Origin: an uncultured Spirochaetota bacterium
GTDB taxonomy: Bacteria > Spirochaetota > Spirochaetia > SZUA-6 > Fen-1364
Reading direction: 5' to 3'
Length of the DNA: 64,000 nucleotides
NCBI GenBank assembly: GCA_963781885.1
Contig: CAWAHW010000002.1
Span: 1,280,001 to 1,344,000, forward strand
The translations under genes were made by a program, and so were the position numbers. Shown here piece by piece: positions 1-64,000 of the stretch. Numbering within the stretch: the first letter of the stretch is position 1; each line of letters starts with the position of its first letter. The notes beneath the pieces were generated by a model. The model did not search any database. It was not told the origin of the DNA and saw nothing but the letters and a program-made list of their open reading frames with translations.

Positions 1-3000
1 ATGTCGTGAACCTTGGCCTTACGTGGCCCACCCGCGTGGGGGTGCTCACGGGCATCGCGCGATTCGCGAACGCGGGTTTCACTGGCCTGAACTGGGGAAC
101 TCTCGGGGCCCTGAACGTGTCATTTTCAAAGGATCTCTTCCCCGAGCTGTACATCGGCGCGGGCCTCGGATTCGAGTTTGGAAGCGACTGGGGGCTCGGG
201 CTTGACCTGGGCTTCGTGAACGTCGTGGGCAACCTCGGCTTCCTCAAGGACTTCCGATGGGGCGGCGTCATCCGCAACATGGGAAAGCCGTACCTGTATG
301 GCACGCCCACGGGATCGCTCGGCGATCCCCCACCGTTCACGCCGGCCGTCGGTGCAAGCTTCGACGTCGTAAAGACGGACCAGCTCGTGCTTGGGTTTGC
401 CCCGGACATCAGCTTCCCGGCATTCCAGGACGTGCGGTTCAACCTGGGCATGAGCTTCTCCGTTGCCGACCTCTTCTTCCTGACGGCGTCGTACAACTTC
501 GATCTTCGGGAGACGTTGGGCATTGAGACCGCGCGCTCCCTGCCCATTGCATTCGGCATGTCCCTCAAGCTGAACGGCCTGGGCGCAAAGAAGGCGGCAG
601 AAGCCGGCAGCCAGGACGTCACGGAAGTGAACACGTCGATTGCCGCCGCGCCTCTCCAGGGCGGGGTCTGGGGATTCGGCATGGGAGCGAACGTCCCGCT
701 GGGCGTCCGCAATGTCACGCCGCCGTCGATCACCATCGATACGCAGGGGGAAAAGTACATCTCTCCCAACTTCGACGGCATCAAGGACAACCTGGACCTC
801 GCGATCTCCATCACGGACAAGAGGTACGTCAAGGGCTACAGCTTCGTGGTCACCGATTCCACGGGCGCGGTCGTGAGGACGATCCAGAACAAGGAGGACC
901 GGCCGGAGAACGTCGATTTCAAGAACATCATCGCCCGCCTGGCGTACGTAAAGACGGGGATCACCGTGCCCCCCTCTCTCCAGTGGGACGGCAAGTCCGA
1001 CGCCGGCACCGTCGTTCCCGACGGCACCTACCACTACCACCTGGAGGCCTGGGACGACAACAACAACCACGCAACGAGTCCCGAAGGGACCGTGGTTGTT
1101 GACACCACGCCGCCGTCGGTGAGCGTGACGGCGCCCTATCTCATCTTCTCCCCCGACGGGGACGGCAACAAGGACACCCTTCCGCTCCAGCAGACGGGTT
1201 CGGCGGAGGATGCGTGGACGGGGACGGTGCGGAACATCGCGGGGGACGTCGTGCGGACGTTCACCTGGAAGGACGGCGCTCCCCAGAGCCTCGAATGGGA
1301 CGGCAAGACGGATGCGGGAGCGCTCGCTCCGGACGGCGTGTACAGCTATCACGTCACCGCGACCGACCGCGCCGGCAACACGGGCAGCGCGCAGCTTGAC
1401 AACATCATCATCGATACGCGGCCCACACCGGTGCAGATCGCGATCGATCTGTCCTACTTCTCCCCGAATGGCGACGGCGTGAAGGACACGGTGACTTTCT
1501 CCCTCCAGGTGCCCGTGGCCACCGGCATCGAAAGCTGGAGCCTCGCCATCGCCGACGACAAAGGCGTCACGCACCGGACCTTCTCCGGCACGATCACCAT
1601 TCCGGCAACGGTGGCGTGGGACGGCAAGGACGATGCGGGAAATGCCCTCCCCGAGGGCGCCTATGTCGGGACACTCGCGGTGAGCTATGTGAATGGGAAA
1701 AATCCCCACGCCGCCTCGCCGTCCGTCACGATCGACGTCACCGCGCCGCGCGCGGCGGCAAAGGCGGAATACGACGTGTTCTCGCCGAACGGGGACGGCA
1801 ACAAGGACACCGTGACGATCTTCCAGGACACCTCTGAAGAGCTGTTCTGGACCGGGACGATGCGCAATTCCGACGGCAAGGACGTGAAGACGAACGTCTG
1901 GCGCGGCCGGGCCGACGACAAGTGGGTATGGGATGGCAAGAGCGACGACGGCACGCTCCTTCCGGACGGGCTGTACGTCTACACGCTTGCCTCGACGGAT
2001 CGCGCGGGGAATACCGGGACCTCGGCGCCGATCAACATCCGCATCGACACGGAGGCGACCCCGGTCCGCGTGTCCGCCGATCCGCCCTACTTCTCGCCCA
2101 ACGGTGACGGGGTCAAGGACAAGGTGCGCCTCATCCCCTCCCTCCGTGTGACGACAGGAGTGGATAGCTGGACCTTCCTCGTGAAGGACGCGGCGGGGAA
2201 CACCGTGCGGACATTCAGCGGCCGCGGCAAGGCACCCGACGAAACGACGTGGGACGGCATCGACGATGCCGGGAAACACGCCCCCGACGGGCAGTACACG
2301 GCCACCCTCGCGGTGAACTATGTCAATGGCAACACGCCGAAGGCCGACAGCAACCCCTTCTTCATCGACACCCATACGCCGCAGATCGACGTCTCCTCCG
2401 ACGCGCTGCTCTTCTCCCCCACGCCGGACAGCAAGCTTTCCGCGGTGACCGTCAAGCAGTCGGGTAGCGATGAAGACCTGTGGGAGGGTGAAATCCGGGG
2501 CGCCGACGGCAAGCGCATCCGCGGCTGGTTCTGGAAAGGAAAGCCGGCCGACTTCACGTGGGACGGCAAGGACGACAATGGCAACCTCATGCCGGACGGA
2601 TACTATACCTACGTCGTCAAGGCGCAGAGCAAAGGCGGGAACACGACCACCAAGCAGCTCAGCGGCATCCAGATCGACACGCGGCCGACGCCCGTCTACG
2701 TGACGGCGAGCTCCAACGGCTTCTCGCCGAACGGCGACGGCTTCCTGGACAACATCTCCTTCACGATCCTGACGTCGGTGAAGGACGGAGTGAAGTCGTG
2801 GTCGCTCTCAATGGTCGAAGCGACAGCCGGAGAACAGAAGAGCTTTGCAGGAGCCGCACCCGTGCCCGCCTCCATGACCTGGGACGGCAAGGACAAGGGC
2901 GGCATCAACACCGCCCCCGACGGGCTGTATACGGCGGTCCTGACGGTGGAATACCTCAAGGGCAATGTGGCAACGGCGAAGTCGACGCCCTTCCGCCTGG

Positions 3001-3743
3001 GGGTGACATCACCCAAGGTCGACCTCACGCTCCAGGGGCTGCCGTTCTCTCCGGACAACGACGGCGTCAACGACGAGCTCACCATCGCGCTGAAGGTGGA
3101 CGACCCGGTGCCCATCGACAGCTGGGGCATCACGATCAATGACCCTGAAGGCCATCCCTTCACGAGCTTCAACGGCAAGGGCGCGCCGTCGGAGAATATC
3201 ATCTGGAACGGCCTGTCCAGCGCGGGAGAGCTCGTTCAGTCCGCCGAAGACTATTCCCTGCAGTTCACGATAAAGGACGAGCTGGGCAACGCGACGACGG
3301 TACAGAAGACAATCCCTGTCGATATCCTGGTGATCAAAGACGGGGACCAGTACAAGGTGAGGATTGCCAGCATCACCTTCCAGGCGGACACTCCGGACTA
3401 TGTCCATGTGGATTCCGACAAAGCCCAGAAGAACTCCGACACCATCAAGCGGCTGGCGGAGATCTTCAAGAAATATGCCAAATACAAGATCCAGATCGAG
3501 GGGCACGCGAACCTGGTGAACTGGAACAATCCCGCAAAAGCCAAGATCGAGCAGGAGCAGGAGCTGTTGCCGCTGTCCAAGGCGCGCGCGGACGCCATCC
3601 GCATGGCCTTGATCGCGCAGGGAATAGACCCGGCCCGCATCACCACGGTGGGCATCGGCGCGGCGAAGCCCCTCGTGCCTTTCTCCGACCAGGACAATAT
3701 CTGGAAGAACCGGAGGGTGGAGTTTGTCCTCATCCGACAGTAG
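1..3743 (+). CDS. Large envelope protein: N-terminal beta-barrel-like region, 8 FlgD-like Ig repeats, C-terminal OmpA-like peptidoglycan-binding domain (probably 5'-truncated by the window)
   Basis: Repeated FSPNGDGxKD...WDGK...PDGxY modules; C-terminal IEGHA...LSKARA...NRRVEF OmpA motif; frame is open to the window edge. Confidence 0.85.
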   Translation, partial: VVNLGLTWPTRVGVLTGIARFANAGFTGLNWGTLGALNVSFSKDLFPELYIGAGLGFEFGSDWGLGLDLGFVNVVGNLGFLKDFRWGGVIRNMGKPYLYGTPTGSLGDPPPFTPAVGASFDVVKTDQLVLGFAPDISFPAFQDVRFNLGMSFSVADLFFLTASYNFDLRETLGIETARSLPIAFGMSLKLNGLGAKKAAEAGSQDVTEVNTSIAAAPLQGGVWGFGMGANVPLGVRNVTPPSITIDTQGEKYISPNFDGIKDNLDLAISITDKRYVKGYSFVVTDSTGAVVRTIQNKEDRPENVDFKNIIARLAYVKTGITVPPSLQWDGKSDAGTVVPDGTYHYHLEAWDDNNNHATSPEGTVVVDTTPPSVSVTAPYLIFSPDGDGNKDTLPLQQTGSAEDAWTGTVRNIAGDVVRTFTWKDGAPQSLEWDGKTDAGALAPDGVYSYHVTATDRAGNTGSAQLDNIIIDTRPTPVQIAIDLSYFSPNGDGVKDTVTFSLQVPVATGIESWSLAIADDKGVTHRTFSGTITIPATVAWDGKDDAGNALPEGAYVGTLAVSYVNGKNPHAASPSVTIDVTAPRAAAKAEYDVFSPNGDGNKDTVTIFQDTSEELFWTGTMRNSDGKDVKTNVWRGRADDKWVWDGKSDDGTLLPDGLYVYTLASTDRAGNTGTSAPINIRIDTEATPVRVSADPPYFSPNGDGVKDKVRLIPSLRVTTGVDSWTFLVKDAAGNTVRTFSGRGKAPDETTWDGIDDAGKHAPDGQYTATLAVNYVNGNTPKADSNPFFIDTHTPQIDVSSDALLFSPTPDSKLSAVTVKQSGSDEDLWEGEIRGADGKRIRGWFWKGKPADFTWDGKDDNGNLMPDGYYTYVVKAQSKGGNTTTKQLSGIQIDTRPTPVYVTASSNGFSPNGDGFLDNISFTILTSVKDGVKSWSLSMVEATAGEQKSFAGAAPVPASMTWDGKDKGGINTAPDGLYTAVLTVEYLKGNVATAKSTPFRLGVTSPKVDLTLQGLPFSPDNDGVNDELTIALKVDDPVPIDSWGITINDPEGHPFTSFNGKGAPSENIIWNGLSSAGELVQSAEDYSLQFTIKDELGNATTVQKTIPVDILVIKDGDQYKVRIASITFQADTPDYVHVDSDKAQKNSDTIKRLAEIFKKYAKYKIQIEGHANLVNWNNPAKAKIEQEQELLPLSKARADAIRMALIAQGIDPARITTVGIGAAKPLVPFSDQDNIWKNRRVEFVLIRQ

Positions 3744-4815
3744 CGCCCCGCCCCCGCAGGCGGGGCTTCCGCCCGCCGAGGCGCCAAGACGCACCGGAAG
3801 GTCCCGCCGACGACTGTACGTCGTCGGCGGGACCGTTCTAGGGGTCGTCCTGGTGGCAGCTGCGGTCTTTCTTTTCATGAACTCAAGCCCCGGCGCGGGC
3901 CCTGACAGCCGCGTCTTTACCATCGGCCGGGGGGAGAACCTGTCCGGCATCAGCCGGGACCTGAAGAGCCAGGGTTTCATCCGCTCGGCGCCCCTCCTTG
4001 GAGCCATCGGACGGCTGCTGGGCACGCAAGGCGTGTTCAAGGCAGGCTCTTACACCATTCCGCGGCACGCGACGATGTTTTCCATCCATAACCTGCTTGT
4101 CCGGGGCTCGCGTACGATAGAGAAGGTGACGATTCCTGAAGGCTGGACGTCGGGCAAGATCGCCCGGCATCTTGAGGCCCTGGGCATCTGCACGGCGGCG
4201 GACTTCCTGGCCGCCATCAGGTCACCGGCCCTCCTGGCGCGCTACGGTGTGACCGGCGGCACGATGGAGGGGTATCTTTTTCCCGACACGTATTTCGTGC
4301 CCAAGCCGTTTCCCGCCGATTCGCTCGTTGACGTGATGGCAGGCACCTTTTTCACGAATCTGGCAAAGATCGAGCCGGGTTGGAAGGAAAAGGGCCCCAA
4401 GGGCATGCACGACACGGTGATCCTTGCGTCGATCGTGGAGCGGGAATATCAGGTTGACGAGGAGGCGCCGGTGATCGCATCGGTGTTCAACAACAGGCTG
4501 GCGCGGAACATTGGGCTTGAATCATGTGCCACGCTTGAATATATTATCACGGAGATCCAGCAAAAGGCACACCCGGAGTATATTACTCTTGATGATGAGA
4601 AGATCGACTCACCGTACAATACGTACAAGTGGGCAGGTTTGCCCCCCGGGCCGATCTCGAATCCCGGCAGAACCGCATTGGAGGCTGCATTCCACCCGGC
4701 GCGCACCGATTACCTGTACTTCGTCCTCATGGACCCGCAGGCGGGGCGGCACTTTTTCTCGCGGAACCTGAACGAGCACAACCAGGCGAAGTACCTCTAT
4801 CTGAAGAAACCGTAG
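3724..4815 (+). CDS. mltG: Endolytic transglycosylase MltG
   Basis: N-terminal TM helix; TIPEG, EGYLFPDTY, ASIVERE, SPYNTY, GLPPGPISNPG motifs. Confidence 0.93.
   Translation: MSSSDSSAPPPQAGLPPAEAPRRTGRSRRRLYVVGGTVLGVVLVAAAVFLFMNSSPGAGPDSRVFTIGRGENLSGISRDLKSQGFIRSAPLLGAIGRLLGTQGVFKAGSYTIPRHATMFSIHNLLVRGSRTIEKVTIPEGWTSGKIARHLEALGICTAADFLAAIRSPALLARYGVTGGTMEGYLFPDTYFVPKPFPADSLVDVMAGTFFTNLAKIEPGWKEKGPKGMHDTVILASIVEREYQVDEEAPVIASVFNNRLARNIGLESCATLEYIITEIQQKAHPEYITLDDEKIDSPYNTYKWAGLPPGPISNPGRTALEAAFHPARTDYLYFVLMDPQAGRHFFSRNLNEHNQAKYLYLKKP
4517..4545 (+). promoter_or_regulatory. Putative sigma70 promoter inside mltG, upstream of dnaG-rpoD
   Basis: TTGAAT-17 bp-TATATT in a locally AT-rich patch. 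Confidence 0.45.
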
Positions 4816-4819
4816 GGGT

Positions 4820-6628
4820 ATGAGGATACCAGAGAGCACGCTCTCGGAGATACGGGATCGCGTCGACATCGCGGAGGTGGTGGGAGAGCACGTCGCGCTG
4901 CAGCGCAAGGGGGGACGCTACTGGGGGCTGTGCCCGTTTCACCAGGAGAAATCGCCCTCCTTCACTGTGACGCCGGACAAGGGGGTGTTCTACTGCTTCG
5001 GCTGCCACAAGGGCGGCACGGTTTTCGACTTCGTCATGGAGGTCGAAAAGATCGACTGGCGGGACGCCGTGGAAGTCCTTGCGAAAAAGGCGGGGATCGA
5101 GATACCGCATGAGGAGGAGGATCAGGGCGGGGTCAAGCGGGATACGTTCTTCGAGCTCTATCGGAGGGTCGCCGGCAGCTTCCATTGGCTCCTGCTCGCG
5201 CCTGCCGGGGAGAGCGCGTTGCGATACCTGCGGCAGAGGGGCGTGAGCGCGGAGACGATGGAGTCCTTTCAGCTCGGATACGCGCCGCCCGATCGGGAAT
5301 GGCTTTTCAAGTTCCTGACCTCGAAAAGCTATTCACCGGAGTTTCTCGCCAGGATCGGGCTTTTCATGGATACGGCGCGGGGAAAGGGATCGCTCTTCGC
5401 GGACCGCATCATGTTCCCGATCAGCAATGCGCGCGGAGAGATACTGGCATTCGGAGGGAGGTCACTCGGCGATGCCCAGCCGAAATACCTGAACTCCCCC
5501 GAGACTGCCTATTTTCGCAAAGGGGAGAATCTCTTCGGGATGGACAAGGCCGCAGCGGCCATTCGTGCGGCCGGTGTCGCCATCGTCGTGGAAGGGTACA
5601 TGGACGTGATGGCGATGCATCAGGCGGGGTGGGCAAATTGCGTGGCGCCGCTGGGCACGGCGCTCACGGAGAGGCAGGTGCGCCTGCTTCGGCGTTATGC
5701 CTCCCGCGTGCTGCTGCTTTTCGACGGCGACGCGGCGGGACAGAAGGCGAGCGAACGCGCCATTGAGATGCTCGAGCGCCAGGACCTTTTTGTCCAGGTC
5801 GTCGAGCTCCCCGGCGGGCAGGATCCCGCCGATTTTGTGCAAAAAGGGGAGGTCCCGCAGCTGCGCGCTATCGTGGAAAAGCCTCACGACAGCTTTCCGT
5901 GGCTCCTGGGAAAGGCCCTGGAGGGACGGGACAGAAACCGGGCGGAAGAGAGGGAAGGCATCCGTGATCGCCTTTTCCCTTTCATCGCGGCCCCGGCGTC
6001 CCAGCTCCGCAAGGACGGCTACCTGACCCAGCTCGCGGAAAGCCTTGCCGCGGACGTGCAGGTCGTGAGGGACGATTTTGCGGCCTGGCAGGGCCGCGGC
6101 AGGTTCGGCGGCCATCGGCCTGGCCGGGCCGAGCAGGAGACGGAGGAACGGAGCATCGAAACGCGCCGGCTGCGCCAGGGGGCGATGTCCACGGACCTTT
6201 TTCTCATGCTCGCGGTCGCGGCCAACCAGGCGCTCTTCCAGGAGGTGCGCAAGGGGGGCATTGGGCTTTCCGACCTCGAAGACGAGAGGGCACGGACCCT
6301 CTTCGTCGCGTTGGAAGAGGCGTTTCGGGCGGACGAGCAGGGTTTTGAGGCGGTCTGCGAAAGGATCGAGGACGCCGACCTGCGGGACCTCGCGATCCGC
6401 AAGGTCTCGAGCGGAGAGTTTGAGTTGAATCAGGAGCGGATGGTGTCGGACGGCGTCAAGCGCATCAGACGGCGGACGCTCGAGAAGAAGGCAGACCTGC
6501 TGATGGCGGAGATGCGCAAGGCGGACCGGGAAGGCTGCGACGCGGTCCGGATGGAAGAGCTCCTGACGGAAAAAAAGTACCTTGACGGCGAGCTTGAAAG
6601 ACTGAAAACGGGGGCGGCACGGGCTTGA
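4820..6628 (+). CDS. dnaG: DNA primase
   Basis: CPFH...CFGC zinc finger, [28 protein letters not shown] motifs. Confidence 0.97.
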
Positions 6629-8493
6629 AAACCAAGAACGGATTGACACACAAACAGGTGACGCAGAAAAAAGGTCTCCCGGCGCGGCCGGCGGCCGCGC
6701 AGACGGCGTCGAAACCGGCGCGTCCGGCAAAACACGCAAGACCGGTGCGGTCCGCGGCCGGCGTCGTGCCCGTCGTCGCCCTTCGGGACGACCCGGCCAT
6801 GAAGAAGCTCCTCGCGTATGCCAAGGGCAAGAAGAGCGTGAGCTATGACGAGGTGAACGATTTTCTTCCCGATGCGATCGTGAACTCGGACCGCATTGAA
6901 GAGGTGATCGCGCTCCTCTCCAAGCACAACATCAAGCTGGCCGAAGAGGAGATCAGCCTCGAGCTGGAGGAAGAGAAACCGGTCAAGGACCGCAAGAAGC
7001 TCATCTACAGCGACAAGGAGTCCTCCGTCGACGACCCCATCCGTCTCTACCTCCGGGAGATCGGCAAGGAGAACCTGCTCACCGCGGAGCAGGAGGTGGA
7101 GCTCTCCAAGGCGATGGAGTCCGGTGAAAACATCATCAAGACGGTGATCAGGGACTCCGGCGTGCTTGCGCGCGAATTCCTCCGCCTTGGGCTGCGTGCA
7201 TCCTCCACCCGCGATCCGAGGGAGATGAACCTGAGCAAGAAGGAGGCCACCGAGTACCTCGCGGAGACGCGCAAGCTCGGCGCCTACTACAAGGAGCCGT
7301 TCCGCGACCACCTCGCCGGCGTGAAGCGCTACATGGAGATGAAGCGCCAGACGGAATCGGAAGGCGGGGACATCTTCGAGGAATCCTTCGTGGAGAAGCG
7401 CAAGGACGTGACGGATTCCCTGAAGAAGGTGGAGCTGCGCCCCGAGGACATCTCCGCCATTGCGGAACGCCTCATCGCCGTCGCCCGCCGGATCCGCTCC
7501 ATCGAGAAGGAGATCGGCCGGGTGGAAAAGAGGCTGCACGTCGCCTCGTCACGCGAGATGAAGGTGCTCGTGAAGAAGATCGCCTCTCCCGCGGAGCGCG
7601 AGCGGCTGGAGAAGACCGTCGGCATGGGCCTCGACCGCGCGCGCGAGCTGCTGCGCATCCACCAGACGAGCGAAAAAAAGCTCCAGCGCTACGAGACGGT
7701 GTTTGAGAACAAGATAGAGGACATACTGGCCATGGCGGACGAGATCGACCGCGGCCGCATCATGATGAAGGAGGCCAAGGATCGGCTGATCAAGGCCAAC
7801 CTGCGGCTCGTCGTGAGCATCGCCAAGAAGTACACCAACCGGGGCCTGCACTTCTTCGACCTCGTCCAGGAAGGCAACATCGGCCTCATCAAGGCCGTGG
7901 AAAAATTCGAATACCGCAAGGGCTACAAGTTCTCCACGTACGCCACCTGGTGGATCCGTCAGGCCATCACGCGGTCCATCTCCGACCAGGCGCGCACCAT
8001 CCGGGTGCCCGTCCACATGATCGAGCAGATCAACAAGGTGATGCGGGAATCGCGCCAGCTCATGCAGGTGCTCGGCCGCGAGCCGACGGACGACGAGGTG
8101 GCGGAGAAGCTGGGCTGGGCCACGACGCGCGTGAAGGCGGTGAAGAGCGTTGCCCGCGAGCCGATCTCACTGGAGACCCCCATCGGCGAGGAGGAGGACA
8201 GCCTCCTTGGCGATTTCATCGAGGACAAGGAGGTCGAAAGCCCCTCCAATATGACGGCATTCCGCCTGCTCCAAGAGCAGCTGGAGGCAGTGCTCACCAC
8301 CCTGCCGCCGCGCGAGCAGGAGGTGTTGAAGATGCGCTTCGGCCTGGAGGACGGCTATTCCCTGACACTGGAAGAGGTGGGGTTGTATTTCAACGTCACG
8401 CGGGAGAGGATCCGCCAGATCGAGGCGAAAGCGCTGCGGCGGCTTCGCCATCCGACGCGGAGCCGGCGATTGAAAGACTATCTGGAACATTAG
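6625..8493 (+). CDS. rpoD: RNA polymerase primary sigma factor RpoD (start uncertain)
   Basis: [64 protein letters not shown]. Confidence 0.97.
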
Positions 8494-8506
8494 AGAGGGA
8501 GAAAAA

Positions 8507-9325
8507 ATGGCACGCACGGTCTACGACAAACTGAGGGCGCTGCAGGACGTCCTTTCCAAGAAGTTCGAGGTGGAGAGGGAAATCCAGGAGATCCCCAAGT
8601 CCCTGGCCACGAAAACGGAGCTGCTGAACCGCCTGAAGAAGTCCTTCATGGACAAGAGCGCCACGCACCAGGCAGCCGGCGCGCGCGTGCAGGACATCGG
8701 CCAGAAGCTGTCCGAGGCGGAGCAGGAGCGGGAAAAGTCCGAGGGCCAGATGGACGTCATCAAGACGCAGCGGGAATATGAGGCCCTGGACAAGGAGATC
8801 AAGGACGCCACGGAGAAGGAGCAGAGCCTTCGCAAGGAGCTCCAGCGCGAGCAGGCCGCCATTGAAGAGCTCAAGAACGTCCTCGACAAGGAAGAGCTCC
8901 TCATCAGCAAGCAGGAAGAGGACGTGAAGGAAGAGCAGTCCAAGATCAAGGTGAAGATCAAGGAGAAGAACGCGGAGCTCAAGAAGCTCCAGGGGGAGGA
9001 GAAGAAGATCACCCCGGGGCTGGAGGAGGACATCCTCTTCAAGTTCGAGCGCATCATCAAGAGCAAAGCGGGTCTCGGCATCGTCTCCCTCACCAAGGGC
9101 GTCTGCACCGGCTGCTACATGATCCTTCCCCCCCAGTTTGTAAACACCGTGCGGCTGGGAGAACGGGTCGAGTTCTGCCCCTATTGCAGCCGCATCCTTT
9201 TCTACCAGGAGGACGAGGAAGGGGAATCCCTGGAGACGGCCGTCGTCGACGAGGACGCCGAGGAGGACGAGGAAGAAGAGGAAGAGGAGGAGGAGTCCGA
9301 CGACGGGGAGGAAGAGGAGCTGTAG
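8507..9325 (+). CDS. Coiled-coil protein with C4-type zinc ribbon (DUF164/HP0958-like) and acidic tail
   Basis: Long coiled coil, CTGC...CPYCSRIL, poly-Glu C-terminus. Confidence 0.85.
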   Translation: MARTVYDKLRALQDVLSKKFEVEREIQEIPKSLATKTELLNRLKKSFMDKSATHQAAGARVQDIGQKLSEAEQEREKSEGQMDVIKTQREYEALDKEIKDATEKEQSLRKELQREQAAIEELKNVLDKEELLISKQEEDVKEEQSKIKVKIKEKNAELKKLQGEEKKITPGLEEDILFKFERIIKSKAGLGIVSLTKGVCTGCYMILPPQFVNTVRLGERVEFCPYCSRILFYQEDEEGESLETAVVDEDAEEDEEEEEEEEESDDGEEEEL

Positions 9326-9392
9326 AACGGGCCGGTCCGCCGTCGCAGGCTCACGGGTTGCATAATGTCGGCATTCAGCCGATAGTATGCAC

Positions 9393-9823
9393 GGGCAGGT
9401 CAGGTCATCGCCCGTGCGTGTCCGCGAGGGTGCGCGCGGGAGGAAAGTCCGGGCTCCAGAGAGCAGAACGCCGGGCAATGCCCGGGACAGCGGTTGCGGG
9501 TTTGGCCCGCTTCCGATGGACAGAGAGCGCCACAGAAAACACACCCCCTCATCGCGTCGTCACCGGCGCGTGAGAGCGGCGGGTGCGCCGACAGGCGCGG
9601 CCGAGGCGAGGGAAGGGTGAAAAGGCGGGGTAAGAGCCCACCGCCTCTCCGGCAACGGGAGGGCATGGCAAGCCTCGTTCGGAGCAAAGCCAAGCAGCAG
9701 GAGGGTTGCTCGCCCGCCCGGCGCATGCCCGGGATCCTGCGGGTAGGCTGCACGAGGGCCCGGGCGACCGCGGCCCCGAGAGAGATGATGACCCTCGACA
9801 GAACCCGGCTTATCGATCTGCCC
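9393..9823 (+). ncRNA. rnpB: RNase P RNA (bacterial type A)
   Basis: GAGGAAAGTCC at 9440-9450, GAGAGCGCCACAGAAA, GGTAAGAGCCCACC, ACAGAACCCGGCTTA near 9800; ends pair (GGGCAGGTC/GATCTGCCC) and are followed by a T run. Confidence 0.96.
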
Positions 9824-9885
9824 TTTTTTTCGACTGGCCGCCGATTCCGCCGGACGCGGAGGGGTGCGGTCGCATCGACGAGGAA

Positions 9886-10836
9886 ATGATAAGAGATTTC
9901 GACCACTATCAATCGGGGCAGAGAGGAAAGCGGCTTCGCACCATCCTCATTCCGACATTGTCCGTCATTGTCGTGCTCGCCGTTGTGCTCCTGATCGTGC
10001 TGGGGGTGCCCGCCCGGCTCTTCGGCAGCGGCGGCCAACGGCAGGCGCCGGGAAAGCTCCCCGATCTCTTCCGGGCGCAGAAGTACGACGACGTCATCAC
10101 GGCGTCAAACGCCGTGCTTGTCGGTGACCCCCTGAATGCGGTGGCTTTGTCCTACAAGGGCTTCGCGAGCTTCTACAAGTCCAACTCCCAGGACGCCACG
10201 GAAGAGAAGATGCCGTCCCTGGACCAGGCCATTGTCGCCCTCCGCCGCGCGCGCCTCGCCGGCGCTCCCTTCGGCGGCGAGATCGACTACGTCCTCGCAA
10301 AGGCCTACTTCAACAAGGGCAAGTACTACTACGACCTCTCCATCTCCAGCATGCAAAGCTCCATTGCCAAGGGCTACGTCCAGAAGGACACCTACGAGTA
10401 CATGGGCCAGGCGTACAGCCAGCTCGGCGACAATGACAAGGCGATGGAGAACTTCCTCATCGCCCTGAAGGATGACACCGGCGACCTGCTGCTCTTGACA
10501 ATCGGGCAAACTTATTACCAGATGAAGAGGACGAGCGACGCGATCGATTACCTGCTGCGGACCCTGAACAAGACCGAAGACAAGGACATCGAGGAGCGCG
10601 CGCGATTTCTTCTCGGGGGGATCTACCTGGACACGGCCGAGCTGTTCAAGGCGGAGGAGCAGTTTGCGGCGATCGTGAAAATCGACCCGCAGTCTGCCGA
10701 CGCGCATTACGATCTCGGCGAGGTCTACGCGAAGATGAACGACCCGGTGAAGGCGCGGGCGGAGTGGCGCAATGCCCTGATCATCGACCCGACCCACTAC
10801 GGCGCGAAACTTCGCTATTACGCCCCGAAGAGGTAG
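9886..10836 (+). CDS. Membrane-anchored tetratricopeptide repeat protein
   Basis: N-terminal TM helix then TPR-like repeats; start placed at ATG 9886, downstream of rnpB. Confidence 0.85.
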
Positions 10837-10880
10837 CATCGTACCGCGGGAGACCGCGATTTGAAAGGAAGGGATCCCGA

Positions 10881-11918
10881 ATGGCCTGGGACAGGATGTT
10901 TGAAGCGTTTTCCTCGGACCTTGGCATCGACCTGGGAACGTGCAGCACGCTCGTGCATGCCCGAGGGAAAGGCATCGTGCTCTGCGAGCCTTCCGTCGTC
11001 GCGATGGAGCGGGGAACGAAGAAGGTCGTCGCGGTCGGCACCGAGGCGAAAAAGATGCTCTGGAAGACGCCGGGGGACATCATTGCCCTGCGGCCGATGC
11101 GCGACGGGGTGATCGCGGACTTCGAAGCCACGGAGAAGATGCTCCGCTACTTCATCGAGAAGGTCATCGCGCGCCGCTGGTTCGTGAAGCCGCGCATGGT
11201 CATCGGGGTGCCCACGTGCATTACGGAGGTGGAAAAGCGCGCGGTGCGCGACTCTGCCGAGCAGGCGGGTGCGCGGGACGTCTACCTCATCCAGGAGTCC
11301 ATGGCAGCCGCCATCGGGGCCAATATCCCCATCCTGGAGCCGGCGGGCCACATGATCTGCGACATCGGCGGCGGCACGACGGAAATCTCCGTGATCTCCC
11401 TGGGCGGCATGGTCGTCACGAACGCCATCCGCGTCGGCGGGGACGAGTTCGACGAAGCCATCATCAAGCACGTGCGCAACGTCCACAACCTCATCATCGG
11501 GGAGTCAACGGCGGAAAACGTGAAGATCACCATCGGCAATGCGGCGGCGGACAAGAAGATCGAAAAGATCGAGATCAAGGGCACCGACGCGATCACCGGG
11601 CTGCCGCGAAAGCTGGAGATGGATTCCGTGGAGGTCCGCGAGGCCCTCCAGGAGCCGATCAACACCGTCATTGAAGAGATCAAGAAGACCCTCGGCCAGA
11701 CCCCGCCCGAGCTCGCGGCGGACATCGTGGAGAGGGGCATCGTGATGACCGGCGGCGGCTCCCTCCTCAAGGGATTCCCGAAGCTCATCGCGAAAGAGAC
11801 CGGCGTGCCGGTCATCCTCGCGGAAAACCCCCTTCTCTGCGTGGCACTCGGCGCCGGCAAGTTTCTCGAAAGTCTCGTGAAGGAAAAGAACTCCAAGTAC
11901 TTCAACGTAAAGACCTGA
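10881..11918 (+). CDS. mreB: Rod shape-determining actin homologue MreB
   Basis: [38 protein letters not shown]. Confidence 0.97.
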
Positions 11919-11921
11919 TCC

Positions 11922-12797
11922 ATGCCCGGCCTCTTCGAAAGCTTCTTTTCGCGGCACCGGAAAGGGGCCACACTCGCAGGGCTCGTTCTCGTCTCGCTCG
12001 TCTGTCTCCTCATCTCCAACAGGACGATCGTCGTAAAGCCGAAGGAGATCGGCCTGTCGGTGGGCGGCTTTTTCCAGAAGGGATTCACCGGCTTCTTCAA
12101 CTGGTTCGGCGACACGGCGGGATCGATCCGCCAGCTGCGCGTGGCGCGGGAAGAGCTGGCTGCCGCGGAGGCGCGCCTCCAGGACATGGACCAGGAGACG
12201 CGGGAGAACCTGGAGCTGAAGCGGCAGAACGCCGCGCTGCAGGCGCAGCTTGATTTTGCGCAGACCCTGCCCCCCGAGCGCATCGCGGCGGAGGTCACCG
12301 CGCGCGACACGGACAACCTCTTTTCCACCCTCACCATCAACAAGGGAACGCGCCAGGGCGTGAAGAAAGGGATGCCGGTGGTCGCCTGGCAGGGCGACAT
12401 CGAGGGCCTGGTCGGCAAGGTGCTCGCGGTCGGGCCGGGCTCTTCCGAGATCCTCCCCCTGTACGACCCGCAGTGCATCGTCTCGTCGCGGGTCGACACC
12501 ACCCGGGACGAGGGGCTGGTGTCCGGGCAGGGACAGGATCGGGGGACTCTCGTGATGCGGTACGTGAAAAAGATCGCCAAGGACAAGATCTCCTACGGCG
12601 ATCTGGTCGTGAGCTCGGGCCTGGGAGGGCTCTATCCGAAGGGCATCAACGTGGGCCGCATCCGCGAGATCTCGGCCCCGGCCTACGAGACATCCCTCGT
12701 CCTCCAGGTGGAGCCCATCATCACCTTCGAGCGCCTGGAATACGTCTTCCTTCTCCTGCCTGCCTCCGAGGCGGCACCCGCGGAGGCCACGCCGTGA
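11922..12797 (+). CDS. mreC: Rod shape-determining protein MreC
   Basis: TM helix, coiled coil, INKG...GVKKGMPV, SGLGGLYPKGI; synteny. Confidence 0.94.
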   Translation: MPGLFESFFSRHRKGATLAGLVLVSLVCLLISNRTIVVKPKEIGLSVGGFFQKGFTGFFNWFGDTAGSIRQLRVAREELAAAEARLQDMDQETRENLELKRQNAALQAQLDFAQTLPPERIAAEVTARDTDNLFSTLTINKGTRQGVKKGMPVVAWQGDIEGLVGKVLAVGPGSSEILPLYDPQCIVSSRVDTTRDEGLVSGQGQDRGTLVMRYVKKIAKDKISYGDLVVSSGLGGLYPKGINVGRIREISAPAYETSLVLQVEPIITFERLEYVFLLLPASEAAPAEATP

Positions 12798-13309
12798 ACA
12801 GGGACCTGCGCACGATCGTCACCACCGTGATCGTGCTTGTGGTCTGCATCCTCCTCCAGAGCACGCTCCTCACGAAGATCGCCATCCGCGGCGTTCGTCC
12901 CGACCTGGCGATGCTCGTGCTCATCTTCGTTTCCATGCGGAGAGGCTCGATGGTCGGCCAGATCTCGGGCTTCGCGTCGGGCTTCCTCGAGGACCTGATG
13001 AATGTCTCGCCGCTGGGCTTCCATTCGCTCCTTCGCGCGGTCATCGGCTACCTCTACGGCCTGCTCTCCGGCAACGTGTTCATCGATCCCTTCCTCATGC
13101 CGATCATCCTCGCCGTCGTGGCGACCATCCTCAAGGGAATCCTCTCGGGCATCGTTTCCGCCCTGTTCGGGATCGCGGCCTCGGGCTTCATCACCTTCAC
13201 GGGCCGGATCTGGATCGAGGTCGGGTACAATGGCGTCATCGCACCCTTCCTCTTCGCGCTGCTCAACCTCTTCAAGGTCTTCAAGCAGGCAGATAAAGAG
13301 AGCGGCTGA
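12794..13309 (+). CDS. mreD: Rod shape-determining protein MreD
   Basis: Hydrophobic protein with PDL and GFLEDL...PLG motifs; GTG start overlaps mreC stop. Confidence 0.9.
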   Translation: MNRDLRTIVTTVIVLVVCILLQSTLLTKIAIRGVRPDLAMLVLIFVSMRRGSMVGQISGFASGFLEDLMNVSPLGFHSLLRAVIGYLYGLLSGNVFIDPFLMPIILAVVATILKGILSGIVSALFGIAASGFITFTGRIWIEVGYNGVIAPFLFALLNLFKVFKQADKESG

Positions 13310-15165
13310 TGGAGTACGGCGAACGCCAGCAGAGGCGGCGCTTCGTTTTTCTCATGGGGCTTTTTGTCGGGGGCCTGGGAATACTCGCCCTCTACATCTT
13401 CTGGCTGCAGATCGTGCGCGGCGGGGAGTTCACCCAGCGGGCGCGCGACGTCTCCGAGCGCGAGACGGTGCTGCCGGCCCAGAGGGGCGAGATCTTCGAC
13501 CGCGCCGCCGACGACCCCCTGGTCTTCAACGTGGATTCCTTCTCCGTCGACATCGCACCGGGCGAAGTGGCCTCCGCGAATCTGCCGGGGCTCTTCGAGC
13601 GGCTGGCAAAAATACTTTCCATCTCGGTGGATGACATCGCGCAGAAGATACCGCCGCGCACCTACCGGCAGTTCCAGCCCATCGAGGTGAAGGGCGGCGT
13701 GACGCTTTCCACGATCTCGCAAATCGCCGAGCACCTGGAAGACTTCAAGGGCGTGAGCTGGTTCAACAAGCCCATCCGCAGCTACGTGGACGCGGAGAGC
13801 TTCGCGCACGTCATCGGCTATGTCGGCGACATCACGCGCGACGAGCTTCAGGTGCTGTACAACAGGAATTACGCGCCCGGCACCTCGTTGGGAAAGACGG
13901 GGGTGGAAAAGCAGTACGACGACATCCTCCGCGGGAAGGATGGGAAGCGTTTCCGGGTCGTCGACGTGAAGGAGAAGGGCGTCACCGGCGCGGAGGAAAA
14001 GATCGAGCCGCCGACGCCGGGAAAGAACGTCGTGCTCACCATCGACCGGCGGATCCAGAAGCTGGCCCAGGAGGCCCTTGGCCCGCGCAATGGCTCGGTC
14101 GTTGTGCTTCGCCCCTCCACCGGTGAGATCCTCGCCCTGGTGAGCTATCCCTCGTTCGATGCCAACCGTTTCTACGCGGCCGACAGCACGGCATACATCA
14201 ACTCTCTCTCCACGAGCCCCTCGTCGCCCTTCCTCGACCGCGCGATCCAGTCCGCCTATCCTCCCGGCTCCACCTTCAAGGTCGTGATGACCACGGCAAT
14301 CGTGGCAGATGGCACCATTCCCCTGACCCAATCCGTCCTCTGCACGGGAAAGTTCCCCCTCGGCGACCGCGTCTTCAACTGCTGGCTCACGACCGGTCAC
14401 GGCTACGAGGACCTCTACGGCGGGCTTGCCCAGTCCTGCGACGTGTACTTCTATACCATGGGCAACAGGCTGGGACCGGACAAGATCATCGACGAGGCGC
14501 ATGATTTCCAGCTTGGCTCGGCCTCCGGCATCGACCTGCCGGGTGAGAACGCGGGCCTGATGCCCACGCCGGACTGGAAGGACAAGGTCAAGCACAAGCA
14601 GTGGGTCGGAGGGGATACGCTGAACATCAGCATCGGCCAGGGCGACGTCTCGATCACCCCCCTTCAGCTCGCGGACGTCGTGGCCATGGTCGTGAACGAA
14701 GGCGTCATCTACAAGCCGCACGTGCTCTTGAAGACCGTCGATCCGCAGACGAACCAGGAAACGGTGCAGCCGCGCGAGATCCTCCACCAGTCGTCGCTTG
14801 GCCGCCAGGTTTTCCAGACCGTGCAGCAGGCGATGCGCGGCGTCATCACGGTCGGCACCGCGGGGCCCGCGATCACCGAGCGGGTGGTCGACATCGCCGG
14901 CAAGACCGGCACGGCGCAGGTCGTTGCCGGCGTCACGAAGAAGCTGTGGCATTCCTGGTTCGTGGCATATGGGCCGTATCAGACGGACAATCCGGATGAC
15001 CAGGTGGTCGTGGCGGTCATGGTGGAGGCGTCCGACAACTGGGAATGGTGGGCCCCGCACGCGGCCAACTTCATCTTCCAGGGCATCTTCGCGCACCAGG
15101 ATTTCCAGGAGGCGCTCACGACGCTCCAGCCGTGGACGAAACCGGTGAAAGGGGCCATCGATTGA
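13309..15165 (+). CDS. mrdA: Penicillin-binding protein 2
   Basis: RGEIFDR, PGSTFK (SxxK), SCD (SxN-like), KTGT. Confidence 0.94.
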   Translation: MEYGERQQRRRFVFLMGLFVGGLGILALYIFWLQIVRGGEFTQRARDVSERETVLPAQRGEIFDRAADDPLVFNVDSFSVDIAPGEVASANLPGLFERLAKILSISVDDIAQKIPPRTYRQFQPIEVKGGVTLSTISQIAEHLEDFKGVSWFNKPIRSYVDAESFAHVIGYVGDITRDELQVLYNRNYAPGTSLGKTGVEKQYDDILRGKDGKRFRVVDVKEKGVTGAEEKIEPPTPGKNVVLTIDRRIQKLAQEALGPRNGSVVVLRPSTGEILALVSYPSFDANRFYAADSTAYINSLSTSPSSPFLDRAIQSAYPPGSTFKVVMTTAIVADGTIPLTQSVLCTGKFPLGDRVFNCWLTTGHGYEDLYGGLAQSCDVYFYTMGNRLGPDKIIDEAHDFQLGSASGIDLPGENAGLMPTPDWKDKVKHKQWVGGDTLNISIGQGDVSITPLQLADVVAMVVNEGVIYKPHVLLKTVDPQTNQETVQPREILHQSSLGRQVFQTVQQAMRGVITVGTAGPAITERVVDIAGKTGTAQVVAGVTKKLWHSWFVAYGPYQTDNPDDQVVVAVMVEASDNWEWWAPHAANFIFQGIFAHQDFQEALTTLQPWTKPVKGAID

Positions 15166-16472
15166 AGCGGATTTCCTTTGCCGCGTTCGATTTCGTTCTC
15201 TTCGGCGCCGTCATGATCCTCATGGGCATCGGCATCCTCTTCATCTATTCGAGCGGCGTCAACGCGAACGGCGTCCTCGTCTCCCGCGAGTTCATACGCC
15301 AGATCGTCTGGTGCCTCACGGGCATCGTCCTGCTCGTGATATTCGCCTTCCTGAGCTACACGACGCTCCGCATGCTGTCCCTGTACGTCTACGCCGGCGG
15401 CCTGCTCCTTCTCCTCATCACGCTCGTCATCGGCCGGCAGGTCAATGGGGCCCGCTCCTGGCTGGGGTTCGCCGAGATCGGAATCCAGCCCGCGGAGTTC
15501 ATGAAGATCGCCTTCATCCTTTTCCTCGCGACGTATTTCACGGGCATCGGCAACGGCATCCGGGAGCTCCCGCGATTCCTGCTCGGGCTCGTGATCCTTT
15601 TCGTTCCGATCGCCTTGACGCTGATGCAGCCGGACATGGGTGAAGCCCTCGCGTTCGTGCCTATCTTCATCCTCATGGCCTACATCGCGGGCGCGCAGGT
15701 CCGTCACCTCTTGTTCATCCTCATCGTGGGGTTCATCGCCTTCGTGCTTGCGGCCGTGCCCACGCTCCATGCCCGATCCGGCGCCACCGGCACGACATTC
15801 CTCTCCGTTATCGCCGACCCCGACATCCTGAAGTACCTGATCCTTGCCGGCGCGGTGGTCGTCGGTCTTGCGCTTCTGGGATGGCGATCGTTCCGTCAGC
15901 GCTACTTTTTCTGGATCGCCTGGACCGGCGGCCTGCTGGTGCTCGCGGGCGTGCTTTCACTCGGCCTGCGTCTCGCGCTGAAGGACTACCAGATCATGCG
16001 GCTGGTCATATTCGTGAATCCGCGTCTCGACCCGCAGGGCGCCGGCTGGAACATCATCCAGTCGGTCACGGCGATCGGCTCCGGCGGCCTCCATGGGAAG
16101 GGATGGCTGCACGGAACGCAGAGCCACTACCAGTTTCTTCCCCAGCAGAGCACGGACTTCATCTTCAGCATCCTCGCCGAGGAGTGGGGCTTTCTCGGCG
16201 CGCTCCTTGTCTTCGGCCTTTTCGTCGTCATCCTCCTGCGCGGGATCAGCATCGTCTGGGCTTCGCGGGAGGATTATGCCATGCTCGTGGGCACGGGCAT
16301 CCTCGCGATGATCTTCTTCCACGTGCTCGTCAATATCGGCATGGCAACCGGCATCATGCCCGTCACGGGCATCCCGCTGATGTTCCTTTCCTACGGCGGT
16401 TCCTCGCTGTGGACCGGCCTGATCGGCGTTGGCGTGCTTATGAACATCAGCCGTCGTCGGCTGCGCTATTAG
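15162..16472 (+). CDS. rodA: SEDS peptidoglycan glycosyltransferase RodA
   Basis: GARSW, IQPAEFMK, QPDMG, TDFIFS, EEWGF, SYGGSS. Confidence 0.94.
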   Translation: MKRISFAAFDFVLFGAVMILMGIGILFIYSSGVNANGVLVSREFIRQIVWCLTGIVLLVIFAFLSYTTLRMLSLYVYAGGLLLLLITLVIGRQVNGARSWLGFAEIGIQPAEFMKIAFILFLATYFTGIGNGIRELPRFLLGLVILFVPIALTLMQPDMGEALAFVPIFILMAYIAGAQVRHLLFILIVGFIAFVLAAVPTLHARSGATGTTFLSVIADPDILKYLILAGAVVVGLALLGWRSFRQRYFFWIAWTGGLLVLAGVLSLGLRLALKDYQIMRLVIFVNPRLDPQGAGWNIIQSVTAIGSGGLHGKGWLHGTQSHYQFLPQQSTDFIFSILAEEWGFLGALLVFGLFVVILLRGISIVWASREDYAMLVGTGILAMIFFHVLVNIGMATGIMPVTGIPLMFLSYGGSSLWTGLIGVGVLMNISRRRLRY

Positions 16473-16478
16473 GGCCGC

Positions 16479-18767
16479 ATGAGCCGCCCGGACCTCTCTG
16501 CCATCCTCCGCCGGGTCGAAAAGCCGGGCCGCTACGTCGGCGGAGAAATAGGTTCCATCGTCAAGACGGATGCGGCGCTCCGCGTCGTGCTTTCCTATCC
16601 CGACCTCTATGAAATAGGCATGTCCAATGCCGCCGTGAAGATCCTCTACGCAGGGCTGAACGCGGTGCCGGGCGTTTCCTGCGAGCGCGTCTTCGCCCCC
16701 GCTCCCGATTTCGAGGCGGCGCTGCGCGCGGCAGGGCTGCCGCTCTGCTCCCTGGAAACGGGGCGGCCCGTCGCAGAGTTCGACATCGTGGCTTTCTCTT
16801 TCGGCTACGAGCTTACGCTCACGAATCTGCTCGCCATCCTCGACACGGGGGGCATCACGCTGGAGCGGCGGAGCCGCGGCCCGCACGAGCCGATTGTCCT
16901 GCTCGGAGGACCCGCCGCGACGAACCCGGCGCCGCTGGGACGGTTTGTCGACGCGGTGTTCATCGGCGAGGCGGAAGGCTGGCTGGAAAATGCCTTCGGC
17001 GCCATGGCGCGGATGAAGGCGAAAGGCGCGGGACGGGACGAGCTTCTTTCCCTGCTGCGTGACGATCCTTCCATCTGGCACCCGGACAGGAAGGGCGTCG
17101 TACGCCGGGCGTACTGGCGAGGCTTCTCCGACGCCCCCGCGCAGGCTGCCTTTCCCGTGCCGAGCCTGCGGGTCGTGCAGGACCACGGCACCGTGGAGAT
17201 CATGCGGGGTTGTCCGAACGCGTGTCGGTTCTGCCATGCCACGGTCCTCTACAGGCCGGGCCGGCTCAAGAATGCATCCATCATCCGGGACGAAGTGCGG
17301 ACCCTCGTGGAGGAGGCAGGGTATCGGCAGATCACCCTGTCGTCTCTTTCTTCAGGGGATTTCCGCGACATCCATGGGCTCGTCCGCGATCTGAATGCCG
17401 CCTACGCCGCACGAAAGGTCTCCTTCTCGCTGCCCTCGCTCAGGGTGGATTCGCTGAGCCTTGCGCTCTTGAAAGAGATCTCGGAGGTGCGAAAGAGCGG
17501 GCTCACCTTCGCGGTGGAAACGGCGCGTCCCGAATGGCAGAAAGAGGTGCGGAAGCTCGTCACTCTGCAGAAAGTGATTGGCCTGCTGCAAGAGGCGCGC
17601 GCGCAGGGATGGAAGGCGGCGAAGTTCTATTTCATGGTCGGGCTGCCGCCTTCATTCGACGAGGACGAGGCAACGCCGATCGTCGAATTCCTCCGTGCCG
17701 TCCGCGAGGCCACCCGCATGAGCCTCAACGTGAATGTCGCCGCGTTCATCCCCAAGCCGCACACCCCCTGGGAGCGCGAGGCGCAGCTCGACGAGGTGCG
17801 CGCGCTGGATCGCATCATGGCCGTGAAAAAAGGTCTTGCCGGCGAAGGCTTCAAGATCGGCTATCACGCGCCTGTCCTTTCACTCCTGGAGGGCATCGTC
17901 TCCCGGGGCGCCGAAAGGGCAGGGGACCTCGTGCTGGACGCCTACCGGCGCGGCGCGCGCCTGGATGCGTGGGAAGAGCACATCAAGCTGGACGTATGGC
18001 GGGAGGCGATTGCAGCGGCAGGCTGGGACCCGATCGGCGAAACGTGCAGACCGCGCACGCGGGAGGAATCCCTCCCCTGGGAATCGATCTCCCTCGGCCT
18101 GTCCACGAGCGTGGTCGCGGAGGGGCCCCTGGCGCCTGCACCTGTTGCCGACAAGGGCAAGCCTGCGATCGAAGTTGCCACCCCGTCACAGGCGACGACC
18201 GGGACACGCGTCATTTTCAGCTACACAAAAAGCGGCCCGGCGGTCTACATCGCGCATCTCGACCTGATGACCGTCTTCGAGCGGGCCGTGGCGCGCGCGG
18301 GATACGCCGCCCGGTTTACGGAAGGCTACAACCCCAAGCCCCGGCTGGAGTTTGCCAATCCGCTCAGTCTCGGGCTGGGCTCGGACGAGGAGATCGCGGC
18401 AATCGACCTGCACGATTTCGACACGGGTGACGCCTTCAGGACGCGGCTGAATCAGAGCCTCCCGGAGGGCGTCCGCATCACGCGCGCGGAGACCATGGCC
18501 CCCGTCCTCCTGGGCGCGCGGCGGCGCTCGCTCATGGCGCTGTACGGGGGCTCGGACTTCGACGTCGTCGATGCGTCCGGAGGCGCGCGAAAGCTGCGCC
18601 TGCCGTCGACAGGGCCGTCCATCCGCAAGGCACTGGAGGCGGAGGGCACGTGGGAGAGCGCGGTCGCGCGGCGGACGGCGACGTGGGCCGTCGATGCGAA
18701 AGGCGCGCCGGTGAGCTACTTCGCGGCGCTCGCGGCATCCCCAGCGGGCAACGTCGAATCTTCCTGA
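16479..18767 (+). CDS. B12-binding-type radical SAM protein (TIGR03960-like) fused to radical-SAM-linked DUF2344 domain (TIGR03936-like)
   Basis: EKPGRYVGGE, YPDLYEIGMSN, RGCPNACRFC; C-terminal HLDL...FTEGYNPKPRLEF. Confidence 0.85.
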   Translation: MSRPDLSAILRRVEKPGRYVGGEIGSIVKTDAALRVVLSYPDLYEIGMSNAAVKILYAGLNAVPGVSCERVFAPAPDFEAALRAAGLPLCSLETGRPVAEFDIVAFSFGYELTLTNLLAILDTGGITLERRSRGPHEPIVLLGGPAATNPAPLGRFVDAVFIGEAEGWLENAFGAMARMKAKGAGRDELLSLLRDDPSIWHPDRKGVVRRAYWRGFSDAPAQAAFPVPSLRVVQDHGTVEIMRGCPNACRFCHATVLYRPGRLKNASIIRDEVRTLVEEAGYRQITLSSLSSGDFRDIHGLVRDLNAAYAARKVSFSLPSLRVDSLSLALLKEISEVRKSGLTFAVETARPEWQKEVRKLVTLQKVIGLLQEARAQGWKAAKFYFMVGLPPSFDEDEATPIVEFLRAVREATRMSLNVNVAAFIPKPHTPWEREAQLDEVRALDRIMAVKKGLAGEGFKIGYHAPVLSLLEGIVSRGAERAGDLVLDAYRRGARLDAWEEHIKLDVWREAIAAAGWDPIGETCRPRTREESLPWESISLGLSTSVVAEGPLAPAPVADKGKPAIEVATPSQATTGTRVIFSYTKSGPAVYIAHLDLMTVFERAVARAGYAARFTEGYNPKPRLEFANPLSLGLGSDEEIAAIDLHDFDTGDAFRTRLNQSLPEGVRITRAETMAPVLLGARRRSLMALYGGSDFDVVDASGGARKLRLPSTGPSIRKALEAEGTWESAVARRTATWAVDAKGAPVSYFAALAASPAGNVESS

Positions 18768-19555
18768 GACTTCACGTCATTCCAGAGACTGTCCATGAGC
18801 GCAAGGCCTGCCTCCGCCGGTGTCAGGCCCCGCGCCGCACACCGTTTTTCCACCTCGCGGAAGCGGCGGTCGAACTTCGCGTTGGTGCGGTGAAGGGCGG
18901 TCTCGGGGGAGACCTTCAGCAGCCGCGCCAGGTTCACGACGGAAAAGAGAAGGTCGCCCACCTCCTCTTCGACCTTTCGCTCGTCAGGGCCTGCAAGCGC
19001 TTCCCGCAGCTCGCGAAGCTCCTCATCGATCTTCTCCCACACCGGCGCGGGCTCCGACCAGTCGAAGCCGACCTTGGCCGCCTTTTTTTGGAGCTGGAGG
19101 GACCTTTCCAGCGGCGGAAGCGACGCGGGCACCCGGTCCAGCGCCGAGACCGGCGCGGGCTCTCCACGGGATGCCTTTTCGTGCGCCTTGATGGCGTCCC
19201 ACTGCGCGAGGACCTCGCCGACGCTCTTCGCCGCGGAGGTGCCGAAGACGTGGGGATGGCGTCGGATGAGCTTGTCGGAAATATGGGCGAGCGTGGAGCT
19301 CACCGAAAAGGAGCCTTCCTGCTCCTTCATCCACGCCATCATCGTCACCAGCAGGTACAGATCGCCCAGCTCCTCTTCCATGTTCGCATCGTCGCCGTTG
19401 TCGATGGCGCTGATGCATTCCCACGCCTCTTCGAGAAGGCTGGACCGGAGGGTGCGCGGGCTCTGCTCCCTGTCCCAGGGGCAGCCGTCGGGGGCGCGCA
19501 GGCGCTGGATGATCGAAAAAAGCCTCTCGAAAGAGGCCGCTGTTTCGCTTGACAT
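18716..19555 (-). CDS. mazG: Nucleoside triphosphate pyrophosphohydrolase MazG
   Basis: LRAPDGCPWDREQ, EELGD, KLIRRHPHVF, VGFDW, EEVGDLLF. Confidence 0.95.
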   Translation of the reverse strand: MSSETAASFERLFSIIQRLRAPDGCPWDREQSPRTLRSSLLEEAWECISAIDNGDDANMEEELGDLYLLVTMMAWMKEQEGSFSVSSTLAHISDKLIRRHPHVFGTSAAKSVGEVLAQWDAIKAHEKASRGEPAPVSALDRVPASLPPLERSLQLQKKAAKVGFDWSEPAPVWEKIDEELRELREALAGPDERKVEEEVGDLLFSVVNLARLLKVSPETALHRTNAKFDRRFREVEKRCAARGLTPAEAGLALMDSLWNDVKSQEDSTLPAGDAASAAK

Positions 19556-19614
19556 CGGCGCCAGTGTCGACGGCGTGCGCGGTCGTGTCAAGGATTGAAT
19601 GAACGTCGTCCCCG

Positions 19615-20769
19615 CTACGACTTGTCGCCGTGTGCGAGCGCGGACAGCGCGTGCACCAGGGCGTCGACGGTCTTCACCCCGAGTGGTTTCTCATTCACGG
19701 TCACGGTCGGCGCGTCGGAGCAAAGCCCCCGGCAGGGGACGAGCTCCAGGGAAAACAGCCCGTCCGGTGTCGTCTCCCCGTCGACGATGCGCAGCTCTTT
19801 CGCAATCGCCTCAAGGAACTCGACGGCCCCCTTGCGCGTGCAGTTTTCCCCGCGGCAGAGCGCGATGCGGTAGCGGGCCGGAGGATCCATGCGAAAAACA
19901 GGGTAGAAAGACGCCGTCTCCAGCACGCTTTCCCGGCTGATATTGAGGAAATCGGAGATGTGGCCGATGGAGTCGCGCGACAGGTAGCCGAAGGCCTTCT
20001 GCGTGTCTTCCAGGATCTGGACCAGGGATTCCCGTTTGGGCTGGAAGCGGGCGAGGATCTCGATGAGCTTCTGCGGCGGATTCTGGCGCGTCGCCGCGGC
20101 CGTCGTGCTGTCGCCGCTCTTTCGGCGCTTGAGGTAGTGCGACAGGATCGCCAGACCCATGGCGATGTTCTCATTGCGCACGATCACGTCGGAGGGCACG
20201 GCGAGCTGCGTGGGTGAGAAGTTCCAGATCGCCTTGATGCCGAGCGACACGATGCGGCCCGCCACCGACTGCGCCGCGTCCTTGGGGACGCAGACGATCG
20301 CGATGCCGACGTCGAAGCTGCGCACGACCCTCTGGAGCGACTCCATCGGCAGGATGGTGAAGGCGCCGAGCACGCTCCCCGTGCGGGCGGGGTCGTTGTC
20401 GAAGATGGCCACGAGGCGCAGGCCGTACTGCGCAAGACCCGGGTACTGGCTGAGCGCTGAGCCCAGCCGGCCGGCGCCGATCAGGATGGCCGTGTTCTCA
20501 TAGTTGATGCCGAGGAACTCCTCGATTGCCTTCTTGAGACCGAGTATCGAGTAGCCCGCCTTCGGCTTGCCCTTGTAGCCGATGAGGGAGACGTCCTTGC
20601 GCACCTGCGTGTCGTCGATGCGGAAGAACTGGGCGAGGTGCCGGGAGGAGACGTACGCCTCGCCCCGCGCCTGCATCTCGGCGAGGATCTGGTGGTAGAG
20701 CGGGATGCGCCGGAGCGTCTGCTCCGGGATGGGATGCTCCAGCGCCTCCAGGTGCGTCCCGTCGTCCAC
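19615..20769 (-). CDS. rex: Redox-sensing repressor Rex fused to a C-terminal NuoE-like [2Fe-2S] domain
   Basis: TLRRIPLY, QVRKDVS, GAGRLG, IWNFSP; then Q..FGYL, ASFY, CRGENC and CRGLC; GTG start at 20769. Confidence 0.88.
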   Translation of the reverse strand: MDDGTHLEALEHPIPEQTLRRIPLYHQILAEMQARGEAYVSSRHLAQFFRIDDTQVRKDVSLIGYKGKPKAGYSILGLKKAIEEFLGINYENTAILIGAGRLGSALSQYPGLAQYGLRLVAIFDNDPARTGSVLGAFTILPMESLQRVVRSFDVGIAIVCVPKDAAQSVAGRIVSLGIKAIWNFSPTQLAVPSDVIVRNENIAMGLAILSHYLKRRKSGDSTTAAATRQNPPQKLIEILARFQPKRESLVQILEDTQKAFGYLSRDSIGHISDFLNISRESVLETASFYPVFRMDPPARYRIALCRGENCTRKGAVEFLEAIAKELRIVDGETTPDGLFSLELVPCRGLCSDAPTVTVNEKPLGVKTVDALVHALSALAHGDKS

Positions 20770-20776
20770 GGGCCGG

Positions 20777-22009
20777 CTACTTCGTGCTGACACTCTGAAG
20801 CTGTTCCTGGAGGGTGAGGCTCTGTTTGGCGGTTTTGATGTTGTCCGCCGCGGGCTGGTACTTCGGATCGAGCTGCAGCACCTGCTGCCAGAGTGAGATG
20901 GCCTTTGCCAGGTTGCCGTTGGCGAACTCCTCCACCCCCTGCAGGTACAGCGCATCCGCCTGCTGCACGCGCACCGCGCGACCGGAATCGCCGAGGATGA
21001 ATTTCGCCTGGACGCTGAACTGGTCGAGTGGGTTGAGTGAAGCGGCCAGATCGAGGTTGTAGTTCATCGTCAAGGCAAGGGTACCGAGGGTCAGCGCGGC
21101 GCCGATACTGATCCGGGGAGCATCCGCCTTCCAGAGCATGCCGCCCTGGATCGAGAGGAAATCCGTAATGGAGACGGTTGTGCCGGTTGCCAGGCTCCAA
21201 AGCTCCGCGGCCGGCTCCCACGAGAAGTTGAACGGATAGTTGAAATCAACGGCGACCGTCCAGGGCCGCAGCGGCGTCCACGAGAATCCAGCGGTCGCCA
21301 TCTTGGGGAGCACCTCATCGGGAAGGGTGGAGACGCCGACGTTCTTCACCACCAGGCCAAGGGAGAAGTTTTTTGTACGCGAATTGTAGAACTTCAGGAA
21401 GTTGAAGCTGGTCTGGGCGCCGACGTCGCCCATGAAGGCCATGGCCGACTGTCCGACCGAAAATATCGGCGGGATGCTGCGGTAGGCGATCTTCAGGTTC
21501 GCGCCCAGCGCAATGCCGTAGAAGTAATAACTGGAGAAGAAGTTGTAGGACATGTTCAACGTGGCGACCGTCTCCGATACATAGTCGCTTGCAACCGTCG
21601 ATCCCCAATCCCCGAACTGCGTGAAGGGGACATAGAGGAACTTGCCCCCGAAACCGATGCCCAGGTCGTTGAAACGCATTGTATAAACGACGCCCTCGAG
21701 ATTGGAATCCGCGATCCAGGCGTGGTGATAGAGGGCAAGCTCTGAGCTGTCCAGCAGGGAGCTCGCGGCCGGGTTCGAATCGATGAACCCGGCATCCCTG
21801 GCCATCGCGGCGTAGGCTGTTCCCATTCCCTCCGACAGGCCGCCGAGGGGAACAAGCAGGGTGGGAAAGGATGTCAACCCCGTGTTCATGTCCTTGAACT
21901 GGTCGAGAAAATCGGTCAATCCTGAATAGAGGTCGGCGCCGGTCGCCCAGACGGTGATAGACTGGAGGGTGAGAAGAAGGAAAATGGTGATCACCCTGCG
22001 TCGCAACAT
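20777..22009 (-). CDS. UPF0164-family (FadL/PorV-like) outer-membrane protein with C-terminal TPR
   Basis: Signal peptide, GMGTAYAA...NPAAS motif, amphipathic beta strands, terminal TPR. Confidence 0.75.
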   Translation of the reverse strand: MLRRRVITIFLLLTLQSITVWATGADLYSGLTDFLDQFKDMNTGLTSFPTLLVPLGGLSEGMGTAYAAMARDAGFIDSNPAASSLLDSSELALYHHAWIADSNLEGVVYTMRFNDLGIGFGGKFLYVPFTQFGDWGSTVASDYVSETVATLNMSYNFFSSYYFYGIALGANLKIAYRSIPPIFSVGQSAMAFMGDVGAQTSFNFLKFYNSRTKNFSLGLVVKNVGVSTLPDEVLPKMATAGFSWTPLRPWTVAVDFNYPFNFSWEPAAELWSLATGTTVSITDFLSIQGGMLWKADAPRISIGAALTLGTLALTMNYNLDLAASLNPLDQFSVQAKFILGDSGRAVRVQQADALYLQGVEEFANGNLAKAISLWQQVLQLDPKYQPAADNIKTAKQSLTLQEQLQSVSTK

Positions 22010-22095
22010 GACTGCCTACAATTATATCTCGGAAGGGAGGGTTAATCCATAGAGCCGGGGGCTGACCGCGGCAGCCATTTCGCCGATACTATGAA

Positions 22096-25000
22096 GTGTG
22101 GGGTTCCGTGCGGACGCATAGCCTGAAATCCCGAGCGCTGTTTCTCTGCCTGGCACTCGCCCTGGGAGGAGCGTCGCCTCTGTACGCCGGCGGGCAGCCG
22201 GAGTCGCGTCTTAGCCAGGCGGAACAACTCATCCAGCAGCATAAATATGCCGATGCGCTGAAGCTCCTGGCAACAATCCAGAGGGAGAACCCCGAGCTCA
22301 TCGATGAGACCTCCCGGCTCATGGCGCAGGTCATGGCCGTAACCCAGAGCTACAACAAGTTGCTCACCCAGCTCCAGGCGGCGCGGGTCGCGGGTGATGT
22401 GCCGGCGATGGAAAAACTCGTGCCCCAGCTCCAGAAGATCGATCCCAGCCGGACCCCGGAAGTGGCAAAGTCGACGGGCCTCCTCGTCGGATTCCTCAAC
22501 CTCATGAACGGGGCGAAAGCGCTTCTTGCCGCCGGAAAACCGGCCGATGCGCTTGCACAGTACCTCCTTCCCCTCAGCGACCCGGCCCGCGCCGGCTTCC
22601 AGCTTCCCGAAAAGGAGTTCGAGGCGGAGGGCCACGGCCCGCTGATCGTCGCCACCGTGGCCCAGGACGTCGCCCGCACCCTCGCAACAGCGAATGCGGC
22701 GTTGAAGTCCGCGAGCGACATGGCGGCGGTCCCGACAAAGCTTGCCGCCTTTCTCAGCAACTCCCTGTCCGCGGACAGCCCGCCTGCATTCGATGCCCTG
22801 ACCGCTCCGCTCGCCACCTGTGCGGAGGCCGAGGGATCGGCGCGCGCCCTGGCGGCCTCCCTGCAGGACGTGATGCTCGCGCTGCGCAAGGAATCGGGCA
22901 CGAATAGCGATTCGCCGTATCTGCAGTATCTTGTCTGGCTCTGCAACGGACGCGACGGGACCCAGGAGGGGATCGTCAATTGCCTGCAGCAGCTCTGGCA
23001 GGAAAGCGCCCGGGCGGCAGCGGAATCCGTCGCGAAAAATGCCGGCCAGTCATTCGACGCGGCGCGTGCGCGCTACGCGGCAGGCGCCCTGGATGAGGCG
23101 GAAACGGCTTTGAAGAATGCGGCGATCCGCAACCTGCTTTCGGTCAAGGCGGCGGCGCTGGCCTCGGCGGCCCTGAAGACCTCGGCGGCTTCCGGGTGGG
23201 GGATGTCGCCGGACGATACGACGCGCGCCGCGGCCCTTGCCGCGCAGGTCTCCATGGCGCAGGAGGCGGTGGCGGAGGCCGGGGCCTACCTGCTCCTGAT
23301 CGGCTACCGACGAGACTTTGCCGCGCTGCCGACCGTGAGCTCCGATGCGCCCATCGATGCGTCGAAATCGGCTGCCGAGGTGAGTCGCCTCACCGCGGCG
23401 CGCGGCGCGATCGGCGCGCGCATCGACGACTCCGCAGCCCAGGCGAAGCTCTGGAACGCACGCGCCGCCGACTGGGAAGCCAAAGCGACGGCGGGCGCGG
23501 CATCCCCGCAGGCGGCGCCGTCTGCGCGCGGCGTGGCTGTGCTTTTCGATTCGTTCGTCACCGACGATCTGCAGACGCGGGACGTCTCCTATGCGCTGCG
23601 CGTCGCCGCAATTGGCGGGAACACATTCCCGTCGCGCCTGGCCGCGGCCATCCAGCAGCGCATGAAGGGGCTGGACCTGCGGGATGGAACCGTAAATGGT
23701 GAGGTGCCAAAAGTCAGCGCGCAGGTGGAAAAGCATCCCGACCAGGCAGTGCCGGTCCTCGATGCCGCGAGCGCCAGTCTCGATTCCCTCATCGCGGACA
23801 TCAACGCGCAGGAGCAGCAGCTCCAGGCGGAAAAGCCGTGGGTGACGTCCAGCCCGGGCTATGAGGCGCTTTTCAACGGGAACTCAGCCCGGCCCGGCGA
23901 CAACCAGCTTCTGGCCTCTGCGCGGGATGAGCGGGCCAATCTCGACAGCGACAAGGCCGCGGCGCTCACCCAGATCGACGACGCGGCGCTCGCGAGCCGG
24001 GAAGGGGACAACTGGTTCAACCAGGCGCAGGCGGCGCTTGCGAAGCGCGATCCGGACGGCGCCGAGTCCTTCCTGGAAAAGGCGGCAAGCAGCTACACCA
24101 AGTCGCTGGCGGAGGCATTCTCCGATCACGCCGCGACCCGCACGACCAACGACCAAGACGACATGGCCGCAGGGATCGTGAAGCTGCGCAGCGCGATCGC
24201 GGTCGCCAATGCGCAGAAGGCGATCGCGGCAGTCAACCAGCTCCTTGCCGCGAAGGATTTCCTCGGCGCAAGCGACGCGCTCGATGCCGCGGCCCGCGAC
24301 TGGGGGCAGAGCCAGAGTGAAACCTACCCGCCCTTCGATAGCCTGCGGCAGAACATCCAGAACGCCGTGGAGCTGAGCCAGGGACGCGACATCTCCTCCC
24401 TGGATCCCAAGGCCGATATCGTGAACGGCTTCATCAAAAGCGCCCAGGACAACCTGGCCGCCGGAAAGCTCACGGCGGCGACGCAGAACGTCAACGACGC
24501 GCTTGCCGTGGCCCCCAACTATGGGACGGCAAAGGTCCTGAAGCTCCTGATCCAGAAGCAGACGAACCCCGTGAAATTCCAGGCGGATGCCGCGTCGCAG
24601 ATGGCCCTCTACACGAGCATGGCAAAATCCGCGGTTTCGGAGGATCAGCGGACAGCCTACAACGCGCTCCTGGACTACTCGAAGCTGGATCCCGAAATTC
24701 GCGACCCAGCTTGCCCCGACGATCCTGGAGCTGGAATACCAGCTCAATCTCGTCCGCAGGCCGCCCACGCCCGCCCAGATCGGCCAGTCGAATGCGCTCG
24801 TCGCCCAGGCAAATGTGCGCCAGCAGCAGGGCGCACCGGATGCCTACCAGGCGGCGCTCGACCTTCTGAAACAGGCCATCCAGGTGGACCCGGACAATGC
24901 CGCGGCGAGCACGCTCTACGGCCAGATCGTGCAGAGGAGGGACGCGGCCGCGCCGGTCACGCTGTCGCCGGCAGACGCGGTGAAATACGCCCAGGCGCGG

Positions 25001-25135
25001 GACCTCGCCAACAGCGGCTCGTACCAGAATGCCTATGACCTGGTCATGGAGGTCTGGAAGACGCCGCGCAACCAAGGCTATGCTTCGCTGAAGCTTCTGA
25101 AGAAGAAGCTCGAGGTCCTCCTCAACCTGTCATGA
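22096..25135 (+). CDS. Large exported alpha-helical/TPR protein, frameshifted near 24691
   Basis: Signal peptide; ORF 22096-25038 loses plausible sequence after KLDP and the natural continuation KFATQLAPTILE lies in ORF 24587-25135. Confidence 0.7.
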
Positions 25136-28100
25136 GAAGTCGCAACCCGTTTCGGCTGACGATCGCCTGCGCGCTCTTTCTCGCCTCCACGGCCGCCCTG
25201 GGGGCACAGACCATCTATTTCGATTTTCCCACCGTCTTTGTGCCGCAGAATGTGCGCTCCTCCAGCTCCGCGGCCGGCACGTCCCTCATGGCGCTCGCCT
25301 GGCAGGAGATCAAGCCGAAATCGGCCGCCGACGTGACCTCAGGCGACATCTACCTGTCGATCGCCGTTTCCCGCGACGGGATTGCATGGAAGAGCCATGA
25401 ACGATTCTTCGGGCCGATCCCCTATACGGGCGTCGCGGCGGGCAACCAGCCGACCGTCTATTCCATGGTGGTCGATGCAAAGGACCGCATCCTGGTGGCG
25501 GTGAGCGCCACCGACCGGGAGACCCTGATCCTGCAATCCACGGACGCGGGGGCGAGCTTTCAGCAGGTGCAGCGGGTCACGGCAAAAGCCTCCACCGTCG
25601 CACCCGCCCTTTTCGTCACGAAAGACTCCGGCTTCATGCTGCTGATCTCCCAGGGGACCGCGGACGCGGCGGCAAGCTCGTCCCAGTCAAATGGTGAAAC
25701 CGCGGTGGGCTCCGCGTCCCTGGAGTGGAGCTCGTCGCGTGACGGGCGCGCGTGGACCGAGCTTGCACCCTTCGTCTCGCCGGCAGACAAGCTCTCTGCC
25801 ACGCAGCTCCAGCCTGCGCACGCCGTGTTCCAGGGCCGCAACTACGTCGTCTTCGAGTCCCTGACCGCGCGCACCGAGGCGACAACCACCTGGCAGCTCT
25901 ACGTGAAGTCGAGCTCCGACAACGGAGCAACGTGGGGCGCTGCCGTACCGATCACGACGCAGCAGGGGTTGTTCGGAAAAGACGCGCTGAGCTTCAACAA
26001 CGAAAGGCCGCGCGTGGAGTCCATCGGGTCGCAGATGGCACTGGTATGGGAACGGGCAGGCTACGGCAGCAACAGGCCCCAGATCTGGACGCTCTTGCTG
26101 GACGCCAATGGCGCGCCGGTGGGCAGCCCGGAAATCGTTGCGCCCGCAACGCCCAGCAGGTTTGCCCGGGTGCTCATGCTCCGGGGTCAGGAGCGCATCA
26201 TCTTTGCCGACAGCTCCAAGGGGACTTCCCGCATCGCACTCGCGCAGAAGGAGGGCAAGAGCTGGTCGACGCAGCCGCTCAACAACACGGACGTCGTCGA
26301 TGCAATCTTCCCCCATGCCCTTGTGATGCGCGACCTGCTCTACATCTTCTGGGAGAACCAGGCCCAGTCGCAGAATGCGTCGGCCCTCATCCAGCTCCGG
26401 CCCCTCACCGCCGTGGGCGCCCCGGTCGTGAAGCCCGTGGATTTCGTGCCCGGGCAGCCTACGAACAGGGATACCATCACGGTGAGCTGGACCGAGCCGC
26501 AGCCGCCCGACCCGTCGGGCATCAAGGAATACCGCACGACCTGGAGCTACGGTGACGGCCGCACGGCCGTGGAGAAGGAGCGCCAGACCGTCTCGGCGCT
26601 CACTACCGTGGGCAAGCCGCTTTTCTCCACGCGCAAAGTGGACAAGGACGGCACCTGGATTTTTTCCATCGTGGCGGTCGACCTTGCGGGCAACGTGTCG
26701 CAGGCGCCGGCCACCGTCTCGTTCGTCCGGGATGCCACGCCTCCCCGGCCCGTAAGCTTCGAGGCGCGTGCGGGCGATGGATCCATCCTCCTGAGCGCCC
26801 CGGCAGAGCCGCCGGACAAGCGCGACCAGAACGCGTATGAGATCGGCGCAAACACCTTCACCCTGCGATGGATGCCCGCGGCGGGCGACACCGACATCGA
26901 CGGCTACACCTACAACCTGCAGCCGGGATGGAGCACGCTGGACGAGTACAAACAGTCGCAGGTCCCGCTCCTGAGCCCCCCCACCCGCAAGGTCACGCAG
27001 GCGACGGACCTGCCATTCAACAATCGGGATGATGGGGTCTACGTGCTCACCGTGCAGGCAATCGACAGGGCGGGCAATTTCAGCCCCCCCTCCACGGTGG
27101 CGGTGGCCCTGAGTCACTACCAGGTTGTCACGCGCGTGGATCTTGTCACGGCAGTGCGGGACGCGGTGCTGGGAACGGTGACGCTCACGATCAACGGCCG
27201 TGGCTTCACCGAGAACGGACCCATCCGCAAGATCTACCTGGATCGCGGCCATGCAAAGCCGCCATTCGACATGGACTTCGATCCGGTGACGCCGATCCGC
27301 GTCTCTGACCGGCAGATCACCGGCATCATGCTCGATCAGAACAGGGACTCCGGCTCGTATCGCGTGGGTTTGCTGCAAGACAGGCCAACCGGGCAGCAGG
27401 TGCTCTATTTCACGCCCGGCGCCGTCATCGATTTTGCCTCGCCGGGGACCGTGAAGATCGGCAACTTCCAGGTGCCGCTCCCGCGATGGTTCCTCGGGCC
27501 GTCCCCGACCGTCGTCCTGTCCTTCGATTCGCTTCTCGTCGTGCTCGTCGTGGCCTTGCTCGGCGTCCTCGCGTTTCTCGCCATCCGCAAGATCGCGGCC
27601 CTCGCGCAGGAGGGGGCGGCGGTGAGGACAGAGGTCCTTGCCCTCCTGGAGGGCAGGCCGAATGCGCGCTGGGAAGAAAGGAAAAAGCAGATGCAGGCTC
27701 TCAAGCGCAGAGGCATCGGTCTCCGATTGAAGTTCACCCTCCTCATGGTGATCCTCGTTTTCATCATCGTCCTCGGCGTGTCGATCCCGCTCGGCGTCCA
27801 GATGGTGAACACGCAGAGAAGGTCTCTCGCCGCCGACGTGCAGAGCAAGGCGAACATCCTCCTCGGAGCTCTGGCGACGAGCGCGGAGACGCAGTTCCGT
27901 GCGCAGGACCAGGGTTTTTTTGCCGCCGCGGACATCCCCGCCCTGAGCGCGACGATGCCGCAGGCCGAATACACCACCATCACCGGTCCGGACGTGAACT
28001 TCCGGCCCACCGACCCCAAGGACTTCGTCTGGGCGAGCAACCAGAAGAAGTTCGCCGACGAGCTCGCATCCGGGTCATTCGGCATCGCGCGCGAGCAGGT

Positions 28101-29931
28101 GAACGATGACCTTGCCCGAAAGATCGTGCCCGATCTCCAGAAGAAGATCGACGCGGACCTTGCGGCGAACCTGTCTCCGGCCATCGACGAGTACCGCGCC
28201 CTGCGGGGCCAGCGTGACGCGCTCACGGGAAAGACCGACCAGGCATCCAAGGACAAGCTTGCGGCGCTCACGACGCAGCTTGCGGCCAAGAGCAAGGAGA
28301 TCGACGCGCAGGCGCGGGCCGCGTATGAGAAGGCCGGGACGCTGGAAGCGTGGAACCCGGGCGCACGGCTGCGCGCGACGTATCTCTTCTACATGCCCGT
28401 CGTCTATTACAACCGCGCCGCCAATATCGCCGACACGACCTTCTACCAGGGAATGGTGCGTCTCCAGGTCAACACGTCCACGATCAACACGCAGATCGAT
28501 GATGCACGAAATGCCATTCTGCGGACCGCGGGGCTCATCGCCCTCCTGGCCATCGTCCTGGGCGTCCTGGGAGCGATCATTCTGGCGAACATCACCGTCA
28601 CACCCATCCGGCGGCTTGCGCGGGGAGTCGCGGTGATCCGCGACACCGAAGACAAGGAAGAGCTGAAGGACCATTCCATCGAAGTCGGCACGCGCGACGA
28701 GATCGGGCTGCTTGCCGACACGGTGAACGAGATGACCCGGGGCCTCGTGAAGGCTGCGGCGGCGAACAAGGAGCTGCTGCTGGGCAAGGATATCCAGAAG
28801 ATGTTCCTCCCCCTGGAAAAGGACGCGAACAACAGGGTCGGCACCACGGCGGGCGAGGAGTCCGATTCCGTGGAGATCTACGGTTACTACGAAGGGGCGA
28901 AGGGGGTCTCGGGGGACTACTTCGACTTCAAGAAGCTCGACAAGACGCATTACGCCATGATTAAGTGCGACGTCGCGGGCAAGGGCGTCCCCGCCGCCCT
29001 CATCATGGTGGAGGTGGCGACGCTCTTCATCAGCTATTTCCGTGACTGGCTGAAGAGGCAGGACAACATCACAAAGCTCGCCGACCCGATCGCCAAGAAG
29101 CGCGCGCTCGTCGAGGCGGACCGCATCGACCCCCTGGTCTACACGATCAACGACATGCTGGAAGAGCGCGGTTTCAAGGGAAGATTCGCCGCGCTCACGG
29201 TCTGCATCTTCAACTCCGTCACGGGAGTGGCGAATGTCTGCAACGCCGGGGACAACATCATGCACGTCTTTGATGCCGGAAAGCACAAGATGACCCAGGT
29301 GCGGCTCCCCGACGCCCCCGCGGCAGGGGTCTTTCCCTCGATGCTCGTGGAGATGAAGTCGGGATTCCAGCAGGTCCAGCACAGGCTGGCAAAAGGAGAC
29401 GCGCTGTTCCTCTTCACGGACGGTTTCGAAGAGGCAAAGCGCTCGTTCCGAAACGGGGGTGGCGAGATCATTGCCTGCGACGCGCCCGAGGTGAAGGACG
29501 GCGAGCCGCACGGGAATACGCACACGAAGGGCCAGACATCGGAGGAGTTCGGCATCGGCCGCATCGAGGCCATCGTCGCCGCGGTATTCGCCCGTGAGCG
29601 TTATCAGCTCGTGCGTCATCACCTGCCCGCGGCGGAGGCGCTCGATTTCGATTTCTCCAGCTGCGGCGGAACCGTCAAGGACGCCGTGCTGGCTCTCGTC
29701 TCGGTGGAGAAGGTTTTCCGCCTGATACCGGACGCAACCCTCGGCGCCGGCAACAAGATCGTCGTCGATGGGAAGGTCGATGTATTCCTCAAGGCGCATT
29801 TCGCGCAGTACGCGTCGTACTTTGCGCATCGCGTGGAAGGGCCCTCCGACGCGGCGGCGGTCACCTTCTCTCATTTGAAGGAAGACGAGCAATACGACGA
29901 TCTCACCATCCTCGTTCTGAAAAAGAAGTAA
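25132..29931 (+). CDS. Membrane sensor phosphatase: exported BNR/Ig-like domains, TM helices, HAMP and SpoIIE (PP2C) domains
   Basis: S-x-D-x-G-x-x-W Asp-box motifs, TRDEIGLL HAMP, SGDYFD, DVAGKGVPAAL, FTDGF, DDLT. Confidence 0.88.
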   Translation: MRSRNPFRLTIACALFLASTAALGAQTIYFDFPTVFVPQNVRSSSSAAGTSLMALAWQEIKPKSAADVTSGDIYLSIAVSRDGIAWKSHERFFGPIPYTGVAAGNQPTVYSMVVDAKDRILVAVSATDRETLILQSTDAGASFQQVQRVTAKASTVAPALFVTKDSGFMLLISQGTADAAASSSQSNGETAVGSASLEWSSSRDGRAWTELAPFVSPADKLSATQLQPAHAVFQGRNYVVFESLTARTEATTTWQLYVKSSSDNGATWGAAVPITTQQGLFGKDALSFNNERPRVESIGSQMALVWERAGYGSNRPQIWTLLLDANGAPVGSPEIVAPATPSRFARVLMLRGQERIIFADSSKGTSRIALAQKEGKSWSTQPLNNTDVVDAIFPHALVMRDLLYIFWENQAQSQNASALIQLRPLTAVGAPVVKPVDFVPGQPTNRDTITVSWTEPQPPDPSGIKEYRTTWSYGDGRTAVEKERQTVSALTTVGKPLFSTRKVDKDGTWIFSIVAVDLAGNVSQAPATVSFVRDATPPRPVSFEARAGDGSILLSAPAEPPDKRDQNAYEIGANTFTLRWMPAAGDTDIDGYTYNLQPGWSTLDEYKQSQVPLLSPPTRKVTQATDLPFNNRDDGVYVLTVQAIDRAGNFSPPSTVAVALSHYQVVTRVDLVTAVRDAVLGTVTLTINGRGFTENGPIRKIYLDRGHAKPPFDMDFDPVTPIRVSDRQITGIMLDQNRDSGSYRVGLLQDRPTGQQVLYFTPGAVIDFASPGTVKIGNFQVPLPRWFLGPSPTVVLSFDSLLVVLVVALLGVLAFLAIRKIAALAQEGAAVRTEVLALLEGRPNARWEERKKQMQALKRRGIGLRLKFTLLMVILVFIIVLGVSIPLGVQMVNTQRRSLAADVQSKANILLGALATSAETQFRAQDQGFFAAADIPALSATMPQAEYTTITGPDVNFRPTDPKDFVWASNQKKFADELASGSFGIAREQVNDDLARKIVPDLQKKIDADLAANLSPAIDEYRALRGQRDALTGKTDQASKDKLAALTTQLAAKSKEIDAQARAAYEKAGTLEAWNPGARLRATYLFYMPVVYYNRAANIADTTFYQGMVRLQVNTSTINTQIDDARNAILRTAGLIALLAIVLGVLGAIILANITVTPIRRLARGVAVIRDTEDKEELKDHSIEVGTRDEIGLLADTVNEMTRGLVKAAAANKELLLGKDIQKMFLPLEKDANNRVGTTAGEESDSVEIYGYYEGAKGVSGDYFDFKKLDKTHYAMIKCDVAGKGVPAALIMVEVATLFISYFRDWLKRQDNITKLADPIAKKRALVEADRIDPLVYTINDMLEERGFKGRFAALTVCIFNSVTGVANVCNAGDNIMHVFDAGKHKMTQVRLPDAPAAGVFPSMLVEMKSGFQQVQHRLAKGDALFLFTDGFEEAKRSFRNGGGEIIACDAPEVKDGEPHGNTHTKGQTSEEFGIGRIEAIVAAVFARERYQLVRHHLPAAEALDFDFSSCGGTVKDAVLALVSVEKVFRLIPDATLGAGNKIVVDGKVDVFLKAHFAQYASYFAHRVEGPSDAAAVTFSHLKEDEQYDDLTILVLKKK

Positions 29932-29961
29932 ATTGCCGATAGGGGAGTGGGCGGGAGAGAC

Positions 29962-31140
29962 ATGAAACGACACATACTTGCAGCGACGTTCGCCGTTCTT
30001 TTCTGCGCGGCGGCATTCGGCCAGGCGGGCACGGTTTCCCTTCAGAACCAGGAGGACGCGACATTCTACTATGTCGTCGACCCGCCGGATCTCGGAAACC
30101 TCACGGCGGACAGTCCGCTCCTGGAATCGAAGGTTGCGGACTTTTTTGCAGCCGACGGTGACACATCAGGCTTCATGGCGCTTGCGCCCCAGGCTGAGGC
30201 GTCGCTCGACAATCTCACGCCAGGGACCCACCTCCTGGTGGGCTTTTTCGCTCAGCAGGACCAGGACCAGTTTCCTGTCCGCGTGCTTTCCTTGCAGGTG
30301 GACGGCTCAACGGGCGAGCGCTTCTACGCGCTTTTCGCAGACTCGCCGCAGCTCACCGTTCCGCGGGGGGTCGGTCGCCTGACGGCCTTTGCGTCGGGAG
30401 GAGCGCAAGGAGGCACAACCGCCGCTGCTGCACCTGCCGGAGCCGCCTCTTCTGCCCCGGCGGACACGGCAGCCGCCACTTCCGCGGCCGCGTCTTCCGC
30501 AGCAGGGTCCGTCCCCGCACAGGGCGCGGTTGCCGCATCGGCTCCCGCAACGACTTCCGCATCGGCGACGCCTGCCGCCGCACCGGCGGGTGAGTCTCCG
30601 CTGCCGGCCATCGCATCGTTTGCGGCCAGTTATGCTCCAGATTATTTCACTCGGGAACAGAAAGAAGGGGCATTCGATGTTCTTCCCATCGCCCAGTCGC
30701 GGGCGTGGTCTCTTACCGGCACGGAGGTCACACAGCTTTCCGGCGCGCTGGACGCAAAGGCGCTACGGCTTTTGCTCACCGTTCCGGCCGGCTTTTCCGA
30801 GAACGTCTCCTATTTCTTCTACGTCTTCCCCACGCGGGAGGCCGGCAAGGAGAATGCCCTCACACTGGAGATACAGCCGCGCGCAAACGGCAATCGAGGC
30901 GCATGCCTGCTCTGGGAAAAGGGCGTCGATACACCAAAACTGATCGGCATGGTGAGCACGGGACAAGACAGTGTGGAGCTCGATATCGGGGCTGACCAGT
31001 TCGCATCGGCCATCCTCGCAAAGGCAGGGGACTCCGCGACCATCGACTTCACCGCGGGCTGGTTCGACAGGGCCCTGGGGACGTGGGAAGAGTTCTACTA
31101 CGGGACTTTTCCAGTCGCGGCCATTCCCGCTAGAGGTTGA
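29962..31140 (+). CDS. Exported hypothetical protein with Ala/Pro/Ser-rich linker
   Basis: Signal peptide MKRHILAATFAVLFCAAAFG; two globular regions separated by a low-complexity linker. Confidence 0.7.
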   Translation: MKRHILAATFAVLFCAAAFGQAGTVSLQNQEDATFYYVVDPPDLGNLTADSPLLESKVADFFAADGDTSGFMALAPQAEASLDNLTPGTHLLVGFFAQQDQDQFPVRVLSLQVDGSTGERFYALFADSPQLTVPRGVGRLTAFASGGAQGGTTAAAAPAGAASSAPADTAAATSAAASSAAGSVPAQGAVAASAPATTSASATPAAAPAGESPLPAIASFAASYAPDYFTREQKEGAFDVLPIAQSRAWSLTGTEVTQLSGALDAKALRLLLTVPAGFSENVSYFFYVFPTREAGKENALTLEIQPRANGNRGACLLWEKGVDTPKLIGMVSTGQDSVELDIGADQFASAILAKAGDSATIDFTAGWFDRALGTWEEFYYGTFPVAAIPARG

Positions 31141-32182
31141 AACGGATCAGGAGCACGTCGCCGTCCTTGACCGGGTAATCCTTTCCCTCCAGCCGCAGCT
31201 TGTTTGCCTTTTTTGCGCCGGCGAAGTCTCCGGCGTCGAGCACGTCCTGCCAGCCGGCAACCTCGGCGCGGATGAATCCTTTTGCGAGGTCTGAATGGAT
31301 CTCGGCGGCAGCGCCCACCGCGGTGGTGCCGCTCCTGATGCTCCATGCCTTGCACTCGTCCTCGCCGACGGTGAAGAAGCTGACGAGGTGCAGCGTGGCG
31401 TAGACGTGGCGGAGGAAACGATTCCGCGCCGGCTCGTCCAGCCCCAGATCTTGTAGAAACGCCTTCTGGTCGGCGGCGGGAAGCTGGGCGATCTCCATTT
31501 CCATGTCGCCGCGCATCTCGAACACGTCGATGCCGGCGGCCTTTGCCTCGGTCACCATGTCGTCATACGCACTGGATTTTTCACCGGTGTTCAGCACGAC
31601 AAAGAAGGGCTTTGCGGTGAGGAAGCCGAATCCCGCGAACAGCTTCTGATCTTCCGGCGGTATGAAGCCGGCCCCCAGAGGCGTCCCGGCGCCCAGCTTC
31701 TCCACGATGGACTGGAGAATCTTGTATTCCCGGCTGTCGCGCTTGGCCTCCTTGTCGAGCCTCGTCAGGCGTTTTTCAGCGACTTCGTAATCGCCGAAAA
31801 CCAGCGAGTCCATCACCTTGCGCAGCTCGCGCAGGGGCGTGGCGTCCTTGAAGGCGGGAAGCACGGAGTCGTTCTGGAACGCGCGGATCACGACCGTCAC
31901 CGCATCGGCGCGGCGCACGTCCGCAAGGCTCGCGGGGGTGATGCCGCCGTCGTCGCCGTGCTCCAGGGGAAGATCCTTGAATACCACCGACGCATGCGTG
32001 AGCTTCTTCGGGCTGAAGAGCGCGGCGAGCCTGTCCAGCCTTTCGTCCGGGACCTTCACGTCGGAGACATTCCCCTGACGCTTGCCGCCCGTGCTGTCTC
32101 CCGTGCCCGCCGATTGCCCGGTGAGGGCGTTGAAGATCGTGGTCGCCCCCGCGCGGGCGAGCCCGATGATGACGGTTTCCAT
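31130..32182 (-). CDS. ychF: YchF/DUF933-family protein with degenerate P-loop
   Basis: VPDERLDRL, FLTAKP, FFTVGEDE, IHSDLAKGFIRAEV, EGKDYPVKDGD. Confidence 0.85.
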   Translation of the reverse strand: METVIIGLARAGATTIFNALTGQSAGTGDSTGGKRQGNVSDVKVPDERLDRLAALFSPKKLTHASVVFKDLPLEHGDDGGITPASLADVRRADAVTVVIRAFQNDSVLPAFKDATPLRELRKVMDSLVFGDYEVAEKRLTRLDKEAKRDSREYKILQSIVEKLGAGTPLGAGFIPPEDQKLFAGFGFLTAKPFFVVLNTGEKSSAYDDMVTEAKAAGIDVFEMRGDMEMEIAQLPAADQKAFLQDLGLDEPARNRFLRHVYATLHLVSFFTVGEDECKAWSIRSGTTAVGAAAEIHSDLAKGFIRAEVAGWQDVLDAGDFAGAKKANKLRLEGKDYPVKDGDVLLIRFNL

Positions 32183-32283
32183 TCACACTCCTTGCATGCA
32201 GAGCTGCACGGCAGTATAAACGTCGTCATGACGCCTGGCAATCGCGCGTCCCGACGGGACCAGTGCGGGCGCCGTACGCACGA

Positions 32284-32604
32284 ATGAAATCGAAGGCCGC
32301 GAGATTCTTCTGCGAGACCTGCGGCACGGAAGTGTCCGCGGGGGCAAAATCATGCCCCGGATGCGGAAAGACGTTCACCGCGGTGCGGTGTCCGCGATGC
32401 GGCTTCGAGGGATCGGTGGTCGACTTCAGATCCGGCTGCCCGTCATGCGGCTACATGGAGCCTTCCGTGCCCACGGCAGCGCCCGCCGCGGGGGAACCGA
32501 GCAGAAGAAAACCGGGCTTGCCGAAACGGTACTACCGGATTGCCCTGATCGGGCTCGCCGTTGTTGCCCTGGGGCTTCTTGCCATTCTCCTCTTCGCGAC
32601 CTGA
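32284..32604 (+). CDS. Double zinc-ribbon protein with C-terminal TM helix
   Basis: Four CxxC pairs followed by a hydrophobic tail. Confidence 0.8.
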   Translation: MKSKAARFFCETCGTEVSAGAKSCPGCGKTFTAVRCPRCGFEGSVVDFRSGCPSCGYMEPSVPTAAPAAGEPSRRKPGLPKRYYRIALIGLAVVALGLLAILLFAT

Positions 32605-32612
32605 TGCTCTCC

Positions 32613-34298
32613 CTAGTACAGGTATCCCAGTCCGCCGCCTCCCATGAGATAGAAGCTCGCCGGGTTGTCGGCTTCTCCTGCGAGAATGGCCGAAAGAACG
32701 AGGCGCGTGCCCGGTATGATCCAGTGTATCTCGCCCCCAACCTCGAAGGGCACGGGTGAGGCAAGCAGCGACACGCCGTTTGGCAGCGGCTCGGTTTTCG
32801 TGCTTGCCGATATTCCCGCGGTGATCGAGCCTGTCTCCAGCATGATCCCGGCGCGCAGGTACAGCCATGCCATGAGCAGCTCCTGCGGCGTTCCATCGGC
32901 GTTCAGGAGATACGGGTACCAGAGCGACCCCGTGGCTCCAACCGCGAGCAGAAAGCCTATCGGCCCAAGGCTGAGCTGGAACGGGAGCTCCACGCTGACA
33001 CCGGTGAAATTGGCGAACGTATCCGTCATGAGAGGCTGCACCGAACCGCCCGTGGGCAGGAGCTGCGCGGCGAGCTTCACCTGGACTGCGCTGCTGGTGC
33101 CGTAGGCTCCGTGCGGCGAGAGGAGATTCCATCGCGCGGCAATGCTTGCCATGAAGGGTGTGCTCGCTGACGTTGCAATAGCCCCGAGGGAGGTGTCGAC
33201 CTCCAGCCCTCGTGCCAGGCCGTATCGCGCGCCGATCTGCACCGGCGCCTGGTACCCGGAGAAATCGGGAGCCGTGATGCCCGCGGCGAATACGGAGAGC
33301 TGGAAATCACCGGGGGGCAGCACCTCGGGCACGGGGGCGTAGAGCAGGCCGGAGCTGCCGCTCCAGAGGCTGCGGGCGGCAACCTTCAGGGTGCGGTCGA
33401 CCTTCACTGAAATCTCGCTCGTTTCCTCGGTGTCGCTCTGCGCGCCGCGAGCCAGGAGGCTCACGGTGTACGTGCCGTCGGGAAGGGGATTATTGGCCGT
33501 GTCGTGGGCATTCCAGGTAAAGCGCTGGTTCCAGGTCGTGAATGCGGGCAGGGTGATGGCGTAGATTGTCGCCCCCGATGCATCGCGCACGCGCAGCTCA
33601 CCGGTGCCCGGTGCCGTGACTGAAATGACGCCTTCGAAATCGCCCAGGAGTCCGGGGCTCTCAGGGTTGATCGACGTCCGGGGTATTGTGAATGACGTGA
33701 TGGCGAATGCCGCCGGGTCGAGCGTGACGGATACCTTGCTGACGGCCTTCTCCTCGATCTTGACGGATTCGCGATGCTCGGTGTATCCGAAGAGGCTGAC
33801 GCGCACGTCGTACGTCCCCACCGGGAGCTCGATCAGACCGCCGGTGATGAGCTGGCCGTTCACCGTGACGGCGCTCTCTTGCGGTGTCGCCGACACCTGC
33901 AGGAATCCCGTGATCTGCTGCAGGGAGGTCTGGTAGACCATGGTGAGCCCCTGGAAATTGACCCATGTGGAAAGCTCGTAATAACCCTGCTTGCGGAGGG
34001 TGACCTTGTGCCAGCCCTGGCCCAGGTCAACGGCGGTATAGGGGGAAAGCCCCATGAAGGTGTCGTCGATCCATACCTCGGCCAAATCAGGATCCGTGAC
34101 GACTTGCAGGCCTTTCGTTTCCGTGGGCGGCGTCTGGGACTGCGGCACAAAGGGCTTCCCGGGCGCCGGAGTCGCTTTCTCCGCCTGCAGAACAGTCCCG
34201 AGCGTCGAGCCCTTCGACGTTGCGCACGAGGCCAACAAGCCTGCGGCGAGACAGCAAAGCGCGATGCACGCCAGGACGCCCGGAGATCTGCCTGTCAT
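32613..34298 (-). CDS. PEGA-domain lipoprotein with FlgD-like Ig domain and C-terminal beta-barrel-like region
   Basis: LLASC lipobox, PEGA-like TDPDLAEVWIDD/GWHKVTLRKQGY, WNAHD...PDGTY, terminal aromatic residue. Confidence 0.75.
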   Translation of the reverse strand: MTGRSPGVLACIALCCLAAGLLASCATSKGSTLGTVLQAEKATPAPGKPFVPQSQTPPTETKGLQVVTDPDLAEVWIDDTFMGLSPYTAVDLGQGWHKVTLRKQGYYELSTWVNFQGLTMVYQTSLQQITGFLQVSATPQESAVTVNGQLITGGLIELPVGTYDVRVSLFGYTEHRESVKIEEKAVSKVSVTLDPAAFAITSFTIPRTSINPESPGLLGDFEGVISVTAPGTGELRVRDASGATIYAITLPAFTTWNQRFTWNAHDTANNPLPDGTYTVSLLARGAQSDTEETSEISVKVDRTLKVAARSLWSGSSGLLYAPVPEVLPPGDFQLSVFAAGITAPDFSGYQAPVQIGARYGLARGLEVDTSLGAIATSASTPFMASIAARWNLLSPHGAYGTSSAVQVKLAAQLLPTGGSVQPLMTDTFANFTGVSVELPFQLSLGPIGFLLAVGATGSLWYPYLLNADGTPQELLMAWLYLRAGIMLETGSITAGISASTKTEPLPNGVSLLASPVPFEVGGEIHWIIPGTRLVLSAILAGEADNPASFYLMGGGGLGYLY

Positions 34299-34335
34299 GC
34301 ATGAGATAGTAGCCCGCGTAATGTGCCAGTTCAAG

Positions 34336-34565
34336 GCAGCCACCGTAATCGGTGGCATTCGCAGCCACCGTAATCGGTGGCATTCGCAGCCACTGTAATC
34401 GGTGGCATTCGCAGCCACTGTAATCGGTGGCATTCGCGGCCACCGTAATCGGTGGCATTCGCAGCCACTGTAATCGGTGGCATTCGCAGCCACTGTAATC
34501 GGTGGCATTTGCGGCAGCCACGGCCACCGTACCGTGGCATTCGCAGCCACTGTATTCAGTGGCAT
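34336..34565. repeat. Tandem array of 25-bp palindromic units GCAGCCAC(C/T)GTAATCGGTGGCATTC: 7 near-perfect plus 2 degenerate copies
   Basis: Units begin at 34336, 34361, 34386, 34411, 34436, 34461 and 34486; degenerate copies at about 34514-34542 and 34543-34565. Confidence 0.97.
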
Positions 34566-34628
34566 GAAGGCGGCCATACAGTGCCGACGGCCTTGGAACG
34601 ATCGCGATTTCGGCCGATATTCGAAGCA

Positions 34629-35213
34629 ATGGATCATCATGCCGCATGCTATGGCCTGAATCTCCGCATCGGGCGCCTGTGGCTGGCGCTGATGCTTTGC
34701 GTTGTCTCCATCGCCCCGGCCGCTGCCCAGGCTGCAGCTCCGATTCCACAGTCTCTTCCGCTCGGGTTTCGCACCGTCATGCTCGGCATGGGTCTGGACC
34801 AGGTAAAGGCCGCGCTGAAAGCGGATCCCCTGTTCCGTTACCGCGGCGATCCTGACGTGAGCTTTCTTCCGCAGACAAGCCAGTATTTGATCGAGTGCGA
34901 AGGCAACTCTTATCTCCGCCGCGCATATTTCCAGTTTGCCGACAGCAGGCTCTTCATCATGATCCTCGTCCTGGATACCCAGAAGCTCGACCATTTCTCC
35001 GTCTGGAGCGCTCTCAGCGCAAAGTACGGACCGCCGACGACGCTCAGCCCGGAAGAAAGCGTCTGGCAGTCGGATCCCGTTCGGCTTTCCCTGGAAAGGC
35101 CGCTCACGGTCAAGTACATCGACAACAAGACCTTCGCGGCGCTCCTTTCAAAGGGTGGCGCGCAGAAGGACCTCGAGCAGCTCTCCCAGGAGAAATTCCT
35201 TGAGCAGTTCTGA
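34629..35213 (+). CDS. Exported hypothetical protein (start uncertain)
   Basis: Signal-peptide-like segment, then a globular domain; overlaps the start of the next gene. Confidence 0.7.
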   Translation: MDHHAACYGLNLRIGRLWLALMLCVVSIAPAAAQAAAPIPQSLPLGFRTVMLGMGLDQVKAALKADPLFRYRGDPDVSFLPQTSQYLIECEGNSYLRRAYFQFADSRLFIMILVLDTQKLDHFSVWSALSAKYGPPTTLSPEESVWQSDPVRLSLERPLTVKYIDNKTFAALLSKGGAQKDLEQLSQEKFLEQF

Positions 35214-36390
35214 GCGCATCCCGTCCGGCATCACCCTGAAGCAGAGCAGGGATGCGCCCGTGCGCCGGCGATTCCACCTCTGGATCTACAGCCAGGCCAT
35301 TGCGGAAGCCTCCGAAGGGGCCTCCCCGTCCGAGCTGCTCCCGGTCCGGGCTGCCGATGGCGCCGTGATCGGCTGGGGCCTCTATTCACCGGACAGCCTG
35401 ATCGCGGTGCGCATGGTGTCTTTTTCTCCTGAAAGACCGGCGGCGGACTGGATCGGACGGCGCATCCGCGGCGCGCTCTCTTTGCGCCAGCGGCTTGCGC
35501 TGGACAGCGATGCATTCAGGCTCGTGAACGCGGAGGGGGATTTCCTTCCGGGATGTGTCATCGACGTCTATGGCGACACGGTCGTCATCTCCCCGCACGT
35601 GCGGGGCATCGAGGCATCGATGGATGACATCGCTTCCTGCCTCGGCGCGCTTTTTCCTGAGGCGCGCATCTACCTGAAACGCGACGAGCATTTTGCCCGG
35701 GTTGAGCACCTTGCTCTGCCCGCGGGATACCTGAGCGGCACGGGAGACGGCACGGCGACCATCCGGGAGGGCGGAGTCCGCATCATAGTCGATTTTGCGC
35801 GCGGACAGAAGACCGGCTACTACCTCGATCAGCGCGCCAACAGGACCCAGATCGCAGGCATGTGCAAGGGAAAGACGCTGCTCAACCTCTTCTCTTATAC
35901 CGGTGCCGTTGCGCTTCGGGCGGCGGCCGCCGGGGTGACGAGGGCGACTTCCGTCGACAGCTCGCGCGCGGCCCTGGACCTTGCCGCAGCGAGTGCGGGG
36001 TTGAACGCCGCCTTTTCCGCCGATGCGCTTTCATGGGTGCAGGCGGACGTGTTTTCGTACCTTGAGGAGCCGGGGACCTGGGACGTGGTGGTGGCCGATC
36101 CCCCCCCATTCGCCCGACGGCGCGTCGAGCTCGATGGCGCGCTGAAAGGGTATCTCAGCCTTTTCCAGCAATGCCTGCGCATCCTGAACCCGGGCGGAGT
36201 TGCCTTTCTCTTCTCCTGCTCCGGCGCGGTGGACCGGCCGACATTCCACCAGGTGGTCGCCGAAGCGGCGCGCCGGTCAGGCCGCGCCGTGCGTCTCCTG
36301 CGCGAGCTGCACGCGGACGCCGACCATCCCGTTGCGGCGACGCATCCTGAAGGAGAATACCTGAAAGGCTGGATGGTCCATGCGGAATAG
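35200..36390 (+). CDS. RlmI/YwbD-family SAM-dependent rRNA methyltransferase
   Basis: RLVNAEGDFLPG, GQKTGYYLDQR, LNLFSYTG, DPPPF, EGEYLK. Confidence 0.88.
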   Translation: MSSSERIPSGITLKQSRDAPVRRRFHLWIYSQAIAEASEGASPSELLPVRAADGAVIGWGLYSPDSLIAVRMVSFSPERPAADWIGRRIRGALSLRQRLALDSDAFRLVNAEGDFLPGCVIDVYGDTVVISPHVRGIEASMDDIASCLGALFPEARIYLKRDEHFARVEHLALPAGYLSGTGDGTATIREGGVRIIVDFARGQKTGYYLDQRANRTQIAGMCKGKTLLNLFSYTGAVALRAAAAGVTRATSVDSSRAALDLAAASAGLNAAFSADALSWVQADVFSYLEEPGTWDVVVADPPPFARRRVELDGALKGYLSLFQQCLRILNPGGVAFLFSCSGAVDRPTFHQVVAEAARRSGRAVRLLRELHADADHPVAATHPEGEYLKGWMVHAE

Positions 36391-36847
36391 AATGCGTCTT
36401 GGGAAATCGCTGCTGAGGGATGCCATTGCGGCCGTCGGAGCGCTGCTTATGGTCGCGGCTCTTGCCGGCTGTCAGCAAAAGGCGCCGCGCATTACGCTCG
36501 CCGTGTCAGGCCAGCAGCTCAGCGTCGAAGTCGCCCGCACGGACGCGGAGCGCGCGCACGGCCTGATGGGCAGGAGGGACCTGGGGCCGCGCGACGCCAT
36601 GATTTTCGTCTTCGATCGCGACGACCACCTCACGTTCTGGATGAAGGATACCCCGACGCCGCTTTCCATCGCATTCGTGTCGTCAGAGGGGAAAATTCTT
36701 GAGATCACCGATATGGAGCCGTTCTCCGAAAAGATCGTCCGCTCGCGGCTTTCCGTCCGTTATGCCCTTGAAATGCGCCAGGGCGCGTTCAGCGATCTCT
36801 CCATCCGGGAAGGGGACATCATCACTTTCCCCGCCGGCTTTCCCTGA
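36380..36847 (+). CDS. DUF192-family lipoprotein
   Basis: LAGC lipobox, EVART...GLMGR, FWMKDTPTPLSIAF. Confidence 0.88.
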   Translation: MRNRMRLGKSLLRDAIAAVGALLMVAALAGCQQKAPRITLAVSGQQLSVEVARTDAERAHGLMGRRDLGPRDAMIFVFDRDDHLTFWMKDTPTPLSIAFVSSEGKILEITDMEPFSEKIVRSRLSVRYALEMRQGAFSDLSIREGDIITFPAGFP

Positions 36848-36856
36848 TCGAGCGCC

Positions 36857-37139
36857 CTAGCTCTCCTCGTCCTCGGCAAGCTCGGGGAAAAGCTCCATTG
36901 CCCGGCTCCTCTTCCTCGCCCGCGCCCGGTTCGCGCGTGAGGATTTCGACTCGCCGCTCCACGCGTGAGAGGTCCTTCTCCAGCGATTTGGAAAGCTTCA
37001 TGCCTTCCTCAAAAAGCGCAAGGGCCTCGTCCAGGGGCATGCTTCCTTCCCGAAGCTTGTCTGCGAGCTCCTCCAGCCGCTCCAGCCTCTTCTCGAAAGC
37101 GGGCGCCGCCTTTCGTCCCTCATGACCCTTCGCTGGCAT
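36857..37139 (-). CDS. xseB: Exodeoxyribonuclease VII small subunit (apparent +1 indel near 36901)
   Basis: FEKRLERLEEL, PLDEALALFEEG; removing one base gives an EPAMELFPELAEDEES* tail that no longer overlaps the convergent gene. Confidence 0.88.
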
Positions 37140-38342
37140 GCGTCACCTCCACGGTCGCGCGCAGGCCGCCCTGCGCGAGCCTGATCGCCACGGCGTCGCC
37201 CCGCCGGACGTGCTCACTCGAGACCAGAATCCTGCCCGATGCCTCATGGGTCACAACGGCATAGCCGCGCTGCAGAACGGAAAGGGGCGAGCAGGAGGCA
37301 AGCGCGCTGGAGGCAAGCTCAGAGCGGTGGAGCGTGTCCGTGAGCAAGCGTCTCATGCCGTTCACGAGCTCTTCCGAGGCATAGTCAGTGCGCTGCGACA
37401 GCGGCTGGATGAACGTGCGCACGGTGCGCTCGAGATTGCCCGCGGCGAACTGCCCCAGGAGCATCCGGACCTTTTCCAAGCGGCCGTGAACGGCGCTTTC
37501 AAGCGCGCCGCGCAGGGCGCTGACCCGGCCGCGCAGCTCCGTCTGTGAGGCGCTCACGAGCTCCGCGGCGGCGGAGGGCGTCGGGGCACGGAGATCGGCG
37601 GCGAGATCGGAGAGCGTGACGTCTGTCTCGTGACCGACCGCTGAAACGATCGGCGTCTCCGCCGCCGCGATGGCGCGCACGACCGCCTCCGACGAAAACG
37701 GCAGCAGGTCCTCCAACGAGCCTCCGCCGCGTCCGACGATGATCACGTCCCCCAGGTGGCAGCGATCGGCGATCGCGATGGCGCGCGCGATGCGCTCTGC
37801 GGCCTCATCCCCCTGGACCGGGGTCGGAACGATGACGACGTCCATGCCCGCGTTGCGCCGGCGGAGGATGCGAAGGATATCGCGGATGGCGGCACCCGTG
37901 GGGGAGGTGACCACGGCGATTCGCGACGGGTAGAGGGGCAGGGGTTTCTTTCTCGTCAGGTCGAAAAGGCCTTCCGCGGCGAGTGCGCGCTTGCGGGCCT
38001 CCAGCGTCGCAAGGAGGTCGCCTTCGCCGGCCCGGGCAATGTCTCGCAGATGAGCTGGTAGCTTCCCCTTTTTGCGTAGACCGATATCGTCCCCGATGCC
38101 TTGGCGAGCATTCCATCGGCCGGCGTGAAACGCACGGCATCCAGCCTGCCGCGGAACATCACGACCGAGATCATCGCATCCACGTCCTTGAGGCTGAAGT
38201 ACCAGTGCCCGGCGCTCGATGGGCGGAAATTGGATATTTCGCCCTGGATTGTCACCCAGGGGAAACCCTCTTCCAGGGAGGATTTGATGAGCTGCGTGAT
38301 CTCGGTGACGGAAAAGACATGCTCCGCGGTGCGCTCGGGCAT
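37120..38342 (-). CDS. xseA: Exodeoxyribonuclease VII large subunit, frameshifted near 38035
   Basis: GEISNF, GHWYFSLKD in one frame; TSPTGAAIRD, GRGGGSLEDL, SAVGHETD, APTPSAAAE in the next. Confidence 0.92.
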
Positions 38343-38453
38343 GGCTGGCATCGTACACGCCGGTCGCGTGAATGGCAATCAGGACGAACGGCGCCGCCCC
38401 GCGGGCCCTTTCTTGAACTTCGAGCGATTCTGTCGATATTATCAGCGAAGGCA

Positions 38454-39944
38454 ATGAAAAACTCGGCCGTCATCAACGGGATCGGTCTCAAGGCGCCTGC
38501 ATTCCGGCCACTCGTCGATGGCGGCTCGGCGTTCGCGCGCTCGCTGGCCTATGCCCGGGCCCTGCCCGAGGTCGCGGAGCCCGTCGTGCTGCTCTCCCAT
38601 GCGACGGAAATGCCGTCCGGCGTGCGCGCGGTCGTGCGCGACGCATGGACGGAAGCCGACGTGATCGCCGCACTCGCCGCGGAGACGGAGGGTTGCGATT
38701 CGGCCTTCTACTTTCATGCCGACTGCCCCTTTCTCGACCTCCCGCTTTCCCTCAAGATGTATGAAAACCATCGCCGCTACTGGGCGGACTACACCTTCGC
38801 CGATGGTTACCCGTACGGCGTCACCCCCGAGATACTGACACGGGAAGCGGTCCAGCGGCTGCGCGGTCTCCTCGGGGAAGGTGCCGCAATTCCCCGGCGC
38901 GACCTGATATTCGCCATCGTCCGCAAGGACATCAACTCCTTCGACATCGAGACGGAGATTTCACCCGTGGACATGCGGCTGATGCGGCTTTCCCTGACCG
39001 CCGACACGGAGAGGAATTTCCTTCTTCTCTCACGCGTCGTCGCGGCCGGCGGACGGGAGGCGCTCGGCGCGTGCGCCATCCTTCGCCAACGGCAGGATAT
39101 CCAGCGGACCTTGCCGGCATTTTACCCCGTCCAGATCGTCGCGCAGTGCCCCTACGCATGCACGTACTGTCCTTACCCGGTTTTCGCCGGCGATGTGACG
39201 AACAAGAAGGGTTCCATGCCCGTCGACACGTTCCACGCCCTGGTGAAAAAGATCGCCGCATTCAGCGGTGACGCCGTCATCGACGTGTCTCTCTGGGGCG
39301 ATCCCGGGCTGCACCCGCAGATCGTGGAGATCGCGGAGGCCGCGCTCTCCGAGCCGGGCATCGAGCTCATGATCGAGACGTCCGGCGTGGGCTGGCAGCC
39401 GGGCACGTTCGAAAGGATGCAGGCGGGGCTCCGGCGGCCGCCGACGTGGATCGTCTCCCTGGATGCGGCGACGGAATCGATCTACCGCGCCCTGCGCGGA
39501 CCCGGCTTTGCCGAAGCGCAGAAAAGCGCCGAGCGGCTCCTTGCCCTTTTCCCGGGCCGCGTGCACGTCCAGGCCGTCCGCATGAAAGAGAACGAAGAGG
39601 ACCTCGAGCTTTTCTACAAGTCGTGGAAGGCACGCACGGAGAATGTCATCGTCCAGAAATACGATTCCTTCTCCCGCGCGTTGCCCGACCGGCAGGTGGC
39701 CGATCTTTCCCCGCTCGCGCGCTTTCCGTGCTGGCACCTGAAACGCGACATGCCGATCCTGCTGGACGGCACCGTGCCGCTCTGCCGCGAAGACCTTCGG
39801 ACGGAGACACGGCTGGGCAATGCCCTGACGGAGGAGCTGGCGGCAATCTGGGAAAAGGCACGGGATATCCACCGCGCGCACGTGTCGGGAGTGTATCCGG
39901 GTATTTGTGCGGGGTGCGATGAGTACTACACCTACAACTTCTGA
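38454..39944 (+). CDS. Spiro-SPASM protein (cytidylyltransferase-like + radical SAM + SPASM)
   Basis: DYTFADGYPYG, KDINSFDIET, CPYACTYC, C-terminal CWHLKRD...LC...CAGC. Confidence 0.85.
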   Translation: MKNSAVINGIGLKAPAFRPLVDGGSAFARSLAYARALPEVAEPVVLLSHATEMPSGVRAVVRDAWTEADVIAALAAETEGCDSAFYFHADCPFLDLPLSLKMYENHRRYWADYTFADGYPYGVTPEILTREAVQRLRGLLGEGAAIPRRDLIFAIVRKDINSFDIETEISPVDMRLMRLSLTADTERNFLLLSRVVAAGGREALGACAILRQRQDIQRTLPAFYPVQIVAQCPYACTYCPYPVFAGDVTNKKGSMPVDTFHALVKKIAAFSGDAVIDVSLWGDPGLHPQIVEIAEAALSEPGIELMIETSGVGWQPGTFERMQAGLRRPPTWIVSLDAATESIYRALRGPGFAEAQKSAERLLALFPGRVHVQAVRMKENEEDLELFYKSWKARTENVIVQKYDSFSRALPDRQVADLSPLARFPCWHLKRDMPILLDGTVPLCREDLRTETRLGNALTEELAAIWEKARDIHRAHVSGVYPGICAGCDEYYTYNF

Positions 39945-40878
39945 GACCGGCGGACGAATCCCGTACACGGTCGTCGGCGGGCCGCGCTGGGACAGGATAC
40001 GCCGCTACCCATTTCCCCTCACGATGCTCGTCCTGGGCAGGGGCGATCGTCTCTTCAAGGGAGAGCTGCTGAAGGACCTGGAGGGGCGGGGAATCGGCGA
40101 GGTCCTCTGGGTCGAAGGGGACCAGCTCGCGACGGACGTGGACTCTCTGGCGCACGATTTTCCCGACGTGCGCTTTCTGCTCGTGAAGGCTCCCAGCACC
40201 GTGGGAGAGAGGGTGAACGTCGGCATCGAGGAGTCGCGCGCGCCTCTTGTCCTCGTGCTCTGGAGCGACACGCGGCTTTCCCGGTTCCCTCCGTCATCGA
40301 TCGCCCCCTTCGAAAAATCCGGCAACCTCTGCTGGCTGCCCACGGCGCGCACGATGCGCGACGAGCTCTTGCCGTCGTGGCAGTCTCCGCAGTGGAAAAA
40401 GCGCCGGCTCGCCGTGTCCTTTCGCGTCCCGCGCAAGGACGGGGAGCGCGTGCTCTTTCCCTTTGATTACTGCGGAATTTACAACAAGGAAAAATTCGCC
40501 CAATCGGGAGGCTACGACCGCGCGATTGCCAGCTCCTACTGGCAGAAGCTGGACTTCGGTTTCCGCGCCCTGCTCTGGGGCGAGAATATATTCGGCACGA
40601 CCGGGATTTCCCTCATGTACACGGGAAGCCCGCCGGAAGAGGACACGACACCCGATGCCGGCTACAAGCTTTTCTGGCTGAAGAACCTCGCGGTGCAGCT
40701 CCGGCGTGAGGCCGGCGTGCTGCCGACGGTGAAGCTCCTGGACTACATGCTCCATTCGGACACGGGCCCGCTTGACGCGGTCAAGGAATTCCGGGCCGTG
40801 CGCGGATGGGTTCGCACGCATCGATTCCGCTTCCGCCGCGATCCCCGGCAGGCCATCGAGCGCTGGGAGGGCGTCTAG
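39919..40878 (+). CDS. Hypothetical protein, possible glycosyltransferase-like fold
   Basis: Overlaps upstream gene; N.GIEESR, GGYD...W..LDFGFR resemble GT-A features. Confidence 0.55.
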   Translation: MSTTPTTSETGGRIPYTVVGGPRWDRIRRYPFPLTMLVLGRGDRLFKGELLKDLEGRGIGEVLWVEGDQLATDVDSLAHDFPDVRFLLVKAPSTVGERVNVGIEESRAPLVLVLWSDTRLSRFPPSSIAPFEKSGNLCWLPTARTMRDELLPSWQSPQWKKRRLAVSFRVPRKDGERVLFPFDYCGIYNKEKFAQSGGYDRAIASSYWQKLDFGFRALLWGENIFGTTGISLMYTGSPPEEDTTPDAGYKLFWLKNLAVQLRREAGVLPTVKLLDYMLHSDTGPLDAVKEFRAVRGWVRTHRFRFRRDPRQAIERWEGV

Positions 40879-40879
40879 A

Positions 40880-41596
40880 ATGCGCACCGGCGTTTTTGTC
40901 CAGGTGAGGCTCGGCTCGCAGCGCCTGCCGTCAAAGGCAATCCTGCCCCTGCCCGGCGGCTCGGTGATCCAGCACGTCATGCGCGCGCTCCTTGCCGTCC
41001 CCGCGGAGGTGAGGGCGCTTCTCACCGACGAGCAGAGCCAGGATACGCTTCTGCCGCTGGCAGCCGCGGAAGGGTTCGAGGTTTTTGCCGGCGCGCCGGA
41101 AGACGTGCTGGATCGCTACTGCGCCGCCTGCGAGAAGTGGGGCGTGGGAAGGGTCATCCGCGCGACAGGAGACAACCCCCTGACGTCGGCGCTGCTTGCC
41201 AATTCCATCATCGCGCTGCACGGGCACGCACATGCCGACCTGAGCCATTACCTTGGCTGCCCCTGGGGCACGGGCGTGGAGGTCATCGAGGCCGAGGCTC
41301 TTTTCACTGCGCGGCACCGCGCGACGCAGCTCGATGAGCGGGAGCACATCACAACCTGGATGTATCGAAATCCGCAGGCGCTCACGATCCTGGAGCCGCG
41401 CGCCCCGGATGAATGGTGTTTTCCGGATGGTCGCGTCACCGTCGACACGGAAGACGACTACCGGAGTGTCACGCGGATTTTTAAGGAGCTGTACCAGGAC
41501 GGGCCCGTTGACGTGGACCGGTTGGTGCCCTGGCTGAAAAAACACCCGGGACTGTCGACGCCGAAACCGGGCAAGAAGGGGCGCGTCCATGGCTGA
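40880..41596 (+). CDS. SpsF-like cytidylyltransferase
   Basis: QVRLGSQRLPSK, EDVLDRY, RATGDNP, REHIT, VTVDTEDD. Confidence 0.88.
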   Translation: MRTGVFVQVRLGSQRLPSKAILPLPGGSVIQHVMRALLAVPAEVRALLTDEQSQDTLLPLAAAEGFEVFAGAPEDVLDRYCAACEKWGVGRVIRATGDNPLTSALLANSIIALHGHAHADLSHYLGCPWGTGVEVIEAEALFTARHRATQLDEREHITTWMYRNPQALTILEPRAPDEWCFPDGRVTVDTEDDYRSVTRIFKELYQDGPVDVDRLVPWLKKHPGLSTPKPGKKGRVHG

Positions 41597-43368
41597 GCGG
41601 CCCTTTTTCCTGCTGGTGCCGGCCGCGGGGGCAGGGGACGGCATGGGCCATCTCCTGCGCTGTCTCTCGCTCGCGCGCGACCTGGGCGGGTCGTCATCGG
41701 TGCTCACCGTGCACATGGACCAGCACGCGCGCGCGCTTCTGGCGCAAAGGCTTCGGGCAATGCCCGCCGCCGCCCGGCCTGTCGTGATCAACGGGATGAA
41801 AGCGGCGGCGCGCTGGGACATCATTGTGGTCGATGCACGGAGAACGAGCCGCGCGGAGCTCGATATGCTGATGAAGCGGGGCCTCGTCGTCTGCCTCGAT
41901 GAAGGCGGGGAGGCGGCGGCATTCGCGCCGCTGCTCGTGGACTCCCTGCCCAGCCTCCCGGGTGTGCGAAAACCCAACGCGGCTTCGCCGGCCTTCCTTT
42001 CACTTCCGCCGCGATCGAGATCCCGCGTCCGGTTTCCACCCCGGCGCGTCCTGCTCAGCTTCGGGGGCGAGGATCGCCCGCATGCAAGCGAGGCCATGCT
42101 GCGCGCGCTCATCAACGGGCGGGTTTTCGAGCCGCGCCAGCTCACCGTCGTCGAGGGTCCGCTTTTCGGCGTTCGGGAGTGGCCGCGCGAGGTTTCCGTG
42201 ATGCGGCAGCCGGCGGAGCTCTCACGGGCGCTGCCCGGACTTCGACCTGCTCATCACCCATTTCGGCATCACGGCCTTCGAGGCCCTGGCAACGGGCCTG
42301 CCCGTTCTCCTCTTCAATCCCTCGCGCTACCACGCGCGGCTGGGCGCCGCATCGGGTTTCCAGAACATCGGGATGCGGATGCCCGACCTCGGCACCCTCA
42401 GACGCTGTCTGGCGGAGCCCGGCCCTCTTTTCGCGCAGGTCGACGCCTTCAATCGTGAGATCGGGACGCGGCGGACAAAGGAGCTCGCACGGCTGCTGAA
42501 AAGTCTCGGCGCGCAGGGCTCTTCCTCCTGCCCCGTTTGCGGCCGGGCGGGGAATCCCGTCCTCGACAGGTTCCCGTTGCGCACCTACCGCCGCTGCGGC
42601 TCGTGCGGCACGATCTTCCTGGAGAGCTTCCGCGGAAGCCGCACGCGCTATGACGCAGCCTATTTTTCGTCCGCCTACAAGGCGCAGTACGGGCGGACGT
42701 ACCTGGAGGATTTCGAGGCGATCAAGAGCGCGAGCAAGGATCGCGTGCGCATCATGCGGGAGCAGATCGCGGAAGACATCGACGGCATGGTGATCGACGT
42801 GGGGTGCGCCTATGGCCCCTTCCTTGACGCGCTGAAGGACGCGGGCATTGCCGGCTACGGCCTGGACGTCGCGGCGGATGCGGTGGCGTACGTGAGGAAG
42901 AAGCTGCGCATCCCTGCGCTGCGATCGTCGTTCGAAACGGTGGCACGATCGGCGCTGCCGCGCCGGATCGCTGCAGTGACCATGTGGTACGTGATCGAGC
43001 ATTTTGAGGACACCGACGCAGTCTTGCGGAAGATTTCCGGGCTTCTCCCGCGGGGTGGCGTTTTTGCCTTTTCCACCCCGAACGGCCGCGGCATTTCCGC
43101 GCGACGCGATCTGCACGGCTTTCTCCAGGTGAGTCCCGCGGACCACTTCACGATCCTCTCACCCCGGAGACTGGGCAGGCTGCTTGATCGCTATGGCCTC
43201 GAGCTCCACCGTGTTCGGGTGACCGGTCATCACCCCGAGCGTTTCCCCGGGCTGCTGGGAAAGGCGGCGACGCGCTTCTCAAGTGTGCATGCGGCGCTGC
43301 TCCTCGCCAGCCGCCTGTTCGGCCTGGGCGATACCTTCGAGGCTTACGCGGTGAAGGGGGAGACGTGA
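41589..43368 (+). CDS. PseG/SpsG-like domain fused to class I SAM methyltransferase, frameshifted near 42235
   Basis: GMGHLLRC, SFGGED; DLLITHFGITAFEA continues in the shifted frame; CPVC...CGSC, DVGCAYG, VIEH, STPN. Confidence 0.75.
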
Positions 43369-44960
43369 AAAGCATCCTCATCCTCGGCGCCGGCATCATG
43401 CAGGTGCCGGCAATCCGGATCGCGCGCGCAAAAGGGTGGCGGGCGATCGTCGCGGATGGGAATCCCGAGGCGCTGGCGGCGGGCATGGGCGATCGTTTCG
43501 AGCACGTCGACCTGAAGGACAAGGATCGCCTCCTCTCGATCGCACAGGGGCATGCCCGCGTGAGCGGTCTCGACGGGGTGTTCACGGCGGGAACCGATTT
43601 TTCCGCGTCCGTGGCGTGGGTGGCCGAGCACCTGGGTCTGCCGGGCATCTCGTATCAGACAGCCCTGCGCGCCACCGACAAGGTCCTCATGCGCGAAGCG
43701 TTCCTGGCCGCCGCCGTGCCCAGCCCGGCATTCGCCTGCTGGACGGGCGCCGGCGATCCGCTGGCCCAACTGCCTCCAGCTCTTCGCTATCCCCTGGTGG
43801 TCAAGCCCGTCGACAACATGGGGGCACGCGGCGTGCGGCGCGTTGACCGCGCCTCGGAGCTCCGCGCGGCGTGTGAGGCGGCCATGCCGCTCTCCCGCAC
43901 GGCGCGGGTCATTATCGAGGAATACATGGAGGGCCCCGAGCTCAGTCTCGATGCCGTGGTATACAAGGGGAAGGCGACGGTTTGCGGCGTCGCGGACAGG
44001 CACATTTACTTTCCGCCTCATTTCGTCGAAATGGGACACACGATGCCCACGGCGCTCGATGAAGCAACAACGGAAGCAATTGAAGCGGTATTCGTGGCGG
44101 GCATCCATGCGTTGGGCATCGACAATGGCGCGGCAAAGGGAGACATCAAGCTCACCCCGTCCGGCCCGATGGTGGGAGAGATCGCGGCGCGCCTTTCCGG
44201 CGGCTACATGTCGGGCTGGACATTCCCCCTCGCGTCGGGCGTGGAAGTGACCGAGGCGGCTTTGAACGTCGCGGTCGGCCTTCCGCCGGGAGACCTCTCG
44301 CCGACGCGTCATCGCGTCACCGCGGAAAGGGCGCTCATTTCCATGCCGGGGGTCGTCGCGCGGATCGAAGGCGTGGAGGAAGCCCGTCGGCTGCCCGGCG
44401 TCGCGGAGATATTCCTTCGCGCCTTGCCGGGAGATACCGTCAAGTTCCCGACAAACAACGTGGAAAAATGCGGAAACGTCATCGCGGTCGCCGACACGCG
44501 CGCGGAGTCCGTGGCCGCGGCGGAGCGGGCGCTTTCCACGATGCGCATCAGGCTGCGGCCCCTGGTGGACGTCACAACGCGATACCTCGCGGCAGAATTC
44601 GCCCATGACGCATTTGCGCAGGCCCCCGGATGGCTTCGGGATGCGATTGGGTCGATGCCATCGTTCATCGGCGACATGTCGCTCCAGGACCCGGGAACAC
44701 CGGTCGCCATCCTGAATATCGCGGGCATCGACGACGCGGGAATCGCCGACTGGTATGGCTCGTCATTCGCCGGAGCGGCAAGGCAGGCATGCAAGGACTC
44801 AGGCGGGCTGATGGTCGAGTCAGCCGTTGGCGTGCCATTCGCCCTTGCCGGCATTTTCTGGCGCGCAGTCCTGCGGGGCGGTAGTCAGGCCGGGACCTAC
44901 GTGCTGGATTCCGTGAAAGAGGCGCGGCGATCGGGGCGGACCCGGGAGTTTCCTGGCTGA
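43365..44960 (+). CDS. ATP-grasp domain protein
   Basis: DKVLMR, VVKPVDNMGARGV, EEYMEGPE, EIAARLSGG. Confidence 0.88.
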   Translation: MKSILILGAGIMQVPAIRIARAKGWRAIVADGNPEALAAGMGDRFEHVDLKDKDRLLSIAQGHARVSGLDGVFTAGTDFSASVAWVAEHLGLPGISYQTALRATDKVLMREAFLAAAVPSPAFACWTGAGDPLAQLPPALRYPLVVKPVDNMGARGVRRVDRASELRAACEAAMPLSRTARVIIEEYMEGPELSLDAVVYKGKATVCGVADRHIYFPPHFVEMGHTMPTALDEATTEAIEAVFVAGIHALGIDNGAAKGDIKLTPSGPMVGEIAARLSGGYMSGWTFPLASGVEVTEAALNVAVGLPPGDLSPTRHRVTAERALISMPGVVARIEGVEEARRLPGVAEIFLRALPGDTVKFPTNNVEKCGNVIAVADTRAESVAAAERALSTMRIRLRPLVDVTTRYLAAEFAHDAFAQAPGWLRDAIGSMPSFIGDMSLQDPGTPVAILNIAGIDDAGIADWYGSSFAGAARQACKDSGGLMVESAVGVPFALAGIFWRAVLRGGSQAGTYVLDSVKEARRSGRTREFPG

Positions 44961-46010
44961 ATGAAGGCTGCAGGAACCATGGTGCTCGTCCTCGTGGCGC
45001 TGCTTGGCGCCGCCAGGGCATGTGCCTCCCAGGAAAAAAATCTCCTCTCCGTGGTGAAGGACCTCGGCGCCGTGCTCGAATGGGACCCCCTTCGCGACAC
45101 GGGCGTCATCGCTGTGGGCGACGATCGGATCGCAATCGGCATCGGTTCCGACAGCGCCCTCATCAATTACCGGCTGAAGGTGCAGATCGATCCGCCGTCC
45201 CGCAGGGACGGCGCGGTGTGGCTCTCCACCTCCGCTGTGTCCGCAATCGGCGATGCCGTGCAGAAGGACCGTCTGAGCCACGCGGGCGAGCAGATGCGCG
45301 TGGCCTACATCCTCATCGACCCGGGCCATGGCGGGATGGACAGCGGCAGCGTCGGCGGCTACACCGAGGGAAAGAAGAAGATCACGGTGGAGGAGAAGGA
45401 CGTCACGCTGCGCGTCGGGCGGCTCCTGGGCGATCTCCTGAAGGCGGCGTACCCGGACAAACAGATCGTCTTCACGCGCGAAAGCGACGTCTACGTGAGC
45501 CTGGAGAAGCGCGTGGAGATCGCCAACGCCCTGCTCGACAAGACTGGCGACACGGTGCTTTTCCTCTCCGTCCACGCGAATGCCACGCCCTTCAGCAAGA
45601 CGGCGTCAGGGTACGAGGTGTGGTGCCTGCCCCCTGAATACACGCGCACGCTCGTGGATGAAAAGACAACGGGCAGGGAGAACGCCGATATCGCCGCCAT
45701 CCTCAACAGCATGCGGGAGGAGGAGATATCGATGGAGAGCAACCTGCTTGCGCGCGAGATCCTCGCCGGCCTGGATGGCGCCGTCGGTGCGCGCAGCGGG
45801 AACAGGGGCATGCGGCTCATGGACTGGTACGTCGTGCGCAACGCGCGCATGCCCGCGGTCCTGACGGAGGTCGGCTTCGTCTCCAACGAAGAAGAGGCGG
45901 CGCGGCTTGCCGACGAGGCGTACTTGAAAGAGGTGGCCGCGGGCATATACTCTGGCGTCAGCGCGTTCATCGGACAATTCGAACGCAACGGGAGTAGCGG
46001 TGCTCGATAG
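44961..46010 (+). CDS. N-acetylmuramoyl-L-alanine amidase (Amidase_3)
   Basis: IDPGHGG, EKDVTL, SVHAN, PAVLTEVGFVSN. Confidence 0.92.
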   Translation: MKAAGTMVLVLVALLGAARACASQEKNLLSVVKDLGAVLEWDPLRDTGVIAVGDDRIAIGIGSDSALINYRLKVQIDPPSRRDGAVWLSTSAVSAIGDAVQKDRLSHAGEQMRVAYILIDPGHGGMDSGSVGGYTEGKKKITVEEKDVTLRVGRLLGDLLKAAYPDKQIVFTRESDVYVSLEKRVEIANALLDKTGDTVLFLSVHANATPFSKTASGYEVWCLPPEYTRTLVDEKTTGRENADIAAILNSMREEEISMESNLLAREILAGLDGAVGARSGNRGMRLMDWYVVRNARMPAVLTEVGFVSNEEEAARLADEAYLKEVAAGIYSGVSAFIGQFERNGSSGAR

Positions 46011-46503
46011 GCTGGATTTTCTGCTGCGCCTGCGGCTGAGAAAGGCGCCCGCGATCTGCGGGGCCGCTTTCCTGGGCGCGCTCGTTCTTTCCCTCGTTCT
46101 CTTCCTTTTCCTCGGCAACGGCCGGGTGGAACGGACGCTTTTCTTTCCGTCCCTCGCGGGGCGACGCATCGTCGCCGAGCAACGTTTCGTTCCGCGGCAG
46201 GGCTCCCTGGAAAAGGACGTGCAGGAGGTCGCCGAAGGCGTCCTGCTAGGACCGGCCCGACCGGACGCGCAGCGACTCTTCCCGCGCGGCGTGACGGTGC
46301 TCGCCGTCATGGCAAGCAGTAGAACGCTGTACGTCGATCTGTCTCCGGCGCTGCTCGCGCCGGACCCGGAGATTCCCCTGACGGGCCGCGCGGCCCTCGA
46401 TGCCCTCGCGCGTTCCATTCGTTTCAACTTTCCGCGCTTTTCGCAGGTGATTTTTTTCATTGATGGGCAGTCGCCGCGCTTCCCGGGAAATAAAAAGATT
46501 TGA
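46000..46503 (+). CDS. GerMN-like membrane-anchored protein
   Basis: TM helix, LLGP...LFP, YVDLS, V.FFIDG. Confidence 0.65.
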   Translation: MLDRLDFLLRLRLRKAPAICGAAFLGALVLSLVLFLFLGNGRVERTLFFPSLAGRRIVAEQRFVPRQGSLEKDVQEVAEGVLLGPARPDAQRLFPRGVTVLAVMASSRTLYVDLSPALLAPDPEIPLTGRAALDALARSIRFNFPRFSQVIFFIDGQSPRFPGNKKI

Positions 46504-46527
46504 CAAAGGGCACTCCGTTGCTATAAT
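46500..46527 (+). promoter_or_regulatory. Consensus sigma70 promoter of flaA
   Basis: TTGACA-16 bp-TATAAT with TGn extended -10; AAGGAG RBS before ATG 46573. Confidence 0.85.
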
Positions 46528-46572
46528 TGGGGTGTAACTCCGAATGGGAACCAGCAGCGAAAGGAGTATCGC

Positions 46573-47598
46573 ATGAAACGGCTGTTCGTTATTGTATTCG
46601 TTGGGCTTCTCCTCGGCGGAACAGCGGGGCTTTTTGCCGATGAATCCGTGCTCATCGATTTCACAAAGCTTGGTGCCGATCAGACCCTGGGAACGAACAA
46701 GACCCCCACGGAAAACGCGGCAACGCTCGTGGACTACAGCGCCGTCGCCGGCGCGTCGTTCACCGACGAGGAAAAGGCCGCAATGAAGTCGTCCCTCGCC
46801 CTGAGCAACTGGCAGGTGACCCTGGCCTCCTCGGCCCGGTCCATCGTCAATCAGAGCGTCACCATGACAAAGGAAGCGGCCACCTCTCCCACGGCCAAAC
46901 AGTTCAACGGCCAGGACATGGCGAACAAAAAGATCCTGGGCGTGCGGATCCATTTCCCCGTGGAGTCGTTCAACTCGTGGGCGATCATCCAGCCGCCCTT
47001 CGATATTCCCGCCTACGCGGACAAGGACAGCCTGCAGGGAGCCACCATGCAGGTGGCTGACGCTGACAAGGGCAAGGGTGAGAAGTTCAACGGCTACGGC
47101 GTCGTGAAGAACGTCGGCGTGCTGAAGAGCCTCTCCATCACCGTCTACGGGGCGAACTTCCCGAACGGGCTCGGCGTGGTTGTCGCCGATCAGGACGGCA
47201 ACGAGCAGACGTTGTTCATGGACTACCTCCAGTTCGACGGCTGGCGTACGCTCACATGGAACAACCCGAATTACATCACCGACGTGCGCAACCGCGAGCT
47301 GCGGAAATATCCCCTGTATCCCAAGGGCGAGCCGTACCTGAAGCTCATCGGCATCGTCATCTATCGCGACGCGGCCCAGGAAGGCGGCGACTTCGTCACC
47401 TACATCCGTGACATCTCGGTCACCTACGACAAGGCCATCATCGAGACGCAGCGCGACATCAACGACGAGGCAATCTGGGGCATCCTCCAGCAGCGCAACG
47501 AGGCAAGGCGTCTGGCCGAGCTCAAGAGGCTGGGAAATGTCCAGGTCCTTCGGTTCCTCGAACAGCAGAAGATGGACGCCACGAAGCCGGCGCAGTAA
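46573..47598 (+). CDS. flaA: Flagellar filament outer-layer (sheath) protein FlaA
   Basis: Signal peptide, LIDFTKL, W.V.LASS, LGVRIHFP, FDGWRTLTWNNPNYI, YDKA. Confidence 0.92.
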   Translation: MKRLFVIVFVGLLLGGTAGLFADESVLIDFTKLGADQTLGTNKTPTENAATLVDYSAVAGASFTDEEKAAMKSSLALSNWQVTLASSARSIVNQSVTMTKEAATSPTAKQFNGQDMANKKILGVRIHFPVESFNSWAIIQPPFDIPAYADKDSLQGATMQVADADKGKGEKFNGYGVVKNVGVLKSLSITVYGANFPNGLGVVVADQDGNEQTLFMDYLQFDGWRTLTWNNPNYITDVRNRELRKYPLYPKGEPYLKLIGIVIYRDAAQEGGDFVTYIRDISVTYDKAIIETQRDINDEAIWGILQQRNEARRLAELKRLGNVQVLRFLEQQKMDATKPAQ

Positions 47599-47626
47599 CT
47601 CAAGATACTCACCTGGTTTAACATAC

Positions 47627-47655
47627 GAGGGCTCCCGAAAGGGGGCCCTCTTTCT
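47627..47655 (+). terminator. Intrinsic terminator after flaA
   Basis: GAGGGCTCCC-GAAA-GGGGGCCCTC followed by TTTCT. Confidence 0.8.
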
Positions 47656-47842
47656 ATGCCGGGGCACAAGCCGCCCGGCCGCGATCCGGACCCGTGCGCA
47701 CTGCGGCGGGCGCGCGCGAGGGAAAGGCGCAGACATGAGCGCTCGCCGCAGTCCTTGTCGGGGCGTCCGCTGCGCGCACCTCTGCATGCCACAAGCGCCG
47801 TGAGATGAGGCCGCGCGGGTGTTGGCCGATTGGGTTCGTGCC

Positions 47843-48733
47843 CTACAGCATCCGGGAAAGCACGGGAATCGTATCGAGGTTGATCTTCACTCCCGCGTAG
47901 GACCGGAAGAGGAAATCAGAGGCGCTGCCCTCCAGGGTGCCCAGACCGAAGGAATACACATTTCCATCCAGACCCGCGTGAAGGGACATCGAACCGGGAA
48001 GGGAAACGGTAACCTCGAGGCCGATCACGAAAGAATTGAGCGTTGCCGTCGTGGTCGTCGCGGCGATAAAGGCCCGGGAGAGATTCTGGTAGGAAAAGGA
48101 AAAGAGCAGGCGATAGGGGACATTCTTCTGGTATATGTCCGTGAGAAGCCCATATTCCGTCAGGCTGTCCACCACGTCATTTGCCGCCGCCTTCTGCTCG
48201 AATGAGCGGGAATTGATGAAGACGCTGCAGATGACGTTCGGCAGGTAGACGCCGAACGAGATGTCGTTGCGGTATTGGAGGTAATCCCCTACCTGCACGA
48301 GCTGGCCGCCAATCGAGCTGTCGGATCGAAATGAAATGAATGCAATGCCGGGCAGCTCGAGGCGCACCGCCGTGGAGATGCCGGACTTCAGGAGCGTGGT
48401 CGTGTCGTTGAAAAAACCGAAAAACGGTCCGATTCCGACGCTCAGGATTTTTGCATTGTAAGAGAACAGCGTGTACGAGGTGTTCCGCAGAATCGGGTCG
48501 GCATAGAAGCCCGTTTCCAGGCTGATGGAATCCGAAAGCGCCTGCGTGCCATACAGGGAAAGGCCCCAGAAATAGTTCGCGCCGGGCATGGTCGTGTCCG
48601 TAATGGCCCTGTCCGTGCTGAAGCCGAGGTTGCCCGCCCAACCCTCGATGCCCAGATCGAGGCTGAATGCCGCCGCCGCGAGCGATGCAAAGAGGAGGCA
48701 GAGAAGCGCCGTCTTCATGCCGTTCTTCCGCAT
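47843..48733 (-). CDS. Exported hypothetical protein, probable outer-membrane beta-barrel
   Basis: Signal peptide, alternating beta-strand pattern rich in Gly and aromatics. Confidence 0.65.
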   Translation of the reverse strand: MRKNGMKTALLCLLFASLAAAAFSLDLGIEGWAGNLGFSTDRAITDTTMPGANYFWGLSLYGTQALSDSISLETGFYADPILRNTSYTLFSYNAKILSVGIGPFFGFFNDTTTLLKSGISTAVRLELPGIAFISFRSDSSIGGQLVQVGDYLQYRNDISFGVYLPNVICSVFINSRSFEQKAAANDVVDSLTEYGLLTDIYQKNVPYRLLFSFSYQNLSRAFIAATTTTATLNSFVIGLEVTVSLPGSMSLHAGLDGNVYSFGLGTLEGSASDFLFRSYAGVKINLDTIPVLSRML

Positions 48734-48734
48734 G

Positions 48735-49877
48735 CTAGAACGCCGCGCGGACGCCGACAAAAGCGTCGAACAACTGGGTGATGTCCCACGGCCACAGCCG
48801 CGCATCCAGCTTCAGCGTCCAGAAAACGCCGGGCGTGCTGAATGCAATCCACGGTGAAGCCTTGACGGTGATTGCCTCCGCCGGTGTCGACGACGTGTAG
48901 CGAAGATTGCCTTCCATGCCGCCCTCGAATGAGCTGCGCGCGAGATCTCCGAGTGTGAAATTGAGATTCACGTCAAAGGAGCCCAGTTCGTCGGGATAGG
49001 CCTGCTGCTCGTAGTAGCCCGGATGCCAAAAGAAGGTCGGCACGATGGAGAGGAGGCCGAGGTGGAGCCGGGGCTCGACCAGCAGATAGAAGAGATTGAT
49101 GGTCGGCGTGGCATCGAGCAGGGGGTTCCACACGGGTATCCCGATCTGGGACAGAAACTCCACGTTGCGGTTGCTTGCGTAAAAGAGCAGACCGCCGCGG
49201 TAGGCAAAAGAGTTGCTCGCGATGAGGTATGTGCTGCCGACGAATCCTTCGAGCTTTATGGCGGGGAAATTGAGGAGGAAGCGGAAATCGCCTGAATAAT
49301 TGGACAGGGTGGCGAAGGCATCGTGCGTGTCCTCGTAGACGTAGAGGTCCATGCTCAAGGTCTCAACCCGGGGGATGAACTGCAGATGGGCGCCGGTCCC
49401 GTGGACCTGGTAGATCCCGTCATACAACGGGCCCGCGGGATAATTCGAGAAATAGAGGAATCCGCGGTACGATGTCATGATGGGTGCGGCCCCGAATTGG
49501 GCAAAACCGTCACCGGACCCGAAGGTGTCGTTTTTTCCGACAAAATAGGAAAGGTTGAGCGGCAGAGAGAAAAGGTTGCGGATATCGATGCTCGCGGAGA
49601 AGAAATCGCGGCTCAACGCCGTCCCGGTGAGGTTGAAATCCTCCAAGTCGGGATTGAGGATCTGGAAGGAAAGATTACCGCCGAACTTATAGCCGCCCTG
49701 GATCTGCAGGGCAATGTTGCCGAATGTCTGCAGCGCGAATCCACCATTCTCGTACAGGCCGTGCGTGATGAGCTCCATGGAGGGAACCACGACGTCGGCG
49801 GCGAAAAGCGAAGGCGCGAGGACCAGGAAAAACCCGAGGAATGCGGCGGCGATCGTCAAACGGGGACTTTTCATCAT
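48735..49877 (-). CDS. Exported hypothetical protein, probable outer-membrane beta-barrel
   Basis: Signal peptide, beta-strand pattern, C-terminal Phe (VGVRAAF). Confidence 0.68.
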   Translation of the reverse strand: MMKSPRLTIAAAFLGFFLVLAPSLFAADVVVPSMELITHGLYENGGFALQTFGNIALQIQGGYKFGGNLSFQILNPDLEDFNLTGTALSRDFFSASIDIRNLFSLPLNLSYFVGKNDTFGSGDGFAQFGAAPIMTSYRGFLYFSNYPAGPLYDGIYQVHGTGAHLQFIPRVETLSMDLYVYEDTHDAFATLSNYSGDFRFLLNFPAIKLEGFVGSTYLIASNSFAYRGGLLFYASNRNVEFLSQIGIPVWNPLLDATPTINLFYLLVEPRLHLGLLSIVPTFFWHPGYYEQQAYPDELGSFDVNLNFTLGDLARSSFEGGMEGNLRYTSSTPAEAITVKASPWIAFSTPGVFWTLKLDARLWPWDITQLFDAFVGVRAAF

Positions 49878-49906
49878 TCCTGCGTCCTCCTGCTGTCGCA
49901 TTTATA

Positions 49907-50621
49907 TCACGACGAGATACTTTTGAAAATATAGCGCTCCAGCGCCTTCTTATCCGTCGGCGAAAGGATTTCAAAACGCACGGCGAGCACTTTCATTTTG
50001 TACATGACGACCGTCGAAGACGGGGCGATCTCTTTGCCCGCTATCGATATCTCCATGCCCGTGAGCGTCATGCCCGGAGCCAGGGAAAGAGCGGCCGGCA
50101 GATTGAACAACTCTGCCGCCATTCCACCCAGGGAGATGTCGACGACCCTGCCCGGCGACCAGAGCCGACGACGGCGGGACGCGGAAGCTCACGCGGGCAA
50201 GCTCCTGCGGATCGGGCTTTATGCGGATGTGCTTGCGCTGGCTGTTGTGAGTGGCGAGCTTCGAGAATATCGCGGCAAGCTTCGTCTTGGCGGATTCGGG
50301 GCTGAAAGGCTTCAGGAGATAGCCGGCGACCCCCAGGTCCACCATGCGCATCACGATTTCCTTGCTGGTCTGGATCGTGTGCACGATGACCGACATTTTC
50401 CGCGGCTGCGCGCTTTCCGTGAGCTCCGTGACGAGCTGGATGCCTTCGACGTCCTTGTTGTCGATGTCCACGATGGCCCCATCGATGGGATCGCCCCGGT
50501 CCAGCACGAGACGCGCGGCCTCCCGGTTCTCCACGGGAACCCCCTTGATCCCGAACGACAGCAGGACATAGCAGAGCGACTCGCGGACCTCGAGCGAGCT
50601 CTCGACCACCAGAAAGTTCAC
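49907..50621 (-). CDS. Receiver domain + PilZ domain protein, frameshifted near 50152
   Basis: AIVDID, YLLKPF receiver motifs; RKHIR and (shifted frame) DISLGG PilZ motifs; GGAGG 5 nt before GTG 50621. Confidence 0.78.
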
Positions 50622-50795
50622 GCGCACCTCCGGTTCGCCGACGAAGTGTACACGGGAAGCCAAAGGCGGTCAACGCGCGCGGCCACGGTATTCAGCATTG
50701 GCGCGGCGCGGCATTTTTCAGCCGGTCATATCGCCGCCGGTGGCGTCTTGACTTCCTGGGGCATCGACATACACTTCCCTGGGAGATCCGAAAAA

Positions 50796-51215
50796 GTGTG
50801 GATCAGGAGTTTTCGGGCAACCTGGCTCGTCGCGCGCTGTGGAGGCGCCGTCCTTCTCTGTGCGACCCTGTTCGCCTGCGGCTCCCTGCGTTACGTACGG
50901 ACGGAAAATGTCGCCGGCAGCGTTTTTGTCGATCGGCTCGTCCTCGACGGGCCATCTTTCCGCCTTGAGCGCATGTCGGATGAGGGCAGGATTGTCTACA
51001 TCGGGCGCTATGCGGTCGATGGCGACCAGTGGACCTTTCAGATTACCTCCTGGCGCTCTGATGCCGGGCAATCACACCGGATCGATCCGCCGCTTCTCTT
51101 TGTCTGCCGGGGAAAAAGCTTTGACAACGGAGTGGCGTTTTTCGACACCCCCTCCGGGTCAACGGACATGGATGCATTCCTCGACCTGCCGTCCGATTTC
51201 GACCTGCAGCCGTAG
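50796..51215 (+). CDS. Hypothetical lipoprotein
   Basis: LFAC lipobox; TTGACT-16 bp-TACACT upstream at 50748-50775. Confidence 0.55.
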   Translation: MWIRSFRATWLVARCGGAVLLCATLFACGSLRYVRTENVAGSVFVDRLVLDGPSFRLERMSDEGRIVYIGRYAVDGDQWTFQITSWRSDAGQSHRIDPPLLFVCRGKSFDNGVAFFDTPSGSTDMDAFLDLPSDFDLQP

Positions 51216-51220
51216 CGCGC

Positions 51221-51250
51221 TTGACACGAGCGATGCGGCCTGGCTACAGT
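51221..51250 (+). promoter_or_regulatory. Putative sigma70 promoter of tRNA-Val
   Basis: TTGACA-18 bp-TACAGT just upstream of the tRNA. Confidence 0.6.
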
Positions 51251-51259
51251 CCAGCGCAG

Positions 51260-51334
51260 GGGCGGCTAGCTCAGTTTGGTTAGAGCACCAGCTCGACACG
51301 CTGGGGGTCACTGGTTCGAGTCCAGTGCCGCCCA
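51260..51334 (+). tRNA. tRNA-Val(GAC); CCA not encoded
   Basis: Acceptor GGGCGGC/GCCGCCC, D arm GCTC/GAGC, anticodon arm CCAGC-TCGACAC-GCTGG, T arm ACTGG-TTCGAGT-CCAGT. Confidence 0.95.
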
Positions 51335-51488
51335 TAGGCATGGAGGGACCGCGCGAGTCCCTTCAACGTGTTCCATAGCTCCGATATGCGCGAACGCGAA
51401 ACGACTTCCACTCCTAAAAAGCGGGGGTAGAGCTTTCATCGTCGAGCGGCGTCAACAGGCTCGGGGCGTGCCGCGGAGGAGTGCGGGA

Positions 51489-52136
51489 ATGGCGGACAAG
51501 GTTCCTCAAAGCGCGCGTATTGCCGACGGCTTCTCTCTCATCAGTTTCGGTTTTGTCGCCATGTACGTTTTCGATGCCGGCGACTGTCTCATTGCCTTCG
51601 ACACAGGAATGCGCGCGGGCACTCTTCTCGCCGAGTTCGCGAAGCTGGGCCTCGACCCGTCGCGGGTACGCCATGTCTTCCTCACGCATTCGGACATGGA
51701 TCATACCGGAGGCCTCCGTGCCTTTCCCGGCGCACAGGTATATCTCAGCCGGGACGAGCTTCCCATGGTGACGCGCGCGAAGCCGCGCTTCTTCAGCTTC
51801 GTCTTCAACAAACGCCTTGCGGCGGGGTACCAGACCCTGGGCGACGGAGAAGAGCGGCGCATCGGGAATGCCCGCATTCGCTGCCTGATGACGCCGGGGC
51901 ATACGCCGGGCTCGATGTCTTTTCTCATCAACAAAAAGATGCTGATCGTCGGTGACATCTTGAATCTGGACAAGGGAAAGGCAGTCATGGACCGGCCCAG
52001 GATCAACATGAACCACGTCCAGCGCAAGGCATCGATAGAAAAAATTGCGCGCGTGACCGGCGTCGACCTGCTGTGCACGATGCACAGCGGCTATACCGGC
52101 GATTTCGCCGCAGCCATGAAGGACTGGCAGACATAG
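51489..52136 (+). CDS. MBL-fold metallo-hydrolase
   Basis: DTG, THSDMDH, TPGHTPGS, GD, terminal H. Confidence 0.88.
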   Translation: MADKVPQSARIADGFSLISFGFVAMYVFDAGDCLIAFDTGMRAGTLLAEFAKLGLDPSRVRHVFLTHSDMDHTGGLRAFPGAQVYLSRDELPMVTRAKPRFFSFVFNKRLAAGYQTLGDGEERRIGNARIRCLMTPGHTPGSMSFLINKKMLIVGDILNLDKGKAVMDRPRINMNHVQRKASIEKIARVTGVDLLCTMHSGYTGDFAAAMKDWQT

Positions 52137-52199
52137 CCCCTGTCAGGCGCGGCGCGTGGAAAAGAGATCCGTGGGAAAGTCGCTTCACGGCGATGCGGA

Positions 52200-52228
52200 T
52201 TGACCATTGATGGCATTCCCTGTAGCTT
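52200..52228 (+). promoter_or_regulatory. Putative sigma70 promoter of the eetA/eetB-like genes
   Basis: TTGACC-17 bp-TAGCTT. Confidence 0.45.
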
Positions 52229-52258
52229 CTTGGCGTTGACGTGCTCTTTCGGACCCGC

Positions 52259-52624
52259 ATGAAGCTCAGGATTCTCGATTACATCGCGATTGCCCTCTGT
52301 CTGCTGGTTATCGGTGGATTCTCTCTGTATGCCTACGCCGGAAGGAGCAGCGGGGGAGACGTCGTCATAGAGGCGTCCGGCTCGCAGTGGATTTATCCCC
52401 TGTCGACGGACAGACGGGAGGCGATCAAGGGCCCCCTGGGCGATACGATCGTCGTCATCAAGGCGGGCAAGGCGTTCGTTGAAGACTCCCCCTGTCCCGA
52501 CAAGCTGTGCGTGCACATGCCGGCAATCTCGAAGCCGGGGCAATGGATCGCCTGCCTGCCGAATCGAGTCTTCGTTCGCGTCCGGGGTTCCAGTGGCCAG
52601 GAAATCGACGATCTCTCTTACTAA
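52259..52624 (+). CDS. NusG domain II-like (DUF1312) membrane-anchored protein, EetA-like
   Basis: TM helix, GPLG, SPCPDKLCV, IACLPNRV. Confidence 0.85.
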   Translation: MKLRILDYIAIALCLLVIGGFSLYAYAGRSSGGDVVIEASGSQWIYPLSTDRREAIKGPLGDTIVVIKAGKAFVEDSPCPDKLCVHMPAISKPGQWIACLPNRVFVRVRGSSGQEIDDLSY

Positions 52625-53148
52625 CCGGTTGGATCTCGTTGCCTTCATGGGGGCGATCTGTCTTTTTCTCTCCGCGATCGAATACATGATACCCAAGCCG
52701 ATCCCTTTCCTGCGGGTCGGCATCGCGAATGTGCCGATCCTCCTCTGTCTTGACATCCTGCCCGGTGCCGCTCCTGCTCCTCGTGGTGGTTCTCAAGGTG
52801 ATCGGCCAGGGGCTGATCGGCGGCACGCTCATCTCCTACGTGTTCCTGTTTTCCGCGGTCGGCTCATTTGCAAGCGCGCTCTCCATGCTCCTGTTCCGTC
52901 GGCTCTTTTCCACGCGCATCACCCTGGTCGGCGTGGGTGTGCTCGGCGCGCTCTTCAGCAACATCACGCAGATCCTGCTCGCGCGTGTCCTGATATTCGG
53001 GGAAGGCGCGTGGCTCATCGCGCCGCCCTTCCTTGCGCTGGGGACGGTCACGGCGACCCTCCTGGGTTTTTTTGCAGAGAGGTTCGCCGCCCGCTCCCGC
53101 TGGCTCGTCTCGGTGCGGAGCAGGGTCGCCGCTTCGAAGGCATCGTAA
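52593..53148 (+). CDS. Gx-transporter/heptaprenyl diphosphate synthase component I family membrane protein, EetB-like; frameshifted near 52762
   Basis: LSAIEYMIPKP.PFLRVGIAN, then GVGVLGALFSNITQ in the shifted frame. Confidence 0.82.
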
Positions 53149-53789
53149 TGGCGCGGCGGCAACAGGGCTCCTCGCTCCTTCAGCAGAACGCCTCTGCCCG
53201 CGTTCTTTTTCTCACCGGCGCCCTCCTCTTTCCCTCCTTCCTCCTCCAGCAGGACATCGCGATACGCGCCGCGCAGATCCTTCTTTTCCTTCTTCTCAAT
53301 CTGCTGAGCGGAAGGAGAATCAGGTTTCTGCAATACCTCGTCGTCAGCGCGGGCATCGTCATCTTCAACCTCGTGATCCCCACGGGCCGCGTGCTCGTTT
53401 CCCTGCTCGGTCTGGCCGTGACGGAAGGGGCGCTGAAGAGCGGGCTTCTGAAAGCCACGGCCATGACGGGGCTCATCGCGCTCTCCCAGTTCTCCATCCG
53501 CGGGGAGCTTCGATTCCCCGGTCGCGTCGGCGGACTGGTCGGACGATCGCTGTTCTATTTCGAGCGCATCATGGGAGGCCGGAAGAAGATCGACCGCAAG
53601 GACATCATCGGGAGCGTCGACGCCCTCCTGTTGGAGGTCCAGGCTGCGGGTCCGGCGCTCGCCGGCGAGACAGAAGACCCCGTGCCCACGACCCTGGCGG
53701 GCTACTCCATCCTCCTGCTGAGCGTCGTGGCGTGCTGGGGAGCATACGCCTTCACGCTCATGCACCCGCATCCGATCTGGGGCGGCTGA
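53148..53789 (+). CDS. Hypothetical integral membrane protein
   Basis: ATG overlaps upstream TAA; several TM segments; FNL..P.GRVL motif reminiscent of ECF T components. Confidence 0.65.
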   Translation: MARRQQGSSLLQQNASARVLFLTGALLFPSFLLQQDIAIRAAQILLFLLLNLLSGRRIRFLQYLVVSAGIVIFNLVIPTGRVLVSLLGLAVTEGALKSGLLKATAMTGLIALSQFSIRGELRFPGRVGGLVGRSLFYFERIMGGRKKIDRKDIIGSVDALLLEVQAAGPALAGETEDPVPTTLAGYSILLLSVVACWGAYAFTLMHPHPIWGG

Positions 53790-53844
53790 GCGGGGCGGCC
53801 CGCGCCGATTGTCCCGCAAGCCCCGTTTTGCTACGCTCCGTGCC

Positions 53845-54762
53845 GTGATTCGTGAGCTCGTCACAAATGTCGTGCGATTCGGTTTCGACTTCCGCTCGTG
53901 GCGGGCCGGCTTCAAGGCGTTGCGGGCACCCTCGCTCGTCATTGCGGCTTTTTCGTGCGCGCTGGGCATTGTACTTGCCTTCCACGATGGGCGCGGGGAC
54001 CTCCTGAATGCCGCGGCCGTCCTGGTCACGGGTCTGCTCCTCCAGGCGGGAGTCAATCTCGTCAACGACTTCTTTGAGTTCCGCCAGCGCCGTGTCGATG
54101 ACAAGGTCCATGCTCTTGGTTTTTCCCCGAAGGACCGGGACCTGCTGGAGATCTACATCTTCCTCGTCGGCCTCGCGCTCTTCGGCCTTGCGGGCCTTTT
54201 CGGACTTTTCCTGGCGTGGAGGGTGGGGTGGCCCATCATCGTACTGGGCGCATTCGGTTTCATGACGGGATTCTTCTACACGGGTGAGCCCCTGAACTAT
54301 AAAAGAAGGGGTCTCGCGGTCCCGCTGGTTTTTTTCATCATGGGTGTGCCGATGATCGCAGGCTCGTACTATGCCGTTGCCCGTACCCTCACCGCGGGTG
54401 CCGTCTTTGCATCGATCCCGGTCAGCTTCCTCATTTCCCTCATCCTGCTTGCCAATGAGCTTCGCGACTACGAATCGGACGTGCGCTACGGCATCCGCAC
54501 GCTGACGGTGCGCATCGGCTACAACAGGGGAATCGTCCTGTTCTGCATCCTGCTTTTCTGCGCGTATGCGAGCCCGATCGTGCTCTGGCTGTGCGGGGCC
54601 ATTCCCTTTCTCTGGCTGTTTTACGTTGCGCTGCCATTCATCGTGCCGCCTTTTCTCTTCATATGGAGACCGCCGGAGAAGCGTCACCCCCTCATTCCGC
54701 TCGTGATGCTCCACCACCTTGCATACGGCGTCCTGTACTGCGTGGCGTTTTTCATGCGATAA
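53845..54762 (+). CDS. UbiA/MenA-family prenyltransferase (DmkA-like); start uncertain (53809-53872)
   Basis: NLVNDFFE, YTGEP, LLANELRDYESD...TL; TTGTCC-17 bp-TACGCT at 53809-53837 favours a later start. Confidence 0.88.
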   Translation: MIRELVTNVVRFGFDFRSWRAGFKALRAPSLVIAAFSCALGIVLAFHDGRGDLLNAAAVLVTGLLLQAGVNLVNDFFEFRQRRVDDKVHALGFSPKDRDLLEIYIFLVGLALFGLAGLFGLFLAWRVGWPIIVLGAFGFMTGFFYTGEPLNYKRRGLAVPLVFFIMGVPMIAGSYYAVARTLTAGAVFASIPVSFLISLILLANELRDYESDVRYGIRTLTVRIGYNRGIVLFCILLFCAYASPIVLWLCGAIPFLWLFYVALPFIVPPFLFIWRPPEKRHPLIPLVMLHHLAYGVLYCVAFFMR

Positions 54763-54788
54763 ACGCCGCTGGAAAGAGGAGAAGAAAG

Positions 54789-55728
54789 ATGATCCGAAAT
54801 CGTGTCCTTGCCTTGCTTTTCGCGGTATGCTGCGCGGCGCCGCTTGCCGCGCAGCTTTCCATCGGGCTCATGCCGGCGTGCAATTCCATCCCGTTTGTCG
54901 TCGCGGAGAAGAAGGGACTATTCGCCGCGCACGGCCTGCAGGTGACCCTCGTGCCCTTCACCGGTCAGCTGGAGCGCGAGACCGCGCTGCAAACGGGCGC
55001 CCTGGACGGGACCGTCTCCGATCTCATCAATGCAATACAGTCATGGTCCCACGGCTCGGGCGCCCGGGTGACCTCCGTGACGGAAGGCAATTTCGCGCTG
55101 CTTTCATCGCCCGGCTCTTCCCTGAAAAGCCTCTCCGACTGGAAGGCCCGCACGAGCGGTTCTGTGCGCACGGGACTGCTGGAAAACAGCATTGTCTTCT
55201 ACCTCAGCGAGCGCATGGTCATGGCCGCGGGCGCGGACCCGAAGCGCATCGAGCTCGTGCCCATCGTGCAGATTCCCGCGCGCCTGGAGATGCTGCTTGC
55301 CGGGCAAGTCGAAGCGGCATGCCTGCCGGATCCCCTCTGCCACCCTGGCAGCTTCCCGCGGCGCCCACCTGCTCGCTGATTCGGACGGCATGGGAACGAC
55401 ACCGGGCGTGCTCCTGTTCACCGCCAAAGCCATTGCGGAGAAGCGCAATCAGATCGTCCAGCTCTACGCGGCCTACAACGACGCCGTGCGCGAGGTGAAC
55501 GCCCATCCCGAGGACTATCGCGCCGCCATCGTTGCCGGCTGCGAGTTTCCGCCCGCGGTCACGAGCGTCATGAAGATACCGCAGTTCAAGCCGGCATTCC
55601 TTCCGTCGGAGGCGCTCGTGCGGGACGTTGCCCTTTGGATGAAGGAAAAATCACTGGTCGATCGCGTCCCCGGATACACCGACCTCATCGTCGCCGACAT
55701 TCTCGGCTCTCATGCTGGCGCTCAGTGA
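54789..55728 (+). CDS. ABC transporter substrate-binding protein (NitT/TauT-like), frameshifted near 55333
   Basis: Signal peptide, PFVVAEKKGLF, LPDP; C-terminal half is in ORF 55192-55728. Confidence 0.8.
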
Positions 55729-56452
55729 TTGCACCGCTGCCTACGATGCCGGCCCCGTGCTGCAGGCCGTCAGCCTGACCGTGCAGGAAGGGAGAACGGG
55801 ATGCATCATCGGGCCCAGCGGATGCGGCAAGACGACCCTTCTGATGCTGGCGGCGGGTCTGAAGGAGCCGCTGACCGGCGAGGTGGATCTTGACGGCGCG
55901 CCGGTGTGTGCGGGTGACAGGCGCATCGGGCTCATCATCCAGCACTACGGGCTGTTTCCGTGGCTGACGGCGCGCGGCAATGTCGCGCTGGGACTGCGGA
56001 TGCGTCATGTGCCGAAGCCCGAGCTGACGGCCCGGACCGACCGCGAGCTCGACCGCGTCGGCCTGCGGGATGTCGCCGACCGCTACCCGCTGCAGCTGAG
56101 CGGAGGCCAGCAGCAACGGGTGGCGATTGCGCGCTGCATGGCGCTGGATCCGCGGCTCCTGCTCATGGACGAGCCTTTCTCGGCGCTTGATGCCTTGAGC
56201 AGGGAGACGCTGCAGGACCTCCTCCTTGCATCCCTTGCGGCGCGGCATATGACCGTTCTCATTGTCACGCACAGCATCGAGGAGGCGGCCATCCTCGGCG
56301 CGCGCATCTGGGTGATGGAAGGCGGGCCGGGCCGTATCAGGACGTGCTTCGAGAATCCCGGTCAGGGCAGCGAGGGCTACCGTCGGACGCCGGCGTATTT
56401 CCGCGTGTGCACCGAGCTTCGACGCGCGATGCAGGAAGGGACGTCCCCATGA
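55712..56452 (+). CDS. ABC transporter ATP-binding protein (NitT/TauT-like)
   Basis: GPSGCGKTT, LSGGQQQR, LLMDEPFSALD, VTH. Confidence 0.93.
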   Translation: MLALSDCTAAYDAGPVLQAVSLTVQEGRTGCIIGPSGCGKTTLLMLAAGLKEPLTGEVDLDGAPVCAGDRRIGLIIQHYGLFPWLTARGNVALGLRMRHVPKPELTARTDRELDRVGLRDVADRYPLQLSGGQQQRVAIARCMALDPRLLLMDEPFSALDALSRETLQDLLLASLAARHMTVLIVTHSIEEAAILGARIWVMEGGPGRIRTCFENPGQGSEGYRRTPAYFRVCTELRRAMQEGTSP

Positions 56453-57201
56453 GCCGGGCCGTGCGCGGCGGCATCCTTGGCGTCGTGGCGCTCACGGCGC
56501 TTTGGTGGGCGCTCTCCCTGGTCATTGCCGGCGGCTTTCTCCCGTCGCCGATCGTCGTCGTGCCCCGTCTTCTCTTCCTGTTGCCGCGCGGTCTCCTGAT
56601 TCACGTCGCGGCGAGCCTCGGGCGCATCGGGGTCGCGCTCGGCGTCTCTATCGTCACCGCCGTGCCGGCGGGTCTTGCAATCGGACGGAGCAAAGTGCTC
56701 GACCGGCTCTTCTCTCCCATCGCCTACCTCCTTTACCCGGTGCCCAAGATCGCGCTCCTGCCGGTCATCATGCTCCTCTTCGGGCTCGGGAACGTGTCGA
56801 AGGTGGTGATCGTCTTTCTCGTGCTCTTCTTCCAGGTGCTCGTCGCCACGCGAGATGCGGCCCACCAGATACCCGCGCAGTACCTGCTTTCCCTCCGATC
56901 GCTCGGGGGAACGCGCATGCAGGCGGCGCGCTACGTCCTCCTGCCCGCCTTGCTGCCTTCCCTCCTGTCTTCGCTGCGCATCGGCACGGGCACGGCGCTT
57001 GCCGTGCTCTTTTTCGCGGAGACGTTCGGCACCAGCCGGGGCCTTGGCTGGTTCGTGATGGAGAGTTGGATGCGCATGTCGTACGTCGACATGTTCGCCG
57101 GCATCCTCTGTCTCGGCGTCGTCGGCCTGGGCATATTCCTTGCCATCGATGCGCTCTACCGGCGTCTCTGTCGATGGCAGGTGGCCGCCCGCGCTACTTG
57201 A
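56449..57201 (+). CDS. ABC transporter permease (NitT/TauT-like)
   Basis: LPSP, PVPKIALLP, LPALLPSLLSSLR, AETFG. Confidence 0.9.
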   Translation: MSRAVRGGILGVVALTALWWALSLVIAGGFLPSPIVVVPRLLFLLPRGLLIHVAASLGRIGVALGVSIVTAVPAGLAIGRSKVLDRLFSPIAYLLYPVPKIALLPVIMLLFGLGNVSKVVIVFLVLFFQVLVATRDAAHQIPAQYLLSLRSLGGTRMQAARYVLLPALLPSLLSSLRIGTGTALAVLFFAETFGTSRGLGWFVMESWMRMSYVDMFAGILCLGVVGLGIFLAIDALYRRLCRWQVAARAT

Positions 57202-58231
57202 GCACCGTGTAGCCTGTGTCGGTGAGCGTGAATCGAGACCGCAGCCCCGGGGTCACATAGATCTCCTTGTTCTCCGTGATGAAGACCGCTTCGATCGTGC
57301 CCGACCTGGATTCTACGAACTTGCGGCCCTCATCCAGGCCCAGGGTGAAGACAAGCGTGTCGTAGCCGTCCGCGGTGAGGGAATCCGGCGCGAGTATGGC
57401 GACGGCCGAAAGCCCGTTCCACGCCGGGAAACCCGTGCGCGCATCGAGGATGTGGAAATAGCGCTTGCCGTTCTGCTCGAAGAAGCGCTCGTAGGTGCCC
57501 GCGGTCGTGACCGAGCCGCCCGTGATGTCGACATAGCCGATCATCGTGCCGCGCGCTTCGAGGGGATTCTGGATCCCGATGCGCCATGGCGCGCGGTCGG
57601 GCTTGGTGCCCATGACAAGGACGTTGCCGCCCAGGTCCACCAGCGCGGAGCTCACGCCGTTGGCGCGCAGGATGCGCACCACCTCGTCTGCGGCGTAGCC
57701 TTTCGCCACCGAGCCGAGGTCGATCCCCATGCCGGGCTTTTTGAGGAACACCGTGGAGTTTTTCTCATCCAGCACGACGTCGCGGTAGTTGATGAGCCGG
57801 ATGGCCGCTTTTATCTCCTTGTCGCCGGGGATGCGCGCCGCCGGAGTCCCGATGCCCCAGAGCTGGACCAGCGGCGCGACCGTGATGTCGAAGGCGCCGT
57901 TTCCGTCCGCGGAATAGCGAAGACCGTTGGCGATCACGTCGAAAACATCCGGGGTCACCTTGACCGGGCGGAACCCGGCGGCCTTGTTGACCTCGATGAG
58001 CTCGCTGTCGGGCTTGTTGATCGTCATGCGCGCTTCGATCTCCGCCAGGCGCGCGAAAGCCTTGTCGAGCACCGCCTCGGAGCCCCCCGCGTAGAGCCGG
58101 ATGAGGCAGGTCGTGCCCAGCAGGTTGTATTCCGTTCGCTCTAGGGGCGGAGCGGCCCACGCGGCCAGAGAAGCAAAAAAAACAAGCGCGGCGGCTGAAA
58201 GCCCCCGCGCGCGATGGATCGAAAATGTCAT
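57194..58231 (-). CDS. apbE: FAD:protein FMN transferase (ApbE/Ftp/FmnB)
   Basis: GAFDITV.PL..LWG, DLGSVAKGYAAD, DLGGN, GTYERF, HILD..TG.P, AD...T. Confidence 0.93.
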   Translation of the reverse strand: MTFSIHRARGLSAAALVFFASLAAWAAPPLERTEYNLLGTTCLIRLYAGGSEAVLDKAFARLAEIEARMTINKPDSELIEVNKAAGFRPVKVTPDVFDVIANGLRYSADGNGAFDITVAPLVQLWGIGTPAARIPGDKEIKAAIRLINYRDVVLDEKNSTVFLKKPGMGIDLGSVAKGYAADEVVRILRANGVSSALVDLGGNVLVMGTKPDRAPWRIGIQNPLEARGTMIGYVDITGGSVTTAGTYERFFEQNGKRYFHILDARTGFPAWNGLSAVAILAPDSLTADGYDTLVFTLGLDEGRKFVESRSGTIEAVFITENKEIYVTPGLRSRFTLTDTGYTVLK

Positions 58232-58281
58232 GCGCCTTTATACCATGCGGGCGCGGGCCGTGGGCACTGGCAGCGGTCCAG

Positions 58282-58309
58282 TTGACAATTCCGAGTAGGG
58301 GGATACGAT
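58282..58309 (+). promoter_or_regulatory. Putative sigma70 promoter of the ndh2-like gene
   Basis: TTGACA-16 bp-TACGAT; GGAG RBS before ATG 58334. Confidence 0.6.
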
Positions 58310-58333
58310 GTGTGGATTCCTGAGGGGAGAATT

Positions 58334-60451
58334 ATGCCAGACACGATTCGCATCGCCGTGCTTGGTGGCGGGTACGGCGGCGTGGAGGCTGCCAAAGTGC
58401 TCGAGCGCAGGCTCGGCGGACGCAGCAATATAGAGATCAGTCTCATCGACCGAAACTCCTATCACACCCTGATGACCGAGCTCCACGAGGTCGCCGGGGG
58501 CAGGGTCGAGCCGGAGTCCGTGCAGATCAGCTTCCGCAAGATATTTGGCGCCCGCCGCGTCAGGCTGGTGACGGACCGCATCCGCACGATCGATTTCGAA
58601 AAGCGGGTCATGATTTCCGACCTTGCGCAGTATCCCTACGATTACCTGGTCATCGGCGCGGGCGGCGAGCCCGAGTACTACGGCATTCCCGGCATCAAGG
58701 AGAACTCCTTCTCCCTGTGGTCATTCGATGACGCGATGCGGATCCGGCGGCACATCGAAGACCTCTATCGGCGCGCGTCCGCGGAACCGGACCCCGTGCG
58801 GCGGTCGGAGATGCTCACATTCGTCGTGGCGGGTGCCGGCTTCACGGGCATCGAGCTCGCCGGCGAGCTGATGGATCAGCGCCGCGTGATGTGCCGGCAG
58901 TACCTCATCGACGAGAAGGACGTGAAGATCATCGTCGTGGAAGCGCTGGATGCGATCATCCCCAACCTCCCCGGGAAGCTGCAGGCGCGCGCGCGCCAGT
59001 ACCTGGAGCGGCGCGGCATCCAGTTCATGCTCCATTCCCCCATCGTCGGCGCGGAGGCCGGCAAGGTGCTGCTCGGTGGCGGCGTGTCGGTCGCCACGCA
59101 GACGTTCATCTGGACGTGCGGCATCCAGGGCTGCGAGTTCGCGGGCAATCTCGCCCTCACCAAGGGGAAGTGCTCCAACAGGCTCTGCCGCTTCGCCACG
59201 ACGCAGGGGACCTGCGGGGTCAAGGACTGCACGTTCTCCAAGGATCGCTATATCGAGGGGAAGCGGGGAAGGCTCCTCACCAACGAGTACATGCAGTCGG
59301 TGGACTACAACAACGTCTACGTCGTGGGCGACGTCGCGTGGTACGTCGAAGGCAAGAAGGTCATGCCGCAGATCGTGGAATCCGCCGTGCAGACGGCGGA
59401 AACAGCCGCGCACAACATCATCGCCGACATCGACCATGAGGCGATGAAGACGTTCACGTCCAACTATCACGGCATCATGGTGTCGCTGGGCACCTACGCG
59501 GGCGTCGCGCACGTCATGGGCATTTCCCTGACGCGCATCTTCGCCATCGCGGTGAAGCACATGATCAACGTCGTGCACCTCTTCGGCGTCGCCGGGGTGA
59601 ACCAGGTCTGGGAATACGTGAAGCACGAGTTCCTCGACGTGAAGAACGCGCGCTCGTTCATTGGCGGTCTTGCCTCTTACAAGATACGCGGCTACTGGCC
59701 GCTCCTCCTGCGCATGTGGCTGGGTTTCATGTGGGTGGTGGAAGCGACGAACAAGATCACCCAGGGCTGGCTGGACTTCTCCTCGGGCCAGAGCAAGACG
59801 GGCTGGATGTTCTCCAACGGCGTCGTGCAGGCCGGGATCAAGGCCGCGGATGCCACCAGCTCCGCGTCGGTCTCCGCCGCTGCGGGCGCGGCCGCCGCAC
59901 CCGCCGTGGCAGCCGCGACCTCTGCCGCCTCCCAGGCCGCCAGCGCGGCACCGGCAGTCGCGGCAGCCGCAGCCGATGCGACCTCGGCCGCCTCCCAGGC
60001 GGCCAGTGCGGCGCCGGCCGCTGTCGCCGTTGCCCACACCGCGGCGCCCGGACCGTGGATGGATACGACAAAGACCATCCTGGACCCCCAGTCCGGCGTC
60101 GTGACGTGGTTCCGTCACTGGTTCATGGACGGCATCTTCTCCCACGTCGCCTACAGCTGGTTCCAGGTCATCATCGTCATGACGGAGCTGCTCGTCGGGC
60201 TTGCGCTTTTCGGCGGCTTCTTCACCTGGTGGGCCGCTCTCGTGTCGCTCGGGCTCTGCGTGATCTTCACGTTCTCCGGCATGTTCGCCTGGAACCAGCT
60301 CTGGTTCTTCTTCGCCGCCATCCTCATGCTCGGCGGAGTGGGCAGGGCATTCGGGATCGATTCCTGGACCGTGCCTTTCTTCAAGAGGTGGTGGAACGGG
60401 ACACGATTCGCGCGGCGGACGAGATTCTATGCCGATGGGCCTTCAAAGTAG
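58334..60451 (+). CDS. Type II NADH dehydrogenase fused to a C-terminal DoxX-like membrane domain (Listeria Ndh2-like architecture)
   Basis: GGGYGG, LHEVAGG, YDYLVIG, GAGFTGIELAGEL, VGD; C-terminal LRMWLG..W...K, ELLVGLAL.GG, G.GRAFGID. Confidence 0.88.
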   Translation: MPDTIRIAVLGGGYGGVEAAKVLERRLGGRSNIEISLIDRNSYHTLMTELHEVAGGRVEPESVQISFRKIFGARRVRLVTDRIRTIDFEKRVMISDLAQYPYDYLVIGAGGEPEYYGIPGIKENSFSLWSFDDAMRIRRHIEDLYRRASAEPDPVRRSEMLTFVVAGAGFTGIELAGELMDQRRVMCRQYLIDEKDVKIIVVEALDAIIPNLPGKLQARARQYLERRGIQFMLHSPIVGAEAGKVLLGGGVSVATQTFIWTCGIQGCEFAGNLALTKGKCSNRLCRFATTQGTCGVKDCTFSKDRYIEGKRGRLLTNEYMQSVDYNNVYVVGDVAWYVEGKKVMPQIVESAVQTAETAAHNIIADIDHEAMKTFTSNYHGIMVSLGTYAGVAHVMGISLTRIFAIAVKHMINVVHLFGVAGVNQVWEYVKHEFLDVKNARSFIGGLASYKIRGYWPLLLRMWLGFMWVVEATNKITQGWLDFSSGQSKTGWMFSNGVVQAGIKAADATSSASVSAAAGAAAAPAVAAATSAASQAASAAPAVAAAAADATSAASQAASAAPAAVAVAHTAAPGPWMDTTKTILDPQSGVVTWFRHWFMDGIFSHVAYSWFQVIIVMTELLVGLALFGGFFTWWAALVSLGLCVIFTFSGMFAWNQLWFFFAAILMLGGVGRAFGIDSWTVPFFKRWWNGTRFARRTRFYADGPSK

Positions 60452-60454
60452 GGC

Positions 60455-61420
60455 ATGAAGTCCTTCTGGGACGGGCAGCCGGAAATCTCCCGCGATCTTG
60501 AATGCGTGCGGGAAACCATCGCGCGCTGCGCGGCCACGGAAGACGCCGACGTCCACGCCGCGATCGGCCAGCTGCTCTCAACCAGCGGCAAGATGCTGCG
60601 GCCCGCCTTCGTCCTGCTTGCGTCGCGCTTCGGCGCCCCTGACCGGGAGCGGATCATCCGCATCGGCGCGGCGGTGGAAATGCTCCACATGGCCACACTC
60701 GTTCACGACGACATCATCGACGGGGCGAAGCTCCGCCGCGGCGTGGCCACCCTGAACGCGTCGAACGGCCCGCGCACGGCCGTGCTGGTGGGCGACTGGC
60801 TTTTCGCTTCCTGCTTCAGCCTGATCGCGGACATCGCCCGCACGGAAAATGCCCGCGCCCTTTCCCACATGGTGGCCCGAATCTGCGCCGGGGAGATCGG
60901 GCAGTCCGCCGACAGGTTCACCGTCCACACGAGCAAGCGACGCTACCTGCGGCGCATCACGGGCAAGACCGCCGCCCTTTTTTCCCTCTCCCTCTACGTC
61001 GGCGCGGTGGAAAGCGGCTGCACAGAGGCGGTGCAAGGCATCCTCCGCAGGCTGGGATTCTGCGTGGGCATGTGCTTCCAGATCGTGGACGACATCCTCG
61101 ATTTCTCGCCGGGCGCATCGGAAATCGGCAAGCCCGCGGGCAGCGACCTCCTCCAGGGGGTGCTCACCCTGCCGACAATACTTGCGCTGCGTGCGGACGA
61201 CGGCAGCCTGGCGAGCCTCATTGGCAGGGGACCCCTGTCCCGGCGGGCGGCGGCGCGCGCCGGGCGGATGGTTGTCGCCCTTGGCGGCATCGAAGCTGCC
61301 CGTTGTGAGGCGGAAGCTTATACGCGCCGCGCCGAACGGGAGATCCAGCGGCTTCCACCGTCAGAGGCCCGGGATATCCTGGGCGAGGTGACGGCAAGGC
61401 TCCTGAACCGTACGTGGTAG
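60455..61420 (+). CDS. Polyprenyl (heptaprenyl) diphosphate synthase, HepT/DmkB-like
   Basis: GKMLRP, HDDIID...RRG, GKTA, FQIVDDILD, GKP.GSDL. Confidence 0.92.
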   Translation: MKSFWDGQPEISRDLECVRETIARCAATEDADVHAAIGQLLSTSGKMLRPAFVLLASRFGAPDRERIIRIGAAVEMLHMATLVHDDIIDGAKLRRGVATLNASNGPRTAVLVGDWLFASCFSLIADIARTENARALSHMVARICAGEIGQSADRFTVHTSKRRYLRRITGKTAALFSLSLYVGAVESGCTEAVQGILRRLGFCVGMCFQIVDDILDFSPGASEIGKPAGSDLLQGVLTLPTILALRADDGSLASLIGRGPLSRRAAARAGRMVVALGGIEAARCEAEAYTRRAEREIQRLPPSEARDILGEVTARLLNRTW

Positions 61421-61464
61421 CACCGCTCGTTGCGCGGCCCGGACGGTACCCGGACGACATACAA

Positions 61465-61493
61465 TTGACAGCCCGGGGCGCGCATGATACTTT
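61465..61493 (+). promoter_or_regulatory. Putative sigma70 promoter
   Basis: TTGACA-17 bp-TACTTT with TGn; AGGAGG RBS before ATG 61526. Confidence 0.55.
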
Positions 61494-61525
61494 GGGAGAA
61501 CGATATCTCGACACAGGAGGGATAA

Positions 61526-62050
61526 ATGAAAAGAAGAGTGCTTGCAATCGCGATCGTTCTGATTCTCTGCGTCACCGTCGGTTCGTTTGCCGCCGAGAAG
61601 AAAAGCTCCACCATTCCCTGGTGGGTCACCTACGGCGGGACGGATGTCGCCGTTGGCGTCGGCTATACCCAGGATCTTTTCGGAGCCTCGGCTGCTCTGA
61701 ATCTCACATTCGGACAGTTCGACATCGGTCCGATCCCCCTGTCATGGGGAGGCACGGTCGGCGGCGAATTCGGCTTCGGCTATGGGCTCGGACTCGGCGT
61801 GGGTGCATTCGTCACGCTGGAAACAGGATGGGACTTCGGCAGCATCTGGAAGTTCGAGTGGAGGGTCGGGATCGGCCCCGCTATCGCACTTGACCTTGGG
61901 GGCGGCTTCGGGATCGGGTTTGGCCAGTATGCATCCTGGACCTGGTGGTTCACGGATGCCTTTGGACTCACTGCCCAGGATATGTGGTCATATACCTTCG
62001 GCACCGCCGACATGTCGGCATACACCATCGGGGTGGAGTTGAAGCTGTAG
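61526..62050 (+). CDS. Small exported Gly/aromatic-rich protein, probable small outer-membrane beta-barrel
   Basis: Signal peptide, alternating beta strands, ends IGVELKL. Confidence 0.72.
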   Translation: MKRRVLAIAIVLILCVTVGSFAAEKKSSTIPWWVTYGGTDVAVGVGYTQDLFGASAALNLTFGQFDIGPIPLSWGGTVGGEFGFGYGLGLGVGAFVTLETGWDFGSIWKFEWRVGIGPAIALDLGGGFGIGFGQYASWTWWFTDAFGLTAQDMWSYTFGTADMSAYTIGVELKL

Positions 62051-62070
62051 AATCGCTGATACGTGAAAGA

Positions 62071-62100
62071 AGAAGCCCCGGCTCTCCGGGGCTTCTTTTT
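62071..62100 (+). terminator. Intrinsic terminator (possibly bidirectional)
   Basis: AGAAGCCCCGG-CTCT-CCGGGGCTTCT followed by a T run and preceded by an A-rich run. Confidence 0.85.
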
Positions 62101-62313
62101 ATCATGCGTCGGGAAGGCACATGACGCCGCTTGCATCGAAAATCCTGATTGTTGGAATACCCTTCGTCCTTTCGGTTTCCTGGTTCGTGTTCTGGGTGGT
62201 CCGGTTGAAAAGGGCCGCGAAGAAGGCGCGGACTTCATCAAGCGCGGACAAAAGACCGTAGCGGGACGTGGCGGGCCTTGACGCAATTCATTCCTCAGCC
62301 CCTATTGTAGCCT

Positions 62314-63810
62314 GTGATATCGTCGCGGGCTGTGCACCTTCAGATCGAAAAGCTCTGCTTCTCCTATCCTGCGCTGTCGGGAGAGCCGGGTCCGCTCGTC
62401 CTTGATGGCCTCAATTTTGGCGCGGCGCAAGGGGAGCTCGCCGTCATACTCGGTGCAGCGGACGCGGGCAAGACAACCCTTGCCCGCATCGTCGGCGGCT
62501 TCGTGCCGCGATTCAGCGGGGGAAGGCTGGCCGGATCGCTGCGCATCGCCGGAACGGAAATCCTCGGCACGCCGCCCTACGAGCTCATGGAGCGCGTCGG
62601 GGTGGTGTCACAGGACTCCGACGAGCAGCTCATCACCACGCGCTGCGACACCGAGGTGGCCTTTGCGCTAGAGTCGCTCGGCATGCCCCGGGAGCAGATG
62701 CGGGAGCGGGTGGAGTCGTCCCTTGCCCGGTTCGGCCTCACGGAGTTTCGAAGCCGTAATCCTTCGACGCTCTCCGGCGGGGAGAAGAAGCGCCTGCTCT
62801 TTGCCTGCCTGGACGCCATCGGTCCAGAGATATGGCTGCTCGACGATTCACTCGGAGAGCTGGACCAGGGATGGAAGGCACGGATACTCGCCCTTCTCGC
62901 GGAAGCGGGCAGGACCGTGATCGTATTCGATGCCCGATTGCCGGAGCATGCCGTCGGCCGCGCGCAGAGCTACGCGCTCCTGGAGGATGGCCGCATTGCC
63001 GCCCGGGCTGCACAGGTCGACGAGCCCGGCTTCCCGGAAGCCCTTGCCGCTGCGGGCATCACGCCCCGAGCATCCGCGTCCATTCAAATCCGGCCCACCC
63101 CGCATCCGGTCCTTCAGGCAGAAGGGGTCCGGTTCAGCTTTGCCGGCCCCGACGGATTTTCCCTCCAGATAGAATCTCTCTGTCTGAACGGCGGCGAGGT
63201 ATGCGCCCTTGCGGGCCGGAACGGATCGGGCAAGTCGACATTGGGCAGGATCCTGTGCGGCCTTCTGATGCCGCAGGCAGGCGCGTTCACCCTTGAGACG
63301 GGGAAGGGCAGGCGGCAGGCGGACGCGGACGATCTTTCCGCTTCCATCGGCTACCTTTTTCAGAATCCCGATCACCAGATCTACCTCCCGACCATCCGCG
63401 AAGAGCTCTCACTCGGGCTCCAGCGTCGGGGCCTGGCCCGCGGTGAGATTGAAAACCTGGTCGCCGATGCTGTCGCGCTCTTCCGCCTCCCCGATGCCGG
63501 CACGCCGCCTGCCCTGATGAGCTATGGCGCGCGCAAGAGGTTGCAGGCAGCGACCTATTACCTTCTGGACCGTGCCCTCCTCATCCTCGACGAGGTCGAC
63601 GCCGGCCTCTCCAGCAGGGAAGTGGAGGCGCTCATCGATTCACTCGGGCGACGCGGCGCCGGCATCCTCCTCATCACCCACGACCTGGCCCTGGCACGCG
63701 GCATGGCGGACAGGGTGCTGGCGATGGACCGGGGCAGGATCGTCGCGGACCTGCCGGCCGGTCAGCTTGCCCGGCTCCCGTCGCTGCTCGAAGAGGCGGT
63801 CGGCGCATGA
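62314..63810 (+). CDS. ECF transporter duplicated ATPase (two fused NBDs); start uncertain
   Basis: GAADAGKTT, EVAFALE, LSGGE; GRNGSGKST, FQNPDHQ, ILDE, ITHD. Confidence 0.88.
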   Translation: MISSRAVHLQIEKLCFSYPALSGEPGPLVLDGLNFGAAQGELAVILGAADAGKTTLARIVGGFVPRFSGGRLAGSLRIAGTEILGTPPYELMERVGVVSQDSDEQLITTRCDTEVAFALESLGMPREQMRERVESSLARFGLTEFRSRNPSTLSGGEKKRLLFACLDAIGPEIWLLDDSLGELDQGWKARILALLAEAGRTVIVFDARLPEHAVGRAQSYALLEDGRIAARAAQVDEPGFPEALAAAGITPRASASIQIRPTPHPVLQAEGVRFSFAGPDGFSLQIESLCLNGGEVCALAGRNGSGKSTLGRILCGLLMPQAGAFTLETGKGRRQADADDLSASIGYLFQNPDHQIYLPTIREELSLGLQRRGLARGEIENLVADAVALFRLPDAGTPPALMSYGARKRLQAATYYLLDRALLILDEVDAGLSSREVEALIDSLGRRGAGILLITHDLALARGMADRVLAMDRGRIVADLPAGQLARLPSLLEEAVGA

Positions 63811-64000
63811 ATCTCGAGCTGTACCGCAGCGGCACGAGCTTCCTGCATGCATTCGATGCGCGCGCAAAGATTTTCCTGCTCGTGCCGCTTGTTGTCTGCT
63901 TTTTCCTGCCGCAGCCCTGGCAGCTGTTGCTTTTCTTCACGGCGGCCATCATGGCAGTCGTCGCCGCTGCTCTCGGCCCCCGCGAGCTCCTGCCGCCATT
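63807..64000 (+). CDS. ECF transporter T component (3'-truncated by the window)
   Basis: MNLELYRSGTSFLHAFDARAKIFLL, matching the typical S.LH..D.R.K N-terminus; ATG overlaps ATPase stop. Confidence 0.8.
   Translation, partial: MNLELYRSGTSFLHAFDARAKIFLLVPLVVCFFLPQPWQLLLFFTAAIMAVVAAALGPRELLPP

Follow-up and report, generated by a model that had tools for sequence, protein, structure and literature searches.

Introduction

The flavin-based extracellular electron transfer (EET) locus of Listeria monocytogenes comprises Ndh2, PplA, FmnB/ApbE, FmnA, EetA, EetB, DmkA, and DmkB. According to PMC9973259, EetA is dispensable, EetB is a flavin exporter subunit, and the ECF flavin exporters colocalized with apbE serve flavinylation in Listeria. 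Under the methods of Meheust 2021, an apbE cluster that includes a TM-bearing NADH dehydrogenase would be classed as a Listeria-type system. In flavin-based electron export, the route from the quinone pool to the flavins outside the cytosol is not settled.

The ApbE motif is D-x-x-[S/T]-G-A-[S/T], in which the final S/T accepts the flavin, and the review PMC12052999 reports that these seven residues are enough outside any FMN-binding fold, that replacing D by A has little effect, that G to A leaves approximately 50% flavinylation, and that T to S reduces it by 10-55%. In the Flavin-tag (Tong et al., 2021, as reviewed in PMC12052999), the bare seven-residue motif is flavinylated at a terminus or surface loop without a flavin-binding fold, which shows that a disordered loop can serve as an ApbE substrate. 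The natural ApbE substrates known to date are folded domains (PMC11334425). The multi-flavinylated proteins (Meheust 2021; Huang 2024) have each site within a folded FMN-bind domain some 120-160 aa long, have been proposed to act as a long-distance electron relay, and yield models that resemble 'beads on a string' (PMC11334425), while NqrB/RnfD, integral membrane proteins from redox complexes that are linked to NADH or ferredoxin, are flavinylated by ApbE (PMC11334425).

Our literature search returned no paper that describes a flavinylation motif for either Ndh2 or a DoxX domain. The main text of Meheust 2021 has no mention (0) of Ndh2, NDH-2, or DoxX, and its gene-cluster lists in supplementary files 1 and 2 might show such loci. 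In a preprint on NDH-2 evolution (bioRxiv 10.1101/2025.10.14.682086), the words transmembrane, Listeria, flavinyl, and 'clade D' are all absent (0 occurrences each).

Gene neighborhood of the spirochaete ndh2

Judged by its gene content, the window (the whole 64,000-nucleotide stretch of DNA analyzed) holds a Listeria-like electron-export locus, bringing together in one neighborhood an eetB-like PF07456 gene, a UbiA prenyltransferase, an FmnB-like ApbE, a membrane-anchored NDH-2, a polyprenyl synthase, and parts of a flavin-type ECF transporter. The ndh2 gene (58310..60451, plus strand) encodes in the ORF list a 713-aa NDH-2::DoxX-like fusion starting from GTG at 58310, and translation could just as plausibly begin with the ATG at 58334 (MPDTIRIAVLGGGYGG). 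Its divergent neighbor, noted as such in the initial annotation and borne out by the ORF list and Pfam, is the apbE gene (57194..58231, minus strand) for an FAD:protein FMN transferase (PF02424, E 4.8e-88), the closest solved relative of which is Listeria FmnB (7esa, E 7.7e-85). Directly downstream of ndh2, on the plus strand, lies a DmkB-like polyprenyl diphosphate synthase gene (60455..61420; PF00348, E 3.9e-58), followed on the same strand by a gene for a 174-aa secreted-looking Gly/aromatic-rich protein (61526..62050) that has no Pfam or NCBIfam match and recurs in seven close relatives, and by one for the fused double ABC ATPase of an ECF transporter (62314..63810; ABC_tran twice). Just beyond the window end are EcfT (L008:1807-2577; CbiQ match) and a riboflavin-type S component of the ECF transporter (L008:2630-3163; PF07155, E 8.7e-31). 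On the other side of apbE, the plus strand carries a UbiA-family prenyltransferase gene of DmkA/MenA-like type (53809..54762; PF01040, E 1.7e-24) and the eetB-like gene (52647..53148), whose reading frame is split in two.

The locus differs from that of Listeria in that no EetA was identified at it and no PplA-like FMN_bind gene was found within the window or the next 12 kb, the four FMN_bind matches of the genome all lying elsewhere. It also differs in having candidate flavin sites on the dehydrogenase itself, a comparison made by locus content. Across the family, the polyprenyl synthase is the universal downstream partner, adjacent in 15/15 and 74/74 loci, and apbE adjoins the ndh2-type gene in only 9/89 other loci (4/15 plus 5/74), some of which have short upstream flanks. 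Co-occurrence of ApbE was considered as evidence and rejected: ApbE is present in 15/15 other genomes with an ndh2::doxX-like gene, but FMN_bind and NqrB/RnfD genes are present in 16/16 genomes checked, and with these other ApbE substrates available in all of them, the presence of ApbE says nothing specific. In the genome studied here, a second ApbE adjoins its own FMN_bind protein, which has a canonical DFISGAT, and the FMN_bind proteins use canonical SGAT.

Domain architecture and predicted topology

The protein begins with a cytoplasmic NDH-2 (FAD/NADH) domain (58334..59464, plus strand; approximately residues 9-385 from the Pfam stretches; Pyr_redox_2, E 1.3e-30; Pyr_redox, E 1.1e-9) and continues into a C-terminal transmembrane domain, as in Listeria-type EET Ndh2 (Pfam and AF2 model). 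All further features are on the plus strand as well. TM1 (59693..59761; residues 462-484) corresponds to helix 22-44 of AF2 model m009ed3a91f6e, with pLDDT of about 90-96, and was placed also by its flanking charges. The TM1-TM2 loop (59762..60151; residues 485-614), delimited by the AF2 pLDDT profile, charges, and alignments A1 and A2, opens with a conserved, ordered segment (485-511) and runs through a helix (512-527) and a disordered, Ala-rich arm (526-570) into a final part that is ordered again. Next come TM2-TM4 of the DoxX-like four-helix bundle (60152..60331; residues 615-674, of which 615-635 are TM2), which match AF2 helices 175-195, 199-215, and 221-234 in model numbering, with pLDDT >90, and then a positively charged, predicted cytoplasmic C-tail (60332..60448; residues 675-713).

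The loop, assumed at first to be periplasmic, is indeed predicted to be extracytoplasmic, based on the single TM helix that separates it from the cytoplasmic NDH-2 domain, on the AF2 model, and on the charges: there are four K+R in the 21 residues before TM1 and eight in the 39-residue C-tail, and the 130-residue loop has four K+R and six D+E. The N-terminus of ApbE is signal-peptide-like, which puts the enzyme in the same predicted compartment as the loop. Given the diderm spirochaete host, flavins attached there would be periplasmic, unlike in Listeria.

The label 'DoxX-like' is weakly supported by the query itself and better supported via its relatives. Pfam DoxX (PF07681) gave E 0.007 and 17.4 bits in the query, under the gathering cut-off of 23.6 bits, and relatives bear precomputed PF07681/PF04173 matches. 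The top structural match of the membrane domain is NACHO/TMEM35A, a membrane protein with four helices (9h9e_C; Z 9.6, rmsd 3.6, 116 aligned), at a level (Z below about 13) that is common among helical bundles; Foldseek against the PDB returned nothing at E <=0.001 for this domain, the top row being VKOR at E 3.8. Its Atlas neighbors are DoxX clusters with a score of 0.84, which is a lead only, and no curated NCBIfam model spans the C-terminal domain. Bacillota relatives of this domain exist, and a search seeded with one of them returned only Halanaerobiales. DoxD proteins are linked to quinone. The spirochaete protein shares a predicted four-helix membrane bundle with the small quinone-associated DoxX/DoxD membrane proteins and differs from them in being fused to NDH-2 and in the long loop inserted between TM1 and TM2.

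Candidate flavinylation motifs in the loop

Three motifs lie in the loop on the plus strand: motif 1, DATSSAS (59849..59869; residues 514-520), which is the positionally conserved first site; motif 2, AATSAAS (59912..59932; residues 535-541), which is without the leading Asp; and motif 3, DATSAAS (59975..59995; residues 556-562). Their sequences, their location between TM1 and TM2, and their steps of 63 nt (21 aa) are as originally annotated. Motifs 1 and 3 fit D-x-x-S-x-A-S, with Ser or Ala replacing the Gly of the ApbE motif, and since the published motif tolerates D to A, G to A, and T to S, the deviations in the query may be compatible with ApbE. Motifs 2 and 3 fall in a disordered stretch (AF2 pLDDT <50) without a flavin-binding fold, and FMN_bind PF04205 gave no match in the query protein at E up to 0.01, compared to more than two such domains in multi-flavinylated proteins. 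The pattern [DE]xx[ST][GAS]A[ST], hereafter the strict motif, occurs twice in the query loop versus a mean of 0.03 in 5000 composition-preserving shuffles (P 0.0002); the bare four-residue core [ST][GA]A[ST] occurs twice in this single Ala-rich loop versus 0.79 in shuffles, which is not significant (P 0.18).

The lack of significance of the core fits an explanation in which the stretch rich in Ala, Ser, and Thr provides flexible spacing in the periplasm and carries no flavin. Its recurring xATSAAS words would then reflect local duplication and composition, and they might serve a structural purpose, for instance as a helix cap or in contacting the membrane domain. We regard this explanation as unlikely, even if several other observations agree with it. 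The 63-nt units share 57, 73, and 56% pairwise identity, so that only units 2 and 3 (73%) resemble a duplication, which would be recent. The arm is predicted to be disordered, loop length ranges from 40 to 185 aa in the family, and the adjacency of apbE is not conserved. The exact 21-aa spacing emphasized in the initial annotation turned out to be incidental: Tandem Repeats Finder called no 63-nt period, and inter-site distances in 120 homologues are mostly spread over 12-25 residues.

The family-wide counts argue against a mere spacer. The search with the ndh2::doxX-like product gave 270 homologues, and a set of 120 homologue loops (P0096 left out as frameshift-like) contains 195 occurrences of the strict motif against 4.9 +/- 2.2 in shuffles (maximum 13), an excess of approximately 40-fold, and 100/120 loops have at least one. 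A second set of 95 sequences consisted of the query, 15 genome loci, and 79 loci from genome contigs, these last gathered with alignment A1 as query (the single C-terminal domain query gave 600 pattern matches, none confirmed by tblastn). The relaxed motif is present in 94/95 of these sequences, the exception being a 115-aa fragment (L059), and the strict motif in 78/95. The first 380 residues of 109 plus 29 full-length family proteins, which cover the NDH-2 domain, hold 0 strict motifs compared to 175 plus 28 in the loops of the same proteins, a count over 138 proteins in which loop limits are approximate and sites in P0216 and P0252 were missed. A reversed pattern, tried as negative control, was uninformative, SAAS being identical in both directions.

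Among 401 spirochaete instances, position 2 is Ala in 88%, position 5 is mostly Ala (84%), with Gly in just 14%, and position 1 is Asp/Glu in 43% and Ala in 41%; positions 6 (Ala) and 7 (S/T) are uninformative here because the search pattern fixes both. Nor is the conservation of the motif an effect of composition. The motif is retained in Ala-poor loops (AVTGAS, DASSGAS, and DAVSSAS in L039; DSVTAAT in L041; DATTGAS in P0178; DGTSGAS in P0153), which disfavors a composition-driven spacer, as do the short ordered loops of a Halanaerobiales clade, in which [VI]SGAS is present in at least 21/22 sequences, the 22nd being seen only up to before the site. Moreover, the first site keeps its position across 16 diverse relatives with 32-60% identity, where DAVSAAS, EATSAAS, DASSGAS, and DSVTAAT align opposite DATSSAS. 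No motif whatever was found in 5/36 distant full-length representatives. Overall, the alignment of homologues agrees with the expectation of a conserved motif core and a linker that varies in both length and composition.

Predicted docking of the loop into ApbE

Complex prediction with ApbE, FAD, Mg, and loop residues 500-575 gave ipSAE values of 0.87, 0.87, and 0.85, and 0.00 for the best control. The predicted interface covers residues 553-566, that is, motif 3. The partner had pLDDT of about 40, and contact agreement between runs was at least 69%. In the calibration, the ipSAE mark was reached by 58/80 solved complexes and 2/110 mismatched pairs, counts that are only rough for this complex because own alignments were used and ligands were included. 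The score expresses the model's own confidence and may stem from learned motif recognition.

The predicted placement of motif 3 in ApbE also bears on the idea that the conserved Ser/Thr residues receive another extracytoplasmic modification (O-glycosylation or phosphorylation) or make a non-covalent contact, without flavinylation by ApbE. O-glycosylation of Ala/Ser-rich low-complexity regions occurs in other bacteria. In favor of this idea, the loop is of low complexity, rich in Ser/Thr and Ala, and predicted to lie outside the cytoplasm, and its deviations from the canonical Gly and Thr might point to recognition by another enzyme. Besides the docking, this idea is at odds with the conserved positions (A2, A6, S/T7, D/E1), which are those of the ApbE motif, with the fully canonical sites of some family members (DAVTGAT, DGTSGAS, DATTGAS, and [VI]SGAS), and with a locus that has apbE and flavin transport genes, no glycosyltransferase being seen in the annotated stretch. 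We consider it highly improbable.

Discussion

From the motifs and their conservation throughout the family, together with the predicted topology and the gene neighborhood, we infer flavin attachment, the acceptor residues, and an electron path, and we judge it reasonably probable that the three loop motifs are ApbE flavinylation sites on an NADH dehydrogenase of the electron-export type. The earlier proposal of an Ndh2 with its own flavin arm was partly supported: the predicted outside loop, the conserved core, and the docking of motif 3 favor it, and the exact spacing and an adjacency of apbE across the family were not borne out.

The acceptor would be the last Ser of each D/A-A-T-S-S/A-A-S. 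A periplasmic ApbE from the adjoining gene would draw on FAD that the locus's own flavin-type ECF transporter supplies and esterify FMN to Ser520, Ser541, and Ser562. The FAD of the NDH-2 domain would be reduced by NADH, and NDH-2 would in turn reduce a (demethyl)menaquinone-like quinone made with the neighboring polyprenyl synthase and UbiA enzyme. Loop FMN could then re-oxidize the quinol at the DoxX-like domain, and further FMNs on the disordered arm could hand electrons to periplasmic acceptors, the arm thus taking over the job of the flavinylated lipoprotein PplA of Listeria. The latter part of the proposal, replacement of PplA, agrees with the missing FMN_bind gene at a locus that has most other Listeria-type parts, and is weakened by the FMN_bind proteins elsewhere in the genome.

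These FMN_bind proteins are also compatible with a different outcome, which we hold to be improbable, in which the sites are flavinylated and PplA is not replaced, the flavins serving not electron export but uptake from periplasmic donors to the quinone pool, redox sensing, or the tuning or stabilization of a DoxX-like quinone site. The direction of flow is not readable from sequence. The midpoint potential of a solvent-exposed FMN is expected to be well below that of demethylmenaquinone, so that the transfer from quinol to free FMN is thermodynamically unfavorable and would run uphill unless acceptors pull. For one multi-flavinylated protein, the review PMC12052999 gives -184 mV, and flow could be reversed in flavinylated systems (Meheust 2021). 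Against such non-export roles, the locus mirrors the export locus of Listeria, and the presence of an NADH-oxidizing domain in the same polypeptide speaks for an outward direction.

Flavinylation for electron export, the reading that we prefer, would give the spirochaete Ndh2 a place of its own among the known substrates. Like the multi-flavinylated proteins, it has several sites (here candidate sites) on one extracytosolic polypeptide; unlike them, it has no FMN_bind match, and its sites follow one another at 12-25 aa along a disordered Ala-rich arm that belongs to an integral membrane enzyme. The Flavin-tag is engineered and has the canonical D-x-x-S-G-A-T, whereas the spirochaete array is natural, with mostly Ala for Gly and Ser as the putative acceptor. 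NqrB/RnfD, subunits within multi-protein ion pumps, have the fold PF03116 and one site each, whereas the spirochaete protein is a single-chain NDH-2 fusion.

More tentatively, and with somewhat more doubt than belief, we suggest that the first outward loop of NDH-2::DoxX/DoxD fusions may represent an unrecognized class of ApbE substrates in Spirochaetota and Bacillota, that its FMN may be the missing link from quinol to extracytosolic flavin, and that spirochaetes may have multiplied the site into a tethered arm of 2-11 sites, making a separate PplA-like carrier unnecessary. Such a reading predicts a single conserved site in the Bacillota relatives, including a clade with Orenia metallireducens. 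If true, it would extend the six classes of ApbE substrate found in Meheust 2021 and Huang 2024 by a natural, fold-less one, and a flavin on the dehydrogenase's own outward loop would supply the quinone-to-flavin step in one polypeptide.

Motif array and loop topology

The divergent neighbour of apbE (57194..58231, minus strand; PF02424, E 4.8e-88) is a plus-strand ORF (58310..60451) encoding a 713-aa fusion of an NDH-2 type Pyr_redox_2 domain (Pfam, E 1.3e-30) with a membrane domain whose own DoxX match (residues 608-655) is weak (E 0.007, under the Pfam cut-off); precomputed DoxX or DoxD Pfam matches are present on relatives. The initial annotation had reported three motifs at intervals of 63 nt, and the ORF contains all of them on the plus strand, DATSSAS (motif 1; residue 514, nt 59849), AATSAAS (motif 2; residue 535, nt 59912) and DATSAAS (motif 3; residue 556, nt 59975), with apbE divergent as described. 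The importance it gave to the exact 21-aa spacing did not hold, since successive sites in 120 homologues lie at distances mostly spread over 12-25 residues. Given this variation, the identities among the three 63-nt units (57, 73 and 56%) and the failure of Tandem Repeats Finder to report a 63-nt period, the spacing is best read as coincidence combined with a local duplication involving units 2 and 3, not as conserved design.

An AF2 model of residues 441-713 (79-row alignment; mean pLDDT 77.8, pTM 0.69) comprises TM1 (residues 462-484), an ordered, highly conserved stretch (485-511), a helix bearing motif 1 (512-527, pLDDT 50-65), a disordered arm bearing motifs 2 and 3 (526-570, pLDDT below 50) and three more membrane helices (615-674). 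Lys and Arg number 4 in the 21 residues preceding TM1, 8 in the 39-residue C-tail and 4 in the 130-residue loop, which holds 6 Asp and Glu. From this charge distribution, and with a single helix between the NADH-using domain and the loop, the prediction is that the loop lies on the extracytoplasmic side, in agreement with the periplasmic placement first proposed. Foldseek found no solved relative at E up to 0.001. With the exhaustive aligner the top structural match was NACHO/TMEM35A (Z 9.6, rmsd 3.6, 116 aligned), and gamma-glutamyl carboxylase scored Z 6.7; such Z values are common among helical bundles. Atlas neighbours were DoxX clusters (score 0.84), which is a lead only.

Conservation of the motif among relatives

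The best 120 of 270 homologues of the C-terminal domain, whose named sources are Spirochaetia, Rectinemataceae or Spirochaetales, keep the motif core while loop length varies from 68 to 185 aa, the comparison that the initial annotation had proposed as a check. Their loops hold 195 strict motifs ([DE]xx[ST][GAS]A[ST]), where shuffles give 4.9 +/- 2.2 with a maximum of 13, and at least one is present in 100 of the 120; P0096, with a frameshift-like loop, was left out of the count. The consensus over 401 instances is [A/D/E]-A-[T/A/V]-S-[A/G]-A-[S/T]. Scanning of genome contigs gave 194 relatives, the best 80 being all Spirochaetota, and of 401 genomes sampled across the phylum, 16 had the domain. 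In 95 sequences pooled from these sources as an independent set, the relaxed motif occurred in 94, the strict in 78 and the canonical [ST]GA[ST] in 10, the sole sequence without the relaxed form being a 115-aa fragment; the first site aligned in 16/16 members of a diverse alignment (32-60% identity).

The main rival explanation, a linker with no function or with a purely structural one, seems unlikely to us beside these counts. A control on 138 family proteins found no strict motif in the first 380 residues versus 203 in the loops (the count excludes proteins shorter than 540 aa, three that looked frameshifted and those failing the TM1 pattern). The motif is also independent of Ala-rich composition, and Ala-poor loops in three family loci carry AVTGAS, DASSGAS, AVTSAS and DAVSSAS (L039), DSVTAAT (L041) and EEVSGATSAT (L045). 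A profile search of 1.84 billion representatives recovered no more than 408 proteins at E 0.001 or below, with named members in Bacillota (Clostridiales, Halanaerobiales, 'Firmicutes bacterium'); among the 36 full-length proteins in the matches listed, a strict motif fell within the last 300 residues in 22, and 5 lacked any motif.

An E/D-W pair occurs within two or three residues after many of the sites, and more distant spirochaete relatives (e.g. loci L031, L055 and L067) have (G/A/E)(E/D/A)W after each one, as in EAVSAASGEWAEP. Such a Trp, conserved two to three residues past the acceptor Ser, could stack on a flavin.

The Halanaerobiales NDH-2::DoxD/DoxX proteins (P0300-P0321, 586-602 aa; Orenia metallireducens and Halobacteroides halobius among the sources) have a short TM1-TM2 loop with [VI]SGAS in 21/22, the remaining one being covered only upstream of the site. 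The full motif, L[VI]SGASS.LWS, is invariant where seen and represents a candidate canonical-core flavinylation site, one per protein. The clade includes one species with a name that denotes metal reduction.

Predicted fit to ApbE

The ApbE motif is D-x-x-[S/T]-G-A-[S/T], and for the Flavin-tag seven residues are reported as enough, with surface-loop placement also working at lower yield (2025 review, PMC12052999). According to the same source, replacing D by A matters little, replacing G by A or A by V leaves flavinylation at about 50%, and T to S reduces it by 10-55%; on these published tolerances, DATSAAS departs from the consensus only where changes are reported to be tolerated. Since the FMN_bind proteins of the source genome carry canonical sites (DFISGAT, DDVSGAT and DAVSGAT), those of the loop are a distinct variant.

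Complex prediction with ApbE 28-345 (9-row alignment), FAD, Mg and loop residues 500-575 (79-row alignment) gave ipSAE values of 0.87, 0.87 and 0.85, against at best 0.00 in three controls, with partner pLDDT of about 40 and contact agreement between runs of at least 69%. The ipSAE mark is reached by 58/80 solved complexes and 2/110 mismatched pairs, counts only roughly applicable here. The predicted confident interface comprises residues 553-566, that is motif 3, and an ApbE side including invariant residues 201-203, 216-221 and 243-249. No solved ApbE enzyme-substrate complex was apparent among the PDB entries matching ApbE, which name only the transferase; crystals of PplA, the flavinylated Listeria lipoprotein, were hard to obtain according to the FmnB paper.

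Substrates of ApbE reported by Meheust 2021 include FMN-bind, DUF2271 and DUF3570, some being still unidentified according to that paper, in which the EET system is a flavinylation cluster with a TM-bearing NADH dehydrogenase; its main text does not mention Ndh2 or DoxX. Huang 2024 (PMC11334425) extends the list with Flavodoxin_4 and FMN reductase, and in its account multi-flavinylated proteins consist of folded FMN-bind domains arranged in a string. Flavinylation motifs in Ndh2 or in a DoxX domain were not described in any paper returned by full-text literature searches, supplements aside.

Genomic context

The window ApbE is closest among solved structures to Listeria FmnB (7esa, E 7.7e-85; next family 1.8e-51). 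All four FMN_bind matches of the source genome lie elsewhere than the ndh2 locus, and its second ApbE adjoins a small secreted FMN_bind protein with DFISGAT (G000:C5:176210-177159, outside the window). Only 4/15 and 5/74 other loci have apbE within the stretch examined, some flanks being short. FMN_bind and NqrB/RnfD genes occur in 16/16 genomes with the domain, and ApbE is therefore expected there anyway.

Downstream of ndh2, a polyprenyl synthase gene is adjacent in 15/15 and 74/74 family loci; this pair is accompanied by an MntP-family gene, coding for a putative manganese efflux pump, in 28 loci, and UbiA prenyltransferase recurs in 14, both among L031-L124. The next gene (61526-62050, plus strand) encodes a secreted-looking 174-aa protein with a signal-peptide-like start, a Gly/aromatic-rich body and no Pfam or NCBIfam match, which may be a small outer-membrane barrel. 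Seven close relatives (L046, L047, L049, L053, L054, L059, L111) keep it between the polyprenyl synthase and ECF genes. A fused ECF ATPase follows, with EcfT and a riboflavin-type S component just beyond the window end; ECF genes adjoin the locus only in the closest relatives.

Upstream of apbE-ndh2 lie a NusG_II domain gene (52241-52624, plus strand; E 1e-23), directly followed by an eetB-like PF07456 gene (52647-53148, plus strand), a UbiA prenyltransferase and an NMT1-type ABC transporter. The eetB-like gene is split between two reading frames near 52,745-52,770, with profile positions 1-41 in ORF 52479-53789 and 44-146 in ORF 52729-53148, which could reflect a frameshift, an assembly error or a pseudogene; directly downstream is a 216-aa hydrophobic ORF (53139-53789, plus strand) with no family match.

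Overall, we consider it probable that ApbE flavinylation sites are present on the loop and that electrons from NADH would pass through a quinone to the enzyme's own periplasmic flavins.
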